Source of the DNA: a virus
Lineage: Duplodnaviria; Heunggongvirae; Uroviricota; Caudoviricetes
Length of the DNA: 64,000 bases
IMG/VR virus record: IMGVR_UViG_2687453522_000001
Reading direction: 5' to 3' (one strand)
The translations under genes and the position numbers were made by a program. Shown here piece after piece: positions 1-64,000 of the stretch (position 1 is the first letter of the stretch; every line of letters starts with the position of its first letter). Under the pieces are notes generated by a model. The model was not told where the DNA came from. It made no database searches and saw only the letters and a program-made list of their open reading frames with translations.

Positions 1-5
1 TTTAC

Positions 6-365
6 TCATAGCACCACGTCCTGTGTGATAGTTATATCCCTGATACGAATGGATATTTTCAACTTATCAAAAGCATCTCCCTCGGCTACTGACAAGCCAG
101 AAATCGGTATGTCAGGTAAATCTACCGTCAGTTTTTGCAACAGCATTGCCTCAACCGCAATTTGAACATGCGACAAGTTGGTCGGTTCGTGTTTAAACTG
201 CGGTAAAACATTGCCCCATGACGGATCTCCGTATACCTCACCCTGATAAGTGTTTAGCCACTCATATAAACGAGCGCCCCAGGCCTCCTCCTGGGACTCA
301 TACGTTTTTACGCCGGATAACTCCAGCGTCAGTAAAGGATCAATTTCATTATTGTTGGCCATCAA
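6..365 (-). CDS. Phage tail/baseplate-associated morphogenesis protein (hypothetical)
   Basis: 119-aa minus-strand ORF immediately downstream of sit with a 4-nt start/stop overlap; its TGA stop at 6-8 overlaps the ATG of a further minus-strand gene running off the window start; no domain recognised. Confidence 0.45.
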   Translation of the reverse strand: MMANNNEIDPLLTLELSGVKTYESQEEAWGARLYEWLNTYQGEVYGDPSWGNVLPQFKHEPTNLSHVQIAVEAMLLQKLTVDLPDIPISGLSVAEGDAFDKLKISIRIRDITITQDVVL

Positions 366-3300
366 TCAACTCTCGCGTAGTCATTCATCAACGGATCATC
401 AATTGACAGTGGCACCGTGCGCATAACGCCCGGTTGAGGCGTGCTGACCTTTACGACAGTTCCCTGGCCTTTCGCCGAGTCTTTAGTGTGCTCTTCAATC
501 CTGGCAAGCAATGAGGTCATCTGCGCAAACAGCCGCTTCGTTTCACCATCAAGTGAAACGGTATTATCAGCCAACTGCATTGTCGGCTTGGCACCGGAGC
601 CGCCAAGGTCACTAATAACCTGTCCGTCTATCTGCATACGACCGGTTGGTTGCTGCAAATCGTTGGCGGCAGTCGTCACCTGGGACGTGGAGGCTGGTTC
701 AGGCGCATTATTTTTCCGCATCCCCGGCGAGTTGCGGAGTTTATCAAATAGTCCATCAATCCCCATTTGTGCGCCGAGTTGGTCAAAGTAACTTGAGTTG
801 CTGGCCACCGGACGCGCCTCTTCAACTGGCATCGGAGTATCAACATACACATTGCCAGCTGCTGTTGCGGTCCCCTTCCCTCGTGCACGTTCTTCGAGCG
901 TTCCCTGAACGACTTCCCGACGCATACCCCGGCCATTCATGAATTTGTTGACCAGATCGTTAACGCCAACAGCATTGCCAATTTTGTCTACCAGACCGCC
1001 TTTCTCAAACGGGCTATCACCAGGGGTAAACGCCAGGCCAGTAGACTGATCGATAACAGCGTTATCAGGCAGTGGTCCCCTCACTCCATATTGCGCCCCA
1101 CCCTGTGCTCCTGCTCCAGGTGTATAGATTTCACCACCTAAATAGCGAGCACGATGAGTATTGACCTTGATCGCGTACTCACGGTTTTCTTTCGATAAGT
1201 CACCTGTGCCTTTTTTCCACTTATTGATAGTGCCAAACCCAGCATTATATGCAGTGATGGCCTCGTTTAAGTCTCCATTGGCTTGCTTCAGATATTTGCT
1301 CATGAGAAGAGCCGCAGCTTCTGCCGATTTCACAGGATCAAACGATTCACCTTCAGCTAAGCCAGTCTCTTCACGAGCAATCCCCGTGAACTGAAACATC
1401 CCCAGAGCACCGGTTTGGGATTTTGCATACGGATTACCACCAGATTCAGTTGCAGCAATCGCGTAAAGAGTGCCTTCTGGAAGACCGTATTTATTCTCTA
1501 GTTCAGCAAAATACGGAGCCAACTTATCGAGATTTGCCTTACCTTCAGCTCCAAGACTTCCGACTTTTACATCCAAGTTGCCATTATTGTAGGTATCCGC
1601 AGCTTTCTGAATATCATTCCTGGTTCCAGTAGTATTACGCGACGATGATGACGAGCTATTTTGACCAATAGCTTTATCAATTTTCTGCAACGCGCTATTG
1701 CCCGTTTCTACAGCATTTGCATTGATTATCTGATTGGCAGTTTCTTTAACTGTTTTATTGCTATCTTTCGCCGTATCTAGGGATGCATTTACAACACGAG
1801 TGACAATATTAGCCTTTTTAGAGGTATATTCAGTCTTAGGAGCATTGTCCTCCTGACGTTCTTTAGCAGGTGTTTTTAATTCAGGTGTAACCTCTTTCGC
1901 ATCCGCTTTATTGACTAGCTTTGATGCAACCCAGGCCACTGGGGTGCTCTGAACAGCGGCATCTGCAACCTCACCTGAAAGCTCTTTTGCGGCACTCCAT
2001 AGATTACTGCCAGCTTCTTTAATGTATTTCCCTGGGTTCTTAATGAAATCAATTGCACTATCAATTGCATCACTGAAAACCTTTTTCAGGTTATCGACAG
2101 TAAAGAAGTCTTTGATGGCGTCTAATTTTTCGTTCAGACTCTTGGTTGTGTCACTGAACCAGGCTGAAATAGCATCGCCAATCTTGGCTGTGTAATCGTT
2201 GAATGTTGTGGATATGGTGTCACCAAGGTTAGAAATATATGTTTCTAAATTGGTAATCCCACTATCAATGGCCTGGGCAATACTTTCCGTCGAAAATGAT
2301 TGCAACATATTGCCGATATCCTCAAATCCAAGTGATTTGAGAACGCCACCAATGGCATTGCTAATACCAGATACCAGTCCTCCCATATCGAGAACGTTAG
2401 CCAGTGTATAAGCCGCTTTTTGCTGAAAAGATGGATCTTCCCCATCCTTAAGCCCAAAGGTCCGACGTTGTGCTTCTGTATCATTCCAACCGGTTACCGC
2501 ATCATAGATACCTCCAGCCACCGTGCCGACTAGCGGAATTGCGCGTAAAGCCCCCTTTGCAAAAGCCTTAACACCTAGTTTCTCCAATCCCTTAGTTGCA
2601 AGTTTTCCGGCACCGCGAGTAGCCAATTCGCCAGCTTCTTTGGCAGCAGCTTTTTTCCCACCAAAGCCCAATAAGCTTGCAACTTTTTTTATACCTAAAG
2701 CGCCTAGTGCCATCGAGCCAACTTTCTTTAGTGCCCCACGGCCAAAAATAAGGGAAGCAATACCACCGGCCCCCTTCCCTAACAGGCTAAATAATTTGGA
2801 CAGCAAGCCGCCCTTCTTTTTCCCGGTGTTTTTGGCTATCTGATCAAGGGCGCTGAGAATCTTGTCATTGCCCTCTTTAATTTCGCTGGTCTGATCCTGA
2901 AGTTCCTGAACCGTCCGTTTTTGGGTGTTAACCTGAACGACATCGGCACTATTTTGCGATTTACGCCTAAAAAAACCTTTTCTACGGCTGTTATCGTCAT
3001 TGCCACGAATCACATCGGCAATAGACTTTCTGGCGCCATTAAGCGATCCACCAACTTCTTTTGATATCCCGCCAAGCTCCTTCCCTGCTGCCCACAATGG
3101 ACCAGCAACGGCATAACCTAACGCATCGACGGCACGAGTCTCTGAAGGGTTACCTATGCCTTCAGCTACTTTTGACAGTTTTTTTAATAAACCTGATTCA
3201 GCATTTAGACGCTCATCATCCTCTTTGCGCCTGGCCTTTTCAGCACGTTCAGCACGGGCATCTTCCGCTGCGGCCTTACTCCCTGACTTTCCAATAAAAC

Positions 3301-4057
3301 GACCACGCGCATCGCGTTGGTTTTGGCTTTTTTGCGCACCGCCTTTTTGATCGAACATTTCGCGAGCGTGTTCGGCTGCTTCGGTCCGTTGTGCCTTTAT
3401 ATCCTCTGATATAGCCTTCCTGCGTCTTTTTTTACCCTTTGGTGTAGTTGATTTGGCCTGCTGTTCCTGTTGAGCAATGCCCTCCTGAACTACACGAGAA
3501 ACGTCCCCTAAATTAAGCCGTTTCATTGCGTCAACAATAGGGTCTACTGATGGCGCATTGGCCACAAAGTCTGGCCGGGAATTTTCGATTGTTCGATTTA
3601 ATGCCGACACACTGCGAGATACTGGGTCAACCGTTGCAACGCGTTCCCCTTTCAAATCACGAGCGAGTTTGACCGTTTCTAACCGCTGTGCTTTAACATC
3701 CTCTGTTATTGCCTCTCTTCGTCTATTTGGGGGATTGTGCGCTGTTGGTGCAGCCTGCTGTTCACGGTTAGTGACTTTGTCCTCCCGTATACGAGAAGCG
3801 TCCCCTAAATTAAGCCGTTTCATTGCGTCAACAATAGAGTCCACTGATGGCACATTGGTCACAAAGTCAGGACGTGAATTTTCGATTGTGCGATTTAATG
3901 CCGACACACTGCGAGAGACAGGATCAACAGTTGCAACTCGTTCCCCTTTCAAATCTTCAACAGCTTCCCGAATACCTGCAAGCTCTTCCAGCTCTTTCGC
4001 GCTGGCGGTTTCAACTGTCCTTATAACATCGTCAATATTGGCGTTTTTTCTTTCCAT
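362..4057 (-). CDS. sit: Sit-like structural injection transglycosylase / tape-measure-like protein
   Basis: 1231-aa ORF; soluble lytic transglycosylase motifs in the translation (ATESGGNPYA, GALGMFQF, AYNAGFG); long Gly/Ala/Lys-rich low-complexity region; position and size match P1 sit. Confidence 0.85.
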   Translation of the reverse strand: MERKNANIDDVIRTVETASAKELEELAGIREAVEDLKGERVATVDPVSRSVSALNRTIENSRPDFVTNVPSVDSIVDAMKRLNLGDASRIREDKVTNREQQAAPTAHNPPNRRREAITEDVKAQRLETVKLARDLKGERVATVDPVSRSVSALNRTIENSRPDFVANAPSVDPIVDAMKRLNLGDVSRVVQEGIAQQEQQAKSTTPKGKKRRRKAISEDIKAQRTEAAEHAREMFDQKGGAQKSQNQRDARGRFIGKSGSKAAAEDARAERAEKARRKEDDERLNAESGLLKKLSKVAEGIGNPSETRAVDALGYAVAGPLWAAGKELGGISKEVGGSLNGARKSIADVIRGNDDNSRRKGFFRRKSQNSADVVQVNTQKRTVQELQDQTSEIKEGNDKILSALDQIAKNTGKKKGGLLSKLFSLLGKGAGGIASLIFGRGALKKVGSMALGALGIKKVASLLGFGGKKAAAKEAGELATRGAGKLATKGLEKLGVKAFAKGALRAIPLVGTVAGGIYDAVTGWNDTEAQRRTFGLKDGEDPSFQQKAAYTLANVLDMGGLVSGISNAIGGVLKSLGFEDIGNMLQSFSTESIAQAIDSGITNLETYISNLGDTISTTFNDYTAKIGDAISAWFSDTTKSLNEKLDAIKDFFTVDNLKKVFSDAIDSAIDFIKNPGKYIKEAGSNLWSAAKELSGEVADAAVQSTPVAWVASKLVNKADAKEVTPELKTPAKERQEDNAPKTEYTSKKANIVTRVVNASLDTAKDSNKTVKETANQIINANAVETGNSALQKIDKAIGQNSSSSSSRNTTGTRNDIQKAADTYNNGNLDVKVGSLGAEGKANLDKLAPYFAELENKYGLPEGTLYAIAATESGGNPYAKSQTGALGMFQFTGIAREETGLAEGESFDPVKSAEAAALLMSKYLKQANGDLNEAITAYNAGFGTINKWKKGTGDLSKENREYAIKVNTHRARYLGGEIYTPGAGAQGGAQYGVRGPLPDNAVIDQSTGLAFTPGDSPFEKGGLVDKIGNAVGVNDLVNKFMNGRGMRREVVQGTLEERARGKGTATAAGNVYVDTPMPVEEARPVASNSSYFDQLGAQMGIDGLFDKLRNSPGMRKNNAPEPASTSQVTTAANDLQQPTGRMQIDGQVISDLGGSGAKPTMQLADNTVSLDGETKRLFAQMTSLLARIEEHTKDSAKGQGTVVKVSTPQPGVMRTVPLSIDDPLMNDYARVD
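3370..4000. repeat. In-frame tandem duplication (about 300-bp unit, 2 copies plus partial third) inside sit
   Basis: Near-identical DNA blocks starting near 3501 and 3799 (cgtcccctaaattaagccgtttcattgcgtcaacaatag...); protein segment DLKGERVATVDPVSRSVSALNRTIENSRPDFV... occurs twice about 100 aa apart. Confidence 0.8.
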
Positions 4058-4138
4058 GATCTTATCGCCTACCGTTTCGGTTTAAGTTTTTCTTCCAGTT
4101 TCTCCAACAGGAAAAACGCATAGGATTCAGTAAGCCTT

Positions 4139-5020
4139 TCAGCGTCCTGAATCGGTATACCCCCATACAAAACCAGGTTGGACACTAAGGTCTGATAGCT
4201 TTTCAATCCCCACCTGTGGAATGAAGTCGGTAGCCCGAAAGGGCACCCACAGACGGGTATACGCACCCTCTGTGGACTCCTTTGTATCCTGGTTTGGGCA
4301 TTTGTGCGGCGGGAGACGAAGACGCATTTCGCCTTTATCGATGTAGCACGGTAAACCATGTTCGAGCTTTTCATGAGCCAGCCGGATGTGTGCCGCCAGC
4401 TTCATAAATTCAGTATCAATGGCCATCCGTTTGATCGTTTCATAACGACGCTCAGCCTGCTCTTCACGAGTACCGCTAACATCGTTATAAAGTTCACACT
4501 GATAAGCGAATTCCCAAAAACGCAAATCAACGATCGCTTCTTTGAATTCCGCGTCGTCTTCAGGTGGCAATGCTGCTCGGCGCATCTCCAGCATTTCCAT
4601 TGCCCAACCATCAAGCGGCACGATACGCCATTGATAAGGCACGCCCTCTACAGACACCTCAATATCGTCAATGAACGGTTCCACTTCCAGGACCTGGATA
4701 TCTTCAGCCAGAGCATTCATATCGCAATCGTAATAATGCTCTTTACCGCAATGTTTACAGGTGTAGGTAAATGTCTCGATCGGTGTTTCGCGGGAGCCAG
4801 TAAATATCCACCATAACGCGGTAATCCGGTCCTGTGCCGTCCATTTCAGTGGATCATGTTTCGCAGCTTCAGCCAGCAAGGCTTTTAAATACGCTGTTGT
4901 CTGCTGTTCTTGTTCCTCCGGTGTTATCGAGTTGAAACGCATCGCATCAGCAATATTTGGCTGACGGAACTGGATTAATTCAGTTGGCCGCGATGGTAGC
5001 GGGAAAAGGGGTAAAAGCAT
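4139..5020 (-). CDS. Phage morphogenesis protein (hypothetical)
   Basis: 293-aa minus-strand ORF directly upstream of sit in the same operon orientation; several Cys/His pairs (CKHCGKEHYYDC); no confident domain. Confidence 0.5.
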   Translation of the reverse strand: MLLPLFPLPSRPTELIQFRQPNIADAMRFNSITPEEQEQQTTAYLKALLAEAAKHDPLKWTAQDRITALWWIFTGSRETPIETFTYTCKHCGKEHYYDCDMNALAEDIQVLEVEPFIDDIEVSVEGVPYQWRIVPLDGWAMEMLEMRRAALPPEDDAEFKEAIVDLRFWEFAYQCELYNDVSGTREEQAERRYETIKRMAIDTEFMKLAAHIRLAHEKLEHGLPCYIDKGEMRLRLPPHKCPNQDTKESTEGAYTRLWVPFRATDFIPQVGIEKLSDLSVQPGFVWGYTDSGR

Positions 5021-5034
5021 CCTTGCTCCTTAAT

Positions 5035-5646
5035 TTAAAGCGAAAAACTAAAGCCCAGAAGGGAAGCTAAAGAACTTGAGGATTGGTTAAACGTGCTGTG
5101 CAACGCGAAGGTCATTGGGAATGACTTAAATTCCGTAACCTGATCCCGCGCATAGGTGACATCGCCGGTAGTGACCGGGAATACCGTCATCTCATTTTCC
5201 AGTTTGGTTAAACCGGAGGACAGCAACCGATAAATACGCACATTGAGCAAATATTTAGACGGTATATTCCCGGTACCGTCCGGATTGATCACCCGACTTT
5301 TTGCCGTCTTAAACCAGTCCAAAACGAGGCCATCAACGGTATCCCTGACCATCATTGTTATCTGCCCAGGCGAACGCTCCGTTGGCTGAAGGATATTCCC
5401 TCCGCCGATTTTAATCGTTTCATATTCGATGCTGTAATCGTGGTAGGTAATGTCTTTAGCAAAGAAGTCTGCCCCCTCCAGACCATCAACTTCGACAGAG
5501 AACTGCCATCCTTGCGCGAACAGCATTTTGTTCATGATGATTGACGTCAGCTTACCAACTTCCCGCTCACCAACGCCGGAGCCAAATAATGTCGTCGTTA
5601 ATGCCGAAGATACATAAGACTTTACTGAAGCAACATTAAGCCCCAT
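5035..5646 (-). CDS. Phage tail structural protein (possibly tail tube)
   Basis: 203-aa minus-strand ORF in the tail block upstream of sit; size and position fit a tube-type protein, not verified. Confidence 0.4.
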   Translation of the reverse strand: MGLNVASVKSYVSSALTTTLFGSGVGEREVGKLTSIIMNKMLFAQGWQFSVEVDGLEGADFFAKDITYHDYSIEYETIKIGGGNILQPTERSPGQITMMVRDTVDGLVLDWFKTAKSRVINPDGTGNIPSKYLLNVRIYRLLSSGLTKLENEMTVFPVTTGDVTYARDQVTEFKSFPMTFALHSTFNQSSSSLASLLGFSFSL

Positions 5647-5656
5647 ATCAGCCCCC

Positions 5657-6247
<591 letters not shown>

Positions 6248-6417
6248 TTAACCGATTCTACGAGTAGTCATTTGTTCATTGAGTGGGAATATTGCCGTCC
6301 GGGAGTAATATGGTATCATTAAGTTAGAGTAGGTAGTGTAGATGGAATGAGGAGTATCATATGGTTATCACACAATCAGGTTGCTTTGAGTCAGGTTGTT
6401 TTGAGTAAAACAATAAA

Positions 6418-6443
6418 ACGCCCTTTAATGGGCGTATTTTTTT
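6418..6443 (+). terminator. Rho-independent terminator-like hairpin
   Basis: acgccc tttaat gggcgt stem-loop followed by tattttttt; no plus-strand CDS upstream within the window. Confidence 0.45.
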
Positions 6444-6453
6444 AGGATTTAAA

Positions 6454-7347
6454 ATGCATTCTTTACAGAAATACATAAAACATAAATATACTCACTTAAC
6501 TTTTTTTCTCTCATTACTTTTCTTCATGATATTTGAATCTCGAGAAGATATTATCAAGAAAACATTATCTTTTTCTCTCGATGAAGTTTTACCATTCTTA
6601 ATGTTTGCGTTCTTCTCCGCCTTTATCAGCATAACGATAAAGGAAAAGATAGCAAAAAAATACCCAGAAACAAACGATGGGATTACCATTATAGCTTTAA
6701 TCTTTGGTGTAACGCTATATAGTGTATTTATATTATATTATTTATATGGTGATGTATACCAATCCACAATTGCTTTACTTATAAGTTCTGTGCTACTTGG
6801 TTCTGGGTGGTGGGTTCAGGCTACTGTGAGTAAAGTAGCCGCAAGAAAATCACACACCTTAAATACACTAATGAATCAAAGAAACAGTGAATTATTTCAC
6901 AAAAAAGTCTCATCGGTAGCGAATACGTTCGGGCTTAGAAAAACCATAAATGAAATTATTGCCAAACAAAGACTTATCCCAAATGATAAAGATTTAAAAA
7001 ATAAAAAGGTCCATGATAAATACATATCAGCAGGTAATGATATGTTCTTCGTTCTTAATTATTATGAGTTTATCTGTTCAGGAATAATAAATGGAGACTT
7101 TGATGAAGATTCAATGAGAGAATGTCTTGGACAAATTGTTCCAGGTCTCGAAGTTAGAGCATTTCATTTTATAAGAATTGCAAGAGAAATTTCAGGGAGT
7201 AGCTGCTTCTGTAATTTTGTTGCTGTTTCAGATAAATGGTCTACTAATGGAGGCTCTCTTATTCTCAGACACGAGAAAGGAGAACCTGTGATCAATAACC
7301 TGACCCATTGCTTTGAAGAAACAGCCTGTTATAACACAACATCTTAA
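6454..7347 (+). CDS. Membrane protein with about four N-terminal TM helices and a C-terminal soluble domain (function unknown)
   Basis: 297-aa ORF in an AT-rich segment; hydrophobic stretches LTFFLSLLFFMIF, VLPFLMFAFFSAFISI, ITIIALIFGVTLYSVFILYYLY, STIALLISSVLLGSGWWV; AGGA about 8 nt upstream of the ATG. Confidence 0.6.
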   Translation: MHSLQKYIKHKYTHLTFFLSLLFFMIFESREDIIKKTLSFSLDEVLPFLMFAFFSAFISITIKEKIAKKYPETNDGITIIALIFGVTLYSVFILYYLYGDVYQSTIALLISSVLLGSGWWVQATVSKVAARKSHTLNTLMNQRNSELFHKKVSSVANTFGLRKTINEIIAKQRLIPNDKDLKNKKVHDKYISAGNDMFFVLNYYEFICSGIINGDFDEDSMRECLGQIVPGLEVRAFHFIRIAREISGSSCFCNFVAVSDKWSTNGGSLILRHEKGEPVINNLTHCFEETACYNTTS

Positions 7348-7398
7348 TATTTTGTAACCCATAATCGCTTTATGGGTTACGTTAAATTTGCAATAAAA

Positions 7399-7875
7399 TT
7401 AATCGCCGCGCTTTAAGCATCCATCGTTTTTAGCTTGTTGATATAATTTACTTAGCCCAGAAAGAGGAAATGTGGCAATTTTTTCATTATCAACATAAGC
7501 ATCGATCGCATTAGCATTTGAATCTGCTGCATCTTGCCAAAAGGCATACCACCAAGAATCTCCAACCATTGACCCAAGATTGCTAAAAGGGTATTGCTCA
7601 CCATCTAATGTTAATACTATTTTACTCTTGTCAGCATTATACTCTTTTTTATTATTCGACGACCTTAGCAACAGGCCTAAACTACCGGCACTATCTGGTG
7701 ATCCATACATGAAACCCATATCACATAAAAAACTTATCTTATCACCATTTTGATTATGGATTGTATATTCTCTCCCCCCTCTATCTTCAATTACATTCCA
7801 TTGTAGAGGATCAATTTTTGCAAATACTCCTGCTGAAATTAACGATACAAATAATAAAAACCATCTCATATTCAT
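7399..7875 (-). CDS. Secreted/periplasmic protein with N-terminal signal peptide
   Basis: 158-aa ORF; N-terminus MNMRWFLLFVSLISAGVFA is a classical signal peptide; AT-rich; downstream of the small membrane protein gene on the same strand. Confidence 0.6.
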   Translation of the reverse strand: MNMRWFLLFVSLISAGVFAKIDPLQWNVIEDRGGREYTIHNQNGDKISFLCDMGFMYGSPDSAGSLGLLLRSSNNKKEYNADKSKIVLTLDGEQYPFSNLGSMVGDSWWYAFWQDAADSNANAIDAYVDNEKIATFPLSGLSKLYQQAKNDGCLKRGD

Positions 7876-7897
7876 TTTTTTCGCTTCTTATCTGTAA

Positions 7898-8248
7898 TTA
7901 TTCTGCAATATCATTTGCCCATTGCACGGCAGCAAAATGAGTGCCCAAGCCACTCAGGAAAGCAATTATTCCCAAAACAATACTAGCTGCTGTTGATTCA
8001 AACAAAGCACCAATGCTATAGCCAATAGCTCCCCATACTAAGCTAAAGACAATCATCAATGGTATTGCCAGAAATTTTATTCTTAAACTAAAAATCAGTC
8101 CAAGAAATGAACCGCCAAAGGCCCACCATGATTTAGACATTAAACCTATCAGTATTGACAGAATTCCTATTTCAATAAAGAGAATATTAGATTGCTCTTC
8201 ATTGAATTTCGCATTTGTTACACCTTTACGAACATGTTCAGATGACAT
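7898..8248 (-). CDS. Small multi-pass inner-membrane protein
   Basis: 116-aa ORF with three to four hydrophobic helices (ILFIEIGILSILIGL, FLGLIFSL, AIPLMIVFSLVWGAIGYSIGALF, IVLGIIAFLSGL); first gene of a two-gene minus-strand unit. Confidence 0.55.
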   Translation of the reverse strand: MSSEHVRKGVTNAKFNEEQSNILFIEIGILSILIGLMSKSWWAFGGSFLGLIFSLRIKFLAIPLMIVFSLVWGAIGYSIGALFESTAASIVLGIIAFLSGLGTHFAAVQWANDIAE

Positions 8249-8394
8249 GATTAACTATCTCCAGCCACAGATAAAACGCCTTAAAATAACATTTTGTAGC
8301 ACAAAGTTTCACCATGCAATGGTCAAAGTCTTTGATCCATATCAATTAGAGTTATACATTTTAGTTGCATAGCTAATAATTTATACGGACACAA

Positions 8395-8411
8395 ATTGCT
8401 CTAATTATTTT
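8395..8411 (+). promoter_or_regulatory. C1 repressor operator-like site (Op51-like) upstream of immI
   Basis: attgctctaattatttt, 15/17 match to the P1 C1 operator consensus ATTGCTCTAATAAATTT. Confidence 0.7.
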
Positions 8412-8537
8412 GTTTTTTTAGTTTCATATGCTACATTAACTCGCTTGCGTGCTAATGCATTTTCGGTTTATCCTAAACAAGCATCTTAGTAAAACGGATG
8501 CCGGGATTGGAACCCCGGATAATGCAAAAGGCGACAC

Positions 8538-8560
8538 AGACGCCAAAAGCGTCTTTTTTA
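8538..8560 (+). terminator. Rho-independent terminator-like hairpin
   Basis: agacgc caaaa gcgtct stem-loop followed by tttttta. Confidence 0.5.
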
Positions 8561-8584
8561 TGTCATGCCATCGCACAACCATAC

Positions 8585-8680
8585 GTAGCACATAGCTACG
8601 AGATCAATGGTAGTGCTGGCTGGGCTGCCGAAAGGCAGGCCGGTTCCCTTTTGCGCCGGTAGTTCCAACCCAGTCAGTGC
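8585..8680 (+). ncRNA. c4: Candidate c4 antisense immunity RNA region (approximate)
   Basis: Non-coding stretch between the Op51-like operator and icd; contains a segment (gtagttccaaccc) partly complementary to gattggaacc found just upstream of the icd start, as expected for c4 and its target; boundaries not determinable by eye. Confidence 0.35.
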
Positions 8681-8744
8681 TACCGCCATTGAGATTGGAA
8701 CCTCACGCGGTAGCTCCTTAAATTAGCAAAAGGAGGCTGCCATT

Positions 8745-8966
8745 GTGGCTACTATCCCTACCCCAACTCATCCTGAATTTATCTGGCGCTTTTACTCCTG
8801 CCAGAAACGTCACTATCACTTCGTTATTGCACCGACAGAAGATGAGGCTCGCTCTCAGCTTCCGGATGCACCCTGTATTTTCTCTGCCCGCTTTTCTACC
8901 GATTCGCGCAATTCTCTCAGTTACTGGAGCCTCCCTGTTAACGCTTCTGCTCAGGAGGGACTATGA
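8745..8966 (+). CDS. icd: Icd-like small protein, translationally coupled to ant
   Basis: 73-aa ORF with GTG start, ending 4 nt into the ant ORF; position matches P1 icd. Confidence 0.55.
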   Translation: MATIPTPTHPEFIWRFYSCQKRHYHFVIAPTEDEARSQLPDAPCIFSARFSTDSRNSLSYWSLPVNASAQEGL

Positions 8967-10054
8967 GAACGTCATTAGTCACCCGTGAAGAGATGATCGA
9001 GGCAATTGAACAGCACACTGCCTGTATCAGTACCAGGGATATACCAGGCGTTATTGCCAACTACTTCATGATCACCAAACAACTTTACCGGAGAAAGGAC
9101 AAGAACGCGGTTCACCGTATCCTGTTGTCTGATATCCGCGAATACCTGCTCGAACAGGGTCATCTGAATTACGCAACCGTCGCAGCCGAAGCACGCAAGG
9201 AGGCACACAGAATGAAAGCAAATAACGTTAAATTAGAAAAAATTCATGCACCTTCAGTTCAGGAATCAGAGCTGGTGGTTGCTCAAAATCAGCCTGATGA
9301 AATTCCCGTTCTGGAATGGCTGGGAGTACGTGTAGTGACAACTGAGACTCTTGCTAAGGGGTATGGGACCGATGAAGCGAATATTCGTAAAAATTTGTCT
9401 CGCAACCCCGATCGCTTTGAAGAAGGTAAGCATTACTATCTCTTAACTGGTTCAAAATTAAAGGAATTTAAAAGGCTAGTGACTATTAGTCACTTGGTTA
9501 GCAAATATACAAGTCAGGTAATTCTCTGGGCCGAGCGCGGCGCTGCACGCATGTCTAAGATCGTGGACACAAATGAAGCTTGGGCATTCTTTGAAAAACT
9601 GGAAGACAGCTACTTCCGGCAAAAAGAACAGCAACCGGTCGCAATCCCCCAAACATTACCAGAAGCCCTACGCCTGGCTGCCGAGTTAGCAGAACAGAAA
9701 ATGCAGTTGGAACAACAGCTGGTGGCCGCAGCCCCTAAAGTCGATTTTGCCGACCGGGTATCAGTGGCCAATGGAATCCTGATCGGGAACTTTGCAAAGG
9801 TCGTTGGACTTAAGCAAAACGCCCTTTTCTCATGGTTGCGCCAGAATGGCATTCTCATGGCTTTTGGAGCGCGCAAAAACGTACCGCGCCAACAGTACAT
9901 CAACGCCGGGTATTTCACGGTGAAAGAAGTGGTGCTGGATGATGAAAATGGCTACCAGATACGGCTGACGCCCCAATTAACGGGTAAAGGCCAGCAGTGG
10001 TTAACTCGCAAGCTACTTGATGCTGGTTTGTTAAAACCAGTAGCAATAGGTTAA
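8963..10054 (+). CDS. ant1: Antirepressor Ant (ant1, with probable internal ant2 start)
   Basis: 363-aa ORF; C-terminal region shares a long conserved segment with KilA in this window (PEALRLAAELAEQK...GKGQQWL...LLDAG); position after c4/icd. Confidence 0.8.
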   Translation: MRTSLVTREEMIEAIEQHTACISTRDIPGVIANYFMITKQLYRRKDKNAVHRILLSDIREYLLEQGHLNYATVAAEARKEAHRMKANNVKLEKIHAPSVQESELVVAQNQPDEIPVLEWLGVRVVTTETLAKGYGTDEANIRKNLSRNPDRFEEGKHYYLLTGSKLKEFKRLVTISHLVSKYTSQVILWAERGAARMSKIVDTNEAWAFFEKLEDSYFRQKEQQPVAIPQTLPEALRLAAELAEQKMQLEQQLVAAAPKVDFADRVSVANGILIGNFAKVVGLKQNALFSWLRQNGILMAFGARKNVPRQQYINAGYFTVKEVVLDDENGYQIRLTPQLTGKGQQWLTRKLLDAGLLKPVAIG

Positions 10055-10060
10055 CAAAAG

Positions 10061-10092
10061 AAAAAAACCTGCCAGCAAACTGGCAGGTTTCT
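10061..10092 (+). terminator. Terminator-like hairpin after ant
   Basis: acctgccag caaa ctggcaggt stem-loop followed by ttct. Confidence 0.5.
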
Positions 10093-10132
10093 GAGCAGAT
10101 CGTCCAACCCGATCTGGATCGAGTCAGAAAAA

Positions 10133-10149
10133 TTTGCTCTAATAAATTT
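10133..10149 (+). promoter_or_regulatory. C1 operator-like site (Op53-like) upstream of kilA-repL
   Basis: tttgctctaataaattt, 16/17 match to the C1 operator consensus, 70 bp upstream of kilA. Confidence 0.7.
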
Positions 10150-10218
10150 CGTTTTCTAAGTGCAAAGAATCACCATTTCGAGCTGGTGATTGAAGGTTGA
10201 TGCAAATTTGGAGAAAAA

Positions 10219-11019
10219 ATGCAACAAACATTCAATGCGGATATGAATATATCAAACCTTCATCAAAATGTCGATCCTTCAACCACTCTGCCTGTTATTT
10301 GTGGTGTTGAAATTACGACCGACCGCGCTGGCCGTTACAACCTTAATGCTCTACACAGAGCGAGCGGACTCGGTGCCCATAAAGCGCCAGCTCAATGGCT
10401 AAGAACGCTGTCAGCCAAACAGCTCATCGAAGAGCTTGAAAAAGAAACTATGCAGAATTGCATAGTTTCGTTCGAAGGCCGTGGCGGCGGCACTTTTGCC
10501 CATGAATTGCTCGCTGTGGAGTACGCAGGCTGGATTTCTCCCGCGTTTCGGCTGAAGGTAAACCAGACATTTATCGACTATCGAGCCGGAAGATTACAAC
10601 CTGCTATTCCGCAGAGTCTCCCTGAAGCTCTCCGTTTGGCTGCCGACCTGGCAGAGCAAAAGCAACGGCTGGAGCAAAAAATGCTTATGGATGCACCTAA
10701 AGTCGAATTCGCCGAACGCGTTGCTACCGCCAGCGGGGTTCTAATCGGCAACTATGCCAAAGTGCTCGGCCTGGGCCAAAACTATCTCTTCACCTGGTTG
10801 CGTGATAACGGAATTCTGATCGCAACCGGTGAACGCAGGAACGTCCCCAAACAAGAATACATATCCCGTGGGTATTTCACCCTTAAAGAAACCGTGATCG
10901 ATACAAGCAATGGAAGCAGGATTTCTTTCACGACTCGTATAACCGGCAAAGGTCAGCAGTGGCTGATGAAGCGATTGCTTGATGCTGGTGTGCTGGTACC
11001 TGTCGCAGCAACGCGCTAA
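10219..11019 (+). CDS. kilA: KilA (KilA-N domain protein with Ant-like C-terminal domain)
   Basis: 266-aa ORF, same length as P1 KilA; C-terminal half paralogous to Ant; precedes repL. Confidence 0.85.
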   Translation: MQQTFNADMNISNLHQNVDPSTTLPVICGVEITTDRAGRYNLNALHRASGLGAHKAPAQWLRTLSAKQLIEELEKETMQNCIVSFEGRGGGTFAHELLAVEYAGWISPAFRLKVNQTFIDYRAGRLQPAIPQSLPEALRLAADLAEQKQRLEQKMLMDAPKVEFAERVATASGVLIGNYAKVLGLGQNYLFTWLRDNGILIATGERRNVPKQEYISRGYFTLKETVIDTSNGSRISFTTRITGKGQQWLMKRLLDAGVLVPVAATR

Positions 11020-11048
11020 CAGACGTAGTAAGAACCACCAGCATTGTA

Positions 11049-11894
11049 ATGCTGGCTAAAGTCACTTTCCTGAGCTGTATAACGATGAGCGATTTTACTT
11101 TTTCTGGCTATGAATTGGCCTGCTTTGTAACACACTCCGGTCTATCCCGTAGCGCCGGGCATATCCTGTCGCAATGTGCAAATCTAGCGGCAACAACCAG
11201 TGAATACTTCATTCACAAGCCTCACCGCCTGATCGCGGCAGAAACTGGTTATAGCCAATCAACCGTCGTTCGTGCATTCCGTGAAGCTGTAAACAAAGGA
11301 ATTCTGTCTGTAGAGATTGTTATCGGCGATCACCGTGAACGTCGCGCTAACCTGTACCGGTTTACACCATCCTTTTTGGCCTTCGCACAACAAGCCAAAA
11401 ATGCGCTGATTAAAAGCAAATTAAAGATCTCTTCAGCGGCAACCAAGGTTAAAGCTGTTCTCGCTAAGACATTGTCTTTATTTAATTTTTTATCCACACC
11501 CCCATGTCAAAATGATACCCCCTCCCCCTGTCAGGATGACGTGGCAATAAAGAATAAGAAGTCACAAGTTAAAAAAACAAAAAGATCAGTTTCCGGCGGT
11601 GCCGGAACGACCAGATTCAAAAAATTGACCTCATGGATCGCTGAGGCAAAAGCAAAGGCTGACAATCTGCGGTTATCCAAAAAACGCGCTCAAAAACATG
11701 AGTTCAAGCAGAAAGTAGAGGCGGCAGCGCGGAAATATGCTTACCTGAAGAACAAGCGTTCTCCTGATATTAGCGGGGTATCAAACTTCGATAATCTGCC
11801 GCATTGCATGACGGTAAACGAAGCTCTTAATGCGGTTTTAGCCAAAAATAAAGATAACGAAAAATGGGGTATACCGGCAGGATTCAGAGGGTGA
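11049..11894 (+). CDS. repL: RepL lytic replication initiator
   Basis: 281-aa ORF, same length as P1 RepL, directly downstream of kilA. Confidence 0.85.
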   Translation: MLAKVTFLSCITMSDFTFSGYELACFVTHSGLSRSAGHILSQCANLAATTSEYFIHKPHRLIAAETGYSQSTVVRAFREAVNKGILSVEIVIGDHRERRANLYRFTPSFLAFAQQAKNALIKSKLKISSAATKVKAVLAKTLSLFNFLSTPPCQNDTPSPCQDDVAIKNKKSQVKKTKRSVSGGAGTTRFKKLTSWIAEAKAKADNLRLSKKRAQKHEFKQKVEAAARKYAYLKNKRSPDISGVSNFDNLPHCMTVNEALNAVLAKNKDNEKWGIPAGFRG

Positions 11895-12203
11895 TAGATT
11901 GCTCTAATCTGGAGTCACCTGGCGTTTTCAGTTTGAGGTCGGAGATGCAATCTGATTTTTTACAGTTAGCGATTACTTTTTGCAGGGCATCGTTGAGACA
12001 TATCCATATATAAAAACCCAAAGCCAGATCAAAACTTGTACTGATAAAAACACAGCTAACCATCACAACTTGTAACGTTTATAATTAGTAAAAGAGTGAT
12101 ACATTGCTACTTTTACATATTTTTTGACTTAATTCATGGATAGTAATGGAGATGCATAATGACTTATGCTGGCACACAAACAGCAGATAACGCCGGGGAT
12201 ACC

Positions 12204-13214
12204 ATGAAATCATATGCTATTTGGAATAATAAAGGTGGCGTAGGAAAGACCTACTTATCTTTCGCTATGGCCTGTGAATACGCAAGGCAAAATCCAGAAA
12301 AGCGTATTATTTTTGCAGATATGTGCCCGCAGGCTAACTTATCTGAAATATTGCTCGGCGGTAACGGTACTGGTGCTGCTAACCTCGCGAGCTTAATTCA
12401 ACAACGAAAAACTGTCGGTGGGTACTTTGACAGAAGAACTCGCAGCCCCCACATGCTTACCGGTTCAGAAACAAGTTTCTTAATTCATGTCTCTGAAATT
12501 AACGAGCATGTCCCTGACAATGTATTTTTGATTGCAGGCGACCCAAGCCTGGAAGTTCAGGCGCAAGTAATCAATCAGTTAAGCAGCGTAAACTTACCAG
12601 TTGACTCATGGAAAAGCATCCACCTGTGGCTACGAGATTTGCTTGTTGCATGTGCACAACAACAAGGTATCGAAGAAACCATTTGCTTTATTGATTGCAA
12701 TCCCAGTTTCTCTGCCTATACCGAACTATCACTGATAGCAGCAAATGCAATTATAATACCTTGCTCAAGTGATGGTTCTTCGGCTCGAGCAGTGGATAAC
12801 CTAAGCCAGTTGGTTTATGGCGTTGGAGTACAAAACGATTATCGTTCTGTTAACTTTTACGATCGGTGTCAACAGTTTGGTCTAGCGGTTCCTGTCATTC
12901 ATTCTCTAGTTTTTAATCGTTCGACAGAGTATGACAAACGAGCAAGTAAAGCGTTTTCGGCAATGTTCGACGAAATCAGGGATAGAGCTGAAAATCTGCG
13001 GACGAATAAACCAACAGCGTTCCAAGGCGGAAATTTAAAAACGTTTACTGTGCCAGATAACCATTCCGTAGCTATAGTATCTTCCCATCTAGGAAGACCT
13101 CTATTTGATATAAAACCAGGCAGATATCAGATCCATGACACTGAGCCACAAATCAATAATGAACCATTAGAAAGATATGGTGCAGCAATCGAACGTCTTG
13201 TTCAGAGTTTATAG
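12204..13214 (+). CDS. ParA/MinD-family P-loop ATPase (orphan; at the position of P1 rlfA)
   Basis: Deviant Walker A KGGVGKT near the N-terminus (MKSYAIWNNKGGVGKTYLS); ORF opens at 12159 but ATG 12204 with upstream GGGGA fits better; AT-rich segment. Confidence 0.7.
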   Translation: MKSYAIWNNKGGVGKTYLSFAMACEYARQNPEKRIIFADMCPQANLSEILLGGNGTGAANLASLIQQRKTVGGYFDRRTRSPHMLTGSETSFLIHVSEINEHVPDNVFLIAGDPSLEVQAQVINQLSSVNLPVDSWKSIHLWLRDLLVACAQQQGIEETICFIDCNPSFSAYTELSLIAANAIIIPCSSDGSSARAVDNLSQLVYGVGVQNDYRSVNFYDRCQQFGLAVPVIHSLVFNRSTEYDKRASKAFSAMFDEIRDRAENLRTNKPTAFQGGNLKTFTVPDNHSVAIVSSHLGRPLFDIKPGRYQIHDTEPQINNEPLERYGAAIERLVQSL

Positions 13215-13238
13215 TGGCTTATCTCAGTCATAATGGCT

Positions 13239-13273
13239 AAAAAAAGGCTGCAACAGAGGTTGCAGCCTTTTTA
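13239..13273. terminator. Bidirectional rho-independent terminator between convergent genes
   Basis: aaaaaaa ggctgcaac agag gttgcagcc tttttat: perfect 9-bp stem flanked by A-run and T-run. Confidence 0.65.
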
Positions 13274-13283
13274 TAAAATTACA

Positions 13284-13571
13284 TTAACAGACTGGTAGCG
13301 ATAGTAAATTATTATTCCATCGATTGTCTGCATACGTTCTAATAAACTGCCTTCCACCATTACCAGGATTAACAACCCCAACTTCTACACGATTACCTGC
13401 ATTATCTGTTACATAGAATGTATGGAGATTATTATCAATAGCATTAATTACCTGCTCAACAGTCCATTTCCCATTGCTAGTATTAAATTGAGGACTTCCC
13501 ACATGAGTAATATGCTCATGGATTGATTGCGAGCCGGAGAGGGTAATGCAAGTAATGCGTACATCAGCCAT
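13284..13571 (-). CDS. Small conserved protein (DUF3892-like, tentative)
   Basis: ORF opens at 13661 but ATG at 13571 is preceded by AAGGAAG; product begins MADVRITCITLSGSQSIHEHITHVG; convergent with the ParA-like gene. Confidence 0.55.
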   Translation of the reverse strand: MADVRITCITLSGSQSIHEHITHVGSPQFNTSNGKWTVEQVINAIDNNLHTFYVTDNAGNRVEVGVVNPGNGGRQFIRTYADNRWNNNLLSLPVC

Positions 13572-13860
13572 ATATGCTTCCTTTATTCTATAGATTATAG
13601 GAATTGCGTCGTCCAAAAAAACAAACAACACAATAACAATAAAGAAACATACACACAACAAAAACTAACGCTATTTATTGATAGATTTGCCTGATGAATG
13701 CTAGCTCTCTTTGCTACCTAGCACTCAAACAAATAACAGAAGAAAGACCCAGATAACATTACGCGTCCTGCAAGACGCTTAACATTAATCTGAGGCCATA
13801 TCTATGCTTAGCATATCTAGATTAACCCTCTCCCCTTTTAAGGAGCAAGGAATTTTACTG

Positions 13861-14457
13861 CTATGCCGCCTTTCCAGTTATGGATTCTGCGACAAGAACA
13901 ACCCCATGCTTACTTCGATCCGGATGTTCACTCCATATCTCGGATTCAGGAATACTTTTCCCGTCATAGCAAACACGTTCGCCATCAAATGGGTAATACT
14001 GAGCAGTATCGGTGTCCAGGATAAAAACTTTTAGTTCGGAAGAACGACGAGCGATGTGCTGCCAAAGAGCCTTTCCGCCTTCGTATTGCTCATTGTCACT
14101 TAGCAAAACAACTCCGGCTTTTGAAGCTACGGTTTCATAAACAAAAGTGGCTAAACCGACATCCCGGACGATTCCATCAACCACGATACCTTCAATCTGG
14201 GCAACATCGTTATCTTCCCAGAACTTCCTCACCAGTACGCCTTCAAGCTGTGGGCGACGTTGAAGTTCAAGAGTAGCGACAACCTTATGGCGCATATCAC
14301 CATCGATAACAGAAGGAGCAGCCTCTATTACGGCAGCAAATGGGGTTTTGGAATCCCATATAACCTGGTAAAGCACACCCTGGATGGTAACTCCGTCCAG
14401 GATCGAAAATCGACGAGCGACAGTACCCGGGGAGTACGACATTGGAATCACAGCCAT
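13861..14457 (-). CDS. Hypothetical phage protein
   Basis: 198 aa from ATG 14457 (GGGGGA RBS); separated from the upstream structural operon by a strong terminator. Confidence 0.55.
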   Translation of the reverse strand: MAVIPMSYSPGTVARRFSILDGVTIQGVLYQVIWDSKTPFAAVIEAAPSVIDGDMRHKVVATLELQRRPQLEGVLVRKFWEDNDVAQIEGIVVDGIVRDVGLATFVYETVASKAGVVLLSDNEQYEGGKALWQHIARRSSELKVFILDTDTAQYYPFDGERVCYDGKSIPESEIWSEHPDRSKHGVVLVAESITGKAA

Positions 14458-14584
14458 TTTAGAGTCCCCCTTTAACAGTACAGGCACAAACATCTACCTC
14501 AATAATTGTAGTTTATTAGAACATTAATAATCTAACATAAAACTCCAGACAATGTTATCGATGCATTTTTATATAAAAAGGTTA

Positions 14585-14612
14585 TAAAAAAAGCTCCCGA
14601 AGGAGCTTTAAA
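14585..14612 (-). terminator. Rho-independent terminator ending the minus-strand structural operon
   Basis: On the minus strand: agctcc ttcg ggagct stem followed by ttttttt; just downstream of the stop of gene 14629-15138. Confidence 0.7.
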
Positions 14613-14628
14613 ATACAAGGGATGACTC

Positions 14629-15138
14629 TTAATCCCACTCAATCCAGTTGTAGACGATACGAAGTGACGGGCGCACAGCGGCAGTCACATCTTCGGTACT
14701 AAAGTCGATTGCATCACTGTAGATTTTGCAGTCCAACATTTCAATTGTTGTAGCAGCTTTTGTCACAGCGTTAACCCCGGAAGATTTGGATTCAGGGGTC
14801 GCAGCCATCGTGATATCAACATAGTCCTTCGCCGCAATGCGATCTTTAATGAACTGAAGAATATCACCTTCGATAGTCTCCACGCACTGGACCTGGATTT
14901 CCCCGGAGTTACGGATTGGACCGTGCTGGTTGAACTTCACACCATTCGGACCATAGTCCTCCACATCCTCGCGGGTCATTTCAGGAATTTGCGACGTGCG
15001 AACCAGTACGCTGATATCTTCATGGCCTGCAAAAGTGAGCTGGAATTCAGAAGATACCAGTCGTTCGCCTTTGGCCGCGTTGGCAGTATAGCGGCCCTTA
15101 ATAAATTTACGGTTTCCCTTAGTGTTATTGTGCCCCAT
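14629..15138 (-). CDS. Phage structural protein (tail/baseplate, hypothetical)
   Basis: 169-aa ORF, last gene of the minus-strand structural operon before the terminator. Confidence 0.5.
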   Translation of the reverse strand: MGHNNTKGNRKFIKGRYTANAAKGERLVSSEFQLTFAGHEDISVLVRTSQIPEMTREDVEDYGPNGVKFNQHGPIRNSGEIQVQCVETIEGDILQFIKDRIAAKDYVDITMAATPESKSSGVNAVTKAATTIEMLDCKIYSDAIDFSTEDVTAAVRPSLRIVYNWIEWD

Positions 15139-15149
15139 ATAAAATCCTT

Positions 15150-15731
15150 TTACTGGAACGCCCGAACAATATCGGAGCTGTTATATATCGAAGAACCGGT
15201 CAACTGGAGGTTGACGGTGTTTTTCAGGAAATATCCATTACTGTCCCTTGGCGCATCGAGATCAAAACTTAAGTCCTGGATGGCGACATCGGTGATGTTG
15301 ATCCGGCGACCAATGTTTAGCGTCACGCGCTCCGGGATTCGACCACCAACATTGGCCGCTTTTAGTTCCGGGCTAATCATGGCTGTCAACGCGGCGATAG
15401 CGCCTGAAACTTCAATGAATGGATTGTTCAAAGCAATGAAAGTTACAGGCAGCGTGAACGTCGGCGGAGTCCCCCCTTCCCAAACCATTAAGCTATTCCA
15501 ACGGGCAACCGACGTTGTTTCAGTACCTACTTGCACAAAACCACCCAGAGCACCAGAAACAGATCCCATGGACATACCGGTAAACGGCGCTTCCCAATTC
15601 TGGGCCATGTTCATTGCCGCTCCCTGGCTGATATATCCGGTAACCTGGTACTGAGAGTTCGTTAAAGTAACTTTCAGATATGGCGATACACCGTCAGCCT
15701 GGCTGTAAACCCCATAAGCTATAGGAGCCAT
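15150..15731 (-). CDS. Phage structural protein (hypothetical)
   Basis: 193-aa ORF tightly packed in the structural operon. Confidence 0.5.
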   Translation of the reverse strand: MAPIAYGVYSQADGVSPYLKVTLTNSQYQVTGYISQGAAMNMAQNWEAPFTGMSMGSVSGALGGFVQVGTETTSVARWNSLMVWEGGTPPTFTLPVTFIALNNPFIEVSGAIAALTAMISPELKAANVGGRIPERVTLNIGRRINITDVAIQDLSFDLDAPRDSNGYFLKNTVNLQLTGSSIYNSSDIVRAFQ

Positions 15732-15766
15732 TCAAGTTAAAGGCCGGAGTTCCCCGGCCTCCTCCT

Positions 15767-16582
15767 TTAGCCAAGGCGCTTACGGCGCAGTTTCATTGAC
15801 TTTTTGCGGGCAAGTTTTGCCGCGCCAGTCTGGGCTTTTCGACGCGCTTTTTTCAGCGCCGATTTTTGAGCCGCAGTCAGACGTTTTTTACGCAGGCGTT
15901 TACGGATGAGTTTGATCTCACCGTTACGAACAACCTTCTTAAATGCTTCAGTCAGCATTTCATCAGAAGTGCCAGCAACAACAAACGCCGCTTCCAGTTC
16001 GTCGCGGTCGTCGCTATCTAAACCAGCGATAGAGGCACCAACATCAGCAGCAGCGTCGTCGTCTTCATCGTCAGCCAGTGCTTCGATCAGGTCATCATCT
16101 ACACCGCATGCTGCGAGGAAGTCAGCAACATTTGCCCATGCTTCGTTATAGGCATCGTCCTGTTCTTCTGTAACTTCGGAGTCGTCGTCATCAGAGATAC
16201 CAGCGATAGCCTGAACGAAACCATCAAGGGAGTCGAAAGTCAGATCACCGCTATCAGCCCAGGCGAAAACGGCATCGGCCGCATTACTCAACGCATTCTG
16301 CATAGCACTTCGATTTGCAGCTTCCAGAATCATCTTGTGCGCCTGTTCGACGGTCCATTCTTTACCATCTTTTCCTTCCAGGATTTGCTCTGGAGCCGGG
16401 GCAGATGGAACGTTATCGTTAGTCTGTGCCGCCGGTTCCGGATTATTATTAATAACCGGATCTGTTGGCGGTTCGGCGCTTGCTCGGGCAGACTCCATCA
16501 GCTGCACAGGATCAGAGTTCAAAGCGAAACGGGACAGTCCATTCCCCAAAAATGCCCCGGATTGAAAAAAGTTTTTGCTCAT
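15767..16582 (-). CDS. Phage structural/assembly protein with poly-acidic core and strongly basic C-terminal tail
   Basis: 271-aa ORF; central D/E-rich runs (DDDDSEVTEEQDD, DDEDDDAAAD) and K/R-rich C-terminus (KLIRKRLRKKRL...KKARRKAQ...RKKSMKLRRKRLG); directly downstream of the sheath-like gene. Confidence 0.5.
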   Translation of the reverse strand: MSKNFFQSGAFLGNGLSRFALNSDPVQLMESARASAEPPTDPVINNNPEPAAQTNDNVPSAPAPEQILEGKDGKEWTVEQAHKMILEAANRSAMQNALSNAADAVFAWADSGDLTFDSLDGFVQAIAGISDDDDSEVTEEQDDAYNEAWANVADFLAACGVDDDLIEALADDEDDDAAADVGASIAGLDSDDRDELEAAFVVAGTSDEMLTEAFKKVVRNGEIKLIRKRLRKKRLTAAQKSALKKARRKAQTGAAKLARKKSMKLRRKRLG

Positions 16583-16591
16583 TGTATTCCC

Positions 16592-18181
16592 TTACTTAAT
16601 AAGCAGCGGTACGCCCTGGATACGACGGCCTACGCCAGTCGGGCAGCAGGCCCAGACTGCTTCCCATTTATCGAATTCCGCCTGCGTAACTTTCAGCACA
16701 TACGGTTCTGTACCGTCAGCATCGGGATCACGAGGAGCCACCAGAGCGCCGGAGGCGACAAAGCGATCTAAAAGTTTGGTCATCCCTTTAGTCAGGCCAG
16801 CCGCAGTAATACCGTCCGGGCTATGCTTCATCTGTCGGGCTAACTGGACAAAGAAACGACTGATTGCATTCATCAGGGATGGGACGTGCTGGAAGTGCAG
16901 ATAGTTATCCTGCGTGCAGCAAGTTAAAGCATCGTCGATGATCATCTGGCCAGAGGTGCCAACAGATACTTTATTGAGACGGCCCTTGACCATTGCTTCT
17001 TCGTCCGGGGTATCTTCCGGATACAGCGGTTGAATTGACGCACGAGCAATGACGGCACGTTCTTCACCAGCCGGTGAGTAATGCCAACCGCCGACATCAG
17101 AGTTTTTCTTGACGCCACGAGCTTTCGCCGCATACGCCGCGCCAGACAGACCGAAGACCACACGGGATTGGGTCCATTTGTCTTTGCAGGAGAACGGGTA
17201 GTGATAGACAGAACAGCTTACATAATCGGTACCAAGTAAACCGGTACCCTCAACAGCTGTTAGTGCTTCTGCGTACCTTAATGTCGGTTTGACATCAAAG
17301 AAGCCATCAATCAGGCGATCTGCACAGATTTTACCTAATGCGGTGATAGCCGCATTGTCATAGCAGCCCAGGCCAAGAACAGCGGTGTACATGTACGGCG
17401 CATTATTCAGCACTTTAACCGCACGCAGGTAAGCAGCGGTTGAGATTTTCGACTGATCGCCATTGGTACCGCCAGTGAATGCCACCGATTTTTTATTTGT
17501 TACTTTCGCTGTAGAAATCAGCTCTTCATTAACAACCGCACGCAGATATTTAGAACGGGCTTCCAGAGCCGTAGGCAGATAACACAAGCGGCCCATGTCA
17601 TCTTTCGCTTCTTCCGCCAAAGACACAGTGTGTGTCTCCAGGGTCGTTACCACACCGAGCGAAGTCGTCTGGGTCAGTTTTAAGAGGAAGCGTTCATTAC
17701 CCGCGCTGTCCGCTGTTGCCGTTTCGATGGTTAACTCACGGGTAGGTGAAATACACGGATCACCATCATCAACGTAGATAGCAAAGGCTTCGCCGCTATC
17801 AAGTTCAATTTCAGAACCGTATGGCAACGCACTGTTAGCCGGTTCGCCTGATTCATCGAACATAATAATCGGGAACTTCGCATCATCCGGAACAGCACGG
17901 ACAACATAACCAGACGTTTGCTGAATAGCTTCGTACACATGGCGAATTGGTTCAAACTGTGAGCCGGAAGACGGCTTCAGCGGTTCGCCAAGAACATCTT
18001 CGTAATTGGACTCAGTAACCGCAAGAACAGTAAACGGCTTGCCACGCGCAAATACGCCAATACCAGCCCACAAGCTGCTATTTAATGCAACACCGGTAGA
18101 TAACGTCGCATCGGCATTGATCGGGCTAACCGCGACGCCGGATGCATTACCTAATGACTGTTGAATTGAATATTGAGACAT
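16592..18181 (-). CDS. Tail sheath-like protein (P1 gp22 position)
   Basis: 529-aa ORF following the capsid-like gene; size and position match the P1 contractile sheath gene; domain not verified. Confidence 0.5.
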   Translation of the reverse strand: MSQYSIQQSLGNASGVAVSPINADATLSTGVALNSSLWAGIGVFARGKPFTVLAVTESNYEDVLGEPLKPSSGSQFEPIRHVYEAIQQTSGYVVRAVPDDAKFPIIMFDESGEPANSALPYGSEIELDSGEAFAIYVDDGDPCISPTRELTIETATADSAGNERFLLKLTQTTSLGVVTTLETHTVSLAEEAKDDMGRLCYLPTALEARSKYLRAVVNEELISTAKVTNKKSVAFTGGTNGDQSKISTAAYLRAVKVLNNAPYMYTAVLGLGCYDNAAITALGKICADRLIDGFFDVKPTLRYAEALTAVEGTGLLGTDYVSCSVYHYPFSCKDKWTQSRVVFGLSGAAYAAKARGVKKNSDVGGWHYSPAGEERAVIARASIQPLYPEDTPDEEAMVKGRLNKVSVGTSGQMIIDDALTCCTQDNYLHFQHVPSLMNAISRFFVQLARQMKHSPDGITAAGLTKGMTKLLDRFVASGALVAPRDPDADGTEPYVLKVTQAEFDKWEAVWACCPTGVGRRIQGVPLLIK

Positions 18182-18241
18182 AACTTTCCCTGTTATGCGC
18201 CCCGCGCGGGGGCGCTATGTTAAACGGAGAGCTTCCCCTGA

Positions 18242-19969
18242 TTACTCAGAGTCACCAGCATCAATCGTGTTACCGGTCAGGAAGTTAATTCCGCCATTTT
18301 TTGCCATAGTCAGAGTTACACGGGTGAAGTAGTCAGCACCGTTGCGTGGATGCATATCGTTGATAGCCGAACCCCACAGAGTGGTTCGGTTGACTAGTGC
18401 CGGGGTGGTCGGATGCTGGAATGGGACAGCCGGGACTGCATCACCAGTTACGAAGCCCGCTTTGCCCGGATTTTCATCACGGACGTAGCACAGCACATCC
18501 ATTGGGCTGAACTGGATACCGTCGGCGGTCAGGTTCGTACAAATACCTTCTGGTACTTCGAACACTTTGACGTTGCCGAACAGAGTGCCAATGTAGTGGA
18601 CGTATGGGGTCTGGATGTAATCTTCTGCTGGCTGGAAGAAATCCTTCGGCAATTGTTTGAAGAAAGATGCCGCATCAGCACCGGCATACATCCCCATCGC
18701 ACCAGAAGATTTAACACGCTCAATAATACCGCGATATACCGTCTGGAATTTGCCTCGAATGATGGTTGCCCACACATCAAAGGTCTGGTTAGCTGGTAGT
18801 GCAATATCAAAGGAGTCGGTCGCAAGAGTTCGCCAAATCATGATACGAAGACGAAGCATATCTTGCTCATGGGACAGGTATTCCTTCAGGGTGCGGAACT
18901 GTAGGGAGCCAAGATCCAGACCAAATTCACGCTGTGCTTCATACGCCGCCTGTACCGTGTGCTCAGCCGCGATGACGAACTGGTTTGGGAACAGGGTGTA
19001 ACTCTTCATTTCGTGGTTGATAAGTGGGATCAGCTCAGGAGCTGCTTCTATATTGATCTCCGCCTCAATGGCGATCTCAGTGCCTTTATCCGGCGCTTTG
19101 GAGAACGACAGGGCAATCTGACCAACGTTGTAATTCAAAGAGCAAGTAACAGTGATTTGTTCGCCTGCTTTGTTATTGAATGTGTGAAGCAGAGTACCGG
19201 AGCCGTTATCAACAACAGACTTAATACGGTTAACGTAGATGTTTGTGCGACCTTTGCGAATCGGGACATTCTGACCTTCGACATCTTCCATCTTGAAGGT
19301 TGCAGTTTTGCTGGTGCCGTCGGAGCTTGCAACCAGCACATAGCGGCGGCGCAACTGGCTGTACACGCCAACGGATTGCATGTCCAGAACATCGCCAATA
19401 GCATAGGAGCCAAAAGAAGAACCCGCTACGTTAAAGATTTCATAGATTTCGGACTTGTCACGCGTAACCGGAATGAATGTACACGCATCAGCGGTAGCTG
19501 CCCCCAACTGAACAGGCAGGATCATCGCCAAGAATAAAGGCAGACGCATAACCCCGTCAGAAACACTCATCATCTCTGCCGCGACTGATTCCAGCATCGC
19601 TTTATTGGTGGCGTCCATGCTATTGCGGGTGGACTCAATCAGGCAGTTTTCCAGCGTCTGATGGCAGGAGGCCAGAATTTCCGGACGTGGCATAGATTTA
19701 TGTGTTGCGGCGTAGTCAGCCAGTGCACTTGCCCACGCTGTAGCGATTTGAGCGGTGGCATTATCAGAGATACCCGCAAAAATTGGGTCTTTACGTGCAG
19801 CTTCAAGGATAGATGCGGCACGCGCGGCATCATCTTTAATGAATTGGTTATCAGTACCGAACTGCGCAGTGCTTGCCCAGCCAAGCACAGCTTTAGAGCG
19901 TTTTGCGATATCTGCAATACGATTCTGGTATTCGCGTAAGTTACTCAATTTACTCTTCCTTAAACACAA
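18242..19969 (-). CDS. Major head protein-like (P1 gp23 position)
   Basis: 575-aa ORF adjacent to parS as in P1; the ORF-track start is a TTG, an alternative TTG at 19948 has an AAGGAAGAG RBS. Confidence 0.5.
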   Translation of the reverse strand: MCLRKSKLSNLREYQNRIADIAKRSKAVLGWASTAQFGTDNQFIKDDAARAASILEAARKDPIFAGISDNATAQIATAWASALADYAATHKSMPRPEILASCHQTLENCLIESTRNSMDATNKAMLESVAAEMMSVSDGVMRLPLFLAMILPVQLGAATADACTFIPVTRDKSEIYEIFNVAGSSFGSYAIGDVLDMQSVGVYSQLRRRYVLVASSDGTSKTATFKMEDVEGQNVPIRKGRTNIYVNRIKSVVDNGSGTLLHTFNNKAGEQITVTCSLNYNVGQIALSFSKAPDKGTEIAIEAEINIEAAPELIPLINHEMKSYTLFPNQFVIAAEHTVQAAYEAQREFGLDLGSLQFRTLKEYLSHEQDMLRLRIMIWRTLATDSFDIALPANQTFDVWATIIRGKFQTVYRGIIERVKSSGAMGMYAGADAASFFKQLPKDFFQPAEDYIQTPYVHYIGTLFGNVKVFEVPEGICTNLTADGIQFSPMDVLCYVRDENPGKAGFVTGDAVPAVPFQHPTTPALVNRTTLWGSAINDMHPRNGADYFTRVTLTMAKNGGINFLTGNTIDAGDSE

Positions 19970-20084
19970 GGCACTTGTGTGAATCCCTTTTCGGAAGAGA
20001 TTTTATTGAAAGTCACTTGTTGACTTTCTCGTGACAAGCAATTTTTTTATTTTTTTTCGGGAGTAGGGGAGGAAGGTAAAATCC

Positions 20085-20175
20085 AAGGTGAAATCGTGGC
20101 GATTTCACCTTGAAATTTTAGAGTGATTTACTTTAAAAACAGTAGGTTAATAGTGAAATTTGAATGGCGAAAGTT
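20085..20175 (-). other. parS: parS partition centromere
   Basis: Heptamer ATTTCAC and hexamer TCGCCA ParB boxes on both arms around an AT-rich core (gtgaaatcgtggcgatttcacc...gtgaaatttgaatggcga); immediately downstream of parB. Confidence 0.8.
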
Positions 20176-21176
20176 TAAGGCTTCGGCTTTTTATCGAGGC
20201 TCTTTCTAAGGATATGCCCAATCATCCTGTCGAGTTCTTCCTGTAGCTCTTTTGAAAGTCGATTAAACTCATAAGAAAATGCACGGCCTTTCACGCGCTT
20301 CCTTGCAAAGCGATCCTTGTCCTCAAATTTCCATAATTCAGTAACTACGGACTTATCTTTAGAACCTTTATCCGTGAGTAGTGAGGCTTCCTTTGTTATC
20401 AAGCGCAGGATTTTATTTTTAACTTCATCTTCGGCCATTTCTTCAATGGATAAGATGTCGTTTATTTCCGGGGATATGTTTTGAATAAGCTGATCAAACT
20501 CTAAATTCTTGTTCCCCATTTCGTCGCCAACAGCACAAAGCGTTTTGTAGTCCGAAAAGGTTAATTCCGACTGCACAGGGAAAAGGGCGACTAATTCTTC
20601 CGGAGCACTCGCTGCCTGGAGAGCACGCGTGACTTTCGCCTGAGACAGCCCTTCCTTGGCTGCAATATCCTTCTGACTCATCCCATCATTTTTCATTCGC
20701 ATCAAACGCAGACCTATTTCTCGAATGCTGTGCTGCAATGCTGTCTGAACGTCTTTCGCTAAATTTTGCGCTTCCTGAACGCTGATCTCCTGGTCCGTGA
20801 CTAAAACCCGCAACCCTACGTTCTCTAAGATGGCAGAAGCTCGACGCCGGGAACCATCCAAAATTTCAATTTTCCCTGTAGCCCGTCTAACACCTATTGC
20901 AGGGTAAAATTGCTGATGCTTAATAGTGCTTCGGATACTTTTTAATGATTTTGGCGTAAGAGATGCCTGGTCACGCCCGTTGTTATGCTGATCAACAAAG
21001 GTATCGCGTTCTACCTGGTTCGGAGGTATTACCTCTTCAATAAATGTGGCCTGGCGACCAGTTGATAACTTGAATACCTGCTCGACTCGATCGCCAGAGG
21101 CTGAAGAACTATCAAATCCGCTTAATATTGAAGGATTAAGGGTTCGCCCAATTGTTGGTCTGTTTTTCTTTGACAT
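20175..21176 (-). CDS. parB: ParB partition protein
   Basis: 333-aa ORF, same length as P1 ParB; downstream of parA and followed by parS. Confidence 0.9.
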   Translation of the reverse strand: MSKKNRPTIGRTLNPSILSGFDSSSASGDRVEQVFKLSTGRQATFIEEVIPPNQVERDTFVDQHNNGRDQASLTPKSLKSIRSTIKHQQFYPAIGVRRATGKIEILDGSRRRASAILENVGLRVLVTDQEISVQEAQNLAKDVQTALQHSIREIGLRLMRMKNDGMSQKDIAAKEGLSQAKVTRALQAASAPEELVALFPVQSELTFSDYKTLCAVGDEMGNKNLEFDQLIQNISPEINDILSIEEMAEDEVKNKILRLITKEASLLTDKGSKDKSVVTELWKFEDKDRFARKRVKGRAFSYEFNRLSKELQEELDRMIGHILRKSLDKKPKP

Positions 21177-21192
21177 GGGGGTTTCTTACTCC

Positions 21193-22389
21193 TCAGTTAG
21201 ATCTGATAAATTCAATACGGTCAAAAACTGCTTTAGCAAAATCTTCCGCGGCAATTCGCGCGTTCTTCAATGCATCAGCACTACCAACATACGTTGCCGG
21301 GTTAGCTGAAATAACAGTGTCAAAAGACTCGCCGCAACGTTCAAAACCGTCAAGGCGAGGGAGGACGACATCGAGCATATCCCCACCGAACACTTCTTTA
21401 GCCAAGCTATGGCAATACTTATGATCTGCCTTGTTACTCAACTTGGACATAAAACCAATGTTAGTCGCAAGCTGGCACTCGCAGCCTTCATCCGAAATGA
21501 GTTTCACCAACTCAGGAAGGCGGGCAACGTATTTAAGCGATGAGTGGAAATCGACAGTTGCTGGCGGCAGAGGTGTAAACAGTATATTGGCCGAGGCCAA
21601 AGCATTTTTCAGGAAGGCGTCAAGGTGAGGACCACTATCAACGAGGATAAAGTCATAATCGCTCTTCAGCTTATCAATCACATTTTCTTTCAGGACAGCA
21701 TGGATGTTCTGACCCGGTAGATGCTCATTGCACAGCTCTCTCCAATCGGATGCAATAAAGGCATCGTCAATCGACGCAGGCATAACGTCAACCCCAGGTA
21801 CAACAGAAGGAACAATAAACTCCTCTAACAGCTCTTCACGGCTTACATTCTGCAACATAGCCTGTGCAGATGTTGCGTTTACGATACCAATAGAGTGTTT
21901 ATGGCTTAAAAACATCGTTGCTGAAGATTGCGGATCAAGGTCAATAACCAGAATCCTTAAATCTTCCATCAGAAGATGAGGGTGGGCACGCATTGCATGC
22001 GCCAGAGAAACCGTCGATACAGTTTTTGACACACCGCCTTTAAGATTGGAGATGAAAATCACATACGCTTCGCTGTAGCGATCCCGGTATTTTGGCACTC
22101 CGCGATGTTCATATATGTCAATGATGTTCTGAATTGACATCGCATATTTCATTGAAGAGCCAGCAGGGCGTTTATCGAAAACATAGCCCTTTTCTTCCAT
22201 TTCACTTACGGCATAGTCAACGTTCGCTCGAGTCAGTAGAGGCAATTTTGCCAGTGCCGCTTTCGCATAGACCTGGTAAAACTCGTTCGCGTGTAGCTCA
22301 TCCTTTTGCAACTGTACTTGTTCAGTCAGAACATTGAGCATTCTGTTTGCTCTTTGAGCAACCTTGTGAAGCTGGCTGGAATCACTCAT
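21193..22389 (-). CDS. parA: ParA partition ATPase
   Basis: 398-aa ORF, same length as P1 ParA; Walker A KGGVSKT (NLKGGVSKTVSTVSLA) after an N-terminal DNA-binding extension. Confidence 0.9.
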   Translation of the reverse strand: MSDSSQLHKVAQRANRMLNVLTEQVQLQKDELHANEFYQVYAKAALAKLPLLTRANVDYAVSEMEEKGYVFDKRPAGSSMKYAMSIQNIIDIYEHRGVPKYRDRYSEAYVIFISNLKGGVSKTVSTVSLAHAMRAHPHLLMEDLRILVIDLDPQSSATMFLSHKHSIGIVNATSAQAMLQNVSREELLEEFIVPSVVPGVDVMPASIDDAFIASDWRELCNEHLPGQNIHAVLKENVIDKLKSDYDFILVDSGPHLDAFLKNALASANILFTPLPPATVDFHSSLKYVARLPELVKLISDEGCECQLATNIGFMSKLSNKADHKYCHSLAKEVFGGDMLDVVLPRLDGFERCGESFDTVISANPATYVGSADALKNARIAAEDFAKAVFDRIEFIRSN

Positions 22390-22661
22390 CGAAAGTCATC
22401 CTTTATGCTGTATTTTTGAATTTAATTAAAAATGCTGCATAAAATAATAATGTATGCGTAGATGCTTGTACATAGCATTCTCTGCATGTTTACTCCTTTG
22501 CCAAGTGTGTCACAACATGCTTTGGCATCCTCCACGTATAAAGGACGCGGATTTCTTCTATGTTCAGGTTGTAGCCTGAATCATTTTGGTGATTTCCTGC
22601 TTCAACGGGCAGCCAGGCTTCACTCTCTATCAACTGGTGAGAACGGCTTGCCCGGCAGCTT

Positions 22662-22948
22662 CGATGTGTGCTGGAGGGAGAATAAAAGTCTAAGATGTGC
22701 GATAGAGGGAAGTCGCATTGAATTATGTGCTGTGGAGGGATCGCTGGTATCAAATATGTGTGCTGGAGGGAAAGACAGAGAATTACATGTGCGCTGGAGG
22801 GAAAAACTGATGGACAGATGTGTGCTGGAGGGAAAGTCTGGGCAAACTGCGGGGCGTCCCCCTCCAGCGCACATCAAAAACAGGAAATTGGACAAGCCTT
22901 CCCGGCAGCACACATTTTTTGAATGCAGCTGCCCTCCAGCACACACTT
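22662..22948. repeat. incA: incA iteron array (9 RepA-binding 19-bp iterons, 6 in one orientation and 3 inverted)
   Basis: Repeats of GATGTGTGCTGGAGGGAAA and degenerate variants at about 30-bp spacing, then three copies of the reverse complement (CCCTCCAGCGCACATC); immediately downstream of repA. Confidence 0.85.
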
Positions 22949-23807
22949 ATTCGGGGAGTTTCAGCTTTGGATTGCGAGAATGGACGATTACAAAACTTTC
23001 CCGGCCTTTCTTCTCAATTGAACAGTCGAGATAGCCGATTGTTTTAAGCTGTTCTATCGCTTTCTTAATGATACGGTTTTGCTCGCCAACAGCTGACTGC
23101 AAAGCCAGGCGCTCACGGATTCGCGCGAACGATAGCGGCAACGGGTTCTGCGGAAGGCTTTCGATGAAAGTGTAAATGGCTTGTGCAGCTTCTTTCTTCG
23201 GAAGGGCACGCAAGGCGTGGTGTTGCAACAGAACGCGATAATCAAGCTGGAACAGCTCCCACAACTTCGAATCAGCCTCCAGCTCTATCAGATCAAGGTC
23301 AGCATCAAAACGCCCGACCTTCAGCAGACCAGTCTGATAGCCGCCTTTAGCATCTTTTCCGCGCTTAAAAGCGATACCCTTGTTACGCAAGCGTCCAAGT
23401 GATTCATGAATGGTTAAACGCAGTTTCGCATCCAGACGTTTTGAGGGGAAACCACAGGCTTTAGCGAATTCCTGAAACGATAACTGGATGGTGTTTGAGG
23501 ACAAGCCGTATTTGCTGAACGCGTAGATGACACCGATCCACGTTTTGAAATCAGTATCCATATCGAGTCGAGGACCGGTGATTTTAATATCATCGTAACC
23601 CTCGGCTTTAGCTATCTCCAGCTGGGAAAACGCTTTGGTGGCATCAATCTCTTTACTTTCTCCTTTGCTCTTTGATGGCTTCGGCACGAATACCCCCAAG
23701 CGCATCAACGCTACAGGCTGCACAGTGTTGTTTGAATTAACTGTTAGTTCTTTTGCCTTACTTTCAATGTCTGCGTAAAGAATATCGGAGATAAATGATT
23801 GATTCAT
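22947..23807 (-). CDS. repA: RepA plasmid replication initiator
   Basis: 286-aa ORF, same length as P1 RepA; flanked by incC iterons upstream and incA iterons downstream. Confidence 0.9.
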   Translation of the reverse strand: MNQSFISDILYADIESKAKELTVNSNNTVQPVALMRLGVFVPKPSKSKGESKEIDATKAFSQLEIAKAEGYDDIKITGPRLDMDTDFKTWIGVIYAFSKYGLSSNTIQLSFQEFAKACGFPSKRLDAKLRLTIHESLGRLRNKGIAFKRGKDAKGGYQTGLLKVGRFDADLDLIELEADSKLWELFQLDYRVLLQHHALRALPKKEAAQAIYTFIESLPQNPLPLSFARIRERLALQSAVGEQNRIIKKAIEQLKTIGYLDCSIEKKGRESFVIVHSRNPKLKLPE

Positions 23808-23864
23808 GTTACTTTTTCCGAATTGTGTGGATAGTTTTTATAAGTGGTGATAACTACCCAGGCT

Positions 23865-24090
23865 TTCCCGTCAGCACACATCCTATATCCCGCCAGCACA
23901 CATTAGCAACCCGTCAGCACACATTTTTATCCCTCCAGCACACATCGTTTTCCCTCCAGCACACATCGCGATACACTTCTAAGCCAGACGTGGCGCGGCC
24001 TGCAACGATCAGGGATCTATATGGATCTAATTGGGATCTGTATGGACCTGATTATTGGATCTACCCAGTGGATAATGTGGATAAGTGAAA
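23865..24090 (-). other. oriR: oriR plasmid origin: five incC iterons, GATC cluster and tandem DnaA boxes
   Basis: Five CCAGCACACAT iterons at 23867-23972; five GATC sites at 24007-24061; tggataatgtggataag DnaA boxes at 24068-24086. Confidence 0.85.
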
Positions 24091-24133
24091 AACCGGCCAC
24101 TGAGGACCGATTTCTGTGAAGAGTTGAAGCGAA

Positions 24134-24535
24134 TTAGTTGTCGTTTTCCGTACCTACTTCTTCGATCAACAAACTACTTGTATAGATGCGTAACGTATCA
24201 CCTTTGTAGAGGAATTGATAACCAACACCTCCTATGGCAGGGAGGTCGGGGAACATTTCAGAAGCAACCCCAGAGCAAATCACGGCGATACAGTCATCCC
24301 GCTGTACATCCTTACGCTCTGTACTCAAAGTTTGCTCTTCCCCGATTGCCTTTGTCATCTCCTCATCTTCGTACGCAACAGGGATATATTCAATCGCATC
24401 AGGCGTTTTGATACCCAGTTCTTCAGCAATCTCGAACGCCTGTTTAAATTGATCTGACCCAGGATATCCAACGGTAATACTCTCAATTTCGAACAAAGAA
24501 GTAGCGTTGTTTATTTCTTGTTTAACCGCAAACAT
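24134..24535 (-). CDS. Hypothetical protein (P1 upfA position)
   Basis: 133-aa ORF next to oriR. Confidence 0.5.
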   Translation of the reverse strand: MFAVKQEINNATSLFEIESITVGYPGSDQFKQAFEIAEELGIKTPDAIEYIPVAYEDEEMTKAIGEEQTLSTERKDVQRDDCIAVICSGVASEMFPDLPAIGGVGYQFLYKGDTLRIYTSSLLIEEVGTENDN

Positions 24536-24605
24536 GTTGTTTGTCCTTAGTGGCTTCCTGCCAAAGTAAAGTCATGAGTGTTGATATTACGATTTCTACA
24601 GTTGA

Positions 24606-24965
24606 TTAAATCTGCTCGCTGAGCTTTTGCTTCAGCAGATAACCTTCCAGCGGCCAGATTTTCTCAATGGCGTTCTTACGGGCCACCTTACGGCCAATCT
24701 CCGCGTCGAAATTTTCAGGGCTGGCACAGGCGCTTTCCCCGGTAACAATGAATCCATTGCACAGCACCAAGACACAGATGGTCAGGCTACGCGTAGAGGG
24801 ATGAACAGACAGCACCTCACGAACGCCTTCGTGCGCAGCGCGAATGCCGTCAAAAGCTGTGAAATAATGCTCTTCGGCAATCACACTCTCGATGTGATCA
24901 GGAGTCAGGCGTGGTGCTGTTTTGCCTTTGGCCAGAATCTCTTTTTCAATTTCCATATCGGACAT
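24606..24965 (-). CDS. Hypothetical protein
   Basis: 119-aa ORF, translationally close to the downstream gene. Confidence 0.5.
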   Translation of the reverse strand: MSDMEIEKEILAKGKTAPRLTPDHIESVIAEEHYFTAFDGIRAAHEGVREVLSVHPSTRSLTICVLVLCNGFIVTGESACASPENFDAEIGRKVARKNAIEKIWPLEGYLLKQKLSEQI

Positions 24966-24976
24966 AGTTTTTCCTT

Positions 24977-25309
24977 TTAGTTACCGCTGATAGCACGGTT
25001 GTAATCATTAACGTTGCGATTCTTCCTGTTAATCCCCTTCAGCATCGTTTCTGTATCGAGGATATACGCTGGCAGATCATCAAAATATTCACTGCTAAAC
25101 TCTGGCATTCTGCACATAAATGCACTTTTGGGGGCAGGGTGGTTAACCTTTGTCGGCGTCGGCGTTAAATTCGCTGATCGACTCCCGGAGCAACCGCTGA
25201 GTGTCAGCAGGAATGCGCTGGCGAACATTACCCGCCGCAACCAGTTGTTTCTGAACTTCAGCTTTTCGTTCCATTTGCCTGTCAGCATATTTGGCTTGTT
25301 CTGATTCAT
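24977..25309 (-). CDS. mlp: Outer-membrane lipoprotein Mlp; Rz1-like o-spanin candidate
   Basis: Signal peptide with lipobox LTLSGC followed by Pro-rich segment (LTPTPTKVNHPAP); likely real start at an internal ATG (25288 or 25228); 5' part lies in another frame inside the 3' end of the upstream gene. Confidence 0.6.
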   Translation of the reverse strand: MNQNKPNMLTGKWNEKLKFRNNWLRRVMFASAFLLTLSGCSGSRSANLTPTPTKVNHPAPKSAFMCRMPEFSSEYFDDLPAYILDTETMLKGINRKNRNVNDYNRAISGN

Positions 25310-25565
25310 TTTTCACTTCCTGGCTGTGAAAATGTTGCTCTGCTTTGTTCATCGTCTCAATGGTCTGGTTAAGATCCATTATTGACTTATCACGTTCCTT
25401 AACAGCCTGATCAAGACTGCCAATTTTCTCCATGGCTTGCTTTAGCTGATGACGTTCCCATGCAAACCCAGCACCAACAAGTGCGCAAATCAGAACAAGA
25501 ACACCAGTAGCAGCAAGTTTCTCCTTCAAAGACAAAGCTGTTTTTAACGTAGAAAAGAATGACAT
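25143..25565 (-). CDS. Rz-like i-spanin candidate (type II membrane protein with periplasmic coiled coil)
   Basis: 140 aa from ATG 25565 (AGGAGG RBS); single N-terminal TM (LAATGVLVLICALVGAGFAW) followed by charged helical region; overlaps mlp by about 167 nt in a different frame. Confidence 0.55.
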   Translation of the reverse strand: MSFFSTLKTALSLKEKLAATGVLVLICALVGAGFAWERHQLKQAMEKIGSLDQAVKERDKSIMDLNQTIETMNKAEQHFHSQEVKNESEQAKYADRQMERKAEVQKQLVAAGNVRQRIPADTQRLLRESISEFNADADKG

Positions 25566-25604
25566 GTCTTCCTCCTGAAGAAAAATTATCAATGAAGTCC
25601 TTTG

Positions 25605-26393
25605 TTACTGTGCCGCTTTGTTTAATTCATCAAGAACAGAATCAGGAACCAAAGCGGCAACTGCGCTGGCTGTGCTGACCTTATTTGCTGATGCTTCCGC
25701 AAGAGCGGTACCGATAGCATGGTTATAAGCAGTTATGGCTACGTTGGCGCTTTCATTCGCTCGTTCATACTGCTGTTGTAACGCAGTTGTGGGCGCTGTT
25801 GTCTGGTTGAAAACAACCCCAAACTGTTCAGTTGCTACTTTCAGAGATTCAATTTGCTCTTCTGTTAGTGCTGGTGGGGGAGTGGCAGTGCCGCCGCCTG
25901 AACCAGAGCCTGACGAGCTTCCTGAGCCAGTGTTAAGGGTCTGGTTAATCTCCCCCATAGCAGCGACTAAACTTGTTGTATTAAGCGCGTTAACAGCGTC
26001 CTCAAGCGATTTAGTAATATTCACATCACCAATGGCAATAGAGATCGGCAGTTCTGAAACTTCTCGCTCATTAGCACGGCAGTAAACATCCCAACCAATA
26101 TCGAGTTGAAGCAGCATTGACAGATCTGCATAACCAGCCAACAGGTCCGCGTGCTTAGTTGCCAGTTCTCCAATGTTCGTTAAGCCGGTTGTGGTTGTTC
26201 TGATCGTTGAAACATAGCTGGTAATAGTGTCGGGATAGACAATTGTATCCAGAATTAATCCGGTCAATTCTTCTGCAAGCAGTTTTGCTGTGTTAGCACT
26301 GTTTCGTGCCGATGTTATGGCACCAGGTGTTTTCATCCCACCGGCGGCGGCCAATTTTTTATATGCGGATAACTGGTAGTCTTTTTCCAGCAT
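25605..26393 (-). CDS. Hypothetical protein with Gly/Ser-rich linker
   Basis: 263 aa from ATG 26393 (AGGAGA RBS); internal GSGSSSGSGSGGG linker. Confidence 0.5.
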   Translation of the reverse strand: MLEKDYQLSAYKKLAAAGGMKTPGAITSARNSANTAKLLAEELTGLILDTIVYPDTITSYVSTIRTTTTGLTNIGELATKHADLLAGYADLSMLLQLDIGWDVYCRANEREVSELPISIAIGDVNITKSLEDAVNALNTTSLVAAMGEINQTLNTGSGSSSGSGSGGGTATPPPALTEEQIESLKVATEQFGVVFNQTTAPTTALQQQYERANESANVAITAYNHAIGTALAEASANKVSTASAVAALVPDSVLDELNKAAQ

Positions 26394-26401
26394 GATATCT
26401 C

Positions 26402-26686
26402 CTAACTTACCTGAACCAGGCCGTCTCCGGATGCTACGGTAGATCCGCATGAAACAGGGTCACCAACGCATACGATCCCTTTACCATTGACGGTAAACCA
26501 TGCCCTGGTTGATATAGCTTGCCCACCGTGCGTACTGTTTCCATCGGTATGCTGTGCATATTGCTTACCATCAACTAACACTTCGACTCCGTTGACTTTA
26601 AGTAGTGGTTCACTCTCTACAGGAGGCCTGGATGGGAATCCTCCGTGCCCCGAACAAATGCTGTCTTTTGTTGCAATACTTGCCAC
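26402..26686 (-). CDS. PAAR-like small protein (tentative)
   Basis: 94-aa ORF with GTG start; Gly/His-rich pattern (ICSGHGG...THGGQAIS...VCVGDPVSCGS) reminiscent of PAAR spike-tip domains. Confidence 0.4.
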   Translation of the reverse strand: MASIATKDSICSGHGGFPSRPPVESEPLLKVNGVEVLVDGKQYAQHTDGNSTHGGQAISTRAWFTVNGKGIVCVGDPVSCGSTVASGDGLVQVS

Positions 26687-26766
26687 GTCATCACCAATTA
26701 TTTGCTCTGGTTTTCGTTATTTTAACTTAGGTTACTTGTGGTCTATATGGTGTTAACTATTGCATG

Positions 26767-26783
26767 ATTGCTCTAATAAATAT
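26767..26783 (+). promoter_or_regulatory. C1 operator-like site
   Basis: attgctctaataaatat, 15/17 to consensus, in the intergenic region before uhr/hrdC. Confidence 0.7.
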
Positions 26784-26854
26784 TGTTTTTTATGTCGTGT
26801 TTTCGGTACCATTCAGCCATCGCCCTTCAATGGGTATTTGTTTGGAGTCGTCAG

Positions 26855-27139
26855 ATGCAGATGGAGCTAATAAGCCGCAAAGAGTTCGATAGCCGTGTAA
26901 CCAGCGGTGAACTCGACAACTTGCAGGCTATCAAGGTGAAAGAAGGCTTTTGCCTCATTGGGAATCAGAGCGGAACAAATCGCGTTTTTATGCTTCGCCG
27001 TACGGATTTGAAGCCATTTGTCTGGAAGAACGAAATTGGTCCCAGCTCATACGCTCAAACTAGGGGGTGCCTCAACCTGGCCTTTTTCTACAAAAACGAG
27101 CTTTCTGTGGTTGATATTCAAGGGTTACAACATGTTTAA
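26855..27139 (+). CDS. Small protein upstream of hrdC
   Basis: About 94 aa from ATG 26855 (GGAG RBS); stop overlaps the hrdC start. Confidence 0.45.
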
Positions 27140-28037
27140 GCACTGGAAAAACATTACTATTTATAAACTTTCTCGTGAAGCGGATCTGACCGACTTAGAA
27201 GATAAAAAGAAAATGATCCTTTTCACGCCATGCGGTAGTCAGGATATGGCCAAGTTCGGTTTTGTATCTCCATTTGGTGATAATTCCGAAGTTATCGCTA
27301 TGCATGGAAATGGTTTTATCCTTGTTGAAGCAAAGCGCGAAACAAAAATCCTTCCCCCGCCGGTTATCCAGCGAGCTATTCAAGAAAAAATTGAAAAACT
27401 CGAGCAAGAACAAGCGCGTAAACTGAAGAAAACAGAGAAGGACTCCCTGAAAGACGAAGTTCTGCATTCTCTTCTGCCACGGGCTTTTTCAAAGTTTTCT
27501 GTTATCCAGGCGATCTACGACGGTTCAACTAAACGTATCTATATCAATGCCAGCGCGCGGCAGGCAGAGGATATGCTCGCGCTTATGCGTAAATCTCTGG
27601 GTTCTCTTCCTGTTGTTCCCCTAAGTGTTGAAAATCCCATTGAATTAACGCTGACCGACTGGGTACGTGATGGTAGTGCTCCACAGGGATTTCAAATGGG
27701 GGATGCGGCAGAACTTAAGGCAGTGCTTGAGGATGGCGGTATTGCCCGAGTGAAAAAGCAGGATTTGGGAAGCGATGAAATTTCCACACACCTGGAAGCT
27801 GGCAAGCTCGTTACTAAGTTGGCACTCGACTGGCAGAACCGCATTAAATTTACACTGGACCATAACTTCAGCCTTACCAGCGTCAAATTTGCGGATGAAT
27901 TGCTTGAGCAGAACTCTGATATTGATAGTGAAGATGTTGCGCAGCGACTGGACGCAGATTTCTTCCTGTTGACCAGTGAAATTTCGTGCCTGGTTGATGC
28001 TCTGGTAAATGCCCTTGGTGGAGAGGCTAAGCAGTGA
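27132..28037 (+). CDS. hrdC: HrdC, homologue of recombination-associated protein RdgC
   Basis: From ATG 27132; long identical stretches to E. coli RdgC as recalled ([66 protein letters not shown]). Confidence 0.85.
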
Positions 28038-30298
28038 AAGAGCTGTGCTATGGATCTGTTTGCAGTGGAATTGAAGCCGCGAGTATTGCCTGGGAACCGT
28101 TGGGTATGCGTCCGGCGTGGTTTGCTGAAATCGAGCCTTTTCCATCTGCCGTTCTTGCGCACCGCTGGCCCCATGTCGCCAACCTTGGCGACATGACAAA
28201 ACTTGCCAAAAAAGTCCTGGCTGGGGAAATCGAATCCCCTGATGTGCTCGTCGGGGGTACGCCTTGTCAGGCATTCAGTATCGCGGGCTTACGTGGTGGG
28301 CTTGATGATGAACGCGGCGCGCTAACTTTGAAGTATGTGGAGCTTGCAAATGCAATTGACGACAAACGGTCTGAGTCCTTCCTCAAACCGACAGTTATCG
28401 TCTGGGAAAATGTCCCAGGAGTCCTGTCATCGGCAGATAACGCCTTCGGATGTTTCCTTGCCGGATTGGCTGGAGAAGATGCGCCATTTGAACCAGGTGA
28501 TCGACCTGAATCAGGAAAAAGTAACGCGTTCTGGCGGTGGGATGGCAAAACCGGTTGCCATGCTCCAAAGTGGCCGCAGTGTGGTTGTATTTATGGACCG
28601 CAGCGAAAGGTGGCCTGGAGAATCCTTGATGCCCAATACTTCGGAGTGGCACAACGACGCCGACGCGTGTTTGTTGTCGCAAGTGCTCGAACAGACTTCG
28701 ATCCCGCAACGGTACTTTTTGAGTTCGAAGGCGTGCGCCGGAATATTGCGCCGAGCCGAAAAAAGAAGGAAATCGCTTCCGCCATTACTGCAAATGGCGC
28801 TGCAATCAGTGGCGAAAGCCTAAATCCATGCCTACACGCTGGCATGTCCCCCGGTATGAAATCGACGAAATCCGTAAACGGTTTCAGGATGGCGGCATTT
28901 GGGGAATATATTGACGATGAAACCGCATTGACAGTAAAGGCAAGAGACTTTAAAGATGCCACTGACCTTGCCGTTTTTAGCAGCACTGGAGCAGGTTTTT
29001 GGTCAGAAGGGCATGGTACATTGCGGGCGCGTGAGCAAGAAAGCCATGAGCATCTTGTTACATTGGCTTTTCCTGAGCGTATGAGTGGTACACAACATGC
29101 AGCAACTAAGAATACTTCACCATCTCTAATGGCTCAAAATCCAACTGCTGTTTGCTATGAAGTAAGAAACGAAGAAGTAGCTGTCCGCCGTCTTACCCCT
29201 GTCGAATGTGAGAGACTTCAAGGTTTTCCTGATGGGCATACATTGATCCCTACGGAAAAGCGTAAAAAAGTTAATTCAGATGAACTGGCATATCTGCACA
29301 ATCACTATCCAGATTTAAGCGAAGAAGAGGCCGCAATGCTTGCAGCTGACGGACCGCGTTACAAAGCGATCGGCAATAGTATGGCGATACCAGTAATGCG
29401 CTGGATTGGCGATCGGATTGCCAAGGCTGCATGTCGGCAGAAGGAAGGGAGTGAAACAAAAGAGCGAAAAGTTAAACCAGCGGCAGAATTCGAACGGTCC
29501 ATATTCAAATGGGCTGGTGGAAAATTTGGTGTTCTGGAACAAATCTTTCGCTATTTGCCAGAAGGGAAGCGCCTGATTGAACCTTTCGTTGGTGGCGGAG
29601 CTGTCTTCATGAATGCCGGATACCAGGAAAATCTGCTAAATGATGTGAATGCTGACCTGATTAACTTTTACAAGACTCTGCAACGCGAGACGCATTCACT
29701 TATCACACTGGCGCATCGTTTCTTCCAGGACTACAACACACAGGAAGGATACCTGGCAGTACGGAATGCGTTTAACAAACAAGTCTATGATGATTTACAT
29801 CGCGCAGCGGCGTTTTTGTTCCTGAACCGACATTGTTTTAACGGATTGACGCGTTACGACCAGGCCGGTGAGTTCAATGTCGGTTACGGGAAGTATAAAA
29901 CTCCGTATTTCCCATTACAGGAGATGGAAGCCTTCCTCGGTGCGGAAGGGCGGTCTGAGTTTGTATGCGGTGATTTTGCTGCGGTGATTGAAGCTGCCGG
30001 AGAAGGAGATGTCATCTTTTGCGATCCGCCGTATGAACCGCTCCCAAATACAGAGGGATTCACGAACTATTCCGGTCATGACTTTAAGTTTGAAGAGCAA
30101 AAACGCCTGGCGTCTCTGTTGACGGATGCTCATCGCCGAGGTGCAAAGGTTCTCATTACTAACAGTGGCGCGCCAAACATCAGAGAACTTTATCAGGACA
30201 GTGGCTTCAGAGTGGAACCTCTTTTTGCCAGACGTTCTGTGTCTTGTAAGGGGGACACTCGAGGTGTTGCTCATGACGTTATAGCAATATTGCTCTAA
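28034..30298 (+). CDS. dmt: Dmt bifunctional DNA methyltransferase (C5-cytosine domain plus Dam-like N6-adenine domain)
   Basis: 754-aa ORF, same length as P1 Dmt; N-terminal [12 protein letters not shown] and VIVWENVPG motifs; C-terminal [13 protein letters not shown] and IFCDPPYEP motifs. Confidence 0.9.
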
Positions 30299-30305
30299 TA
30301 AATTT
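30289..30305 (+). promoter_or_regulatory. C1 operator (perfect consensus) overlapping the dmt stop
   Basis: attgctctaataaattt, 17/17 match. Confidence 0.75.
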
Positions 30306-30688
30306 ATTAGTGTAATATCGCCTCAATGAATCGTGATTTATAGAGCGATTTAGCTGTTAGCCGCGACAGGCGCGGCGGCAAGTATGGCGGGGTAGTGACT
30401 CCTTCCCCCTCATGACGCCGAGTTGCCAGGTTGACCATACGCCTAAGTGGCAACACCGAAGTGCGTTACGAGCTTCCAGTTTGCCCATCTTCGGGTGGGC
30501 GTTTTTTTCAGGGTTTTCGTCATGGTTAGCGACTTTGCGGCGGTTTAGAAACTGACCATTAAAGTAAATGCAAACGATGATCTGATGATGGTAGCGGCCT
30601 AAGAAGCCAGACGCCACGGGGTATGAGTCGTCCCCCGTCAAAAAATCGACCGCAGAGTGTCCCCGTCTGTGTATTAGGGAACGGGGAG

Positions 30689-30770
30689 GCACAACAGGTA
30701 AGGGCGCTGGTGTGATTAACCAGATGAACGAGAAGGGGCCATCTGTTGGTCAGCGTCCTTTCCTGTTGCG
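30689..30770 (+). repeat. Structured repeat element, copy A
   Basis: Starts gcacaacaggtaagggcg and ends cctttcctgttgcg, sharing termini with four other copies in 30.7-33.4 kb. Confidence 0.45.
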
Positions 30771-30973
30771 TCTTCTTTTCAGCGTAACAGCGGTGCTTAA
30801 CAGCACTTTGGGTACAGTTCCACGAATTTACGGGTATATCCCGTCATGCTGAAAGCGCTAATCACGCTGGAAGCCAGGGTTATGCATCCCCTGTTACCGA
30901 ATTGCAGCCAGGGCGCGGTGCGCCGAAAAGCATACGGAGGTGGAAGCCCTCGCCGGAGACGTACCCGGCAAGT

Positions 30974-43291: not shown

Positions 43292-43895
43292 GACTGTTTT
43301 TTGTGTCGGTAGCGGTCCGTCACTCACTCGTGAGGACTGTGCTGCTATAGAAAAAACTGGCTGTTCAATCATCGCGGTTAACAATTCCTGGCAGATGTTC
43401 GATGACATTTATGCCTTATACGCCGGTGATTTGTCATGGTGGAAGCAATACGGTTCCACCATACCGGGAGGGAGGTTCCGCAAAGTGACAGCCAACCTGG
43501 CGGCGGCGAAATCATTTTCGTTGGAGTACAGGCGATATTGTGGACCGGCGGAAGGGGTAAATAGCGGCGCGCAGGCTATCAGTCTGGCTGCTGAATCAGG
43601 GGCTGAAGTAGTGGTATTAGTCGGCTATGACTGTTCTCTGCAAAACGGCCTTCATTGGCATGGCGCGCACCCTCAAGCCCTACGGAATCCAACGCAGGTG
43701 TCTATTTCAAAATGGCAACAGCAGTTCCTGGATACCCGCAAAAAACACGCAGATTTACATATTTTGAATGCAAGTAGGAGCAGTGCAATTCAATGTTTCC
43801 CAAGAATAAATTTAGAGGCAGTGATCGCGTTATTATCGTCGGCAGTGGCCCAAGCGCCGCAAACTTTGTTGCGCCGCGCGGAGTGCCGATTATAG
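43268..43895 (+). CDS. Rossmann-type protein with GSGPS motif, paralog 1 (DUF115/MptE-like, tentative)
   Basis: About 209 aa from internal ATG; TVFCVGSGPSL...SIIAVNNSW and VVLVGYDCS motifs; paralogous to the next gene. Confidence 0.5.
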
Positions 43896-44419
43896 CGGTC
43901 AATGGGGCCATCGACTGGCTGAACCGCGCTTCTTATTTTTTCACCCTTGATCCATCCCCAGACAATATGCGGCGCGTTGGTCGTGGCCGCCGTCGCCGTG
44001 GTGTTTGTTATTGCATGGCACTACCCGATGTTAAAGAACGTGAAGTCAGAGATGGCGTTCTGTGCTTCCGTCGTGTGGCTGAACGCGGCATGGAGCCAAA
44101 AAATACGAATTCTCCCGAGTGGTGGGCGTGGCGCTGGTCCGCACATTTCGGCCTTTGCGAAGATGAGAATGAAATTGCCAGCGGCAATAGTGCATATGGT
44201 GCTCTGAACCTGGCTTTCCATATCGGATTCAAACATGTAGCTCTGGTGGGCGTTGACGCTACGCAAGAACTACGCGTTCACTCCGGCGGCACGCCAAAAA
44301 ATCTAAGTCACCTGCCTTTGTTATTCCAGTCTGCGCGTGAACAGATTGACGTTGTTTCATGCGGGAAAATGGGAGGTATTCCGCAGATGACTCTTAAAGA
44401 ATGGCTGAAGAATACATGA
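43793..44419 (+). CDS. Rossmann-type protein with GSGPS motif, paralog 2
   Basis: 208-aa ORF; [11 protein letters not shown]...PIIAVNGAI and VALVGVDAT motifs. Confidence 0.5.
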
Positions 44420-45093
44420 TGGCACCCACAATTTATCACCGTATCGACGGTACCAAATACAGGAATGTCTGGGTTGTTGGTGATCTGCATGGTTGCTACA
44501 CCAGACTGATGTCCGAACTCCATCGTGTGGATTTTGACCCGGCGCAGGATTTACTGATATCGGTCGGCGACCTTATCGATCGCGGTACTGAAAATGTCGA
44601 ATGTCTGGAACTATTGCAGATGCCCTGGTTCAGGGCAGTGATGGGGAACCATGAGCGGTTGATGCTCGATGCGTTAAGTCCTGATGGCAACGTGAATAAC
44701 TGGCTAATGAATGGCGGACAATGGTTCTTCATGCTGGACACTGATCAGGAAATATTAGCCAGGGCGCTGGTGGAGCTGGTAAAGCGTCTGCCCTATATCA
44801 TTGAGTTGAACACCGGGCAAGAAACTATCGTTATAGCCCATGCCGACTATCCGGATAATGAATACCAATTCGGTAAGGAGGTGCCGCTTTTCAACGTTGT
44901 CTGGGCGCGCGAGCGTATCAGTGATTCGATGGATGATATTGGTGGCGAAATTTCGGGCGCAGATCGTTTTATCTTTGGTCACACTCCGGTGAAAAGCCCG
45001 AAGACATTCTGGAATCAGCAGTATATCGACACTGGTGCCGTATTTTGCGGAAACCTGACATTGATGAAAGTGAAAGGTGATGGTGCAGCATGA
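44401..45093 (+). CDS. ppp: Ppp, lambda-type Ser/Thr protein phosphatase
   Basis: 230-aa ORF; metallophosphatase motifs GDLHG, GDLIDRG, GNHE, GHT. Confidence 0.85.
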
Positions 45094-45791
45094 AGATTGC
45101 TTTAGTTCTTCGCTCTGGTGGTGACTATAACGCTTCCGATGTGCAGTGGCTGGTTAATCAACTGCCAAAAGACTATGAAATTATTTGCCTGACAGACCTG
45201 AAGTGTTTACATGTACCTGGCGTCAAAGTTATCCCATTGATCAACCAGTGGCAAAAGTGCCGTGGCTGGTGGGCGAAAATCGAGTTGTTCCGACCGGATA
45301 TAACCGATGATCTGTTCTATCTGGATTTGGACACGGTTATTGCCGGTGATATACGCCCAATCCTAGAGCATCCACCAACCAGCTTCACCATGCTTAGGGA
45401 TTTTTACCATCCACAATATCGTGGTAGCGGTGCCCTGTGGATACCAAATAGTGTTAAAGCGCATATCTGGAGTTCATTCTGGCAAGATCCGGAAGGTTGG
45501 ATTTCTCGTTGTGTCACTACTGAGTGCTGGGGTGACCAGGGGTTCTTACGAAAGGTTATGGGCGATGATACACCAGCATTTCAGGATCTGTATCCAGGAT
45601 GGTTTGTAAGTTACAAGGCCGATGTTGTGGAACCTGGTTCAAAATATGCGAGCGCGCGTTACTCCAGGGGGAATGGGGCATTACCAAAAGACTGCCGAAT
45701 AATCTTTTTCCACGGCAAACCGCGACCTCGCGAAGTGTCAGAGGATTGGCTCCCCCTTATCAGCTCATTTTTTGAGCGAGAATCAGAATAA
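45090..45791 (+). CDS. Hypothetical protein
   Basis: 233-aa ORF overlapping the ppp stop by 4 nt. Confidence 0.5.
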
Positions 45792-45792
45792 T

Positions 45793-45809
45793 ATTGCTCT
45801 AATAATTCC
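45793..45809 (+). promoter_or_regulatory. C1 operator-like site (half of an inverted pair)
   Basis: attgctctaataattcc, 14/17 to consensus. Confidence 0.65.
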
Positions 45810-45841
45810 ATATTTTTAAAACGTGATGTACACTCATCACG

Positions 45842-45858
45842 TTTTTTATTAGAGCAAT
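45842..45858 (-). promoter_or_regulatory. C1 operator-like site (inverted partner)
   Basis: Reverse complement attgctctaataaaaaa; the two sites flank the palindrome aaaacgtgatgtacactcatcacgtttt. Confidence 0.65.
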
Positions 45859-45872
45859 CTACAAGGTGCACT

Positions 45873-46091
45873 ATGTGGCCATTCCGACGGAAATATCACT
45901 ACTGGCTGATCGCCTTTGTTACGCCGACCGGCGGTATCAGGCATGTCATCACCAGGTATCGCAACAAGAGACTCACCTTAGCCAGAATTTTACAGGCTGC
46001 CATAGGTGAGGGACTGGATACAAATTGCGTAGTCCTTCCTCCTTCATACTTAGGAAAAATGACCGAAGCACAAGCTAATACGGAACTTTGA
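45873..46091 (+). CDS. Small hypothetical protein
   Basis: 72-aa ORF immediately upstream of the next gene. Confidence 0.35.
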   Translation: MWPFRRKYHYWLIAFVTPTGGIRHVITRYRNKRLTLARILQAAIGEGLDTNCVVLPPSYLGKMTEAQANTEL

Positions 46092-46092
46092 A

Positions 46093-47355
46093 ATGATCAC
46101 TTCAGCACAAAACCAATCAATCGAAAATGTATCTATCCCTGACGTCCTGAATGCCGGTATCCCGGCCATTATCCAGAACATCCGGGCCGCGCAACGCCGC
46201 GTTAGTTGTGATGACCTCACAGCGCGTTTTTTTGATAATGCGGTTCAGTCAGCGGAGATGCTTCACGCACAGCTTATTGATGTTTATAACGCAGAAGCTG
46301 ATAGCCATAACTCCCTGGTAGATGCAGCTGAAAATATGCAGTTGGATCTCGGTCTGAAGGGTAAAGAAATTGAAGAGCTTCAGCTACAAATTGAACATTT
46401 GAAACGCCAGCAACAGGACGCGATCGACAATGCGACGCATGACGCCAACCAGCGTGCTGATAATGCCGAACGTATAAGCATTGAGCTGGAAACAAAACTC
46501 AATGAAATGACCGCGATGGTTGAACTGCGGAACTCACAGATTTCAACGCTAAAATCTCAATATAAAGAGATCATGAAACTTGATCCTTTTAACCTTGAGA
46601 AACGCTATAACAAAGCTAAAAGCGAGCGACAGGAACTGCGTAAGCAGGTCGCCGACCTTAACCAACAGCTCAAAAAAACTATTAAAGATGCAAGCGAAGC
46701 GCGCGTGGCATTTGCTAATAAAAAAGCAGAGGTTACCGCGCTGGTTAATGAGAATGCCAAATTTGCGACGCTCAAGAAGGAAATGTATGGCATTACTGAG
46801 CGCCGTTTCCCTGCAAGCAAACTTCATCCGACGTTAGGGCAAATCTCCTTCTTCCCGCGCCTCCTGGCTTATGGGATCTCATCGCCTAAAGAGTTCAATA
46901 ACGAGCGTCCTTATATCGTTTCTAAGCTGGACTTTGCTTATCAGTTCTGCTGCGACATGGGCTATGCCATTGATATCCGAATCAACGAATGGTTGATGCC
47001 AAACTTCCAGCCGTTGGCAATTTTCCGCGAGTTCCAGCCGGAAGGTTGGGTAGAGTTCTTCCATGAATTGATCTGTAAAGAGATGGAAAGCCGCCGCCCG
47101 GAATTGGTCCGTCGAGTTGAGTGGGCGCAAGAGGTTATGTTGGCAGATGCAGAGCTGCCGTTCGAACCGGAATTCATTGATGATCTGGCAACTAAAGGGT
47201 TGCATACCCTGTTTGATGTGGTTACCCGCCGTCATGAGCAGTTGGTTGTCGAATTGGGTTTAGAGGAAACAGCGGCAAGAAGACTTCTCGATGTTTGCTA
47301 TGCACGTAGCGATGCATGGGAAAAAGAGAACGGCGGCACTATTTACGTCCGCTGA
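46093..47355 (+). CDS. Coiled-coil protein (hypothetical)
   Basis: 420-aa ORF; N-terminal half rich in heptad-like Q/E/K/L repeats. Confidence 0.5.
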   Translation: MITSAQNQSIENVSIPDVLNAGIPAIIQNIRAAQRRVSCDDLTARFFDNAVQSAEMLHAQLIDVYNAEADSHNSLVDAAENMQLDLGLKGKEIEELQLQIEHLKRQQQDAIDNATHDANQRADNAERISIELETKLNEMTAMVELRNSQISTLKSQYKEIMKLDPFNLEKRYNKAKSERQELRKQVADLNQQLKKTIKDASEARVAFANKKAEVTALVNENAKFATLKKEMYGITERRFPASKLHPTLGQISFFPRLLAYGISSPKEFNNERPYIVSKLDFAYQFCCDMGYAIDIRINEWLMPNFQPLAIFREFQPEGWVEFFHELICKEMESRRPELVRRVEWAQEVMLADAELPFEPEFIDDLATKGLHTLFDVVTRRHEQLVVELGLEETAARRLLDVCYARSDAWEKENGGTIYVR

Positions 47356-47377
47356 TAGTTACAGCGTCACTTTTAAT

Positions 47378-47410
47378 GCTGGTGGAGTGCGCCCACCAGC
47401 ATTTTTTTCG
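47378..47410 (+). terminator. Rho-independent terminator
   Basis: gctggtgg agtgcgc ccaccagc followed by atttttttc. Confidence 0.75.
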
Positions 47411-47427
47411 TCCAATGAGGAGGGCAT

Positions 47428-47934
47428 TTGAGTATTTTCAATAAACACGCACACCAGGAACGTCCGTATATCGTCATAGTCGATATTGATGGAACAATAT
47501 CAGAGGCAACTGAAGACAGACTGCATTTGCTTCCGCCACCAGGTAAAGGTGCATTAACAAAGGACTGGAACGAGTTTAATCTCGCCTGTGACACCGATAC
47601 TCCCATCACTCCGGTTATTGATATGGTGCGCCAGTTATTTAACGTTTACACGGTCTGGTTTGTAACCGGGCGCTGTGAGATCGCAAGGGATAAAACACGA
47701 GCCTGGCTGCGGAAGTACGTAACAAACGGGGCTGAGCCTTTGCTATCTATGCGTCCTGCCACCGATGACAGAAATGACGGTCCAGCAAAGATTGATCTCC
47801 TGAAGAAAATTGGTCTAAGTAAAATTGCGTTCGCGCTGGAAGATAAGATTGAAGTGGCGCGTGTTTTCAGGAGTCACGGCGTACTTACGTTAATGGTCAG
47901 GGAGTATGAAAACGCGCTTCTCCACCAACAATAA
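47428..47934 (+). CDS. HAD-superfamily phosphatase-like protein
   Basis: 168-aa ORF with DIDGT motif near the N-terminus (YIVIVDIDGTIS) and a later GRC segment. Confidence 0.55.
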   Translation: MSIFNKHAHQERPYIVIVDIDGTISEATEDRLHLLPPPGKGALTKDWNEFNLACDTDTPITPVIDMVRQLFNVYTVWFVTGRCEIARDKTRAWLRKYVTNGAEPLLSMRPATDDRNDGPAKIDLLKKIGLSKIAFALEDKIEVARVFRSHGVLTLMVREYENALLHQQ

Positions 47935-47950
47935 TTGCTCTAATAAATAT
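47934..47950 (+). promoter_or_regulatory. C1 operator-like site
   Basis: attgctctaataaatat, 15/17, overlapping the stop of the preceding gene. Confidence 0.7.
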
Positions 47951-48128
47951 TGATTTTTAAAACAGAGAAAGTGAAAATAAAAACATGCCGCAAGGCGCGG
48001 CATGTATCCAATCAATCACAGGAGCTGAAAATATGAACACGGCATTCAAAATCATTATGGCCGCGATCTATTTCTGGCTGTTCTCTATCACTTTTGGCGG
48101 CATCGTCGCGCATGGGTAAGGGGGATGC

Positions 48129-48857
48129 ATGAAAGGCGAAGTGAAAGAGCGCGGCATGATTTTCAACGATGAGATGGTCCGAGCCATCCTCGAAGGAAGG
48201 AAAACGCAGACGCGGCGGATAATGAAAAATCAGCCTGCGGAAGTTGGTCCAGAAGCACCAGTGATGGTTAGGGAAATTGGTGCAGGTTTTCAGTGGTACG
48301 GGGCTGATGGTGTAAGCAGTGTTTTCAATTGCCCCTTTGGTATCGTCGGCGATCGAATTTGGGTTCGTGAAACATGGGCGATATTAGGCAATGAAGATGG
48401 TTGCAGTGTGGACTGGAACGACAACCTTTGTCGTGGCGATGAGAAGAACGCAGCAAGGATTTATCGGGCCAGTTGTGAGCAAAAGCCTGGTGATTACGGT
48501 TTATGGTCGATACCCGATGATGCCGACTGGAAACCTCACACTGTGAATGAAAAGTTTGATGGTGGGTGGCGTCCATCAATTCACATGCCGCGATGGGCAT
48601 CACGCATCCTGTTGGAAATTACCAACGTGCGCGTTGAGCGGTTGAACGATATCAGCGAATGCGATGCAAGGGATGAGGGCGTTCCGCCTGCTGGAAGTTT
48701 GCTTCCTGATCACCCGGGAACATTCCTTACTCCCAAGGGGGATTTCGCAATGGCCAAGGTTGCGTTCCAGCGTCTGTGGGAATCCATCTATGGTGAAGAA
48801 AGCTGGAACGCTAATCCCTGGGTGTGGGTAATCGAGTTTAAGCGCATTCAGGAATAA
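48129..48857 (+). CDS. Conserved phage protein (hypothetical)
   Basis: 242-aa ORF; N-terminal FNDEMVRAILEGRKTQTRR looks like a recurrent phage-protein signature, family not assigned. Confidence 0.5.
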   Translation: MKGEVKERGMIFNDEMVRAILEGRKTQTRRIMKNQPAEVGPEAPVMVREIGAGFQWYGADGVSSVFNCPFGIVGDRIWVRETWAILGNEDGCSVDWNDNLCRGDEKNAARIYRASCEQKPGDYGLWSIPDDADWKPHTVNEKFDGGWRPSIHMPRWASRILLEITNVRVERLNDISECDARDEGVPPAGSLLPDHPGTFLTPKGDFAMAKVAFQRLWESIYGEESWNANPWVWVIEFKRIQE

Positions 48858-48940
48858 ACCGTGAGTATGCATCAAATCGTCAGTTTTTCAGGTGGACGAG
48901 CATCGGCCTGTCTCGTTCATCTGTTCGAATAGGTAGTGGC

Positions 48941-49144
48941 ATGACAATCGTAAAAACCCATACCGGCACCGTGATCACCAAAGACGGTCCGCAGGTAAAA
49001 AAACTGCACCAAACAGAGCGGATGTGGGTCGTCGGCAAAAACGAGTTTTACCACAAAGAAACTGGACGCCGCCATTTTGCAGAAAATACGCGCCGCCGAC
49101 TGCTGTTAGACACCATCAAGCCTATCGAGGTGAAGCATGTTTAA
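48941..49144 (+). CDS. Small hypothetical protein
   Basis: 67-aa ORF; stop overlaps next ORF start. Confidence 0.35.
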   Translation: MTIVKTHTGTVITKDGPQVKKLHQTERMWVVGKNEFYHKETGRRHFAENTRRRLLLDTIKPIEVKHV

Positions 49145-49376
49145 ACAGAACGAAAAGGCTATCGCTCAAATTGCTGATTATATCCCGCGTGCGTGCCGGG
49201 GTATGCAGTTGCAGGAAGCCAAAGCGCGCCTGGAGAAAAAAATTGCGCTCTATATTGATGACGGCTGTGATGCTGCTGTTCTTAACGCAGCGTTCGCGCC
49301 AGCTCTTAACAGTCATACGCGGGAGTCTTTTTTTTCGCGCATCGCAGCGCAGATCCGTAAAGGAGGCAACCAGTGA
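49137..49376 (+). CDS. Small hypothetical protein
   Basis: 79-aa ORF translationally coupled to the following gene. Confidence 0.4.
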   Translation: MFKQNEKAIAQIADYIPRACRGMQLQEAKARLEKKIALYIDDGCDAAVLNAAFAPALNSHTRESFFSRIAAQIRKGGNQ

Positions 49377-50098
49377 GCGAAATTAACTATAAAGAACTGC
49401 GCGAGGCGGCGAAACAGGCAACGCAAGATGAATGGGTAGCATATATTTTGCCGGGTCATAACGGCATTTATCCTGCGCGCACGTCTGAGGGTAGGCATTG
49501 CGGATACTTTATTGACTGGCCTAGCGTCTGTCAGGGGCGGGAGAGCATCAACATGAGCATCAGAACCTACGCAGTGAATTGCAATGACGCATGGCTAAAC
49601 ACCGAAGGTGATGACATCTCCGGCTCATACGTTAAGTACAAAGACCATCAGGAAGTGGTTGCCGCTCTTGAGGCCAAGTGCGCGGCGCTGGCGGCGGAGA
49701 ATGAGCTGGCTCGTAAGGCAGTTCAGGCATTCTGCGATGTTGTTGGCGACAACACCGAGGTTATCGCTGAGGAGGTTGGGCGAGATGGCGTTCTGGTTAT
49801 TTTGGGGGCCATGAAGGCAACAGGAAATATTTCAGCCACCGATGCTTTTCTGGCTGAAATTCGTGCGGAAGCACGCAACGAGGGGATTAACTATACCGCC
49901 AGCCGTCTTGCTGCTGCGTTCAATCACGGATTTATCAATAAATCTTTGCGTGAAGTTTTCGACGTTACACGCATGATTTTGTCAGCGAAAGAAGAGTTGG
50001 CTAATGAACCGCATCCGATTGATGGCCTGTCCGGTGAATATGCGGAGAAATCCCTTGAAGAATGGGCGGAACAGATTCGCAAAGGAGGCAAGCAGTGA
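49373..50098 (+). CDS. Ead/Ea22-like protein, paralog 1
   Basis: 241-aa ORF; N-terminal NYKELREAAKQATQDEW matches the second copy. Confidence 0.55.
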   Translation: MSEINYKELREAAKQATQDEWVAYILPGHNGIYPARTSEGRHCGYFIDWPSVCQGRESINMSIRTYAVNCNDAWLNTEGDDISGSYVKYKDHQEVVAALEAKCAALAAENELARKAVQAFCDVVGDNTEVIAEEVGRDGVLVILGAMKATGNISATDAFLAEIRAEARNEGINYTASRLAAAFNHGFINKSLREVFDVTRMILSAKEELANEPHPIDGLSGEYAEKSLEEWAEQIRKGGKQ

Positions 50099-50394
50099 GT
50101 GTATATCTTATTGATAAACGTCGACGTGGGCAACAAATACCACCTGTAGGAATTCCGAATCACACATGGTTTTGCGTACTTGATATCGATGGTATGGATG
50201 CGTTGGTTGACACTCGTCATTACTGCGATACCGCAACAGCTACTCCGGCGAAAGCAAAGAAAATGGCTGCTCTGATAGAAAACTGGACTCCACCTGATGG
50301 TTGGTGCAATGGGAATGATCGAGATTGGCATGAAAAAATGAAGGGCTATATCTGCGATTTCTTACGTAAATGCAACGGATTCAGGGTGATGTGA
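50095..50394 (+). CDS. Small hypothetical protein
   Basis: About 99 aa; ORF opens at 50062 but coupling to the upstream stop suggests a start near 50095. Confidence 0.4.
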   Translation: MSVYLIDKRRRGQQIPPVGIPNHTWFCVLDIDGMDALVDTRHYCDTATATPAKAKKMAALIENWTPPDGWCNGNDRDWHEKMKGYICDFLRKCNGFRVM

Positions 50395-50395
50395 C

Positions 50396-50953
50396 ATGAA
50401 CAAGATTGACTATCAGGCACTGCGTGAGGCGGCAGAGAAGGCAACGTGGGGAGACTGGGACTCATATAAACCACACCGTGGCGCACGTGGTTATGAGGTC
50501 CGACTAAGTAGTCAGGCCATTGCGCAACACGTTCTGAAAAACAACGCTGAATTTATTGCTGCCTTTAATCCAAAGATTGCTTTGGCACTACTGGATGAAC
50601 GGGAAAGGAACCAGCAATACATCAAATCCCGCGACCAGGAGAACGAGGATATTGCACTAACGGTAGGGAAGTTGCGCGTTGAGCTGGAAGCAGCAAAATC
50701 AAAACTCAACGAGCAGCGTGAGTATTACGAAGGTGTTATCTCTGATGGGAGTAAGCGCATAGCAGAGTTAGAAAGTGGTTCTCAGGCACAAAAGTTAGTT
50801 GAAGCAATCATTGTTGCGATAGAAAACGAACAGGAACGTCTTTTTGATGAAGATTACCTAATGGATTCGAAAGAATGCATTGACGTAATTCGTGAAGAAG
50901 TAAAGCGATGGGATGATTCCCGCGCCGCTGGCATTGGCATCAAAGGAGAGTGA
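50396..50953 (+). CDS. Ead/Ea22-like protein, paralog 2
   Basis: 185-aa ORF; N-terminal IDYQALREAAEKATWGDW; coiled-coil centre. Confidence 0.55.
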   Translation: MNKIDYQALREAAEKATWGDWDSYKPHRGARGYEVRLSSQAIAQHVLKNNAEFIAAFNPKIALALLDERERNQQYIKSRDQENEDIALTVGKLRVELEAAKSKLNEQREYYEGVISDGSKRIAELESGSQAQKLVEAIIVAIENEQERLFDEDYLMDSKECIDVIREEVKRWDDSRAAGIGIKGE

Positions 50954-50954
50954 T

Positions 50955-51218
50955 ATGGCAACTTTGACAAAAAAAGAACAAGCATGGTTGAGCGAATTAC
51001 AGGACGTTCTTGATCGCTGCCCATCACCGAAAAAAATTGGTTTTTACACCATTGGCGATAAAAGCATTTACCTGTATGACCTGCGCCGCATGGATGAAAT
51101 CATGGAGGCTCTTGATAATCGTTCGTCAATGGATTGGTGTGTTGCTGTTCATGATATGAATGCCGGATTTGATGAAAAGATTTTATTCCCCTCATCAGTT
51201 GAAAGTACAGCAGGATAA
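50955..51218 (+). CDS. Small hypothetical protein
   Basis: About 87 aa starting MATLTKKEQAWLSEL at an internal ATG of the ORF that opens at 50913. Confidence 0.4.
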   Translation: MATLTKKEQAWLSELQDVLDRCPSPKKIGFYTIGDKSIYLYDLRRMDEIMEALDNRSSMDWCVAVHDMNAGFDEKILFPSSVESTAG

Positions 51219-51228
51219 GGACTAACAC

Positions 51229-51828
51229 ATGACCACTATTACCAAAGAGCGACTGCTGACAATCAGGCAGTGGCGCGAAACATACGGACCTGGTAGCAAC
51301 GTTGTACTGCCAGCAGAAGAAGCGGAAGAACTGGCACGAATTGCTCTGGCATCGCTGGAGCAGAATGTACTATCGGGCAACTCTCCGCTTATTCCTGGTG
51401 AAGTGTTGTCCGCAATCCGGGAGGTTGCCAGGATTCGTGCCGATTTCGATGATTTTGACGGTGACAGGCGAGGTATCGGTGATTGTCTGGATGAGGCCGA
51501 GCAAGAGCTTATCGTTACCATTAACAAATATGCCAGTCAGTTGGCAGCAGAACCTATAGCGCCTAATGACGTTCGAGAGCAGACAGCCATTCCGCAAGTT
51601 CCGGTAACTCCGGATGGTTGGATAAGCTGTAGTGAGCGAATGCCGAATACCAAAACAGCCGTTCTTGTTGCCGTGGAGTTTGACAGGAAAGGTGACTGGC
51701 GAATGAAATGGGCTACTTACATCCCGGGGCATCCTGACGCTAATGATGGGTGGATAATTCCTGGTGCGTCGTGGAAACCGTCACACTGGATGCCGCTACC
51801 AGAACCGCCGCAGGAGGTGAATCAATGA
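51229..51828 (+). CDS. DUF551-domain protein
   Basis: 199-aa ORF; C-terminal DGWISCSERMPN...GWIIPGASWKPSHWMPLPEPP resembles DUF551. Confidence 0.6.
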   Translation: MTTITKERLLTIRQWRETYGPGSNVVLPAEEAEELARIALASLEQNVLSGNSPLIPGEVLSAIREVARIRADFDDFDGDRRGIGDCLDEAEQELIVTINKYASQLAAEPIAPNDVREQTAIPQVPVTPDGWISCSERMPNTKTAVLVAVEFDRKGDWRMKWATYIPGHPDANDGWIIPGASWKPSHWMPLPEPPQEVNQ

Positions 51829-51892
51829 GCTGGCCTGAAGCATTCACCACGGTAGGAATTGTGATGGCGGCAGCACTGGGTTTGTATTCAAT

Positions 51893-52144
51893 TTGTCGCT
51901 GGTGGTAACGATGGGAAAAATAACTTTTGTAGTCGAATTTGAGGATGGTAAAGAGCCACCTGTTAGCGCCAATCTTGATGTTGCTGGTGGCAGGCTTGTT
52001 TCGGTTCTATTTGGTGACTACCGAGATGATTTCTTCCAACCAGAAGAAGTTGATGTGGTGCGAGAGGCATTAAACGAGTTAAGTGTTGATAACGATGATG
52101 CTCATGCGGAAATCATCCAAAAAATGGAACTGCTAACTCACTAA
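51893..52144 (+). CDS. Small hypothetical protein
   Basis: 83-aa acidic ORF. Confidence 0.4.
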   Translation: MSLVVTMGKITFVVEFEDGKEPPVSANLDVAGGRLVSVLFGDYRDDFFQPEEVDVVREALNELSVDNDDAHAEIIQKMELLTH

Positions 52145-52235
52145 ATTATCAATTATGGTGCTATCACCTACGACACCGAGAGAAAATTTATAATGTCAAA
52201 AGTAAATGTTTTGATTTTTTCAGTAATTGTAGGTT

Positions 52236-52616
52236 TTGGTTTTTCTGCTGGAGTGCATATTTATATTACGTGGGAAAAAATCATCAACTACGTATGGAGT
52301 TGTTTTATTAAGTGAGGTAAGTATGTGGAGAGGTAATAGTCATGGCAAAAGCCAGATGATACTTACCGAATATCAGTTTGACCATAAAACCAATAAATCA
52401 CGTTCAGTATATTTGCTTCGGCACAATAGCCGCGTAAGGAATACCGTGCTGGAACAAAATCTGACAGTTGAAATAGATAATTACGGGGGCTTCAAGCCAA
52501 CAATTTCGCTTGATGATTTTCCTCGTGGTTTAAGCGAAAGAGAAGCAATGCTGAAATTAGCAGAATGGCTACAAAGATTAAGCATTGCTATTGAAGATAA
52601 CTGGTCTGAACCTTAA
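52236..52616 (+). CDS. Hypothetical protein in AT-rich segment
   Basis: 126-aa ORF, real start may be the internal ATG near 52323; AT-rich. Confidence 0.35.
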   Translation: MVFLLECIFILRGKKSSTTYGVVLLSEVSMWRGNSHGKSQMILTEYQFDHKTNKSRSVYLLRHNSRVRNTVLEQNLTVEIDNYGGFKPTISLDDFPRGLSEREAMLKLAEWLQRLSIAIEDNWSEP

Positions 52617-52622
52617 ATTTAT

Positions 52623-52997
52623 ATGATGACACTAAAACATTTTCTTGACCGCCCATTATGGGCGGCAGCCGCAGGCTATGACTTTAATTATATGGATTGC
52701 ATGTCTTATACTGCCAATGCATACGACCATGCGTTCAGCCTGCTGTTTAATTCTTTAAGAATATTGCCGGAAACAGAAGTTGGAGAGCTTCATTTATGGA
52801 TATTGAGCTTTATCGCGGCAGTCGTTGGTATTGCTGTATGGCCTTTTATTTTCTGGCTGGTGGCTGTTGTAGTGTGGTTTAAGTGCAAGACATACCGGAG
52901 AAAGTATTTCTTAGGTGATGGAATGACCGATATTGCCAAAATGAACATTGAAAAATGGACTAAGGAATGTGAAAAGAAATGGCGCAAAAAGAAATGA
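52623..52997 (+). CDS. Small membrane protein in AT-rich segment
   Basis: 124-aa ORF with hydrophobic helix LWILSFIAAVVGIAVWPFIFWLVAVVVWF. Confidence 0.4.
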   Translation: MMTLKHFLDRPLWAAAAGYDFNYMDCMSYTANAYDHAFSLLFNSLRILPETEVGELHLWILSFIAAVVGIAVWPFIFWLVAVVVWFKCKTYRRKYFLGDGMTDIAKMNIEKWTKECEKKWRKKK

Positions 52998-53911
52998 CCA
53001 GAATCACTGAAGAGCGTATATCAGAGATTATTTCCCGTATCGAAATGTATGGTCACGGTGCTGGATATACGGCAGATGAAGTATTGGCACTTGCCCAAAT
53101 GGCTTTGGCGGCTTGCAAAGATGATAAAAAAATGAAGCTTATCGACTTGTTAGTGAAGGAGCTGCCTAAGTGCGGCGGGTGGCCTGATGGAATGAGTTAT
53201 TGTTACCTACCCAGTGTCAATTTAATGGCACCATGCGCGACTTTTGCTTTTGGCTCAGACCACAAAAAAGACACTTTCTTTGGGCGCAATTTTTGTTGTG
53301 AGATTGAGCTTCCAATTGGTGACCTTGATAGCGATGAATACCAGTCAGTTGTCACTCGCGAACAATACGAATCAGCTCTCATAGCGTCGCAGAAAGTCGA
53401 GTTCAATGGTGATGAACTTGAAAGTAAGACTTACAGGTTGGATTTTGGGCAATGGCTGGAACAGCAACGCGGGAAAATCGATGTGGACTGTGGTTGTGTG
53501 TCCACTGAAACATTCATGCACTGGCTGCGGGTAGCTTACGAGGCTGGCAACTATCCGGATATTCCGGATAGTTCGGTGCCAGGGCCAGGAAAGGGCGTCA
53601 CCGGTGAACGTATCCGCATTAAACCGCATGTTTATCGCGAACTGGTTAACCGTCTCCACGATACAGCGATCAAGTGTGCTGGCACCCAGCAATTACGAGA
53701 AAGAATTAGCCGTGTTTTGGGCGACGTTATTACACCAGATCATCATAAACAAGCCGAGAAAAGTGGCCTGGAAAGGTGTCACCTTGAGGCGGCATTAAAC
53801 ATTAAGCCGGGGCATACGCTTGGCATTATTGATGCACTATTGGTTCATAAGATGGCCAGGGCTTTATTGCCGCTGGTGGATGCTGGCGATACAAGCGAGG
53901 GTGAAGTATGA
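52979..53911 (+). CDS. Hypothetical protein
   Basis: 310-aa ORF overlapping neighbours at both ends. Confidence 0.45.
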   Translation: MAQKEMTRITEERISEIISRIEMYGHGAGYTADEVLALAQMALAACKDDKKMKLIDLLVKELPKCGGWPDGMSYCYLPSVNLMAPCATFAFGSDHKKDTFFGRNFCCEIELPIGDLDSDEYQSVVTREQYESALIASQKVEFNGDELESKTYRLDFGQWLEQQRGKIDVDCGCVSTETFMHWLRVAYEAGNYPDIPDSSVPGPGKGVTGERIRIKPHVYRELVNRLHDTAIKCAGTQQLRERISRVLGDVITPDHHKQAEKSGLERCHLEAALNIKPGHTLGIIDALLVHKMARALLPLVDAGDTSEGEV

Positions 53912-54270
53912 GAGTTGCAGATCACATCAAACACCTTGAAAGAATTATCGAAAACGGTGAACTCTTAAGAGATCAGATGAGACGCACGGCAGAAGTCAGA
54001 GAGGCGATAATCCGCAGTCAGGCTGGTAAATTAAAGCAATTATCAGAGATTAACGCGCTATACAAGAACAGACGTAACCGGGCGGCGCTGCGGCTTCAGA
54101 AAGCACGTAATGAAATTAAATTGGTGGAGGCAAAACTGAAAAAACAGATTCAGCGTTACGATCAGCAAGATGCTTTTTATGCCGCCATCAAGGCGGCTGC
54201 TAATGAAATAGGCATCTGGAAGTTGCTGGTGGAGAAAGCAAAGACGAAGTTAAATGCCAACGAAAGCTGA
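53908..54270 (+). CDS. Coiled-coil small protein (hypothetical)
   Basis: 120-aa ORF, charged helical. Confidence 0.45.
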   Translation: MRVADHIKHLERIIENGELLRDQMRRTAEVREAIIRSQAGKLKQLSEINALYKNRRNRAALRLQKARNEIKLVEAKLKKQIQRYDQQDAFYAAIKAAANEIGIWKLLVEKAKTKLNANES

Positions 54271-54344
54271 ACTACAGGTACCCACCAGCACATACAGAAA
54301 ATGATTGTTTCCACATCAAGGAGATTTTAATGTTTCACTGAACA

Positions 54345-54482
54345 TTAAGTAAGCCAGTGCATAATTCCATTTTTTACTGACCTTAAAAGCAAAATCAAAA
54401 CGATGATGAGGATGATCGCCAGAATCTGGCTAATAACAGGCGCATCTAAAAATGCACTCAGGAACTGAAAAAAAGCAGTCAT
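54345..54482 (-). CDS. Small hydrophobic peptide (45 aa), possible membrane toxin or holin-like peptide
   Basis: Minus-strand ORF MTAFFQFLSAFLDAPVISQILAIILIIVLILLLRSVKNGIMHWLT; AGGAA about 9 nt upstream of the ATG; not in the supplied ORF track because of its size. Confidence 0.35.
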   Translation of the reverse strand: MTAFFQFLSAFLDAPVISQILAIILIIVLILLLRSVKNGIMHWLT

Positions 54483-54931
54483 TAAGGTGGTTCCTTGTCA
54501 AATGTAAAGGAGCACTTGCTCACGTTGACGTAGAAACCCAACCCCTATATAGTTGGATTCGGTGAAAGAAAGTCGTTAACGTGAGCTTACGGCACATGTT
54601 TTCGGAACAACATCAGGGAACGGCTAATTCCTTGATGCGGATGGGGTCTGTAATGCAGACCCTATCTATTAACGTCATGATTGCATCTCAAATTTTCTCC
54701 TTATCTTCATTAATCAAAATTCATTTCATTTGTGAAACATCACAATATTTAGAAAATGGCCCTCTTGCAAGTGCATAACTTTGTGGATAAATCAGGAAGA
54801 AAAAAGTTGATTCTGCGCACGGCAAGGCAGATAAGCTGTGCACAAAAATCAATGGGAAAAGAAAAAAAATTAAAAGTTACTTTGCTGGTTAAATAATAGT
54901 CGTTACGCAATTGTTCTGGATGGGATTTGAT

Positions 54932-55183
54932 ATGCACGATTGGAATATTGCAGCTAAAAGTCAGGAAGAACGGGATAAGGTTAACGTTGATCTGGCTGCC
55001 AGCGGTGTGGCGTACAAAGAGCGATTGAACATACCTGTCATAGCTGAACAGGTAGCCCGCGAGCAACCAGAGAATCTGCGCACCTATTTCATGGAACGGT
55101 TACGGCACTATCGGCAGTTAAGCCTCCAGTTGCCAAAAGGGAGCGATCCGGTGTATCAGAACGAGGATGCACCAAAAAAATAA
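54932..55183 (+). CDS. hot: Hot, homologue of DNA polymerase III theta subunit
   Basis: 83 aa from ATG 54932; [36 protein letters not shown] closely resembles E. coli HolE as recalled. Confidence 0.8.
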
Positions 55184-55270
55184 CGGCAAGATGGGGGAGA
55201 AATGTGATTAGCCCCCAGCGTGGCGCGCCTACAAACCCCGCTTTCACAAACTATGCCTTTTCAATGTATA

Positions 55271-55286
55271 CTGTATGAATAAACAG
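55271..55286 (+). promoter_or_regulatory. LexA (SOS) box upstream of humD
   Basis: ctgtatgaataaacag fits CTGT-N8-ACAG, 20 bp upstream of the humD ATG. Confidence 0.7.
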
Positions 55287-55306
55287 TATCATTGAGGTAA
55301 AACGCT

Positions 55307-55696
55307 ATGGGCTTCCCTTCTCCTGCGGCGGATTATGTTGAAAGCCGAATTTCTCTTGATCAGCAGATAATTAGACATCCTTCAGCGACCTACTTCATGC
55401 GGGCAGCTGATAGCCATCACCGTGAGGGAATATTGCAGGGTGCTTTGCTGGTGGTTGATTCCTCGCTTACTCCGGTTGATGGTTCTCTGCTTGTGTGCGC
55501 TATGGAGGGTGAATATCGCATAAAGAGATACAGGAAGTATCCGCGCCAGCACCTGGAGGATTTAAGCACCGGGAAGAAAGAGGCGTTACCAGTAGATGAC
55601 GATGGATACACGGGCAGTAATGCTGTTTTTGGTGTGATCACTCATGTCATCAATGATGCCCGAAGTGGGGAATTTGATGATTGTCCGGTTATTTAA
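55307..55696 (+). CDS. humD: HumD, UmuD-prime-like translesion synthesis accessory protein
   Basis: 129-aa ORF corresponding to the LexA/UmuD C-terminal protease-fold domain without the cleavable N-terminus; LexA box upstream. Confidence 0.85.
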   Translation: MGFPSPAADYVESRISLDQQIIRHPSATYFMRAADSHHREGILQGALLVVDSSLTPVDGSLLVCAMEGEYRIKRYRKYPRQHLEDLSTGKKEALPVDDDGYTGSNAVFGVITHVINDARSGEFDDCPVI

Positions 55697-55737
55697 GCTG
55701 CAAAGTGCTGGTGCTTTATGCCTGTGAAGTTTATAAT

Positions 55738-55764
55738 TGTGTACACATAACGAGTACACGAGGT
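55738..55764 (+). promoter_or_regulatory. phd-doc promoter/operator with palindromic Phd-binding sites
   Basis: ttgtgtacacataacgagtacacgagg contains GTGTACAC-type palindromes just upstream of phd. Confidence 0.5.
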
Positions 55765-55768
55765 GTTT

Positions 55769-55990
55769 ATGCAATCCATTAACTTCCGTACCGCGCGTGG
55801 CAACCTTTCTGAAGTGCTCAACAATGTTGAAGCCGGGGAAGAGGTTGAAATCACCCGCAGAGGCCGTGAGCCAGCAGTAATTGTCAGCAAGGCTACTTTC
55901 GAAGCCTACAAAAAAGCGGCGCTGGATGCTGAATTTGCATCCCTGTTTGACACCCTGGACTCCACCAACAAGGAACTGGTTAACCGATAA
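55769..55990 (+). CDS. phd: Phd antitoxin
   Basis: 73 aa from ATG 55769 ([39 protein letters not shown]...); stop overlaps doc start. Confidence 0.9.
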
Positions 55991-56370
55991 TGAGGCATAT
56001 ATCACCGGAAGAACTTATTGCGCTTCATGATGCGAATATAAGCCGCTACGGCGGCCTGCCGGGAATGTCTGATCCGGGTAGGGCAGAGGCCATTATCGGG
56101 AGAGTTCAGGCCAGAGTTGCCTACGAAGAGATCACCGACCTTTTCGAAGTCTCCGCCACCTACCTGGTGGCTACAGCGAGAGGGCATATATTCAATGATG
56201 CCAATAAGCGTACCGCGCTAAACAGTGCGCTGCTATTTCTACGCCGTAACGGGGTGCAGGTATTTGATTCACCTGAACTGGCAGACCTTACTGTAGGCGC
56301 TGCGACTGGCGAGATATCTGTATCTTCTGTCGCCGACACGTTACGTAGATTGTATGGTTCTGCGGAGTAG
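55990..56370 (+). CDS. doc: Doc toxin (Fic-fold kinase)
   Basis: 126-aa ORF with Fic-like [11 protein letters not shown] motif. Confidence 0.9.
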
Positions 56371-56374
56371 ATTA

Positions 56375-56554
56375 ATGGCACGCAAATACAACAAATTGTC
56401 CCGTGAAGCGTTAAAGATGCTTCTTGATGGCGTGAGTCGCCGCAAGGTAAAGCAATACCTGGTTGGTAAGCAAATTGGAGTCAGGACCGCTATTGCTGTG
56501 TTATGCCGTCAGGAAATGGTTGTGCTTAAACAGAGAATGCCGGGCAGCAGATAA
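56375..56554 (+). CDS. Small protein downstream of doc (P1 pdcA position)
   Basis: About 59 aa from ATG 56375 (MARKYNKLSREALK...). Confidence 0.45.
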   Translation: MARKYNKLSREALKMLLDGVSRRKVKQYLVGKQIGVRTAIAVLCRQEMVVLKQRMPGSR

Positions 56555-56581
56555 AGCCCAATCAGTGATTAAAGGTGTGAT

Positions 56582-57625
56582 GTGAAAGCCGTAATTACTC
56601 CCTTTGTACAGAAAGAGCTTGGCCTCGCCACGTTCAAAGTGGATCAGGAGGTCAGAAAGCTGGTGGAGGCTGGCCGTAAATTTATTATGGAGCCGGTGCC
56701 GCGTGAGTTAATCGAGCACATGGAAGACGGCCTCGTTGTTACCGAGCAAACCATGGCAACAAATGAGGCGTTGCAGCCGTTTTTTAACAGCGATGAACTG
56801 TTTCGCCGTATTGGTGGAATTGACGCGCTGGTGGCGTGGTTGCGTAGGAAAGAGGGTCAATGCCAGGCCGCAGATCGTAGTTGGTGTGACAACCATATTG
56901 TCCACGCTGAACGAGACAATAGCGCGGTGTTGTTGTGCTGGCATCACGATAACCATTACCGGATGCGTGGTTTTAATGAGCTGAAAGAAACGCTGCATAA
57001 TAATCGCGTTAACTGGATACTGGATGTCGCCCGTCAGGAAATGGGGCTTTCAGATGGCCATGATTTAAGTATTCAGGAACTGTGCTGGTGGGCTTTCATG
57101 CGCAACATGATGCACCTGATGCCGGAAGAAGTTTGCCGTATATCAATAAATAAGATGAAAGCCGCAACGCAGGATAGCGGACCTCTGAAAGAGGCGGATA
57201 TTCGCCCGTATGACGATCGCGCTACAGCATATGTTCAGATGATGGAAGAACGCGCCGCGCCGATGCGTGCAAAAGTATGCCCTGTGGATGTTGACTCCGA
57301 CCCTGGCATGGCGCATTTCAAAATACCAAAACTTCAATCGCTAAAATTGCCCGAGTACATGGATTTTGTGGCTTCCCGTCCATGCTGTGGCTGTGGAGCT
57401 GCGGGAGCTGGCGCTCACATTACGCCTTATATCGTTCGTCATAGTCGATTATGCGCGCATGACATTTATGCTATTCCTCTGTGCCAGTCATGCCAGCGTG
57501 ATATTGAGCGTGACCGCGATAATTGGGAGAAGACGCACGGTAGGCTGGCGATGCATCAACGATTGTTCTTTGATTACGCGCTTGGAGTCGGCGCTATCAC
57601 AAGTCATTCGTCGAGCGTTAGATAA
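56582..57625 (+). CDS. Cys-rich protein downstream of doc (P1 pdcB position)
   Basis: 347-aa ORF with GTG start; several Cys/His clusters ([19 protein letters not shown]). Confidence 0.5.
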
Positions 57626-57626
57626 A

Positions 57627-57643
57627 ATTGCTCTAATGTATTG
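57627..57643 (+). promoter_or_regulatory. C1 operator-like site upstream of lpa
   Basis: attgctctaatgtattg, 13/17 to consensus. Confidence 0.6.
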
Positions 57644-57713
57644 CTATTTCTTTAATCGAGGGTATTATATTCGACGTTGATTAGTTGACATGGGCTAATC
57701 AGTAGGTGACAGG

Positions 57714-58166
57714 ATGTTACTTAACTGGCAGGGACGCCACTTCATGGAAATAAATCACTCACGAATAACATCGTACGAGATTGCGGATTACATGATCCGC
57801 ACTAAATCTCTTCTATCAGCGAAAGATCTCGCAGCAATTCTTGAAAAGGAATACCCGCATCTGGATGTCGATAAGCGCGATGTTTATCTGCGCTTAAAGG
57901 CTATCGCTGTGTCTAAGTATTCGTCTGTTTTGATTGATGACAGTACACGCCCACGTAGATTTCAGATCCACTCTCTGAATCCTGAATTCTTTCGCCGCAG
58001 CCGCGCTCCGCGCCGGTTTGATGAAAAACTCCAGAACGAACTCTATATGACGCAGGACGAAAAGGAACGCCGGGAGCACCAGCCTTGGGTGATGGCGCGT
58101 CAACTTTTCAATAAGGTGGTCCGTCAGCACCGTCATTACGGTAATGCCACATCCGCACGTATCTGA
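57714..58166 (+). CDS. lpa: Lpa, late promoter activator
   Basis: 150-aa ORF at the expected position between the doc-proximal genes and pacA. Confidence 0.7.
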   Translation: MLLNWQGRHFMEINHSRITSYEIADYMIRTKSLLSAKDLAAILEKEYPHLDVDKRDVYLRLKAIAVSKYSSVLIDDSTRPRRFQIHSLNPEFFRRSRAPRRFDEKLQNELYMTQDEKERREHQPWVMARQLFNKVVRQHRHYGNATSARI

Positions 58167-58252
58167 TTGATTGCTTGCCCGTTCCGGGCCTTTTGACATG
58201 TGACTTTCGTTACCCTCGCGTCAAAAAGAGTTTTATACGAAAGGAAGCATAA

Positions 58253-59446
58253 GTGACCTGGGACGATCACAAGAAGAATTTTGCTCGCCTGGCGCGAGAT
58301 GGTGGTTACACCATCGCACAATATGCCGCCGAGTTTAATCTCAACCCAAACACCGCACGTCGTTATCTCCGTGCATTCAAAGAAGACACCGGAACAGCGG
58401 ACAGCCGTAAGCCAAATAAGCCTGTCAGGAAACCACTAAAAAGCATGATCATTGATCACGCTAATGATCAACGTGCAGGTGATCACGTTGTGGCTGAAAT
58501 GGCTGAAAAACAAAGAGTTAATGCTGTTGTCAGTGCCGCAGTCGAGAACGCGAAGCGCCAGAATAAGCGCATAAATGATCGTTCTGATGATCATGACGTG
58601 ATCACCCGCGCCCACCGGACCTTACGTGATCGCCTGGAACGCGACACCCTGGATGATGATGGTGAACGCTTTGAATTCGAAGCTGGCGATTACCTGATAG
58701 ATAACGTTGAAGCGCGGAAGGCCGCGCGCGCTATGTTGCGTCGGTCCGGGGCCGATGTTCTGGAAACCACTCTTCTGGAAAAGTCTCTCTCTCATCTCCT
58801 TATGCTGGAGAACGCCAGGGATACGTGTATTCGCTTGGTTCAGGAAATGCGCGATCAGCAAAAAGACGATGATGAAGGAACTCCGCCTGAATACCGTATC
58901 GCGAGCATGCTAAACAGCTGTTCCGCGCAGATAAGCAGCCTGATCAACACCATTTACAGCATCCGGAATAACTATCGAAAAGAAAGCCGGGAGGCGGAAA
59001 AGCACGCTTTGTCTATGGGGCAAGCTGGCATTGTTAAGCTGGCATACGAACGAAAGCGTGAAAACAACTGGTCAGTGCTGGAGGCAGCTGAATTCATCGA
59101 GGCGCATGGAGGGAAAGTACCGCCCCTGATGCTGGAGCAAATCAAAGCCGATCTGCGTGCTCCTAAGACCAATACCGATGATGAGGAAAGGCAAACAGCC
59201 GTCGGTGGCCCTTCTCTTGAAGATCTGGACAAAGTTGCGCGAGAACGGGCCGCCAACCGCCGCGCCGATGCCGCATTGTGGATTGAGCAGCGTAGGGAAG
59301 AAATCGCCGATATCGTTGATACAGGCGGTTATGGAGATGTTGATACTGAAGGTGTATCAAACGACCCATGGCTGGAACAAGACCTGGACGAAGACGAGGA
59401 GGAAGACGAAGAAGTTACCCGCAAGCTATACGGGGATGATGATTAA
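58253..59446 (+). CDS. pacA: PacA, pacase/terminase small subunit
   Basis: 397-aa ORF with GTG start and AAGGAAG RBS; contains the pac site in its 5' part; acidic C-terminus. Confidence 0.9.
58446..58604 (+). other. pac: pac packaging site (4 + 3 TGATCA/G hexamers with Dam GATC cores)
   Basis: TGATCA hexamers at 58446, 58453, 58465, 58480 and TGATCG/TGATCA at 58576, 58588, 58599 flanking the cleavage region. Confidence 0.8.
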
Positions 59447-60930
59447 TGGCCAGAAGTTGCGTAACGGATCCACGTTGGCGAGAGCTGGTGGCGCTATATC
59501 GTTATGACTGGATTGCTGCCGCTGATGTTTTGTTCGGCAAAACACCTACCTGGCAGCAGGATCTGATTATTGAGTCTGTGCAGGAACAGGGTAGCAAGAC
59601 ATCTGTTTCGTCTGGTCACGGTACCGGGAAATCAGACATGACTTCTATCATGATCATGTTGTTCATAATCATGTATCCAGGTGCCCGTGCCATTATCGTT
59701 GCGAACAAAATTCAGCAGGTAATGACCGGTATATTCAAGTACATCAAGATAAACTGGGCTACTGCCACCAGCCGTTTCCCATGGCTTGCTGATTATTTTG
59801 TTCTGACAGAAACCGCTTTCTATGAGATTACTGGTAAAGGTGTATGGACTGTAGTACCGAAGGGCTTTCGTCTGGGAAGTGAAGAAGCTCTCGCCGGTGA
59901 ACACGCAGATCATCTTCTGTATATTATCGATGAAGCCTCCGGTGTCAGTGATAGAGCTTTCGGTATCATCACCGGTGCTCTTACCGGACAGGATAACCGC
60001 ATCTTATTGCTGTCACAGCCTACACGCCCAAGCGGCTATTTCTACGATACACACCATAAACTGGCCAAGCGGCCTGGTAACCCTGATGGCGTTTATACGG
60101 CGATCACGCTTAACAGTGAGGAATCACCGTTGGTAACGCCAGCATTTATCAAAATGAAGCTGGCGGAGTACGGCGGGCGTGATAACCCTATGTACATGAT
60201 TAAGGTACGCGGCCTATTCCCTAAATCACAGGATGGCTTCCTTCTTGGACGTGATGAGGTTGAACGTGCAACGCGGCGGAAAGTCAAGATTGCAAAAGGA
60301 TGGGGCTGGCTTGCATGTGTGGACGTTGCTGGTGGTACGGGACGGGATAAGTCCGTTATCAATATCATGATGGTGTCCGGCCAGCGAAATAAACGCCGTG
60401 TAATCAACTATCGAATGCTGGAATACACAGACGTTACAGAAACGCAGCTTGCCGCCAAAATTTTCGCAGAATGCAATCCTGAGCGATTCCCAAATATCAC
60501 CATAGCGATAGACGGCGATGGCCTGGGTAAAGCAACGGCGGATCTGATGTACGAGTATTATGGTATTACCGTACAGCGTATACGCTGGGGTAAAAAGATG
60601 CATAGCCGTGAAGATAAGAGCCTGTACTTTGATAAACGTGCTTATGCCAACGTTCAAGCCGCAGAGGCCGTAAAATCTGGTCGTATGAGACTGGATAAGG
60701 GTAATGAAACTATTGAGGAAGCGTCGAAAATCCCTGTAGGGATTAACTCCGCAGGTCAATGGAAGGTGATGAGTAAGGAGGATATGAAGAAAAAACTCAA
60801 CCTGCACTCACCAGACCATTGGGATACATATTGTTTCGCTATGCTGGCGGATTATGTTCCCCAGGATGAAGTGCTTAGCGTCGAAGACGAAGCGCAGGTT
60901 GATGAAGCTCTGGCATGGCTTAATGAATAA
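59446..60930 (+). CDS. pacB: PacB, terminase large subunit
   Basis: 494-aa ORF overlapping the pacA stop; same length as P1 PacB. Confidence 0.9.
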
Positions 60931-60954
60931 CTCATTGACCATGCCGGATAGAAA

Positions 60955-61806
60955 CTATTGCGCGCTTTCGGGGTTGTCGTTTACTGGCTGCCCCTTCTTA
61001 GTTTTACGGCTGCGCGTAACTGATGCGGCTGATTTGACCTTTTTCTCTTCGCGAGTGATGGCAATTTGTTTTTTTACATTTTCAATATCTGCCAGGCGAT
61101 ATATTTTTGCCTGCGGCCAGCGGTCGCAGATGATCGGTTCTATAGAGTCATAAAGGCTAAATTTTGCTTTCTCGAATTCACCGTTGATGATGATTCCATC
61201 ACGGAGAGTTTCATCGCAGATAAACACACCACACAGCGGCACATGGTAACTAACTGATTTACCATCATTGTAGTTAGGGCTACTGGAAATGTAGTGGACG
61301 CGCAGCATTGTTTCGCTAAAGCCGTGTACACGCATACGGAATTTTTCATCCTCCGGGTACTGCTTCATTAGCTCTTTTGTTGCTTCCAGGTTCTCTATGT
61401 ATTTCGCACTGTGCTCATTGATCCCCGCGCTTTTCTGGATGCGAATGTCCTTATCAATCAGATGAATAATGCGGCCAGCGGTCATGTTGACGCTGTTCAC
61501 AGCTTCTGTCTGATAAGTCGTAACCTTACGCACACCGCGAAGGATGTTAGGCACAGGATATAAAATAGTCTTTGGGATATTGAGGTCTGGGTACTGTTCC
61601 AGTTCCCGCGCCATTAAAGTCCATTTATCAATTTCAGCCTGAATGCTGTCCGTTTCTTTGAACGGCAGAACGACAACCGGGCGTACAGGACGACCGTCGC
61701 TGGCGGCATCAACGTGTTGGGCGCGTGCAACAGCTTTTTTTAGAAAGAGATCCCTGAAGCTGACGAACTCCTGGTACAGTTGTTCGCCGTAGACATAATT
61801 TATCAT
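60955..61806 (-). CDS. c1: C1 repressor of lytic functions
   Basis: 283-aa ORF, same length as P1 C1, downstream of coi on the minus strand. Confidence 0.9.
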   Translation of the reverse strand: MINYVYGEQLYQEFVSFRDLFLKKAVARAQHVDAASDGRPVRPVVVLPFKETDSIQAEIDKWTLMARELEQYPDLNIPKTILYPVPNILRGVRKVTTYQTEAVNSVNMTAGRIIHLIDKDIRIQKSAGINEHSAKYIENLEATKELMKQYPEDEKFRMRVHGFSETMLRVHYISSSPNYNDGKSVSYHVPLCGVFICDETLRDGIIINGEFEKAKFSLYDSIEPIICDRWPQAKIYRLADIENVKKQIAITREEKKVKSAASVTRSRKTKKGQPVNDNPESAQ

Positions 61807-61898
61807 TGATCCTCCTCCAGAATTGACATGGCCAACAACTCACAGCGGATTACACTGGGAGTTGTTGGCCACCATTATAGAAGGATCCAACGAAAATA

Positions 61899-61915
61899 AT
61901 AGATTTATTAGTGCA
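61899..61915 (-). promoter_or_regulatory. Degenerate C1 operator-like site upstream of coi/c1
   Basis: Reverse complement atgcactaataaatcta, about 12/17 to consensus. Confidence 0.35.
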
Positions 61916-61916
61916 T

Positions 61917-62126
61917 TTATTGTGAGTCTGGCTGGTTAGTGGCCATGAGATATTCGATTGTGTCAGTGAGATCATCCAGGTCGTCTTGGGTGATGCGGTA
62001 CTCCTGATTGGATATCTTTGAGTAGTGTTCAGCAATGGCGCGGGCAGCGTCGGTTTCGGCGGGGTCTACAGATAAAGCGTTAGAGCAATGTCTAACGTCG
62101 TCGATGGTTGGTGGAATGAAAGCCAT
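61917..62126 (-). CDS. coi: Coi, C1 inactivator
   Basis: 69-aa ORF directly upstream of c1, same length as P1 Coi. Confidence 0.85.
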   Translation of the reverse strand: MAFIPPTIDDVRHCSNALSVDPAETDAARAIAEHYSKISNQEYRITQDDLDDLTDTIEYLMATNQPDSQ

Positions 62127-62364
62127 AATTATGCCTCACTGTATTGACAACACAGAGCCTGAAGCTCTGACCTACTGTTTCACCCATGATCCATGCTGGG
62201 GTAATCTAACAACATTGCGCTGTGTGTAAGATGAGCAATGCATAGCTGTAATGCCGTTGTATAAGGTTTCCCTGTTTGCTCATTTCCTTCTGAGCCGCTC
62301 TACAACGCTGAAGACACATTAAATAGTGAATCCAAAGTCGTATTACGAAACGGCGGCAAAACTA

Positions 62365-62381
62365 TAATTTATTAGAGCAAT
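62365..62381 (-). promoter_or_regulatory. C1 operator-like site (Op99 cluster)
   Basis: Reverse complement attgctctaataaatta, 16/17. Confidence 0.7.
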
Positions 62382-62447
62382 TGTCAAACAACTATGAAAA
62401 ACAATCCAGTTTTTGGCTGGTGGAGTGGGATTTTTCTCTCAAAATTT

Positions 62448-62464
62448 ATTGCTCTAATAATTCT
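62448..62464 (+). promoter_or_regulatory. C1 operator-like site (Op99 cluster)
   Basis: attgctctaataattct, 14/17. Confidence 0.65.
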
Positions 62465-62507
62465 TGATTTTTATGCGCAGCTGGACGTAAACTCCTCTTC
62501 AGACCTA

Positions 62508-62541
62508 ATAACTTCGTATAGCATACATTATACGAAGTTAT
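62508..62541 (+). other. loxP: loxP recombination site
   Basis: Exact 34-bp ATAACTTCGTATAGCATACATTATACGAAGTTAT (13-bp inverted repeats around an 8-bp spacer). Confidence 0.97.
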
Positions 62542-62559
62542 CTTAAGGGTTATTGAACA

Positions 62560-62705
62560 TGATCAATTTACCTGTAAATCCATACAGTTCAATACCTTAC
62601 AGGTCAAATAGTGATCACTTGATCATTTGATCAAGGTTGCGCTACGTAAAATCTGCGAAATGTTGGCAGTGTTAGTGCTCCAGATTTCGCGTAGCGCACT
62701 TAGCA
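62560..62705 (+). promoter_or_regulatory. cre upstream regulatory region with clustered GATC sites and a 14-bp inverted repeat
   Basis: Four GATC sites in about 80 bp (atgatcaa, gtgatcacttgatcatttgatcaa) and inverted repeat gcgctacgtaaaat...atttcgcgtagcgc. Confidence 0.45.
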
Positions 62706-62958
62706 CCACCAATCAATCAGAGGTGAAAAATGGGATATTCAGCTGCTAAAGTGTCCACTCATCTTGAGCTTGAGAAAAACCGTGGTTACTGGCGGGCAAA
62801 AGGGTTTGATCGTGATAGTTGTCAACTGTCATTATCGCGCGGTGAAGAGAAAATAGAACGCACGCGCGGTCGCTGGCGTTTCTATGACGAGAACCATAAA
62901 CAGGTAAAGGCAGAGCCGATCCTGTACACTTTACTTAAAACCATTATCTGAGTGTTAA

Positions 62959-63990
62959 ATGTCCAATTTACTGACCGTACACCAAAATTTGCCTGCATTA
63001 CCGGTCGATGCAACGAGTGATGAGGTTCGCAAGAACCTGATGGACATGTTCAGGGATCGCCAGGCGTTTTCTGAGCATACCTGGAAAATGCTTCTGTCCG
63101 TTTGCCGGTCGTGGGCGGCATGGTGCAAGTTAAATAACCGGAAATGGTTTCCCGCAGAACCTGAAGATGTTCGCGATTATCTTCTATATCTTCAGGCGCG
63201 CGGTCTGGCAGTGAAAACTATCCAGCAACATTTGGGCCAGCTAAATATGCTTCATCGTCGGTCCGGGCTGCCACGACCAAGTGACAGCAATGCTGTTTCA
63301 CTGGTCATGCGACGGATCCGAAAAGAAAACGTTGATGCCGGTGAGCGTGCAAAACAGGCGCTGGCGTTCGAACGCACTGATTTCGACCAGGTTCGTTCAC
63401 TCATGGAAAATAGCGATCGCTGCCAGGATATACGTAATCTGGCATTTCTGGGGATTGCTTATAACACCCTGTTGCGTATAGCCGAAATTTCTAGGATCAG
63501 AGTTAAAGATATCTCACGTACTGACGGTGGGAGAATGTTAATCCATATTGGCAGAACGAAAACGCTGGTTAGCACCGCTGGTGTAGAGAAGGCACTTAGT
63601 CTGGGGGTAACTAAACTGGTTGAGCGATGGATTTCTGTCTCTGGTGTGGCTGATGATCCGAATAACTACTTGTTTTGCCGTGTCAGAAAAAATGGTGTTG
63701 CCGCGCCATCTGCCACCAGCCAGCTATCAACTCGCGCCCTGGAAGGGATTTTTGAAGCAACTCACCGATTGATTTACGGGGCTAAGGATGACTCTGGCCA
63801 GAGGTACCTGGCCTGGTCTGGACACAGTGCCCGTGTCGGAGCCGCGCGAGATATGGCCCGCGCCGGAGTTTCAATACCGGAGATCATGCAAGCTGGTGGC
63901 TGGACCAACGTAAATATTGTCATGAACTACATTCGTAACCTGGATAGTGAAACGGGGGCAATGGTGCGCCTGCTGGAAGATGGCGATTAG
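62959..63990 (+). CDS. cre: Cre tyrosine recombinase
   Basis: 343-aa ORF starting MSNLLTVHQNLPALPVDATSDEVRKNLMDMFRDRQAFSEHTWKMLLSVCRSWAAWCKLNNRKWFPAEPEDVRDYLLYLQARGLAVKTIQQHLGQLNMLHRRSGLPRPSDSNAVSLVMRRIRKEN and ending MVRLLEDGD; about 420 bp downstream of loxP. Confidence 0.97.
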   Translation: MSNLLTVHQNLPALPVDATSDEVRKNLMDMFRDRQAFSEHTWKMLLSVCRSWAAWCKLNNRKWFPAEPEDVRDYLLYLQARGLAVKTIQQHLGQLNMLHRRSGLPRPSDSNAVSLVMRRIRKENVDAGERAKQALAFERTDFDQVRSLMENSDRCQDIRNLAFLGIAYNTLLRIAEISRIRVKDISRTDGGRMLIHIGRTKTLVSTAGVEKALSLGVTKLVERWISVSGVADDPNNYLFCRVRKNGVAAPSATSQLSTRALEGIFEATHRLIYGAKDDSGQRYLAWSGHSARVGAARDMARAGVSIPEIMQAGGWTNVNIVMNYIRNLDSETGAMVRLLEDGD

Positions 63991-64000
63991 CCGTTCATTT

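Follow-up and report, generated by a model that had tools for sequence, protein, structure and literature searches.

A variable-number array of 99-residue units near the N-terminus of the P1-family tape-measure protein Sit

The sit locus and its gene neighbourhood

The window, by which we mean the whole 64,000-nucleotide stretch of viral DNA analysed here, carries the genes tub, pmgB, sit and pmgA in the order that is found in the P1 family, with bplA falling beyond the window start (Table 1). The 1231-aa open reading frame which the preliminary description had assigned to sit is uninterrupted on the minus strand (4057..362) and shows full-length similarity to P1-family sit, so that both its length and its assignment stand. 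PHROG 2533 spans the full length of the translated product, while an SLT lytic transglycosylase domain is the only domain detected when the whole protein is compared against Pfam, and the proteins matched by Sit in PDB sequence searches are MltC-type lytic transglycosylases. By megablast comparison against phage genomes, the gene shares 98.3-98.4% nucleotide identity with the orthologs of phi456 and vB_EcoM-673R5, with the whole gene covered in the case of phi456, and 93-95% nucleotide identity with those of P1, P7, SJ46 and RCS47, where the query is partly uncovered; for P1, P7 and SJ46 this figure applies to the gene without its extra unit. Together with a gene order that agrees as far as pmgA and the C-proximal location of the SLT domain, these similarities identify the window gene, by every feature tested, as a P1-family (Punavirus) Sit.

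Sit has been assigned as the tape-measure protein of P1 and described as largely α-helical over its N-terminal two-thirds, and PmgB has been put forward as a tape-measure chaperone (PMC9024508). In the P1 tail, 52 tube rings and 53 sheath rings have been observed by cryo-EM (PMC12810830). The three tRNA genes typical of P1 are also present in the window, and an IncY phage-plasmid is found among the records closely related to it.

Table 1. Positions of the sit gene, its repeat units and the flanking genes in the window.
Feature	Position	Strand	Evidence or remark
pmgA, baseplate wedge; start overlaps the sit stop	6..362	-	100% aa identity to P1 PmgA
sit, tail tape-measure / injection transglycosylase, 1231 aa	362..4057	-	Uninterrupted ORF
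SLT lytic transglycosylase domain, aa 849-958 of Sit	1184..1513	-	Pfam PF01464, E = 2.6e-27
Repeat unit 2, codons 134-232; counterpart of the single unit of P1	3362..3658	-	Alignment
Unit 2, type-2 tail VVQEGIAQQEQQAKSTTPKGKKRRRKAISEDIKAQRTEAAEHAR	3484..3362	-	Alignment
Unit 2, head	3658..3485	-	Alignment
Repeat unit 1, codons 35-133; absent from P1/P7/SJ46	3659..3955	-	Repeat search and in-register alignment
Unit 1, type-1 tail SRIREDKVTNREQQAAPTAHNPPNRRREAITEDVKAQRLETVKLAR	3781..3659	-	Alignment
Unit 1, head	3955..3782	-	Alignment
N-terminal cap MERKNANIDDVIRTVETASAKELEELAGIREAVE, codons 1-34, directly upstream of the array	3956..4057	-	Identical in 88/90 alleles
pmgB, proposed tape-measure chaperone, directly upstream of sit	4139..5020	-	98.6% aa identity to P1 PmgB
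tub, tube initiator, upstream synteny marker, 203 aa	5035..5646	-	Position and length as in P1/phi456/SJ46

Two units of 99 codons in the 5′ part of sit

A single direct-repeat family was recovered within sit by a repeat search of the window, comprising two copies with a start-to-start distance of 297 nt, or 99 codons. The tandem in-frame duplication of about 100 codons that had been noted from the sequence is thus present, and the peptide quoted for it, DLKGERVATVDPVSRSVSALNRTIENSRPDFV...IVDAMKRLNLGD, occurs in both units. Its span had been given as 3370-4000, which is roughly right, the exact limits being 3362-3955. Tandem Repeats Finder reported nothing in sit when run on the window, and the array was found by the repeat search and by direct alignment. 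In register, the two units share 233/297 nucleotides (78%) and 70/99 amino acids (71%), and blastn aligns the two units with each other over 299 columns at 79% identity (E = 3e-73), a likeness that is far beyond chance. The units are therefore clearly related, but not nearly identical as had been described. Nor is the start of a third unit present, as had also been proposed, since the 99 residues that follow the array agree with the unit at 2/99 in-register positions and the repeat search yields two copies alone.

Each unit can be divided into two parts that differ markedly in conservation. The head (58 codons, the first 174 nt; DLKGERVATV...AMKRLNLGD.SR) is a conserved, proline-containing segment which shares 89% nucleotide identity between unit 1 and unit 2, while the tail (41 codons, the last 123 nt) is a fast-evolving, charged linker of low complexity with 63% nucleotide identity. 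Two classes of tail are found. The type-1 tail (IREDKVTN...VKLAR) occurs in every non-last unit and nowhere else, and the type-2 tail (VVQE...EHAR) occurs in every last unit. The latter includes a basic patch, KGKKRRRK, in place of which non-last units have NRRRE. The N-terminal cap upstream of the array is recognisably conserved even in the distant Sit protein of Cronobacter phage JK004 (1068 aa). This protein has one diverged unit, is likewise built of a cap, a head and a proline-rich linker, and keeps the head core, ..AMK.LNLG.

Each unit contains five or six prolines and a single Phe, and lacks Trp and Tyr. In an AF2 single-sequence model, residues 1-352 are predicted to be mostly helical, the helices being interrupted where proline is abundant; the model is of low confidence (mean pLDDT: 59). 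Tandem repeats of 11 or 18 residues, with aromatic residues (Trp/Phe) at fixed spacing, have been described in other tape-measure proteins, namely those of TP901-1, p2 and mycobacteriophages (PMC5099701). The Sit array was considered as a repeat of this kind and rejected, given its unit length of 99 residues and its aromatic content.

An exhaustive phmmer search with unit 2 against 1.84 billion representative proteins recovered P1-family Sit proteins alone, save for one spurious hit, P0017, which is an unrelated surface protein of repetitive sequence. No match for the Sit N-terminal region was obtained in Pfam or in PDB sequence searches, and the PHROGs matches in this region are to Sit-type families of unknown function only. 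When the two-unit peptide was used in a homologous-protein search, 13 Sit fragments were recovered, most of them partial, from which copy number could not be inferred. As far as these searches reach, the 99-residue module is without a homologue outside P1-family Sit.

Sit alleles with one, two and three units

Protein alignment shows that a single unit is present in each of the Sit proteins of P1 (1140 aa), P7 (1130 aa) and SJ46 (1137 aa). The P1 protein (YP_006507.1), whose length had been given as about 1140 aa and is exactly that, shares with the window protein the cap, the SLT domain, the gene context and ~93% nucleotide identity, and its one unit corresponds to unit 2. It differs in that the window allele adds a unit of 99 aa, whose type-1 linker tail is distinct, as well as four small indels (+8, -3, -3 and -10 aa) in a mosaic pattern common to SJ46 and P7. 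The 91-aa excess of the window protein over that of P1 is the sum of the extra unit (+99) and these four indels. The Sit protein of phage phi456 (WNL49372.1), by contrast, has the same two-unit array and the same length of 1231 aa at 98.3% nucleotide identity, and is distinguished from the window protein by point substitutions alone. The suggestion that the extra copy may be lineage-specific thus holds insofar as it is absent from P1, P7 and SJ46, but it is not peculiar to this element, two units being carried by phi456 and by approximately 200 complete E. coli genomes.

The frequency of the array was determined with two probes. The first, of 161 nt, combines the copy-1-specific tail with the unit 1/unit 2 junction (type-1 probe; identity: ≥95%; coverage: ≥80%), while the second covers the region just downstream of the array, which is present in every sit allele. 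Among 5426 complete E. coli genomes searched, 469 bear sit, and 197 of these (~42%) have at least two units. A smaller share is found in PLSDB, where 136 of the 477 sit-bearing plasmids (~29%) have at least two. Double matches of the type-1 probe led to three-copy Sit proteins in pEC2_5 and p211899A_LBHALD (WP_250663835, 1340 aa) and in pEC15-3. Three is the maximum in the complete E. coli genomes, none of which contains more than two type-1 probe matches.

A sample of 84 alleles, comprising 80 IMG/VR loci together with reference phages and plasmids, includes 62 with one unit, 18 with two units and three with three units, while the remaining allele (L083) has a single unit that is four residues shorter. 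A scan of genome contigs added three further loci, all of which are one-copy or fragments. The central sit background of the two-copy array is of P1 type in 12 cases and of SJ46 type in six, and the array has therefore been shuffled by recombination.

A tandem repeat in one record may in general arise through mis-expansion during assembly, and frameshift errors do occur in the sit genes of some related phage records. For the window allele, however, such a sequencing or assembly artefact can be given practically no credence, and we reject it. The reading frame is intact, the units differ at 64/297 nucleotide positions, which rules out a mis-assembled single copy, the exact protein is available from NCBI (ATX00048.1 and others) in 146 contigs, and the junction recurs in the 197 complete genomes and 136 plasmids mentioned above. 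The preliminary description had itself named an artefact, or the presence of the same two copies in the reference P1 protein, as grounds on which its reading would fall; the former is excluded and P1 has one unit. The duplication in the window is a real and common natural variant, and not a new kind of feature.

Chimeric units and the origin of the array

The ancestry of individual units was traced by painting them at the 63 sites that tell unit 1 from unit 2. The middle unit of the three-copy alleles is of unit 2 type at its 5′ end and of unit 1 type at its 3′ end, with the breakpoint at nt 96-113 in two of these alleles (L008 and L009) and at nt 113-165 in the third (L007). Chimeras are also found among the one-copy alleles. 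One of these (L011) is unit-1-like up to nt 38 and unit-2-like thereafter, ending in a unit 2 tail of the window type, and from this pattern it is identified as a reciprocal contraction product, while in another (L084) a unit 1 head is joined to an SJ46-type tail. Middle units that pass from copy 2 to copy 1, together with reciprocal one-copy chimeras, constitute the signature of unequal homologous recombination. Furthermore, because the middle units have two different breakpoints, crossing-over between a unit 2 and a unit 1 located on different molecules has evidently occurred at least twice. In addition, several unit 1 heads include short unit-2-like tracts at their 5′ ends, which are consistent with gene conversion.

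The two parts of the unit have evolved at different rates. Between copy 1 and copy 2, the heads show a dS of 0.30 and a dN/dS of 0.22, and dN/dS is 0.06-0.10 when the heads of two-copy alleles are compared with those of one-copy alleles; these ratios show that both heads are kept by purifying selection at the protein level. For the tails, the corresponding values between copy 1 and copy 2 are a dS of 0.9 and a dN of 0.41. The type-1 tail is nearly invariant among alleles (mean pairwise difference: 0.6%, as against 5.6% for the tails of one-copy alleles), and a tblastn search of PLSDB for its donor or an intermediate yielded two classes of match, at ≥95% and at <60% identity, with nothing between. 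The type-1 tail could be the product of fast divergence following an ancient duplication, or it could have entered sit from a relative not yet sampled. The single unit of JK004 weakly suggests that one unit is the ancestral state, although in typical one-copy heads the first ~65 nt resemble unit 1 and the remainder unit 2, a pattern that bears against a proven direction of change.

With copy numbers of one, two and three, and with chimeras where unequal crossing-over predicts them, the array behaves as a variable-number coding repeat. The sequences show that its copy number rises and falls by unequal homologous recombination between heads, a process which gives rise to natural one-, two- and three-unit alleles, and these have spread over different sit backgrounds. 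The window gene thus very probably represents the two-unit form of an array of 99-residue units whose number varies through unequal recombination, both as regards what the feature is and how it arises.

Predicted consequences for the phage tail

A Sit protein with two units supports infectious particles, since phi456 forms plaques and myovirus virions (PMC10967188). The duplication receives no mention in the phi456 paper or elsewhere in the searchable literature, in which a published tail length was likewise not found for phi456, 673R5 or any other P1-like phage with two or three copies.

The preliminary description had pointed out that changes in the length of tape-measure-like proteins can alter tail length or injection properties, a consequence that is plausible for Sit by analogy with other tape-measure proteins. 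It is well known that such proteins vary in length through in-frame internal duplications. The length variants of lambda gpH and T4 gp29 associated with Katsura 1987 and Abuladze et al. 1994 are reportedly in-frame internal duplications or deletions of this kind. In TP901-1, duplication of an N-terminal region of the tape-measure protein resulted in a proportionally longer tail without loss of titre (PMC5099701), and the Sit array resembles this case in being an in-frame internal duplication in a lumenal ruler protein. The TP901-1, lambda and T4 cases are, however, laboratory constructs or concern short aromatic repeats of 11 or 18 residues, whereas the Sit module of the P1 family is 99 residues long, shows no aromatic periodicity and occurs naturally in one to three copies in a contractile-tailed phage-plasmid.

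In the mechanism that we envisage, Sit would span the tail lumen with its C-terminus anchored in the baseplate, and an extra unit between the N-terminal cap and the remainder of the protein would increase the distance from the cap to the baseplate anchor. A longer tail is predicted because the units separate the conserved cap from the remainder of the lumenal ruler. Assuming a rise of ~40 Å per ring, as for contractile tails, 99 residues at 1.5 Å per residue correspond to ~149 Å, or 3.7 rings, while scaling by the residue-to-ring ratio of P1 gives ~181 Å, or 4.5 rings. Each extra unit would accordingly make the tail some 15-18 nm (4-5 tube rings) longer with infectivity kept, and the 52 tube rings of P1 would become about 56-57 in two-copy phages. 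On these comparisons and calculations, we consider the chances that an additional Sit unit lengthens the tail to be evenly balanced.

The figures are subject to the manner in which Sit measures length. With 1140 residues for ~52 rings, P1 Sit departs from the simple rule of 1.5 Å per residue, and its way of measuring is therefore uncertain. Similarly, given the prolines in each unit and the low confidence of the AF2 model, a rigid helix with that rise cannot be assumed. In some tape-measure proteins, the extreme N-terminus is concerned with end recognition or chaperone binding and not with the measurement of length. The module is located at the extreme N-terminus of Sit, a point against a role in tail length.

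The same structural features suit a different reading, in which the extra unit would form an N-terminal extension, flexible or disordered, that is packed in the lumen or neck and leaves tail length unaffected. Length would then depend on the remainder of Sit, or on whichever unit lies closest to the body of the protein, and the polymorphism would be effectively neutral and maintained by recombination. The heads are rich in proline and the tails are charged and of low complexity, the model has low confidence and breaks at these segments, and in the P1 cryo-EM structure Sit is lumenal and was not resolved owing to its flexibility (PMC12810830). Furthermore, alleles with one copy and with two are both frequent and occur side by side on several backgrounds, as expected of a near-neutral variant. 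Dispensable filler would not, however, be expected to experience the purifying selection seen on both heads (dN/dS: 0.22 between copies; 0.06-0.10 against one-copy alleles), and experimental duplications in tape-measure proteins, one of them N-terminal, altered tail length proportionally (PMC5099701). We therefore regard an extension of this type as possible, though on the whole doubtful.

The conservation of the head might also be explained by a binding function. If the head were an extra docking site, whether for PmgB, for the tail terminator gp24 or for the DNA end by way of the basic patch, its duplication could change the efficiency of assembly or DNA ejection, either instead of length or besides it. 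Within the unit, conservation is highest in the head, whose core is retained in JK004, the KGKKRRRK patch is available in the type-2 tail, and the gene for the proposed tape-measure chaperone, pmgB (PMC9024508), lies directly upstream. No homologue in Pfam, in the PDB or outside the family points to binding, however, and non-last units, with NRRRE, are without a strong basic patch. A duplicated docking site appears improbable on this evidence.

Taken as a whole, the account in which a variable array is altered by unequal recombination and each unit adds to the length of the tail is the best explanation of these data, and we favor it slightly.

Significance of the natural alleles

Variation of the array is an ordinary tape-measure length polymorphism, but one that has apparently not been described so far for P1. 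No description of the 99-residue module, of its natural one- to three-copy polymorphism or of the chimeric units that record recombination was found in the searchable literature. More speculatively, the alleles with one, two and three modules, which account for ~58%, 40% and 2%, respectively, in complete E. coli genomes, could represent a natural polymorphism in tail length that arises and is reassorted through unequal recombination and is kept because different lengths suit different host envelopes, for instance O-antigen or capsule layers of different thickness; we put this forward as a tentative and rather unlikely suggestion. In a variant of it, each copy of the conserved head would provide a docking site for a partner in tail completion.

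Among transducing phages, P1 is a classic example, and resistance genes in E. coli are commonly carried by phage-plasmids of the P1-like type. The window allele is already widespread in public databases, and as such provides a modest lead on tail length. Whether the alleles differ in tail length or in the number of docking sites, they would provide natural material for testing how Sit measures the tail of P1. Those with one, two and three units, all apparently functional, offer a cheap handle on the ruler model in a contractile-tailed phage, and could show whether the N-terminal region of Sit is measured. The public sit sequences are annotated merely as "transglycosylase SLT domain-containing protein".

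Mosaic composition of the sit allele

Protein alignment against the reference Sit proteins shows that the central and C-terminal regions of the tape measure protein encoded in the window (approximately positions 362-3360, minus strand) are a mosaic. The central hydrophobic region and an 8 amino acid insertion match those of the SJ46 Sit, while the SLT region and C-terminus match those of the P7 protein. The P1 Sit contains a 10 amino acid loop (TLTRSPNGKL) in the SLT region, which is absent from the window protein. This P1-type loop is present in other two- and three-copy sit alleles, whose translated products are 1,241 and 1,340 amino acids in length.

Apparently disrupted or rearranged sit sequences

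In the GenBank records of the phages vB_EcoM-673R5 (locus L005; ON470615.2) and vB_EcoM-813R1 (locus L006; ON470617.2), the latter of which appears to carry three units, sit is broken by frameshifts into several short CDSs. These frameshifts probably represent sequencing errors rather than true pseudogenes, and as such both records understate the length of Sit.

A further Sit-related sequence, the 1,009 amino acid database protein P0015, which is not encoded in the window, was retrieved in the exhaustive phmmer search with a single unit. Its N-terminus starts within a type-1 tail (MTEDVKAQRLETVKLAR), which is followed by one full unit and about 100 more Sit residues, before the sequence changes at KELGGI|TPAMMTLF. 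The remainder, about 780 residues, bears no relation to Sit. P0015 seems to come from a rearranged element, where another gene has been fused to the 5′ portion of a sit with two units. A 236-nt contig of an Acinetobacter idrijaensis assembly (locus L093; JQCU01000535.1) shares 99% identity with the Sit unit region and most likely derives from contamination or a stray read of an Escherichia coli P1-like element.

Sit residues and tail length

The rise per tail ring is assumed to be about 40 Å. Cryo-EM of the P1 tail identified 52 tube and 53 sheath rings (PMC12810830). If the assumed rise holds, these would amount to a tail of about 210 nm. By contrast, another study puts the P1 tail at 120 nm and reasons from this value that the tail can accommodate about 750 helical residues of Sit (PMC9024508). 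The two tail lengths conflict, which leaves more than one possible residues-per-length relation for Sit.

Additional features in the window

The mechanically called ORF antisense to sit itself carries internal repetition, and nothing suggests that it is a gene. Three further ORFs separate the tail genes from the antirepressor region. The three tRNA genes correspond to the tRNA set of P1.

Additional ORFs and tRNA genes in the window
Feature	Position	Strand	Remarks
175-aa mechanical ORF	3558-4085	+	Antisense to sit over both repeat units
297-aa membrane-like ORF	within 6454-8248	+	DUF4760 annotation in related plasmid NZ_CP023961.1
Small ORFs of 158 aa and 116 aa	within 6454-8248	-	
tRNA genes Asn-GTT, Thr-TGT and Met-CAT	30974-31127 and 34574-34649	+

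Follow-up and report, generated by a model that had tools for sequence, protein, structure and literature searches.

On the minus strand of the window, i.e., the whole stretch of 64,000 nucleotides that was analysed, lie two partly superimposed genes, which are ppfA and mlp of P1 (Table 1), the window being a P1-like phage-plasmid. As is apparent from the sequence and the list of open reading frames (ORFs), mlp is read in the +1 frame relative to ppfA, starts inside the 3' end of the latter, as the initial annotation had described for the gene bearing the lipobox, and runs 166 nt beyond its end. The arrangement is thus that of an o-spanin gene overlapping an i-spanin gene on the same strand. 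The Shine-Dalgarno (SD) site of ppfA is given identically in Table S1 of Kongari et al. (2018; PMC6139136).

At the DNA level, the pair is 95.4% identical to that of P1 and up to 99% identical to those of other P1-like phages. PpfA shares 139 of 140 residues with its P1 counterpart (I45M) and is 99-100% identical to database proteins named "ppfA," and Mlp shares 107 of 110 (S7N, V32A, and M91K). With lengths, overlap, SD sites and lipobox being the same as in P1, the pair differs by strain-level substitutions only. The surroundings of the pair differ further, in that a gene of the Gp49/Sf6-gp66 family, absent from P1, is present downstream of mlp and the UpfA homologue is only 54% identical to P1 UpfA.

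Table 1. Features of the ppfA/mlp locus, with positions numbered along the window.
Feature	Coordinates	Strand	Description
ppfA	25143..25565	(-)	ATG at 25565 to stop at 25143; 423 nt, 140 aa; predicted i-spanin
mlp	24977..25309	(-)	ATG at 25309 to stop at 24977; 333 nt, 110 aa; predicted o-spanin, lipoprotein precursor
ppfA SD, AGGAGG	25571..25576	(-)	5 nt before ATG; sequence reading
mlp SD, AGGAAG	25316..25321	(-)	6 nt before ATG; within conserved PpfA codons Q82-E83-V84
Single N-terminal transmembrane segment of PpfA	25458..25517	(-)	ppfA codons 17-36; Kyte-Doolittle
Mlp lipobox, L-S-G-C	25190..25201	(-)	residues 37-40; mature protein predicted to begin with lipidated Cys40
Dual-coding overlap	25143..25309	(-)	167 nt; PpfA residues 86-140 and Mlp residues 1-56
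Mlp Cys65 codon, motif FMCRMP	25115..25117	(-)	sole periplasmic Cys in either protein; potential disulfide of a homodimer
Candidate P1-type (Lpa) late promoter	26719..26737	(-)	ahead of upfC, which opens the upfC-upfB-ppfA-mlp string; uncertain

Predicted properties of PpfA and Mlp

PpfA is predicted to comprise a short N-terminal cytoplasmic segment, a transmembrane domain (TMD) and then a helical periplasmic domain of 104 aa, namely the layout of an i-spanin, i.e., a small type II protein with a single N-terminal TMD and the rest in the periplasm. The Kyte-Doolittle score over 19 residues reaches its maximum of 2.35 at residues 17-35 (LAATGVLVLICALVGAGFA), no second hydrophobic segment was found elsewhere when the whole protein was scanned in this way, and the N-terminus plus TMD of PpfA is listed as 36 residues in Table S1 of Kongari et al. 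(2018; PMC6139136). The charges flanking the TMD, as read from the sequence, weakly favour an N-in orientation, with +2 on the N side vs. +1 on the C side here, and +1 vs. -1 in the second clade of relatives described below. Among the remaining 104 residues, 36% are charged and none is a Cys. The AlphaFold2 model (mean pLDDT 72.6) exhibits one helix at residues 13-110, a break at 111-119 and another helix at 120-138, where the break coincides with the conserved G112...P119; the best conserved stretch of PpfA corresponds to residues 85-140. The view of the 140-aa product starting at 25565 as an N-terminal transmembrane segment followed by a charged helical domain is thus borne out. Compared with the sequences of the PDB, neither PpfA nor Mlp returned a meaningful match.

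The 110-aa Mlp precursor is predicted to consist of a 39-aa signal peptide and a 71-aa mature protein. The lipobox Cys is followed at position +2 by Ser and not Asp, i.e., Mlp possesses the predicted lipidation site of an o-spanin and lacks the Asp associated with retention in the inner membrane; in nine Mlp sequences, both this Cys and Ser at +2 are invariant, the lipobox taking the form LS[GA]C or LN[GA]C. The mature protein contains 6 Pro in 71 residues, 4 of them among the first 25, as well as one additional Cys. Its initial description as Pro-rich is only moderately true since Pro amounts to about 8% overall, vs. about 25% in mature Rz1 of lambda, a polypeptide of 40 aa. The additional Cys, namely Cys65, is invariant in 9/9 sequences and aligns with the Cys of the LCPMP motif of P2 LysC; as such, the pair has one periplasmic Cys in Mlp and none in PpfA. 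Of 528 spanin systems, 507 have one or more periplasmic Cys in one component or the other, by which an intermolecular disulfide could form (PMC6139136), and the role of such residues in spanins is treated in section 12 of the same source. The combined periplasmic length of the two proteins is 104 + 71 = 175 residues, which falls within the 62-300 residues observed in spanins and is compatible with spanning the periplasm (PMC6139136).

The signal peptide of Mlp is unusually long (38-39 residues). For P1 Mlp, Table S1 of Kongari et al. (2018; PMC6139136) reports a LipoP SPII cleavage at position 39, and the signal peptide is flagged there as "too long" and without PROSITE hit. Codon 24 is TTG or ATG in most lineages and could serve as a second start in the same frame; in the alignment, it corresponds to Met1 of P2 LysC, and initiation there would leave a canonical signal peptide of 16 residues. 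A short start, be it at codon 24 or at Met28, was rejected as having no convincing SD, codon 24 being AGG in one of the loci (L089), and the long form was kept as the annotated start because the upstream SD and ATG are conserved in all clades.

Conservation of the two reading frames

The window holds 313 ORFs with a length of 50 aa or more; a loosely lipoprotein-like N-terminus is seen in 7 of them and a single N-terminal TMD in 5, and ORFs of these two kinds coincide at ppfA/mlp only. Because this is the sole coincidence in the window and is kept in distant relatives, the pairing exceeds chance. The +1 ORF of 108-110 codons is open in three clades, namely that of P1, a second one with 59-64% identity for PpfA and 66-68% for Mlp, and a third one with 31 and 48%, respectively; across these clades, Mlp has kept the lipobox Cys and the motifs FMCxMP, DDLPxY, and INRKNxNxN. 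Compared with the second clade, the nucleotides of the overlap diverge by 20-23% vs. 37-41% in the part coding for PpfA only, and in the part coding for Mlp only, 20-28 of 35-45 substitutions fall at third codon positions of mlp. Both ORFs have a normal length in 87 of 90 natural loci, and in one locus (L004) a 6-nt deletion leaves both frames intact. The most distant relative (L095) shares AGGAAG and then the ATG of mlp, and PpfA Q82 and E83, whose codons hold this SD, are invariant.

A HMMER profile search of 1.84 billion representative sequences led to about three full-length clusters outside the P1-like clade (P0102, P0108, and P0120), the other matches being fragments or coiled-coil noise. 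In a scan of genome contigs, 3 ppfA/mlp loci were retrieved, all near-identical, and no locus was found among viral contigs for the P0108 cluster. In a set of 77 P1-like phage-plasmids, both mlp and ppfA rank in the group of the 21 best conserved genes (PMC9603915).

From the annotation standpoint, mlp could be taken for a chance open frame or an artefact, with ppfA as the sole real gene, since it often goes uncalled by automatic gene finders, since in six divergent contigs only a non-overlapping stub of 45-52 aa is called, or nothing, and since the signal peptide is atypically long. A chance frame is nonetheless hard to reconcile with 108-110 codons open in three clades together with an invariant lipobox Cys and several motifs, with an excess of third-position substitutions in the non-overlapping 166 nt, as in a coding frame, with a conserved SD and ATG, with an ORF so rarely interrupted and spared, like its partner, by the deletion in L004, or with the homology of the product to P2 LysC presented below. 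The conservation data effectively refute this reading, whose probability we regard as negligible.

Relationship with the spanins of P2, lambda and T4

Mlp aligns with P2 LysC by BLASTP at E=4e-8, with 37% identity over 68 aa, and the alignment spans the signal peptide, the lipobox Cys, a Pro/Thr-rich stretch and the C-x-MP motif; judged by sequence, Mlp is a detectable homologue of this o-spanin. PpfA belongs with phrog_89 "Rz-like spanin" (E=1.2e-25), as does P2 LysB (5.8e-61), and Mlp matches phrog_30284 "Rz-like spanin" over its full length (E=3e-76). Crosswise, Mlp matches the LysC family phrog_456 (1.3e-5) and LysC the family of Mlp itself, i.e., phrog_30284 (5.4e-4). The best NCBIfam matches are the two partner families of P2, namely LysB TIGR03495 for PpfA (E=0.0013) and P2_Rz1 NF038368 for Mlp (E=0.023), with scores that do not reach the curated cutoffs (19.0 bits vs. 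92.75 and 14.9 bits vs. 27, respectively). Against LysC of Pfam (PF23793), Mlp gave no hit at E<=1, vs. 64.9 bits for the P2 LysC control. With hhalign, the comparison of the PpfA and LysB profiles gave a probability of 42.5% (E=2.6e-4) over 42 columns that correspond to the TMD and the first part of the helix, and that of the PpfA alignment with the single LysB sequence a probability of 0.9%. Because the comparison of PpfA with LysB at the profile level is weak, the case for homology rests on PHROG co-membership and the clearer match between Mlp and LysC.

The P2 pair is an experimentally tested overlapped spanin (PMC6139136). LysB and LysC are 141 and 96 aa long with a 146-nt overlap, vs. 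140 and 110 aa with 167 nt here, and in both cases the o-spanin gene begins in the +1 frame within the 3' end of the i-spanin gene. The two systems differ in that (i) the signal peptide measures 20 aa in LysC vs. 39 aa in Mlp, and the periplasmic Cys number 4 vs. 1, (ii) LysB carries periplasmic Cys that are invariant within its family, whereas PpfA has none, and (iii) lysBC follows Y, K, and lysA as part of the lysis cassette, whereas ppfA/mlp is unlinked from the lysis genes.

The label "Rz/Rz1-like" first given to the pair is apt for the class of device, i.e., a helical type II protein of the inner membrane with an outer membrane lipoprotein encoded in the +1 frame, but extends neither to sequence family nor to gene layout. 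At E<=1, neither PpfA nor Mlp hit the Pfam families PF03245 (Rz) and PF06085 (Rz1), for which lambda Rz and Rz1 as positive controls scored 183 and 72 bits, and neither matched the lambda Rz/Rz1 sequence families, phrog_13 and phrog_3198 among them. Membership of the lambda family was rejected on this Pfam result and on a probability of 1.7% for the PpfA alignment vs. lambda Rz in hhalign, and kinship of Mlp with Rz1 on a BLASTP alignment confined to the signal peptide. While lambda Rz1 is wholly embedded in Rz, mlp extends past ppfA in the "overlapped" manner of P2, and while lambda Rz has two periplasmic Cys, PpfA has none. In the latter respect, the pair resembles PseT.3/PseT.2 of T4, where the i-spanin is likewise without periplasmic Cys and cysteines are found in the o-spanin only; the T4 genes are separated, whereas ppfA and mlp overlap, and no sequence similarity between the T4 proteins and PpfA/Mlp appeared in the family scans.

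Genomic context and proposed role in lysis

The genes upfC, upfB, ppfA and mlp form a co-oriented and tightly packed string, within which no terminator is predicted. The neighbours of the pair are upfC, upfB, the Gp49-family gene, upfA and repA, where UpfC carries a PAAR motif (E=8.5e-6) scoring 26.4 bits, slightly below the Pfam cutoff of 27. With the plasmid replicon (repA/oriR) to one side and the dmt region to the other, the pair is remote from lyz and lydAB, and thus outside the lysis cassette that is the usual, though not obligatory, location of spanin genes. The P1 spanin genes have indeed been described as lying in "yet another unlinked operon" (PMC9025707). Spanin genes of T4 are also unlinked from those of the holin and endolysin (PMC6139136), and a location in the lysis cassette is therefore not required.

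For transcription of the pair, the P1 annotation predicts sigma-70 promoters only, namely P1ppfA and P2ppfA. Upstream of upfC, the candidate late promoter AAGTAACCT-N4-TAAAAT presents 1 mismatch to the Lpa box AAGTNACTT-N4-TANNNT, a pattern derived from LPlyz and hits in the window, where it occurs 7 times vs. 1.0 expected; its perfect hit at 20000..20018 corresponds to the annotated LP23 of P1. The site upstream of upfC has 2-3 mismatches in most P1-like loci and is absent in the divergent clade, so that a conserved late promoter is not established. The P1 RNA-seq papers make no mention of ppfA or mlp. CRISPRi knockdown of ppfA led to plating efficiencies of 1.3 and 1.2 and that of mlp to 0.24 and 0.19, and the two genes were scored as non-essential for plaques (PMC10695390).

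Taken together, it appears highly probable that the region encodes a two-component spanin of a P1-like phage-plasmid, of the "overlapped" type represented by P2 LysB/LysC, and the spanin architecture proposed by the initial annotation agrees with every sequence-level feature that could be checked here. Both proteins could otherwise be envelope proteins expressed from the prophage, with Mlp as an outer membrane lipoprotein that, like Bor, Cor, or Llp, serves superinfection exclusion or lysogenic conversion, PpfA as its membrane partner, and expression from sigma-70 promoters beside the plasmid maintenance region. The position between replicon and dmt at a distance from lyz and lydAB, promoter predictions by the P1 annotators that comprise sigma-70 promoters only, a knockdown that barely alters plating, and the original P1 names of mlp and ppfA ("membrane lipoprotein precursor" and "possible periplasmic function," respectively) would all fit such a role. 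It is nonetheless improbable when considering that the o-spanin LysC is a homologue of Mlp and LysB a member of the same family as PpfA, that a conserved overlapped i-spanin/o-spanin geometry is specific to spanins, that neither protein matched a PADLOC defence model, that the pair closely follows, in the same orientation, upfC of the PAAR spike-tip type and upfB, i.e., genes of virion rather than lysogeny type, and that distance from the holin and endolysin genes is shared with the T4 spanins. The same packed string without a predicted terminator, together with the PAAR motif, could also be read as a sign that the pair acts at infection and not at lysis, as an envelope-spanning device made with the spike UpfC and UpfB and aiding DNA entry or virion assembly at the membrane. 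Given that there is no sign of PpfA or Mlp as virion proteins, that homology points to lysis proteins, and that a lipoprotein signal and a type II anchor put both in the envelope of the producing cell, we hold this to be very improbable. A defence-system reading was also considered and rejected, none of the string's five genes having produced a PADLOC hit.

For the preferred reading, i.e., a spanin, the gene structure, topology signals, predicted helices, conservation of both frames and homology of Mlp with LysC are established by the present analysis, and the proposed model is as follows. PpfA would be inserted in the inner membrane via its single N-terminal TMD (N-in/C-out), from which a mostly helical stalk of about 104 residues would reach into the periplasm. 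After export, Mlp would receive a lipid at Cys40 and lose its signal peptide through signal peptidase II; because Ser and not Asp is at +2, the Lol pathway would deliver it to the inner leaflet of the outer membrane. Mlp probably homodimerises via Cys65. By analogy with lambda Rz/Rz1, T4 PseT.3/PseT.2 and P2 LysB/LysC, from which complex formation, disulfide, timing and membrane fusion are all transposed, the C-terminal parts of PpfA and Mlp would bind to each other and form a bridge crossing the periplasm, threaded through the peptidoglycan mesh. Once the peptidoglycan has been degraded by the action of the holins and the SAR endolysin Lyz of P1, whose genes lie at other places in the genome, the complexes would be free to move and change conformation, and would then fuse or disrupt the outer membrane as the last step of lysis.

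This spanin reading finds support here but has been published before. The identification of the P1 pair is credited to Summer et al. (2007), as cited in Bednarek (2022; PMC9025707), where ppfA/mlp are named as spanin genes by predicted function. In SpaninDB and Table S1 of Kongari et al. (2018; PMC6139136), PpfA is P1 gp064 "OIS" and Mlp gp063 "OOS," of type "ovl"; by the family rule used there, i.e., identity of 40% or more to the P1 proteins across 40% or more of the length, the proteins of the window belong to the family "P1." Several GenBank and RefSeq records name the pair Rz/Rz1 or Rz-like spanin, the RefSeq product for mlp being "Rz-like spanin," and many deposited records keep "PpfA," "hypothetical protein" or a truncated stub. 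The proposal that these are lysis genes rather than unknown periplasmic functions is thus supported by sequence, but is not new. As such, the assignment matters solely for annotating P1-like phage-plasmids correctly; these elements commonly carry resistance genes, and the overlapped mlp frame is often missed by gene callers.

As a side observation, the pair is linked to the replicon and the PAAR/UpfB string, the n-region of the 38-39-residue signal peptide is conserved and strongly basic, and the codon-24 start recurs among lineages. These features are behind the idea, to which we give little credence, that the pair may be regulated unlike textbook spanins, with the vulnerability of the outer membrane timed by the existence of two isoforms of Mlp or by the long form being exported slowly. 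If true, dual-start control of Mlp would be of a kind so far known for holins and not for spanins.

The ppfA/mlp pair and its coding anatomy

By its sequence, the window is P1-like phage-plasmid DNA; the 2 kb around the pair match P1, P7, SJ46, RCS47 and relatives at 95-99% identity. The assignment of ppfA and mlp as predicted spanin genes has been published before. In the P1 RefSeq entry, the genes are named ppfA ("possible periplasmic function") and mlp, the product of the latter being currently called "Rz-like spanin" and originally noted as "possibly involved in regulation of lysis (by homology)", and in GenBank, several entries for P1-like phages already have the pair labelled "Rz" and "Rz1". 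A passage in Bednarek et al. (PMC9025707) traces the P1 pair as predicted spanin genes to Summer et al. (2007); its Introduction has the i- and o-spanin names the wrong way round, evidently by mistake, the sequences giving a transmembrane domain (TMD) to PpfA (i-spanin) and a lipobox to Mlp (o-spanin). SpaninDB (Kongari et al., 2018; PMC6139136 Table S1) lists P1 gp064 and gp063 as an overlapped pair with one periplasmic Cys, namely gp064 with an N-terminus plus TMD of 36 residues and a periplasmic domain of 104 residues, and gp063 with a 39-residue signal ("too long signal sequence") and LipoP cleavage at 39.

Coordinates of the pair, its neighbours and late-promoter pattern copies in the window
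Feature	Position	Strand	Details
ppfA	25565 (ATG)..25143 (end)	-	140-codon ORF
ppfA Shine-Dalgarno	5 bases before ATG	-	AGGAGG; read from sequence
mlp	25309 (ATG)..24977 (end)	-	110-codon ORF, +1 frame of ppfA
mlp Shine-Dalgarno	6 bases before ATG	-	AGGAAG; read from sequence
Alternative in-frame Mlp start, codon 24	25240..25238	-	TTG
In-frame ATG, Mlp codon 28	25228..25226	-	from sequence
UpfC	26402..26686	-	94 aa, PAAR motif; Pfam PF05488, E=8.5e-6, 26.4 bits, cutoff of 27 narrowly missed
UpfB	25605..26450	-	281 aa; internal Gly/Ser-rich tract
Extra gene between mlp and UpfA homologue	24606..24965	-	119 aa; Pfam Phage_gp49_66, E=1e-33
UpfA homologue	24134..24535	-	only 54% identity to P1 UpfA
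Late-promoter pattern, perfect copy	20000..20018	-	coincides with annotated P1 LP23
Late-promoter pattern copy	19938..19956	+	≤1 mismatch
Further late-promoter pattern copies	11049, 40421, 54864, 58198		≤1 mismatch
Candidate late promoter, 33 nt upstream of upfC	26719..26737	-	one mismatch

PpfA, which differs from the P1 protein by one residue, possesses a single hydrophobic segment (residues 17-35, Kyte-Doolittle 2.35) followed by a 104-residue domain devoid of Cys and 36% charged. The AlphaFold2 model, computed from a ten-sequence alignment, comprises a helix at 13-110, a short break at 111-119 and a terminal helix at 120-138 (mean pLDDT 72.6). The N-terminal TMD and charged helical domain were accurately described in the initial annotation. 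The lipoprotein gene mlp does start in another frame inside the 3' end of ppfA, as was also proposed, the two genes sharing 167 nt. Mlp differs from the P1 protein by three residues and has an LSGC lipobox at residues 37-40, with Ser at +2; its 71-residue mature part bears one additional Cys and a Pro/Thr-rich start, but its description as Pro-rich was overstated (Pro at 6 of the 71 residues).

The annotated long Mlp carries a strongly basic 26-residue n-region, the charge of which is kept across relatives while its sequence is not. A start at codon 24, which aligns with Met1 of P2 LysC, would yield a canonical 16-residue lipoprotein signal peptide (MRRVMFASAFLLTLSG/C). This codon is TTG in the window and P1, ATG in five of six sequences of a second clade of divergent P1-like plasmids and AGG in L089, and a convincing Shine-Dalgarno sequence is absent ahead of it.

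Conservation of both reading frames

Related loci (n = 90) were drawn from IMG/VR, GTDB genomes and public assemblies, and both ORFs are of normal length in 87 of them. Identity falls to 59-64% for PpfA and 66-68% for Mlp in the second clade (P1-like plasmids of Salmonella, Cronobacter and Klebsiella), and to 31% and 48%, respectively, in a third element, L095. In both, the +1 ORF persists over 108-110 codons with its register unchanged, and a Shine-Dalgarno sequence and ATG are kept just past the point where the frame opens; across clades, the lipobox Cys, the Ser at +2 and the motifs FMCxMP, DDLPxY and INRKNxNxN of Mlp are invariant. Compared with the second clade, the window diverges at 37-41% of nucleotides where ppfA alone is encoded and at 20-23% where the two frames overlap; where mlp alone is encoded, 20-28 of 35-45 substitutions lie at mlp third codon positions, i.e., the signature of a translated frame. 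No other site in the window pairs a lipoprotein-like ORF with one that has an N-terminal TMD.

Several variants were encountered. In Escherichia sp. MOD1-EC7003 (L004), a 6-nt deletion in the overlap (equivalent to ~25150..25165) removes one GCCGAC unit of a tandem repeat, dropping "AD" from PpfA and "TP" from Mlp, and keeps the two frames open at 138 and 108 aa. Among database protein clusters, P0003 (195 aa) is a frameshift fusion of PpfA with the C-terminal part of Mlp, whose junction (...ADADK/VNHPAPK...) implies the loss of one G just ahead of the ppfA stop; P0010, P0017, P0019, P0028, P0039 and P0046 (195 aa, matching PpfA from its N-terminus) probably have the same structure, and the 195-aa form occurs in none of the 90 loci. 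P0041 (193 aa, with the same TP loss as L004) and P0014 (169 aa) are fusions with different junctions, and P0081 (109 aa) is a form of Mlp in which part of the interior is read in another frame. Such forms may be sequencing errors or come from decaying prophages. In the divergent contigs L085-L090, automatic gene calls cut mlp to a non-overlapping stub of 45-52 aa, or omit it (L087), a concrete case of what Kongari et al. (PMC6139136) describe as a bias of gene callers against overlapped o-spanin genes. A 5.9-kb contig labelled "MAG: Bacillota bacterium isolate OH_SBlB_19" (JAFAFU010000017.1; L002), encoding a PpfA 100% identical to that of the window, almost certainly comes from an enterobacterial P1-like element and was mis-binned.

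Relationship to known spanins and proposed mode of action

Membership of the lambda Rz/Rz1 families was rejected, since the Pfam models for Rz (PF03245) and Rz1 (PF06085), which score the lambda proteins at 183 and 72 bits as positive controls, gave no match to PpfA or Mlp at E≤1. By contrast, Mlp aligns with the P2 o-spanin LysC over 68 residues (37% identity, E=4e-8), spanning the signal peptide, lipobox Cys, Pro/Thr tract and C-x-MP motif; Mlp matches the PHROG family of LysC, phrog_456 (1.3e-5), and LysC that of Mlp, phrog_30284 (5.4e-4). The o-spanin homology is solid. PpfA matches phrog_89 "Rz-like spanin" over its full length (1.2e-25), to which the P2 i-spanin LysB also belongs (5.8e-61). 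Because comparing the PpfA and LysB profiles gave a weak result (probability 42%, confined to the TMD region), i-spanin homology rests on the PHROG profile. The best NCBIfam matches of the pair are the two P2 partner families, far under their cutoffs (19 vs 92.75 and 14.9 vs 27 bits). The P2 lysB/lysC layout is nearly the same (141 and 96 aa, 146-nt overlap), and P2 is an experimentally tested overlapped spanin system (Kongari et al., 2018; PMC6139136). From sequence and gene layout, the description that fits the pair best is that of a divergent "overlapped" spanin of the LysB/LysC type. A Cys-free i-spanin with a Cys-containing o-spanin is a common pattern, e.g., in T4 (PMC6139136).

At the bioinformatic level, the observed anatomy, conservation and homology of the pair support the two-component spanin reading of the initial annotation, and such a mechanism is considered highly probable. 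PpfA would be anchored N-in/C-out in the inner membrane with its helical stalk projecting, and Mlp would be lipidated at Cys40 and sorted to the outer membrane, since Ser at +2 is no Lol-avoidance signal. The C-terminal regions of both proteins would bind each other, Mlp probably dimerising via the invariant Cys65. With the peptidoglycan gone through the action of the P1 holins and of Lyz, the SAR endolysin, the PpfA-Mlp complex would collapse, whereby the outer membrane would be fused or ruptured. Complex formation, disulfide bonding and the fusion step we infer from work on lambda, T4 and P2. The sole functional datum for the pair is a genome-wide P1 CRISPRi screen, where plating efficiencies were 1.3 and 1.2 for ppfA and 0.24 and 0.19 for mlp, both scored as non-essential for plaques (PMC10695390); as spanins are dispensable in shaken laboratory cultures (PMC9025707), this leaves a spanin role unrefuted.

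Three other readings are weakly supported, and each is contradicted by what homology and conservation show. One, a lipoprotein expressed by the prophage for conversion or exclusion, is improbable; none of the five genes of the string matches PADLOC defence models. A role at infection, linked to the adjoining PAAR gene, is less probable still. That mlp is a spurious ORF is scarcely credible, a chance ORF being excluded by frame conservation, motifs, third-position bias and the intact loci.

Neighbourhood and late-promoter candidate

The genes are packed in the order upfC, upfB, ppfA, mlp, Gp49-family gene and upfA homologue, and no terminator is predicted in the string ahead of the last. The upfC and upfB genes, overlapping by 49 nt, lie upstream of ppfA on the same strand; family searches gave no assignment for UpfB. 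P1 homology of the window ends at 24973, right after the mlp stop, and a Gp49-family gene also follows mlp in most divergent P1-like plasmids. The stretch repA-upfA is listed as hypervariable, and mlp and ppfA are within the 21 most conserved genes of 77 P1-like phage-plasmids (PMC9603915).

A P1 late-promoter pattern, AAGTNACTT-N4-TANNNT, i.e., a 9-bp palindromic box plus -10, was inferred from LPlyz and the window matches; with ≤1 mismatch it occurs 7 times in the window vs 1.0 expected. The candidate upstream of upfC has 3 mismatches in P1 and 2-3 in most relatives, and is absent in the divergent clade; being so poorly kept, it is not claimed as a conserved late promoter. Elsewhere, a 275-aa ORF (33719..34546, +) has a canonical lipoprotein signal (MKKTLISAAIILGSLCLTG/C) with Asp at +2, an inner-membrane retention signal, and may be the P1 plp homologue, of no relation to the spanin pair.

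Follow-up and report, generated by a model that had tools for sequence, protein, structure and literature searches.

A candidate type I toxin–antitoxin-like module behind an nrdA-derived promoter in the pmgV–hot gap of P1-like phage-plasmids

Among the described toxin–antitoxin (TA) systems of type I, ldr/rdl and hok/sok share a layout in which the toxin gene is preceded by a long 5′ UTR, the antitoxin RNA covers this UTR and not the toxin ribosome-binding site (RBS), and a small ORF is present in the leader (PMC4147584). In ldr/rdl of the E. coli LDR repeats, with LdrD as the toxin and RdlD as the antisense RNA, the toxin is a small single-transmembrane (TM) peptide, the antisense RNA is encoded in cis, and the leader ORF, ldrX, has been proposed as the real target (PMC4147584). 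The hok/sok systems, including pnd and srnB, belong to mobile elements, namely plasmids and prophages, and possess a structured leader in which translation of an upstream ORF is the likely control point, and the single-stranded 5′ tail of their antisense RNA is directed towards a leader loop (PMC4147584, partly in our own reading); the upstream ORF, mok, overlaps hok. Long UTRs and RNAs acting far upstream of the toxin RBS are also features of tisB/istR-1, zorO/orzO, shoB/ohsC and dinQ/agrB, and in the tisB/istR-1 group the wiring to a host regulator is provided by LexA (PMC4147584), while the RNA is divergent, with about 20 nt of complementarity. Phage P1 itself harbors phd/doc, a type II addiction module whose antitoxin is a protein and whose toxin is a kinase of the Fic family. 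Here we describe a locus of P1-like phage-plasmids that we compare above all with ldr/rdl and hok/sok, since its layout matches the published description of these systems.

The window analyzed, i.e., the whole stretch of 64,000 nucleotides from the Caudoviricetes record IMGVR_UViG_2687453522_000001, belongs to a P1-like phage-plasmid. Over positions 54200-54950, it shares 98.8% identity with phage P1 (NC_005856, 85846-86597) and 99.6-99.9% with phages JL22 and vB_EcoM-813R1. The locus occupies the gap of about 0.6 kb between pmgV and hot (54911-55183, plus strand, in the gene list of the window). The only genes that NC_005856 places in this gap are three plus-strand ORFs without assigned function, namely upfM (54452-54565), upfN (54581-54778) and upfO (54756-54896), which are accompanied by predicted promoters and the late promoter LPhot. 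The ORF of interest has pmgV, hot and humD as neighbors and lies outside the lysis genes; hot adjoins the locus in every copy examined, and the ORF runs divergently from it rather than co-directionally. The addiction genes phd (55763-55990) and doc (55990-56370) follow, the former about 1.3 kb from the module. A comparison of 77 genomes of P1-like phage-plasmids locates this segment within one of eight highly variable accessory regions (PMC9603915).

On the minus strand of the gap, an ATG-initiated ORF of 45 codons (54345..54482) encodes the hydrophobic peptide MTAFFQFLSAFLDAPVISQILAIILIIVLILLLRSVKNGIMHWLT. An earlier note on this DNA had quoted exactly this sequence and ascribed to it a plausible RBS and a single TM segment, and each of these points holds. 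The Shine–Dalgarno (SD) sequence AAGGAA is located at 54496-54491, with 9 nt between AGGA and the ATG; the maximum Kyte–Doolittle value over a 19-residue window is 3.08; and AF2, run on the single sequence, predicts helices at residues 2-12 and 15-44, separated by a kink at D13-A14 just before P15, with a mean pLDDT of 88. Only 0.05% of composition-matched resamples of the gap contained an ORF of at least 30 amino acids from an ATG with an equally hydrophobic 19-residue stretch. The note also called the ORF unannotated, which is correct for the P1 reference but not for some RefSeq plasmids, in which PGAP names it WP_000123562.1; all names given to it in databases are "hypothetical". Its likening of the peptide to type I toxins is in keeping with the small size (<60 aa) and the single hydrophobic TM helix, features expected of such toxins, but no known type I toxin family in Pfam or Rfam matches. 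The ORF thus looks like a genuine single-TM peptide gene, whose translation is predicted from these features.

A tblastn search recovered the ORF from 13 phage records and from 228 plasmids of PLSDB, in Escherichia, Salmonella and Shigella. Three alleles were distinguished: the P1 type, the P7 type, which differs by two amino acid changes, and a type 3 with 58-60% protein identity (for example, in CP057430 and CP036204). One of the type 3 copies of the locus adjoins a type I restriction–modification (R-M) system. The conservation in related phages that the note had named as a check is found: the ATG, the TAA, the length of 45 codons, the AGGA of the SD and the hydrophobic helix are common to all three alleles, no indel separates them, and the substitutions are conservative (I/V, I/L, L/F, K/R and D/N). 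The 31 nucleotide differences are distributed 11/8/12 over the codon positions, giving a dN/dS of 0.45 from three alleles only, and the start, stop and open frame would be retained by chance with P = 0.13, or about 0.055 when retention of the TM helix is demanded as well. These coding signals, like the covariation signal described below, are weak because only three alleles exist. Wide searches yielded nothing further: an exhaustive HMMER search of 1.84 billion representatives, a word-indexed protein search, a survey of IMG/VR by DNA pattern and by peptide, a survey of the GTDB species genomes by peptide, and a search of JGI/ENA metagenomes all returned the same three alleles and rare broken (truncated or frameshifted) copies, and the inverted-repeat pattern described below gave only random matches in unrelated phyla when applied to the GTDB species genomes. 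On this evidence, the module is an orphan that does not extend beyond P1/P7-like elements.

Upstream of the ORF on the minus strand, a segment of probable host ancestry is present. When 5,426 complete E. coli genomes were searched with blastn, positions 54752-54858 matched every chromosome at 82-83% in the ypaB/nrdA upstream region, and alignment extends the homology, which covers the nrdA upstream control region and the -35 element, to 54752..54866. This explains why the minus-strand stretch equivalent to window positions 54752-54807 is labeled "nrdA-like promoter", with a DnaA box, in GenBank M95666, the sequence of the phd/doc paper. Identity to the K-12 nrdA region amounts to 82.6% over 115 bp for the P1 allele, 94.6% over 130 bp for the P7 allele and 77.8% for type 3. 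Each of the three alleles loses the homology at one and the same junction (...CATTTTC, 54752). The DnaA box TTATCCACA (54782..54790, minus strand), located by pattern search and recorded in M95666, is invariant in all alleles and in K-12, and a second, imperfect DnaA box, TTATGCACT (54778-54770, minus strand), overlaps the -35 element. These variants suggest a single ancestral capture of the nrdA promoter, which may have been followed by re-conversion with host DNA in the P7 lineage.

The predicted promoter of the peptide mRNA (54742..54770, minus strand) combines the -35 hexamer TTGCAA (54770-54765), which aligns with the -35 of K-12 nrdA, with a 17-nt spacer and the -10 hexamer TATTGT (54747-54742). 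The spacing is equal in all alleles, and the type 3 hexamer, TACTGT, keeps the critical T1, A2 and T6. With the E. coli nrdAB promoter, the phage version shares 115-130 bp of homologous sequence that takes in the control region, the DnaA boxes and the -35 element, and the same orientation towards the downstream transcript, as expected of an nrdA-type promoter; unlike it, the phage version has its own -10 element beyond the homology junction and would serve a transcript encoding a 45-aa peptide instead of ribonucleotide reductase. Since the homology ends just before the -10 element, the part of the nrdA promoter with the NrdR boxes, which we take to lie beyond that end, is not shared. Transcription would start near 54735, consistent with the nrdA transcription start, which lies about 110 nt before nrdA. 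A scan of the minus strand between the nrdA-like promoter and the ORF revealed no other promoter-like or terminator-like site.

This promoter position puts about 250 nt of predicted 5′ leader (54483..54735, minus strand; -66.9 kcal/mol, z = -2.4) before the peptide. Near its beginning, a strong SD sequence, AAGGAG (54702-54697), is followed by a mini-ORF (ATG at 54686) that reads MQS* in P1 and M* in type 3; the ATG of a 21-codon upstream ORF (uORF, 54678..54613) overlaps or adjoins the stop of the mini-ORF. The uORF is open at the same length in type 3 although 6 of its 21 residues differ from P1, which suggests that its translation matters and not its product; it ends at 54613, about 130 nt upstream of the peptide ATG at 54482. 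Identity between P1 and type 3 varies strongly along the locus, from 77% in the nrdA-like upstream region and 44% in the part proximal to the predicted start to 96% over the SD AAGGAG and the two start codons (54701-54676), 86% in the body of the uORF and 92% in the leader core (54612-54516), and it declines to 67% between the core and the peptide SD, 78% in the ORF and 65% in the 3′ flank. The leader core is thus better conserved than the ORF, and only two positions differ over 54604-54518.

The core (54516..54612) contains an imperfect inverted repeat that the earlier note had pointed out in the leader: its 13-nt arms (54518-54530 and 54574-54586) are complementary at 12 of 13 positions and lie 43 nt apart, and it does belong to the 5′ leader of the ORF, given that the annotated nrdA-like promoter is used. 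When the 700-bp region was resampled 300 times with matched composition, a repeat of equal quality arose in 25 cases (about 8%), so that the repeat is by itself only mildly unusual and proves little. In the predicted fold of the mRNA, the repeat forms the base of a stem-loop, and an inner 10-bp hairpin (54534-54560) uses three G·U pairs on the minus strand; the single mismatch of the arms is A·C in the minus-strand RNA and G·U in the plus-strand RNA. The few substitutions in the core are located in predicted loops. The peptide SD is predicted to be sequestered only partially, with pairing partners that differ by allele. A 25-codon ORF within the core (54597..54520), open in all alleles, has no SD and few substitutions and is taken as a by-product of conservation at the nucleotide level. 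Similarity to the leader of a small-ORF locus in pLF82-like plasmids is limited to one shared 10-mer, GTGCCGTAAG, and is not significant (p ~0.1).

The same note considered the repeat a place where an antisense RNA could act, a suggestion that gains from what is found on the opposite strand. A predicted plus-strand promoter, TTGACG-17-TATAGT (54525..54553), agrees with the sigma-70 consensus at 10 of 12 positions, and its TTGACG lies inside the left arm of the repeat. The site was predicted independently by the P1 annotators as "PupfN" (NC_005856), and both of its hexamers are invariant in 17/17 distinct sequences recovered. A transcript from it is predicted to start near 54560 and to give a putative antisense RNA of about 115 nt (54560..54675, plus strand) with a single-stranded 5′ tail and three stem-loops, which would be fully complementary to the leader over the 21-codon uORF and the repeat's 5′ arm. 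Its strand folds unusually well: the plus strand of 54560-54680 reaches -44.6 kcal/mol (z = -5.2; equaled by none of 200 shuffles) versus -32.3 kcal/mol (z = -3.25) for the minus strand. Throughout the three alleles, the plus strand of the transcribed part, with 7-8 G·U pairs, is more stable than the minus strand by 11-14 kcal/mol, whereas in the promoter-only part (54516-54562) the preference turns to the minus strand, and these opposite preferences are the pattern expected if both RNAs exist. About half of the strand asymmetry is explained by base composition (p ~0.06 against composition-matched shuffles).

The terminal stem-loop of the putative antisense RNA is a GC-rich hairpin of 13 bp (54640..54666), detected by an inverted-repeat search and followed by TATCTATT; in the predicted shape of the RNA, this final hairpin is trailed by UAUCUAUU. 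The terminator scan did not score it as a canonical terminator, so that plus-strand transcription might continue in the direction of hot. In the hairpin, type 3 displays one compensatory change from U-A to C-G, and two changes from G·U to A-U occur as well; covariation over the whole RNA is not significant among the five distinct sequences, a score as high as that observed being obtained in 87 of 500 shuffles. The predicted folds also reveal that the 5′ tail is complementary to an unpaired interior loop of 13 nt within the mRNA stem-loop. Pairing of antisense RNAs usually starts with such a contact between tail and loop, and we infer that the same may apply to this leader. Lytic RNA-seq of P1vir, available as a table of values per annotated gene with no strand resolution for this question, gives 4.9 for the upfN interval versus 1.5 for upfO at 10 min, which fits transcripts confined to 54560-54735 and fits decaying read-through from pmgV equally well, and is thus not decisive.

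The annotated plus-strand ORFs do not follow the conservation of the locus. In type 3, upfM, upfN and upfO carry stops or frameshifts, and upfN is also frameshifted in P7; in the left half of the gap, the minus-strand 45-aa ORF is the sole reading frame that survives divergence. The published plus-strand annotation is probably wrong, since its ORFs break in the divergent allele, and upfM, upfN and upfO are probably not real genes. That they are nevertheless the true genes of the gap and account for its conservation is highly improbable. In their favor, they are annotated in NC_005856, and upfM owns a PHROG, built from P1-like records; the broken frames largely refute this explanation, and none of the three has a Pfam match. 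CRISPRi knock-down and deletion data identify upfN and upfO as non-essential (PMC10695390), and upfM, which was outside the CRISPRi test, is listed as non-essential in the deletion survey that this paper cites (PMC10695390); both observations count against it as well.

Tests against known families place the module outside each of them. Positions 52000-57000 had 0 matches in Rfam at E <= 1, and Pfam, NCBIfam and PADLOC gave no match, or no meaningful one, for either of the two alleles searched; the best PHROG match was to a family of unknown function (E = 0.056). Ldr_toxin (PF13940) was absent at E <= 10, while the LdrA/LdrD controls matched this model at 1e-24 to 1e-27 (86-94 bits). Membership in the Ldr family was rejected accordingly, the resemblance being a local one of 8/15 residues, and the Rfam rdlD model also found no match. 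The Hok/Sok family was rejected in the absence of a Hok match in Pfam and a Sok match in Rfam, and with a uORF that does not overlap the peptide ORF, and a TisB/IstR-1 type was rejected with no Rfam match and no significant direct or short complementary repeat in 54200-55000. The earlier description of the peptide as holin-like finds no support: neither Pfam nor PHROGs gives a holin match, and the gene is not in the lysis cassette. That note's interpretation as a whole is thus partly supported. Our survey of the literature on upfM/N/O, on the nrdA-like promoter in P1 and on type I TA systems in P1-like phage-plasmids found no description of the module.

The resemblance to the known systems is therefore one of design. 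With ldr/rdl, the locus shares a single-TM peptide of small size, a 5′ UTR predicted to be long, a small leader ORF and a putative cis-encoded antisense RNA that avoids the peptide RBS. The peptide also resembles LdrD locally (L-APVI--ILA, 8 of 15 identical), which serves as a lead only. The locus differs in the length of the peptide (45 versus 35 aa), in its nrdA-derived promoter and in its location on a phage-plasmid, and, that promoter apart, its DNA shows no similarity to the chromosomes of E. coli. With hok/sok, it has in common the mobile element, the structured leader, the upstream ORF as a possible control point and the predicted 5′ tail directed at a leader loop; unlike in mok–hok, its uORF ends well before the peptide start, and the 3′ processing or fold-back elements of hok/sok are not evident. 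The wiring to a host regulator recalls the tisB/istR-1 group, with a DnaA/nrdA-type promoter in the place of LexA control, but the putative RNA would be truly cis-antisense. To phd/doc, there is no sequence or mechanistic relationship; the two share the same phage.

The reading that we favor, with a probability of roughly 45%, is that the locus is a type I TA-like module of the ldr/rdl or hok/sok design, without sequence relationship to either. According to this proposal, a chimeric promoter, with the nrdA control region, DnaA boxes and -35 element from the host and the -10 element from the phage, would fire leftward from about 54735 and produce an mRNA whose leader presents, in order, the strong SD, the mini-ORF, the uORF, the conserved stem-loop, and then the SD and ATG of the peptide. 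The plus-strand promoter in the conserved core, within the repeat, would give rise to an antisense RNA, stable and about 115 nt long, whose 5′ tail would pair with the unpaired loop inside the mRNA stem-loop while its body covers the uORF. Such pairing may block translation of the leader or the loading of ribosomes and/or trigger cleavage of the duplex, and peptide synthesis would stay off as long as the phage-plasmid is present and the antisense RNA abundant. The nrdA-type promoter would tie the supply of mRNA to the state of host DnaA and replication. The more specific proposal that P1 carries an undescribed orphan type I TA system, in which a captured nrdA promoter, re-converted in P7, couples toxin supply to host DnaA and replication status under cis-antisense control, is advanced more tentatively. 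The comparative signal is thin, and whatever goes beyond the sequence anatomy we infer.

The ORF, promoter and leader would fit equally well a small membrane-protein gene with a regulatory leader that is no TA system, its product being a non-toxic accessory factor, such as one that modulates a membrane protein of the host or one that acts in exclusion or defense, and its expression from the nrdA-like promoter following replication of the host. In that case, the plus-strand promoter would be incidental or would serve hot. Many small single-TM proteins are not toxic, and the variable accessory region (PMC9603915) and the type I R-M system beside one type 3 copy are in keeping with such a role. 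However, this explanation, the main rival, which we regard as unlikely though to be taken seriously, leaves unaccounted for an invariant, near-consensus promoter on the opposite strand in the best-conserved stretch, as well as the good folding of the antisense strand. Rather improbable, in our estimation, is that the ORF is fortuitous, i.e., open by chance in a T-rich strand, and that the conserved element is non-coding, with the core acting as promoter and 5′ UTR of a "PupfN" transcript towards hot and/or as a DnaA-linked region shared by divergent transcripts. The leader is indeed better conserved than the ORF, the dN/dS is only 0.45, the open frame with its start and stop would be retained by chance with P = 0.13, no canonical terminator occurs from the plus-strand promoter to hot, and hot is adjacent in the copies examined. 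Yet composition alone seldom gives so hydrophobic an ORF (0.05%), and the SD, ATG, stop and TM character survive 31 substitutions, conservative ones at that. Moreover, the nrdA-derived promoter is directed at the ORF and not at hot, and the much lower lytic RNA-seq value in upfO than in upfN is weak evidence against strong read-through to hot.

Few phages have been studied as much as P1, and in E. coli and Salmonella P1-like phage-plasmids commonly carry resistance genes. If the TA-like reading is true, an annotation 20 years old would be corrected, upfM, upfN and upfO probably not being genes, and a second stabilization or stress module, controlled by RNA, would stand beside phd/doc. Lying outside every known family tested, the module would be a new type I TA variant if its transcripts and the toxicity of its peptide are confirmed. 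The locus would then be a clear example of a mobile element that has put a captured cell-cycle promoter of its host (that of nrdA, including DnaA boxes) in control of a membrane peptide, and it would offer a testable link between the replication status of the host and a phage-encoded toxin. Should the peptide prove non-toxic, the locus would still encode a new membrane protein of small size, whose antisense-bearing leader is conserved to an unusual degree.

Sequence homologous to the upstream control region of host nrdA, the promoter proposed to drive the 45-aa hydrophobic ORF, aligns at window positions 54752-54866 with positions 578-707 of the E. coli K-12 sequence (L006). The homology stops at an identical base in all three alleles of the locus (P1, P7 and the divergent type 3), yet the degree of identity to K-12 differs among them, being 94.6% for the P7 allele, 82.6% for P1, and 77.8% for type 3. 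With an end base common to every allele and P7 the closest to K-12, the alignment suggests a single ancestral capture of the host promoter, followed by gene conversion of the P7 lineage by host DNA.

On the plus strand, the annotation of P1 places upfM, upfN, and upfO at window positions 54452-54896. All three are broken by stops or frameshifts in the type 3 allele (CP057430, CP036204), and upfN is likewise disrupted in P7; upfM, upfN, and upfO are probably not genes. A minus-strand ORF of 25 codons (MCRKLTLTTFFHRIQLYRGWVSTST, 54520-54597), which spans the conserved core of the leader, is open in all alleles and lacks an SD sequence, with fewer substitutions than a judgement on coding would need. 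Rare database copies of the 45-aa peptide (P0001, P0002, P0009, and P0010) are frameshifted or interrupted past residues 31-37, i.e., in the C-terminal tail (54345-54400), and a frameshift within or close to the run of A residues at ~54368-54373 would fit the break in P0001. These copies may represent assembly errors or inactivated copies.

Downstream, the window genome lacks lxr, a 573-nt gene that sits between hot and humD in P1. Here, only 124 bp separate the end of hot (55183) from the start of humD (55307); this gap (55184-55306) retains a LexA box, TACTGTATGAATAAACAGTA, at ~55269-55288. The C-terminus of Hot differs from that of P1.

Another nrdA-like promoter adjoins humD in pLF82-like phage-plasmids (pECAZ162_2, L007, 1200-1830; also L148 and L147). 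In L007, a strong bidirectional terminator (1379-1405) comes after this promoter, then a 20-nt direct repeat with 95% identity (1440-1459/1613-1632), and then a 27-aa hydrophobic ORF, MVNLLFKIVPPMFAIIKAIIEYVNQRP (1708-1790), that carries a terminator of its own. The direct repeat and leader motifs are also present in a Citrobacter plasmid, where the hydrophobic ORF has diverged and encodes 26 aa. The 10-mer GTGCCGTAAG occurs in the window (54585-54594) and in L007 (1611-1620), in both cases ~85-100 nt 5' of the small hydrophobic ORF; a leader relationship based on this 10-mer was rejected, as the match falls short of significance (p ~0.1). The pLF82-like locus looks like a second type I TA-like locus, one built on the divergent-sRNA design of tisB/zorO and unrelated to the ORF module of the window.
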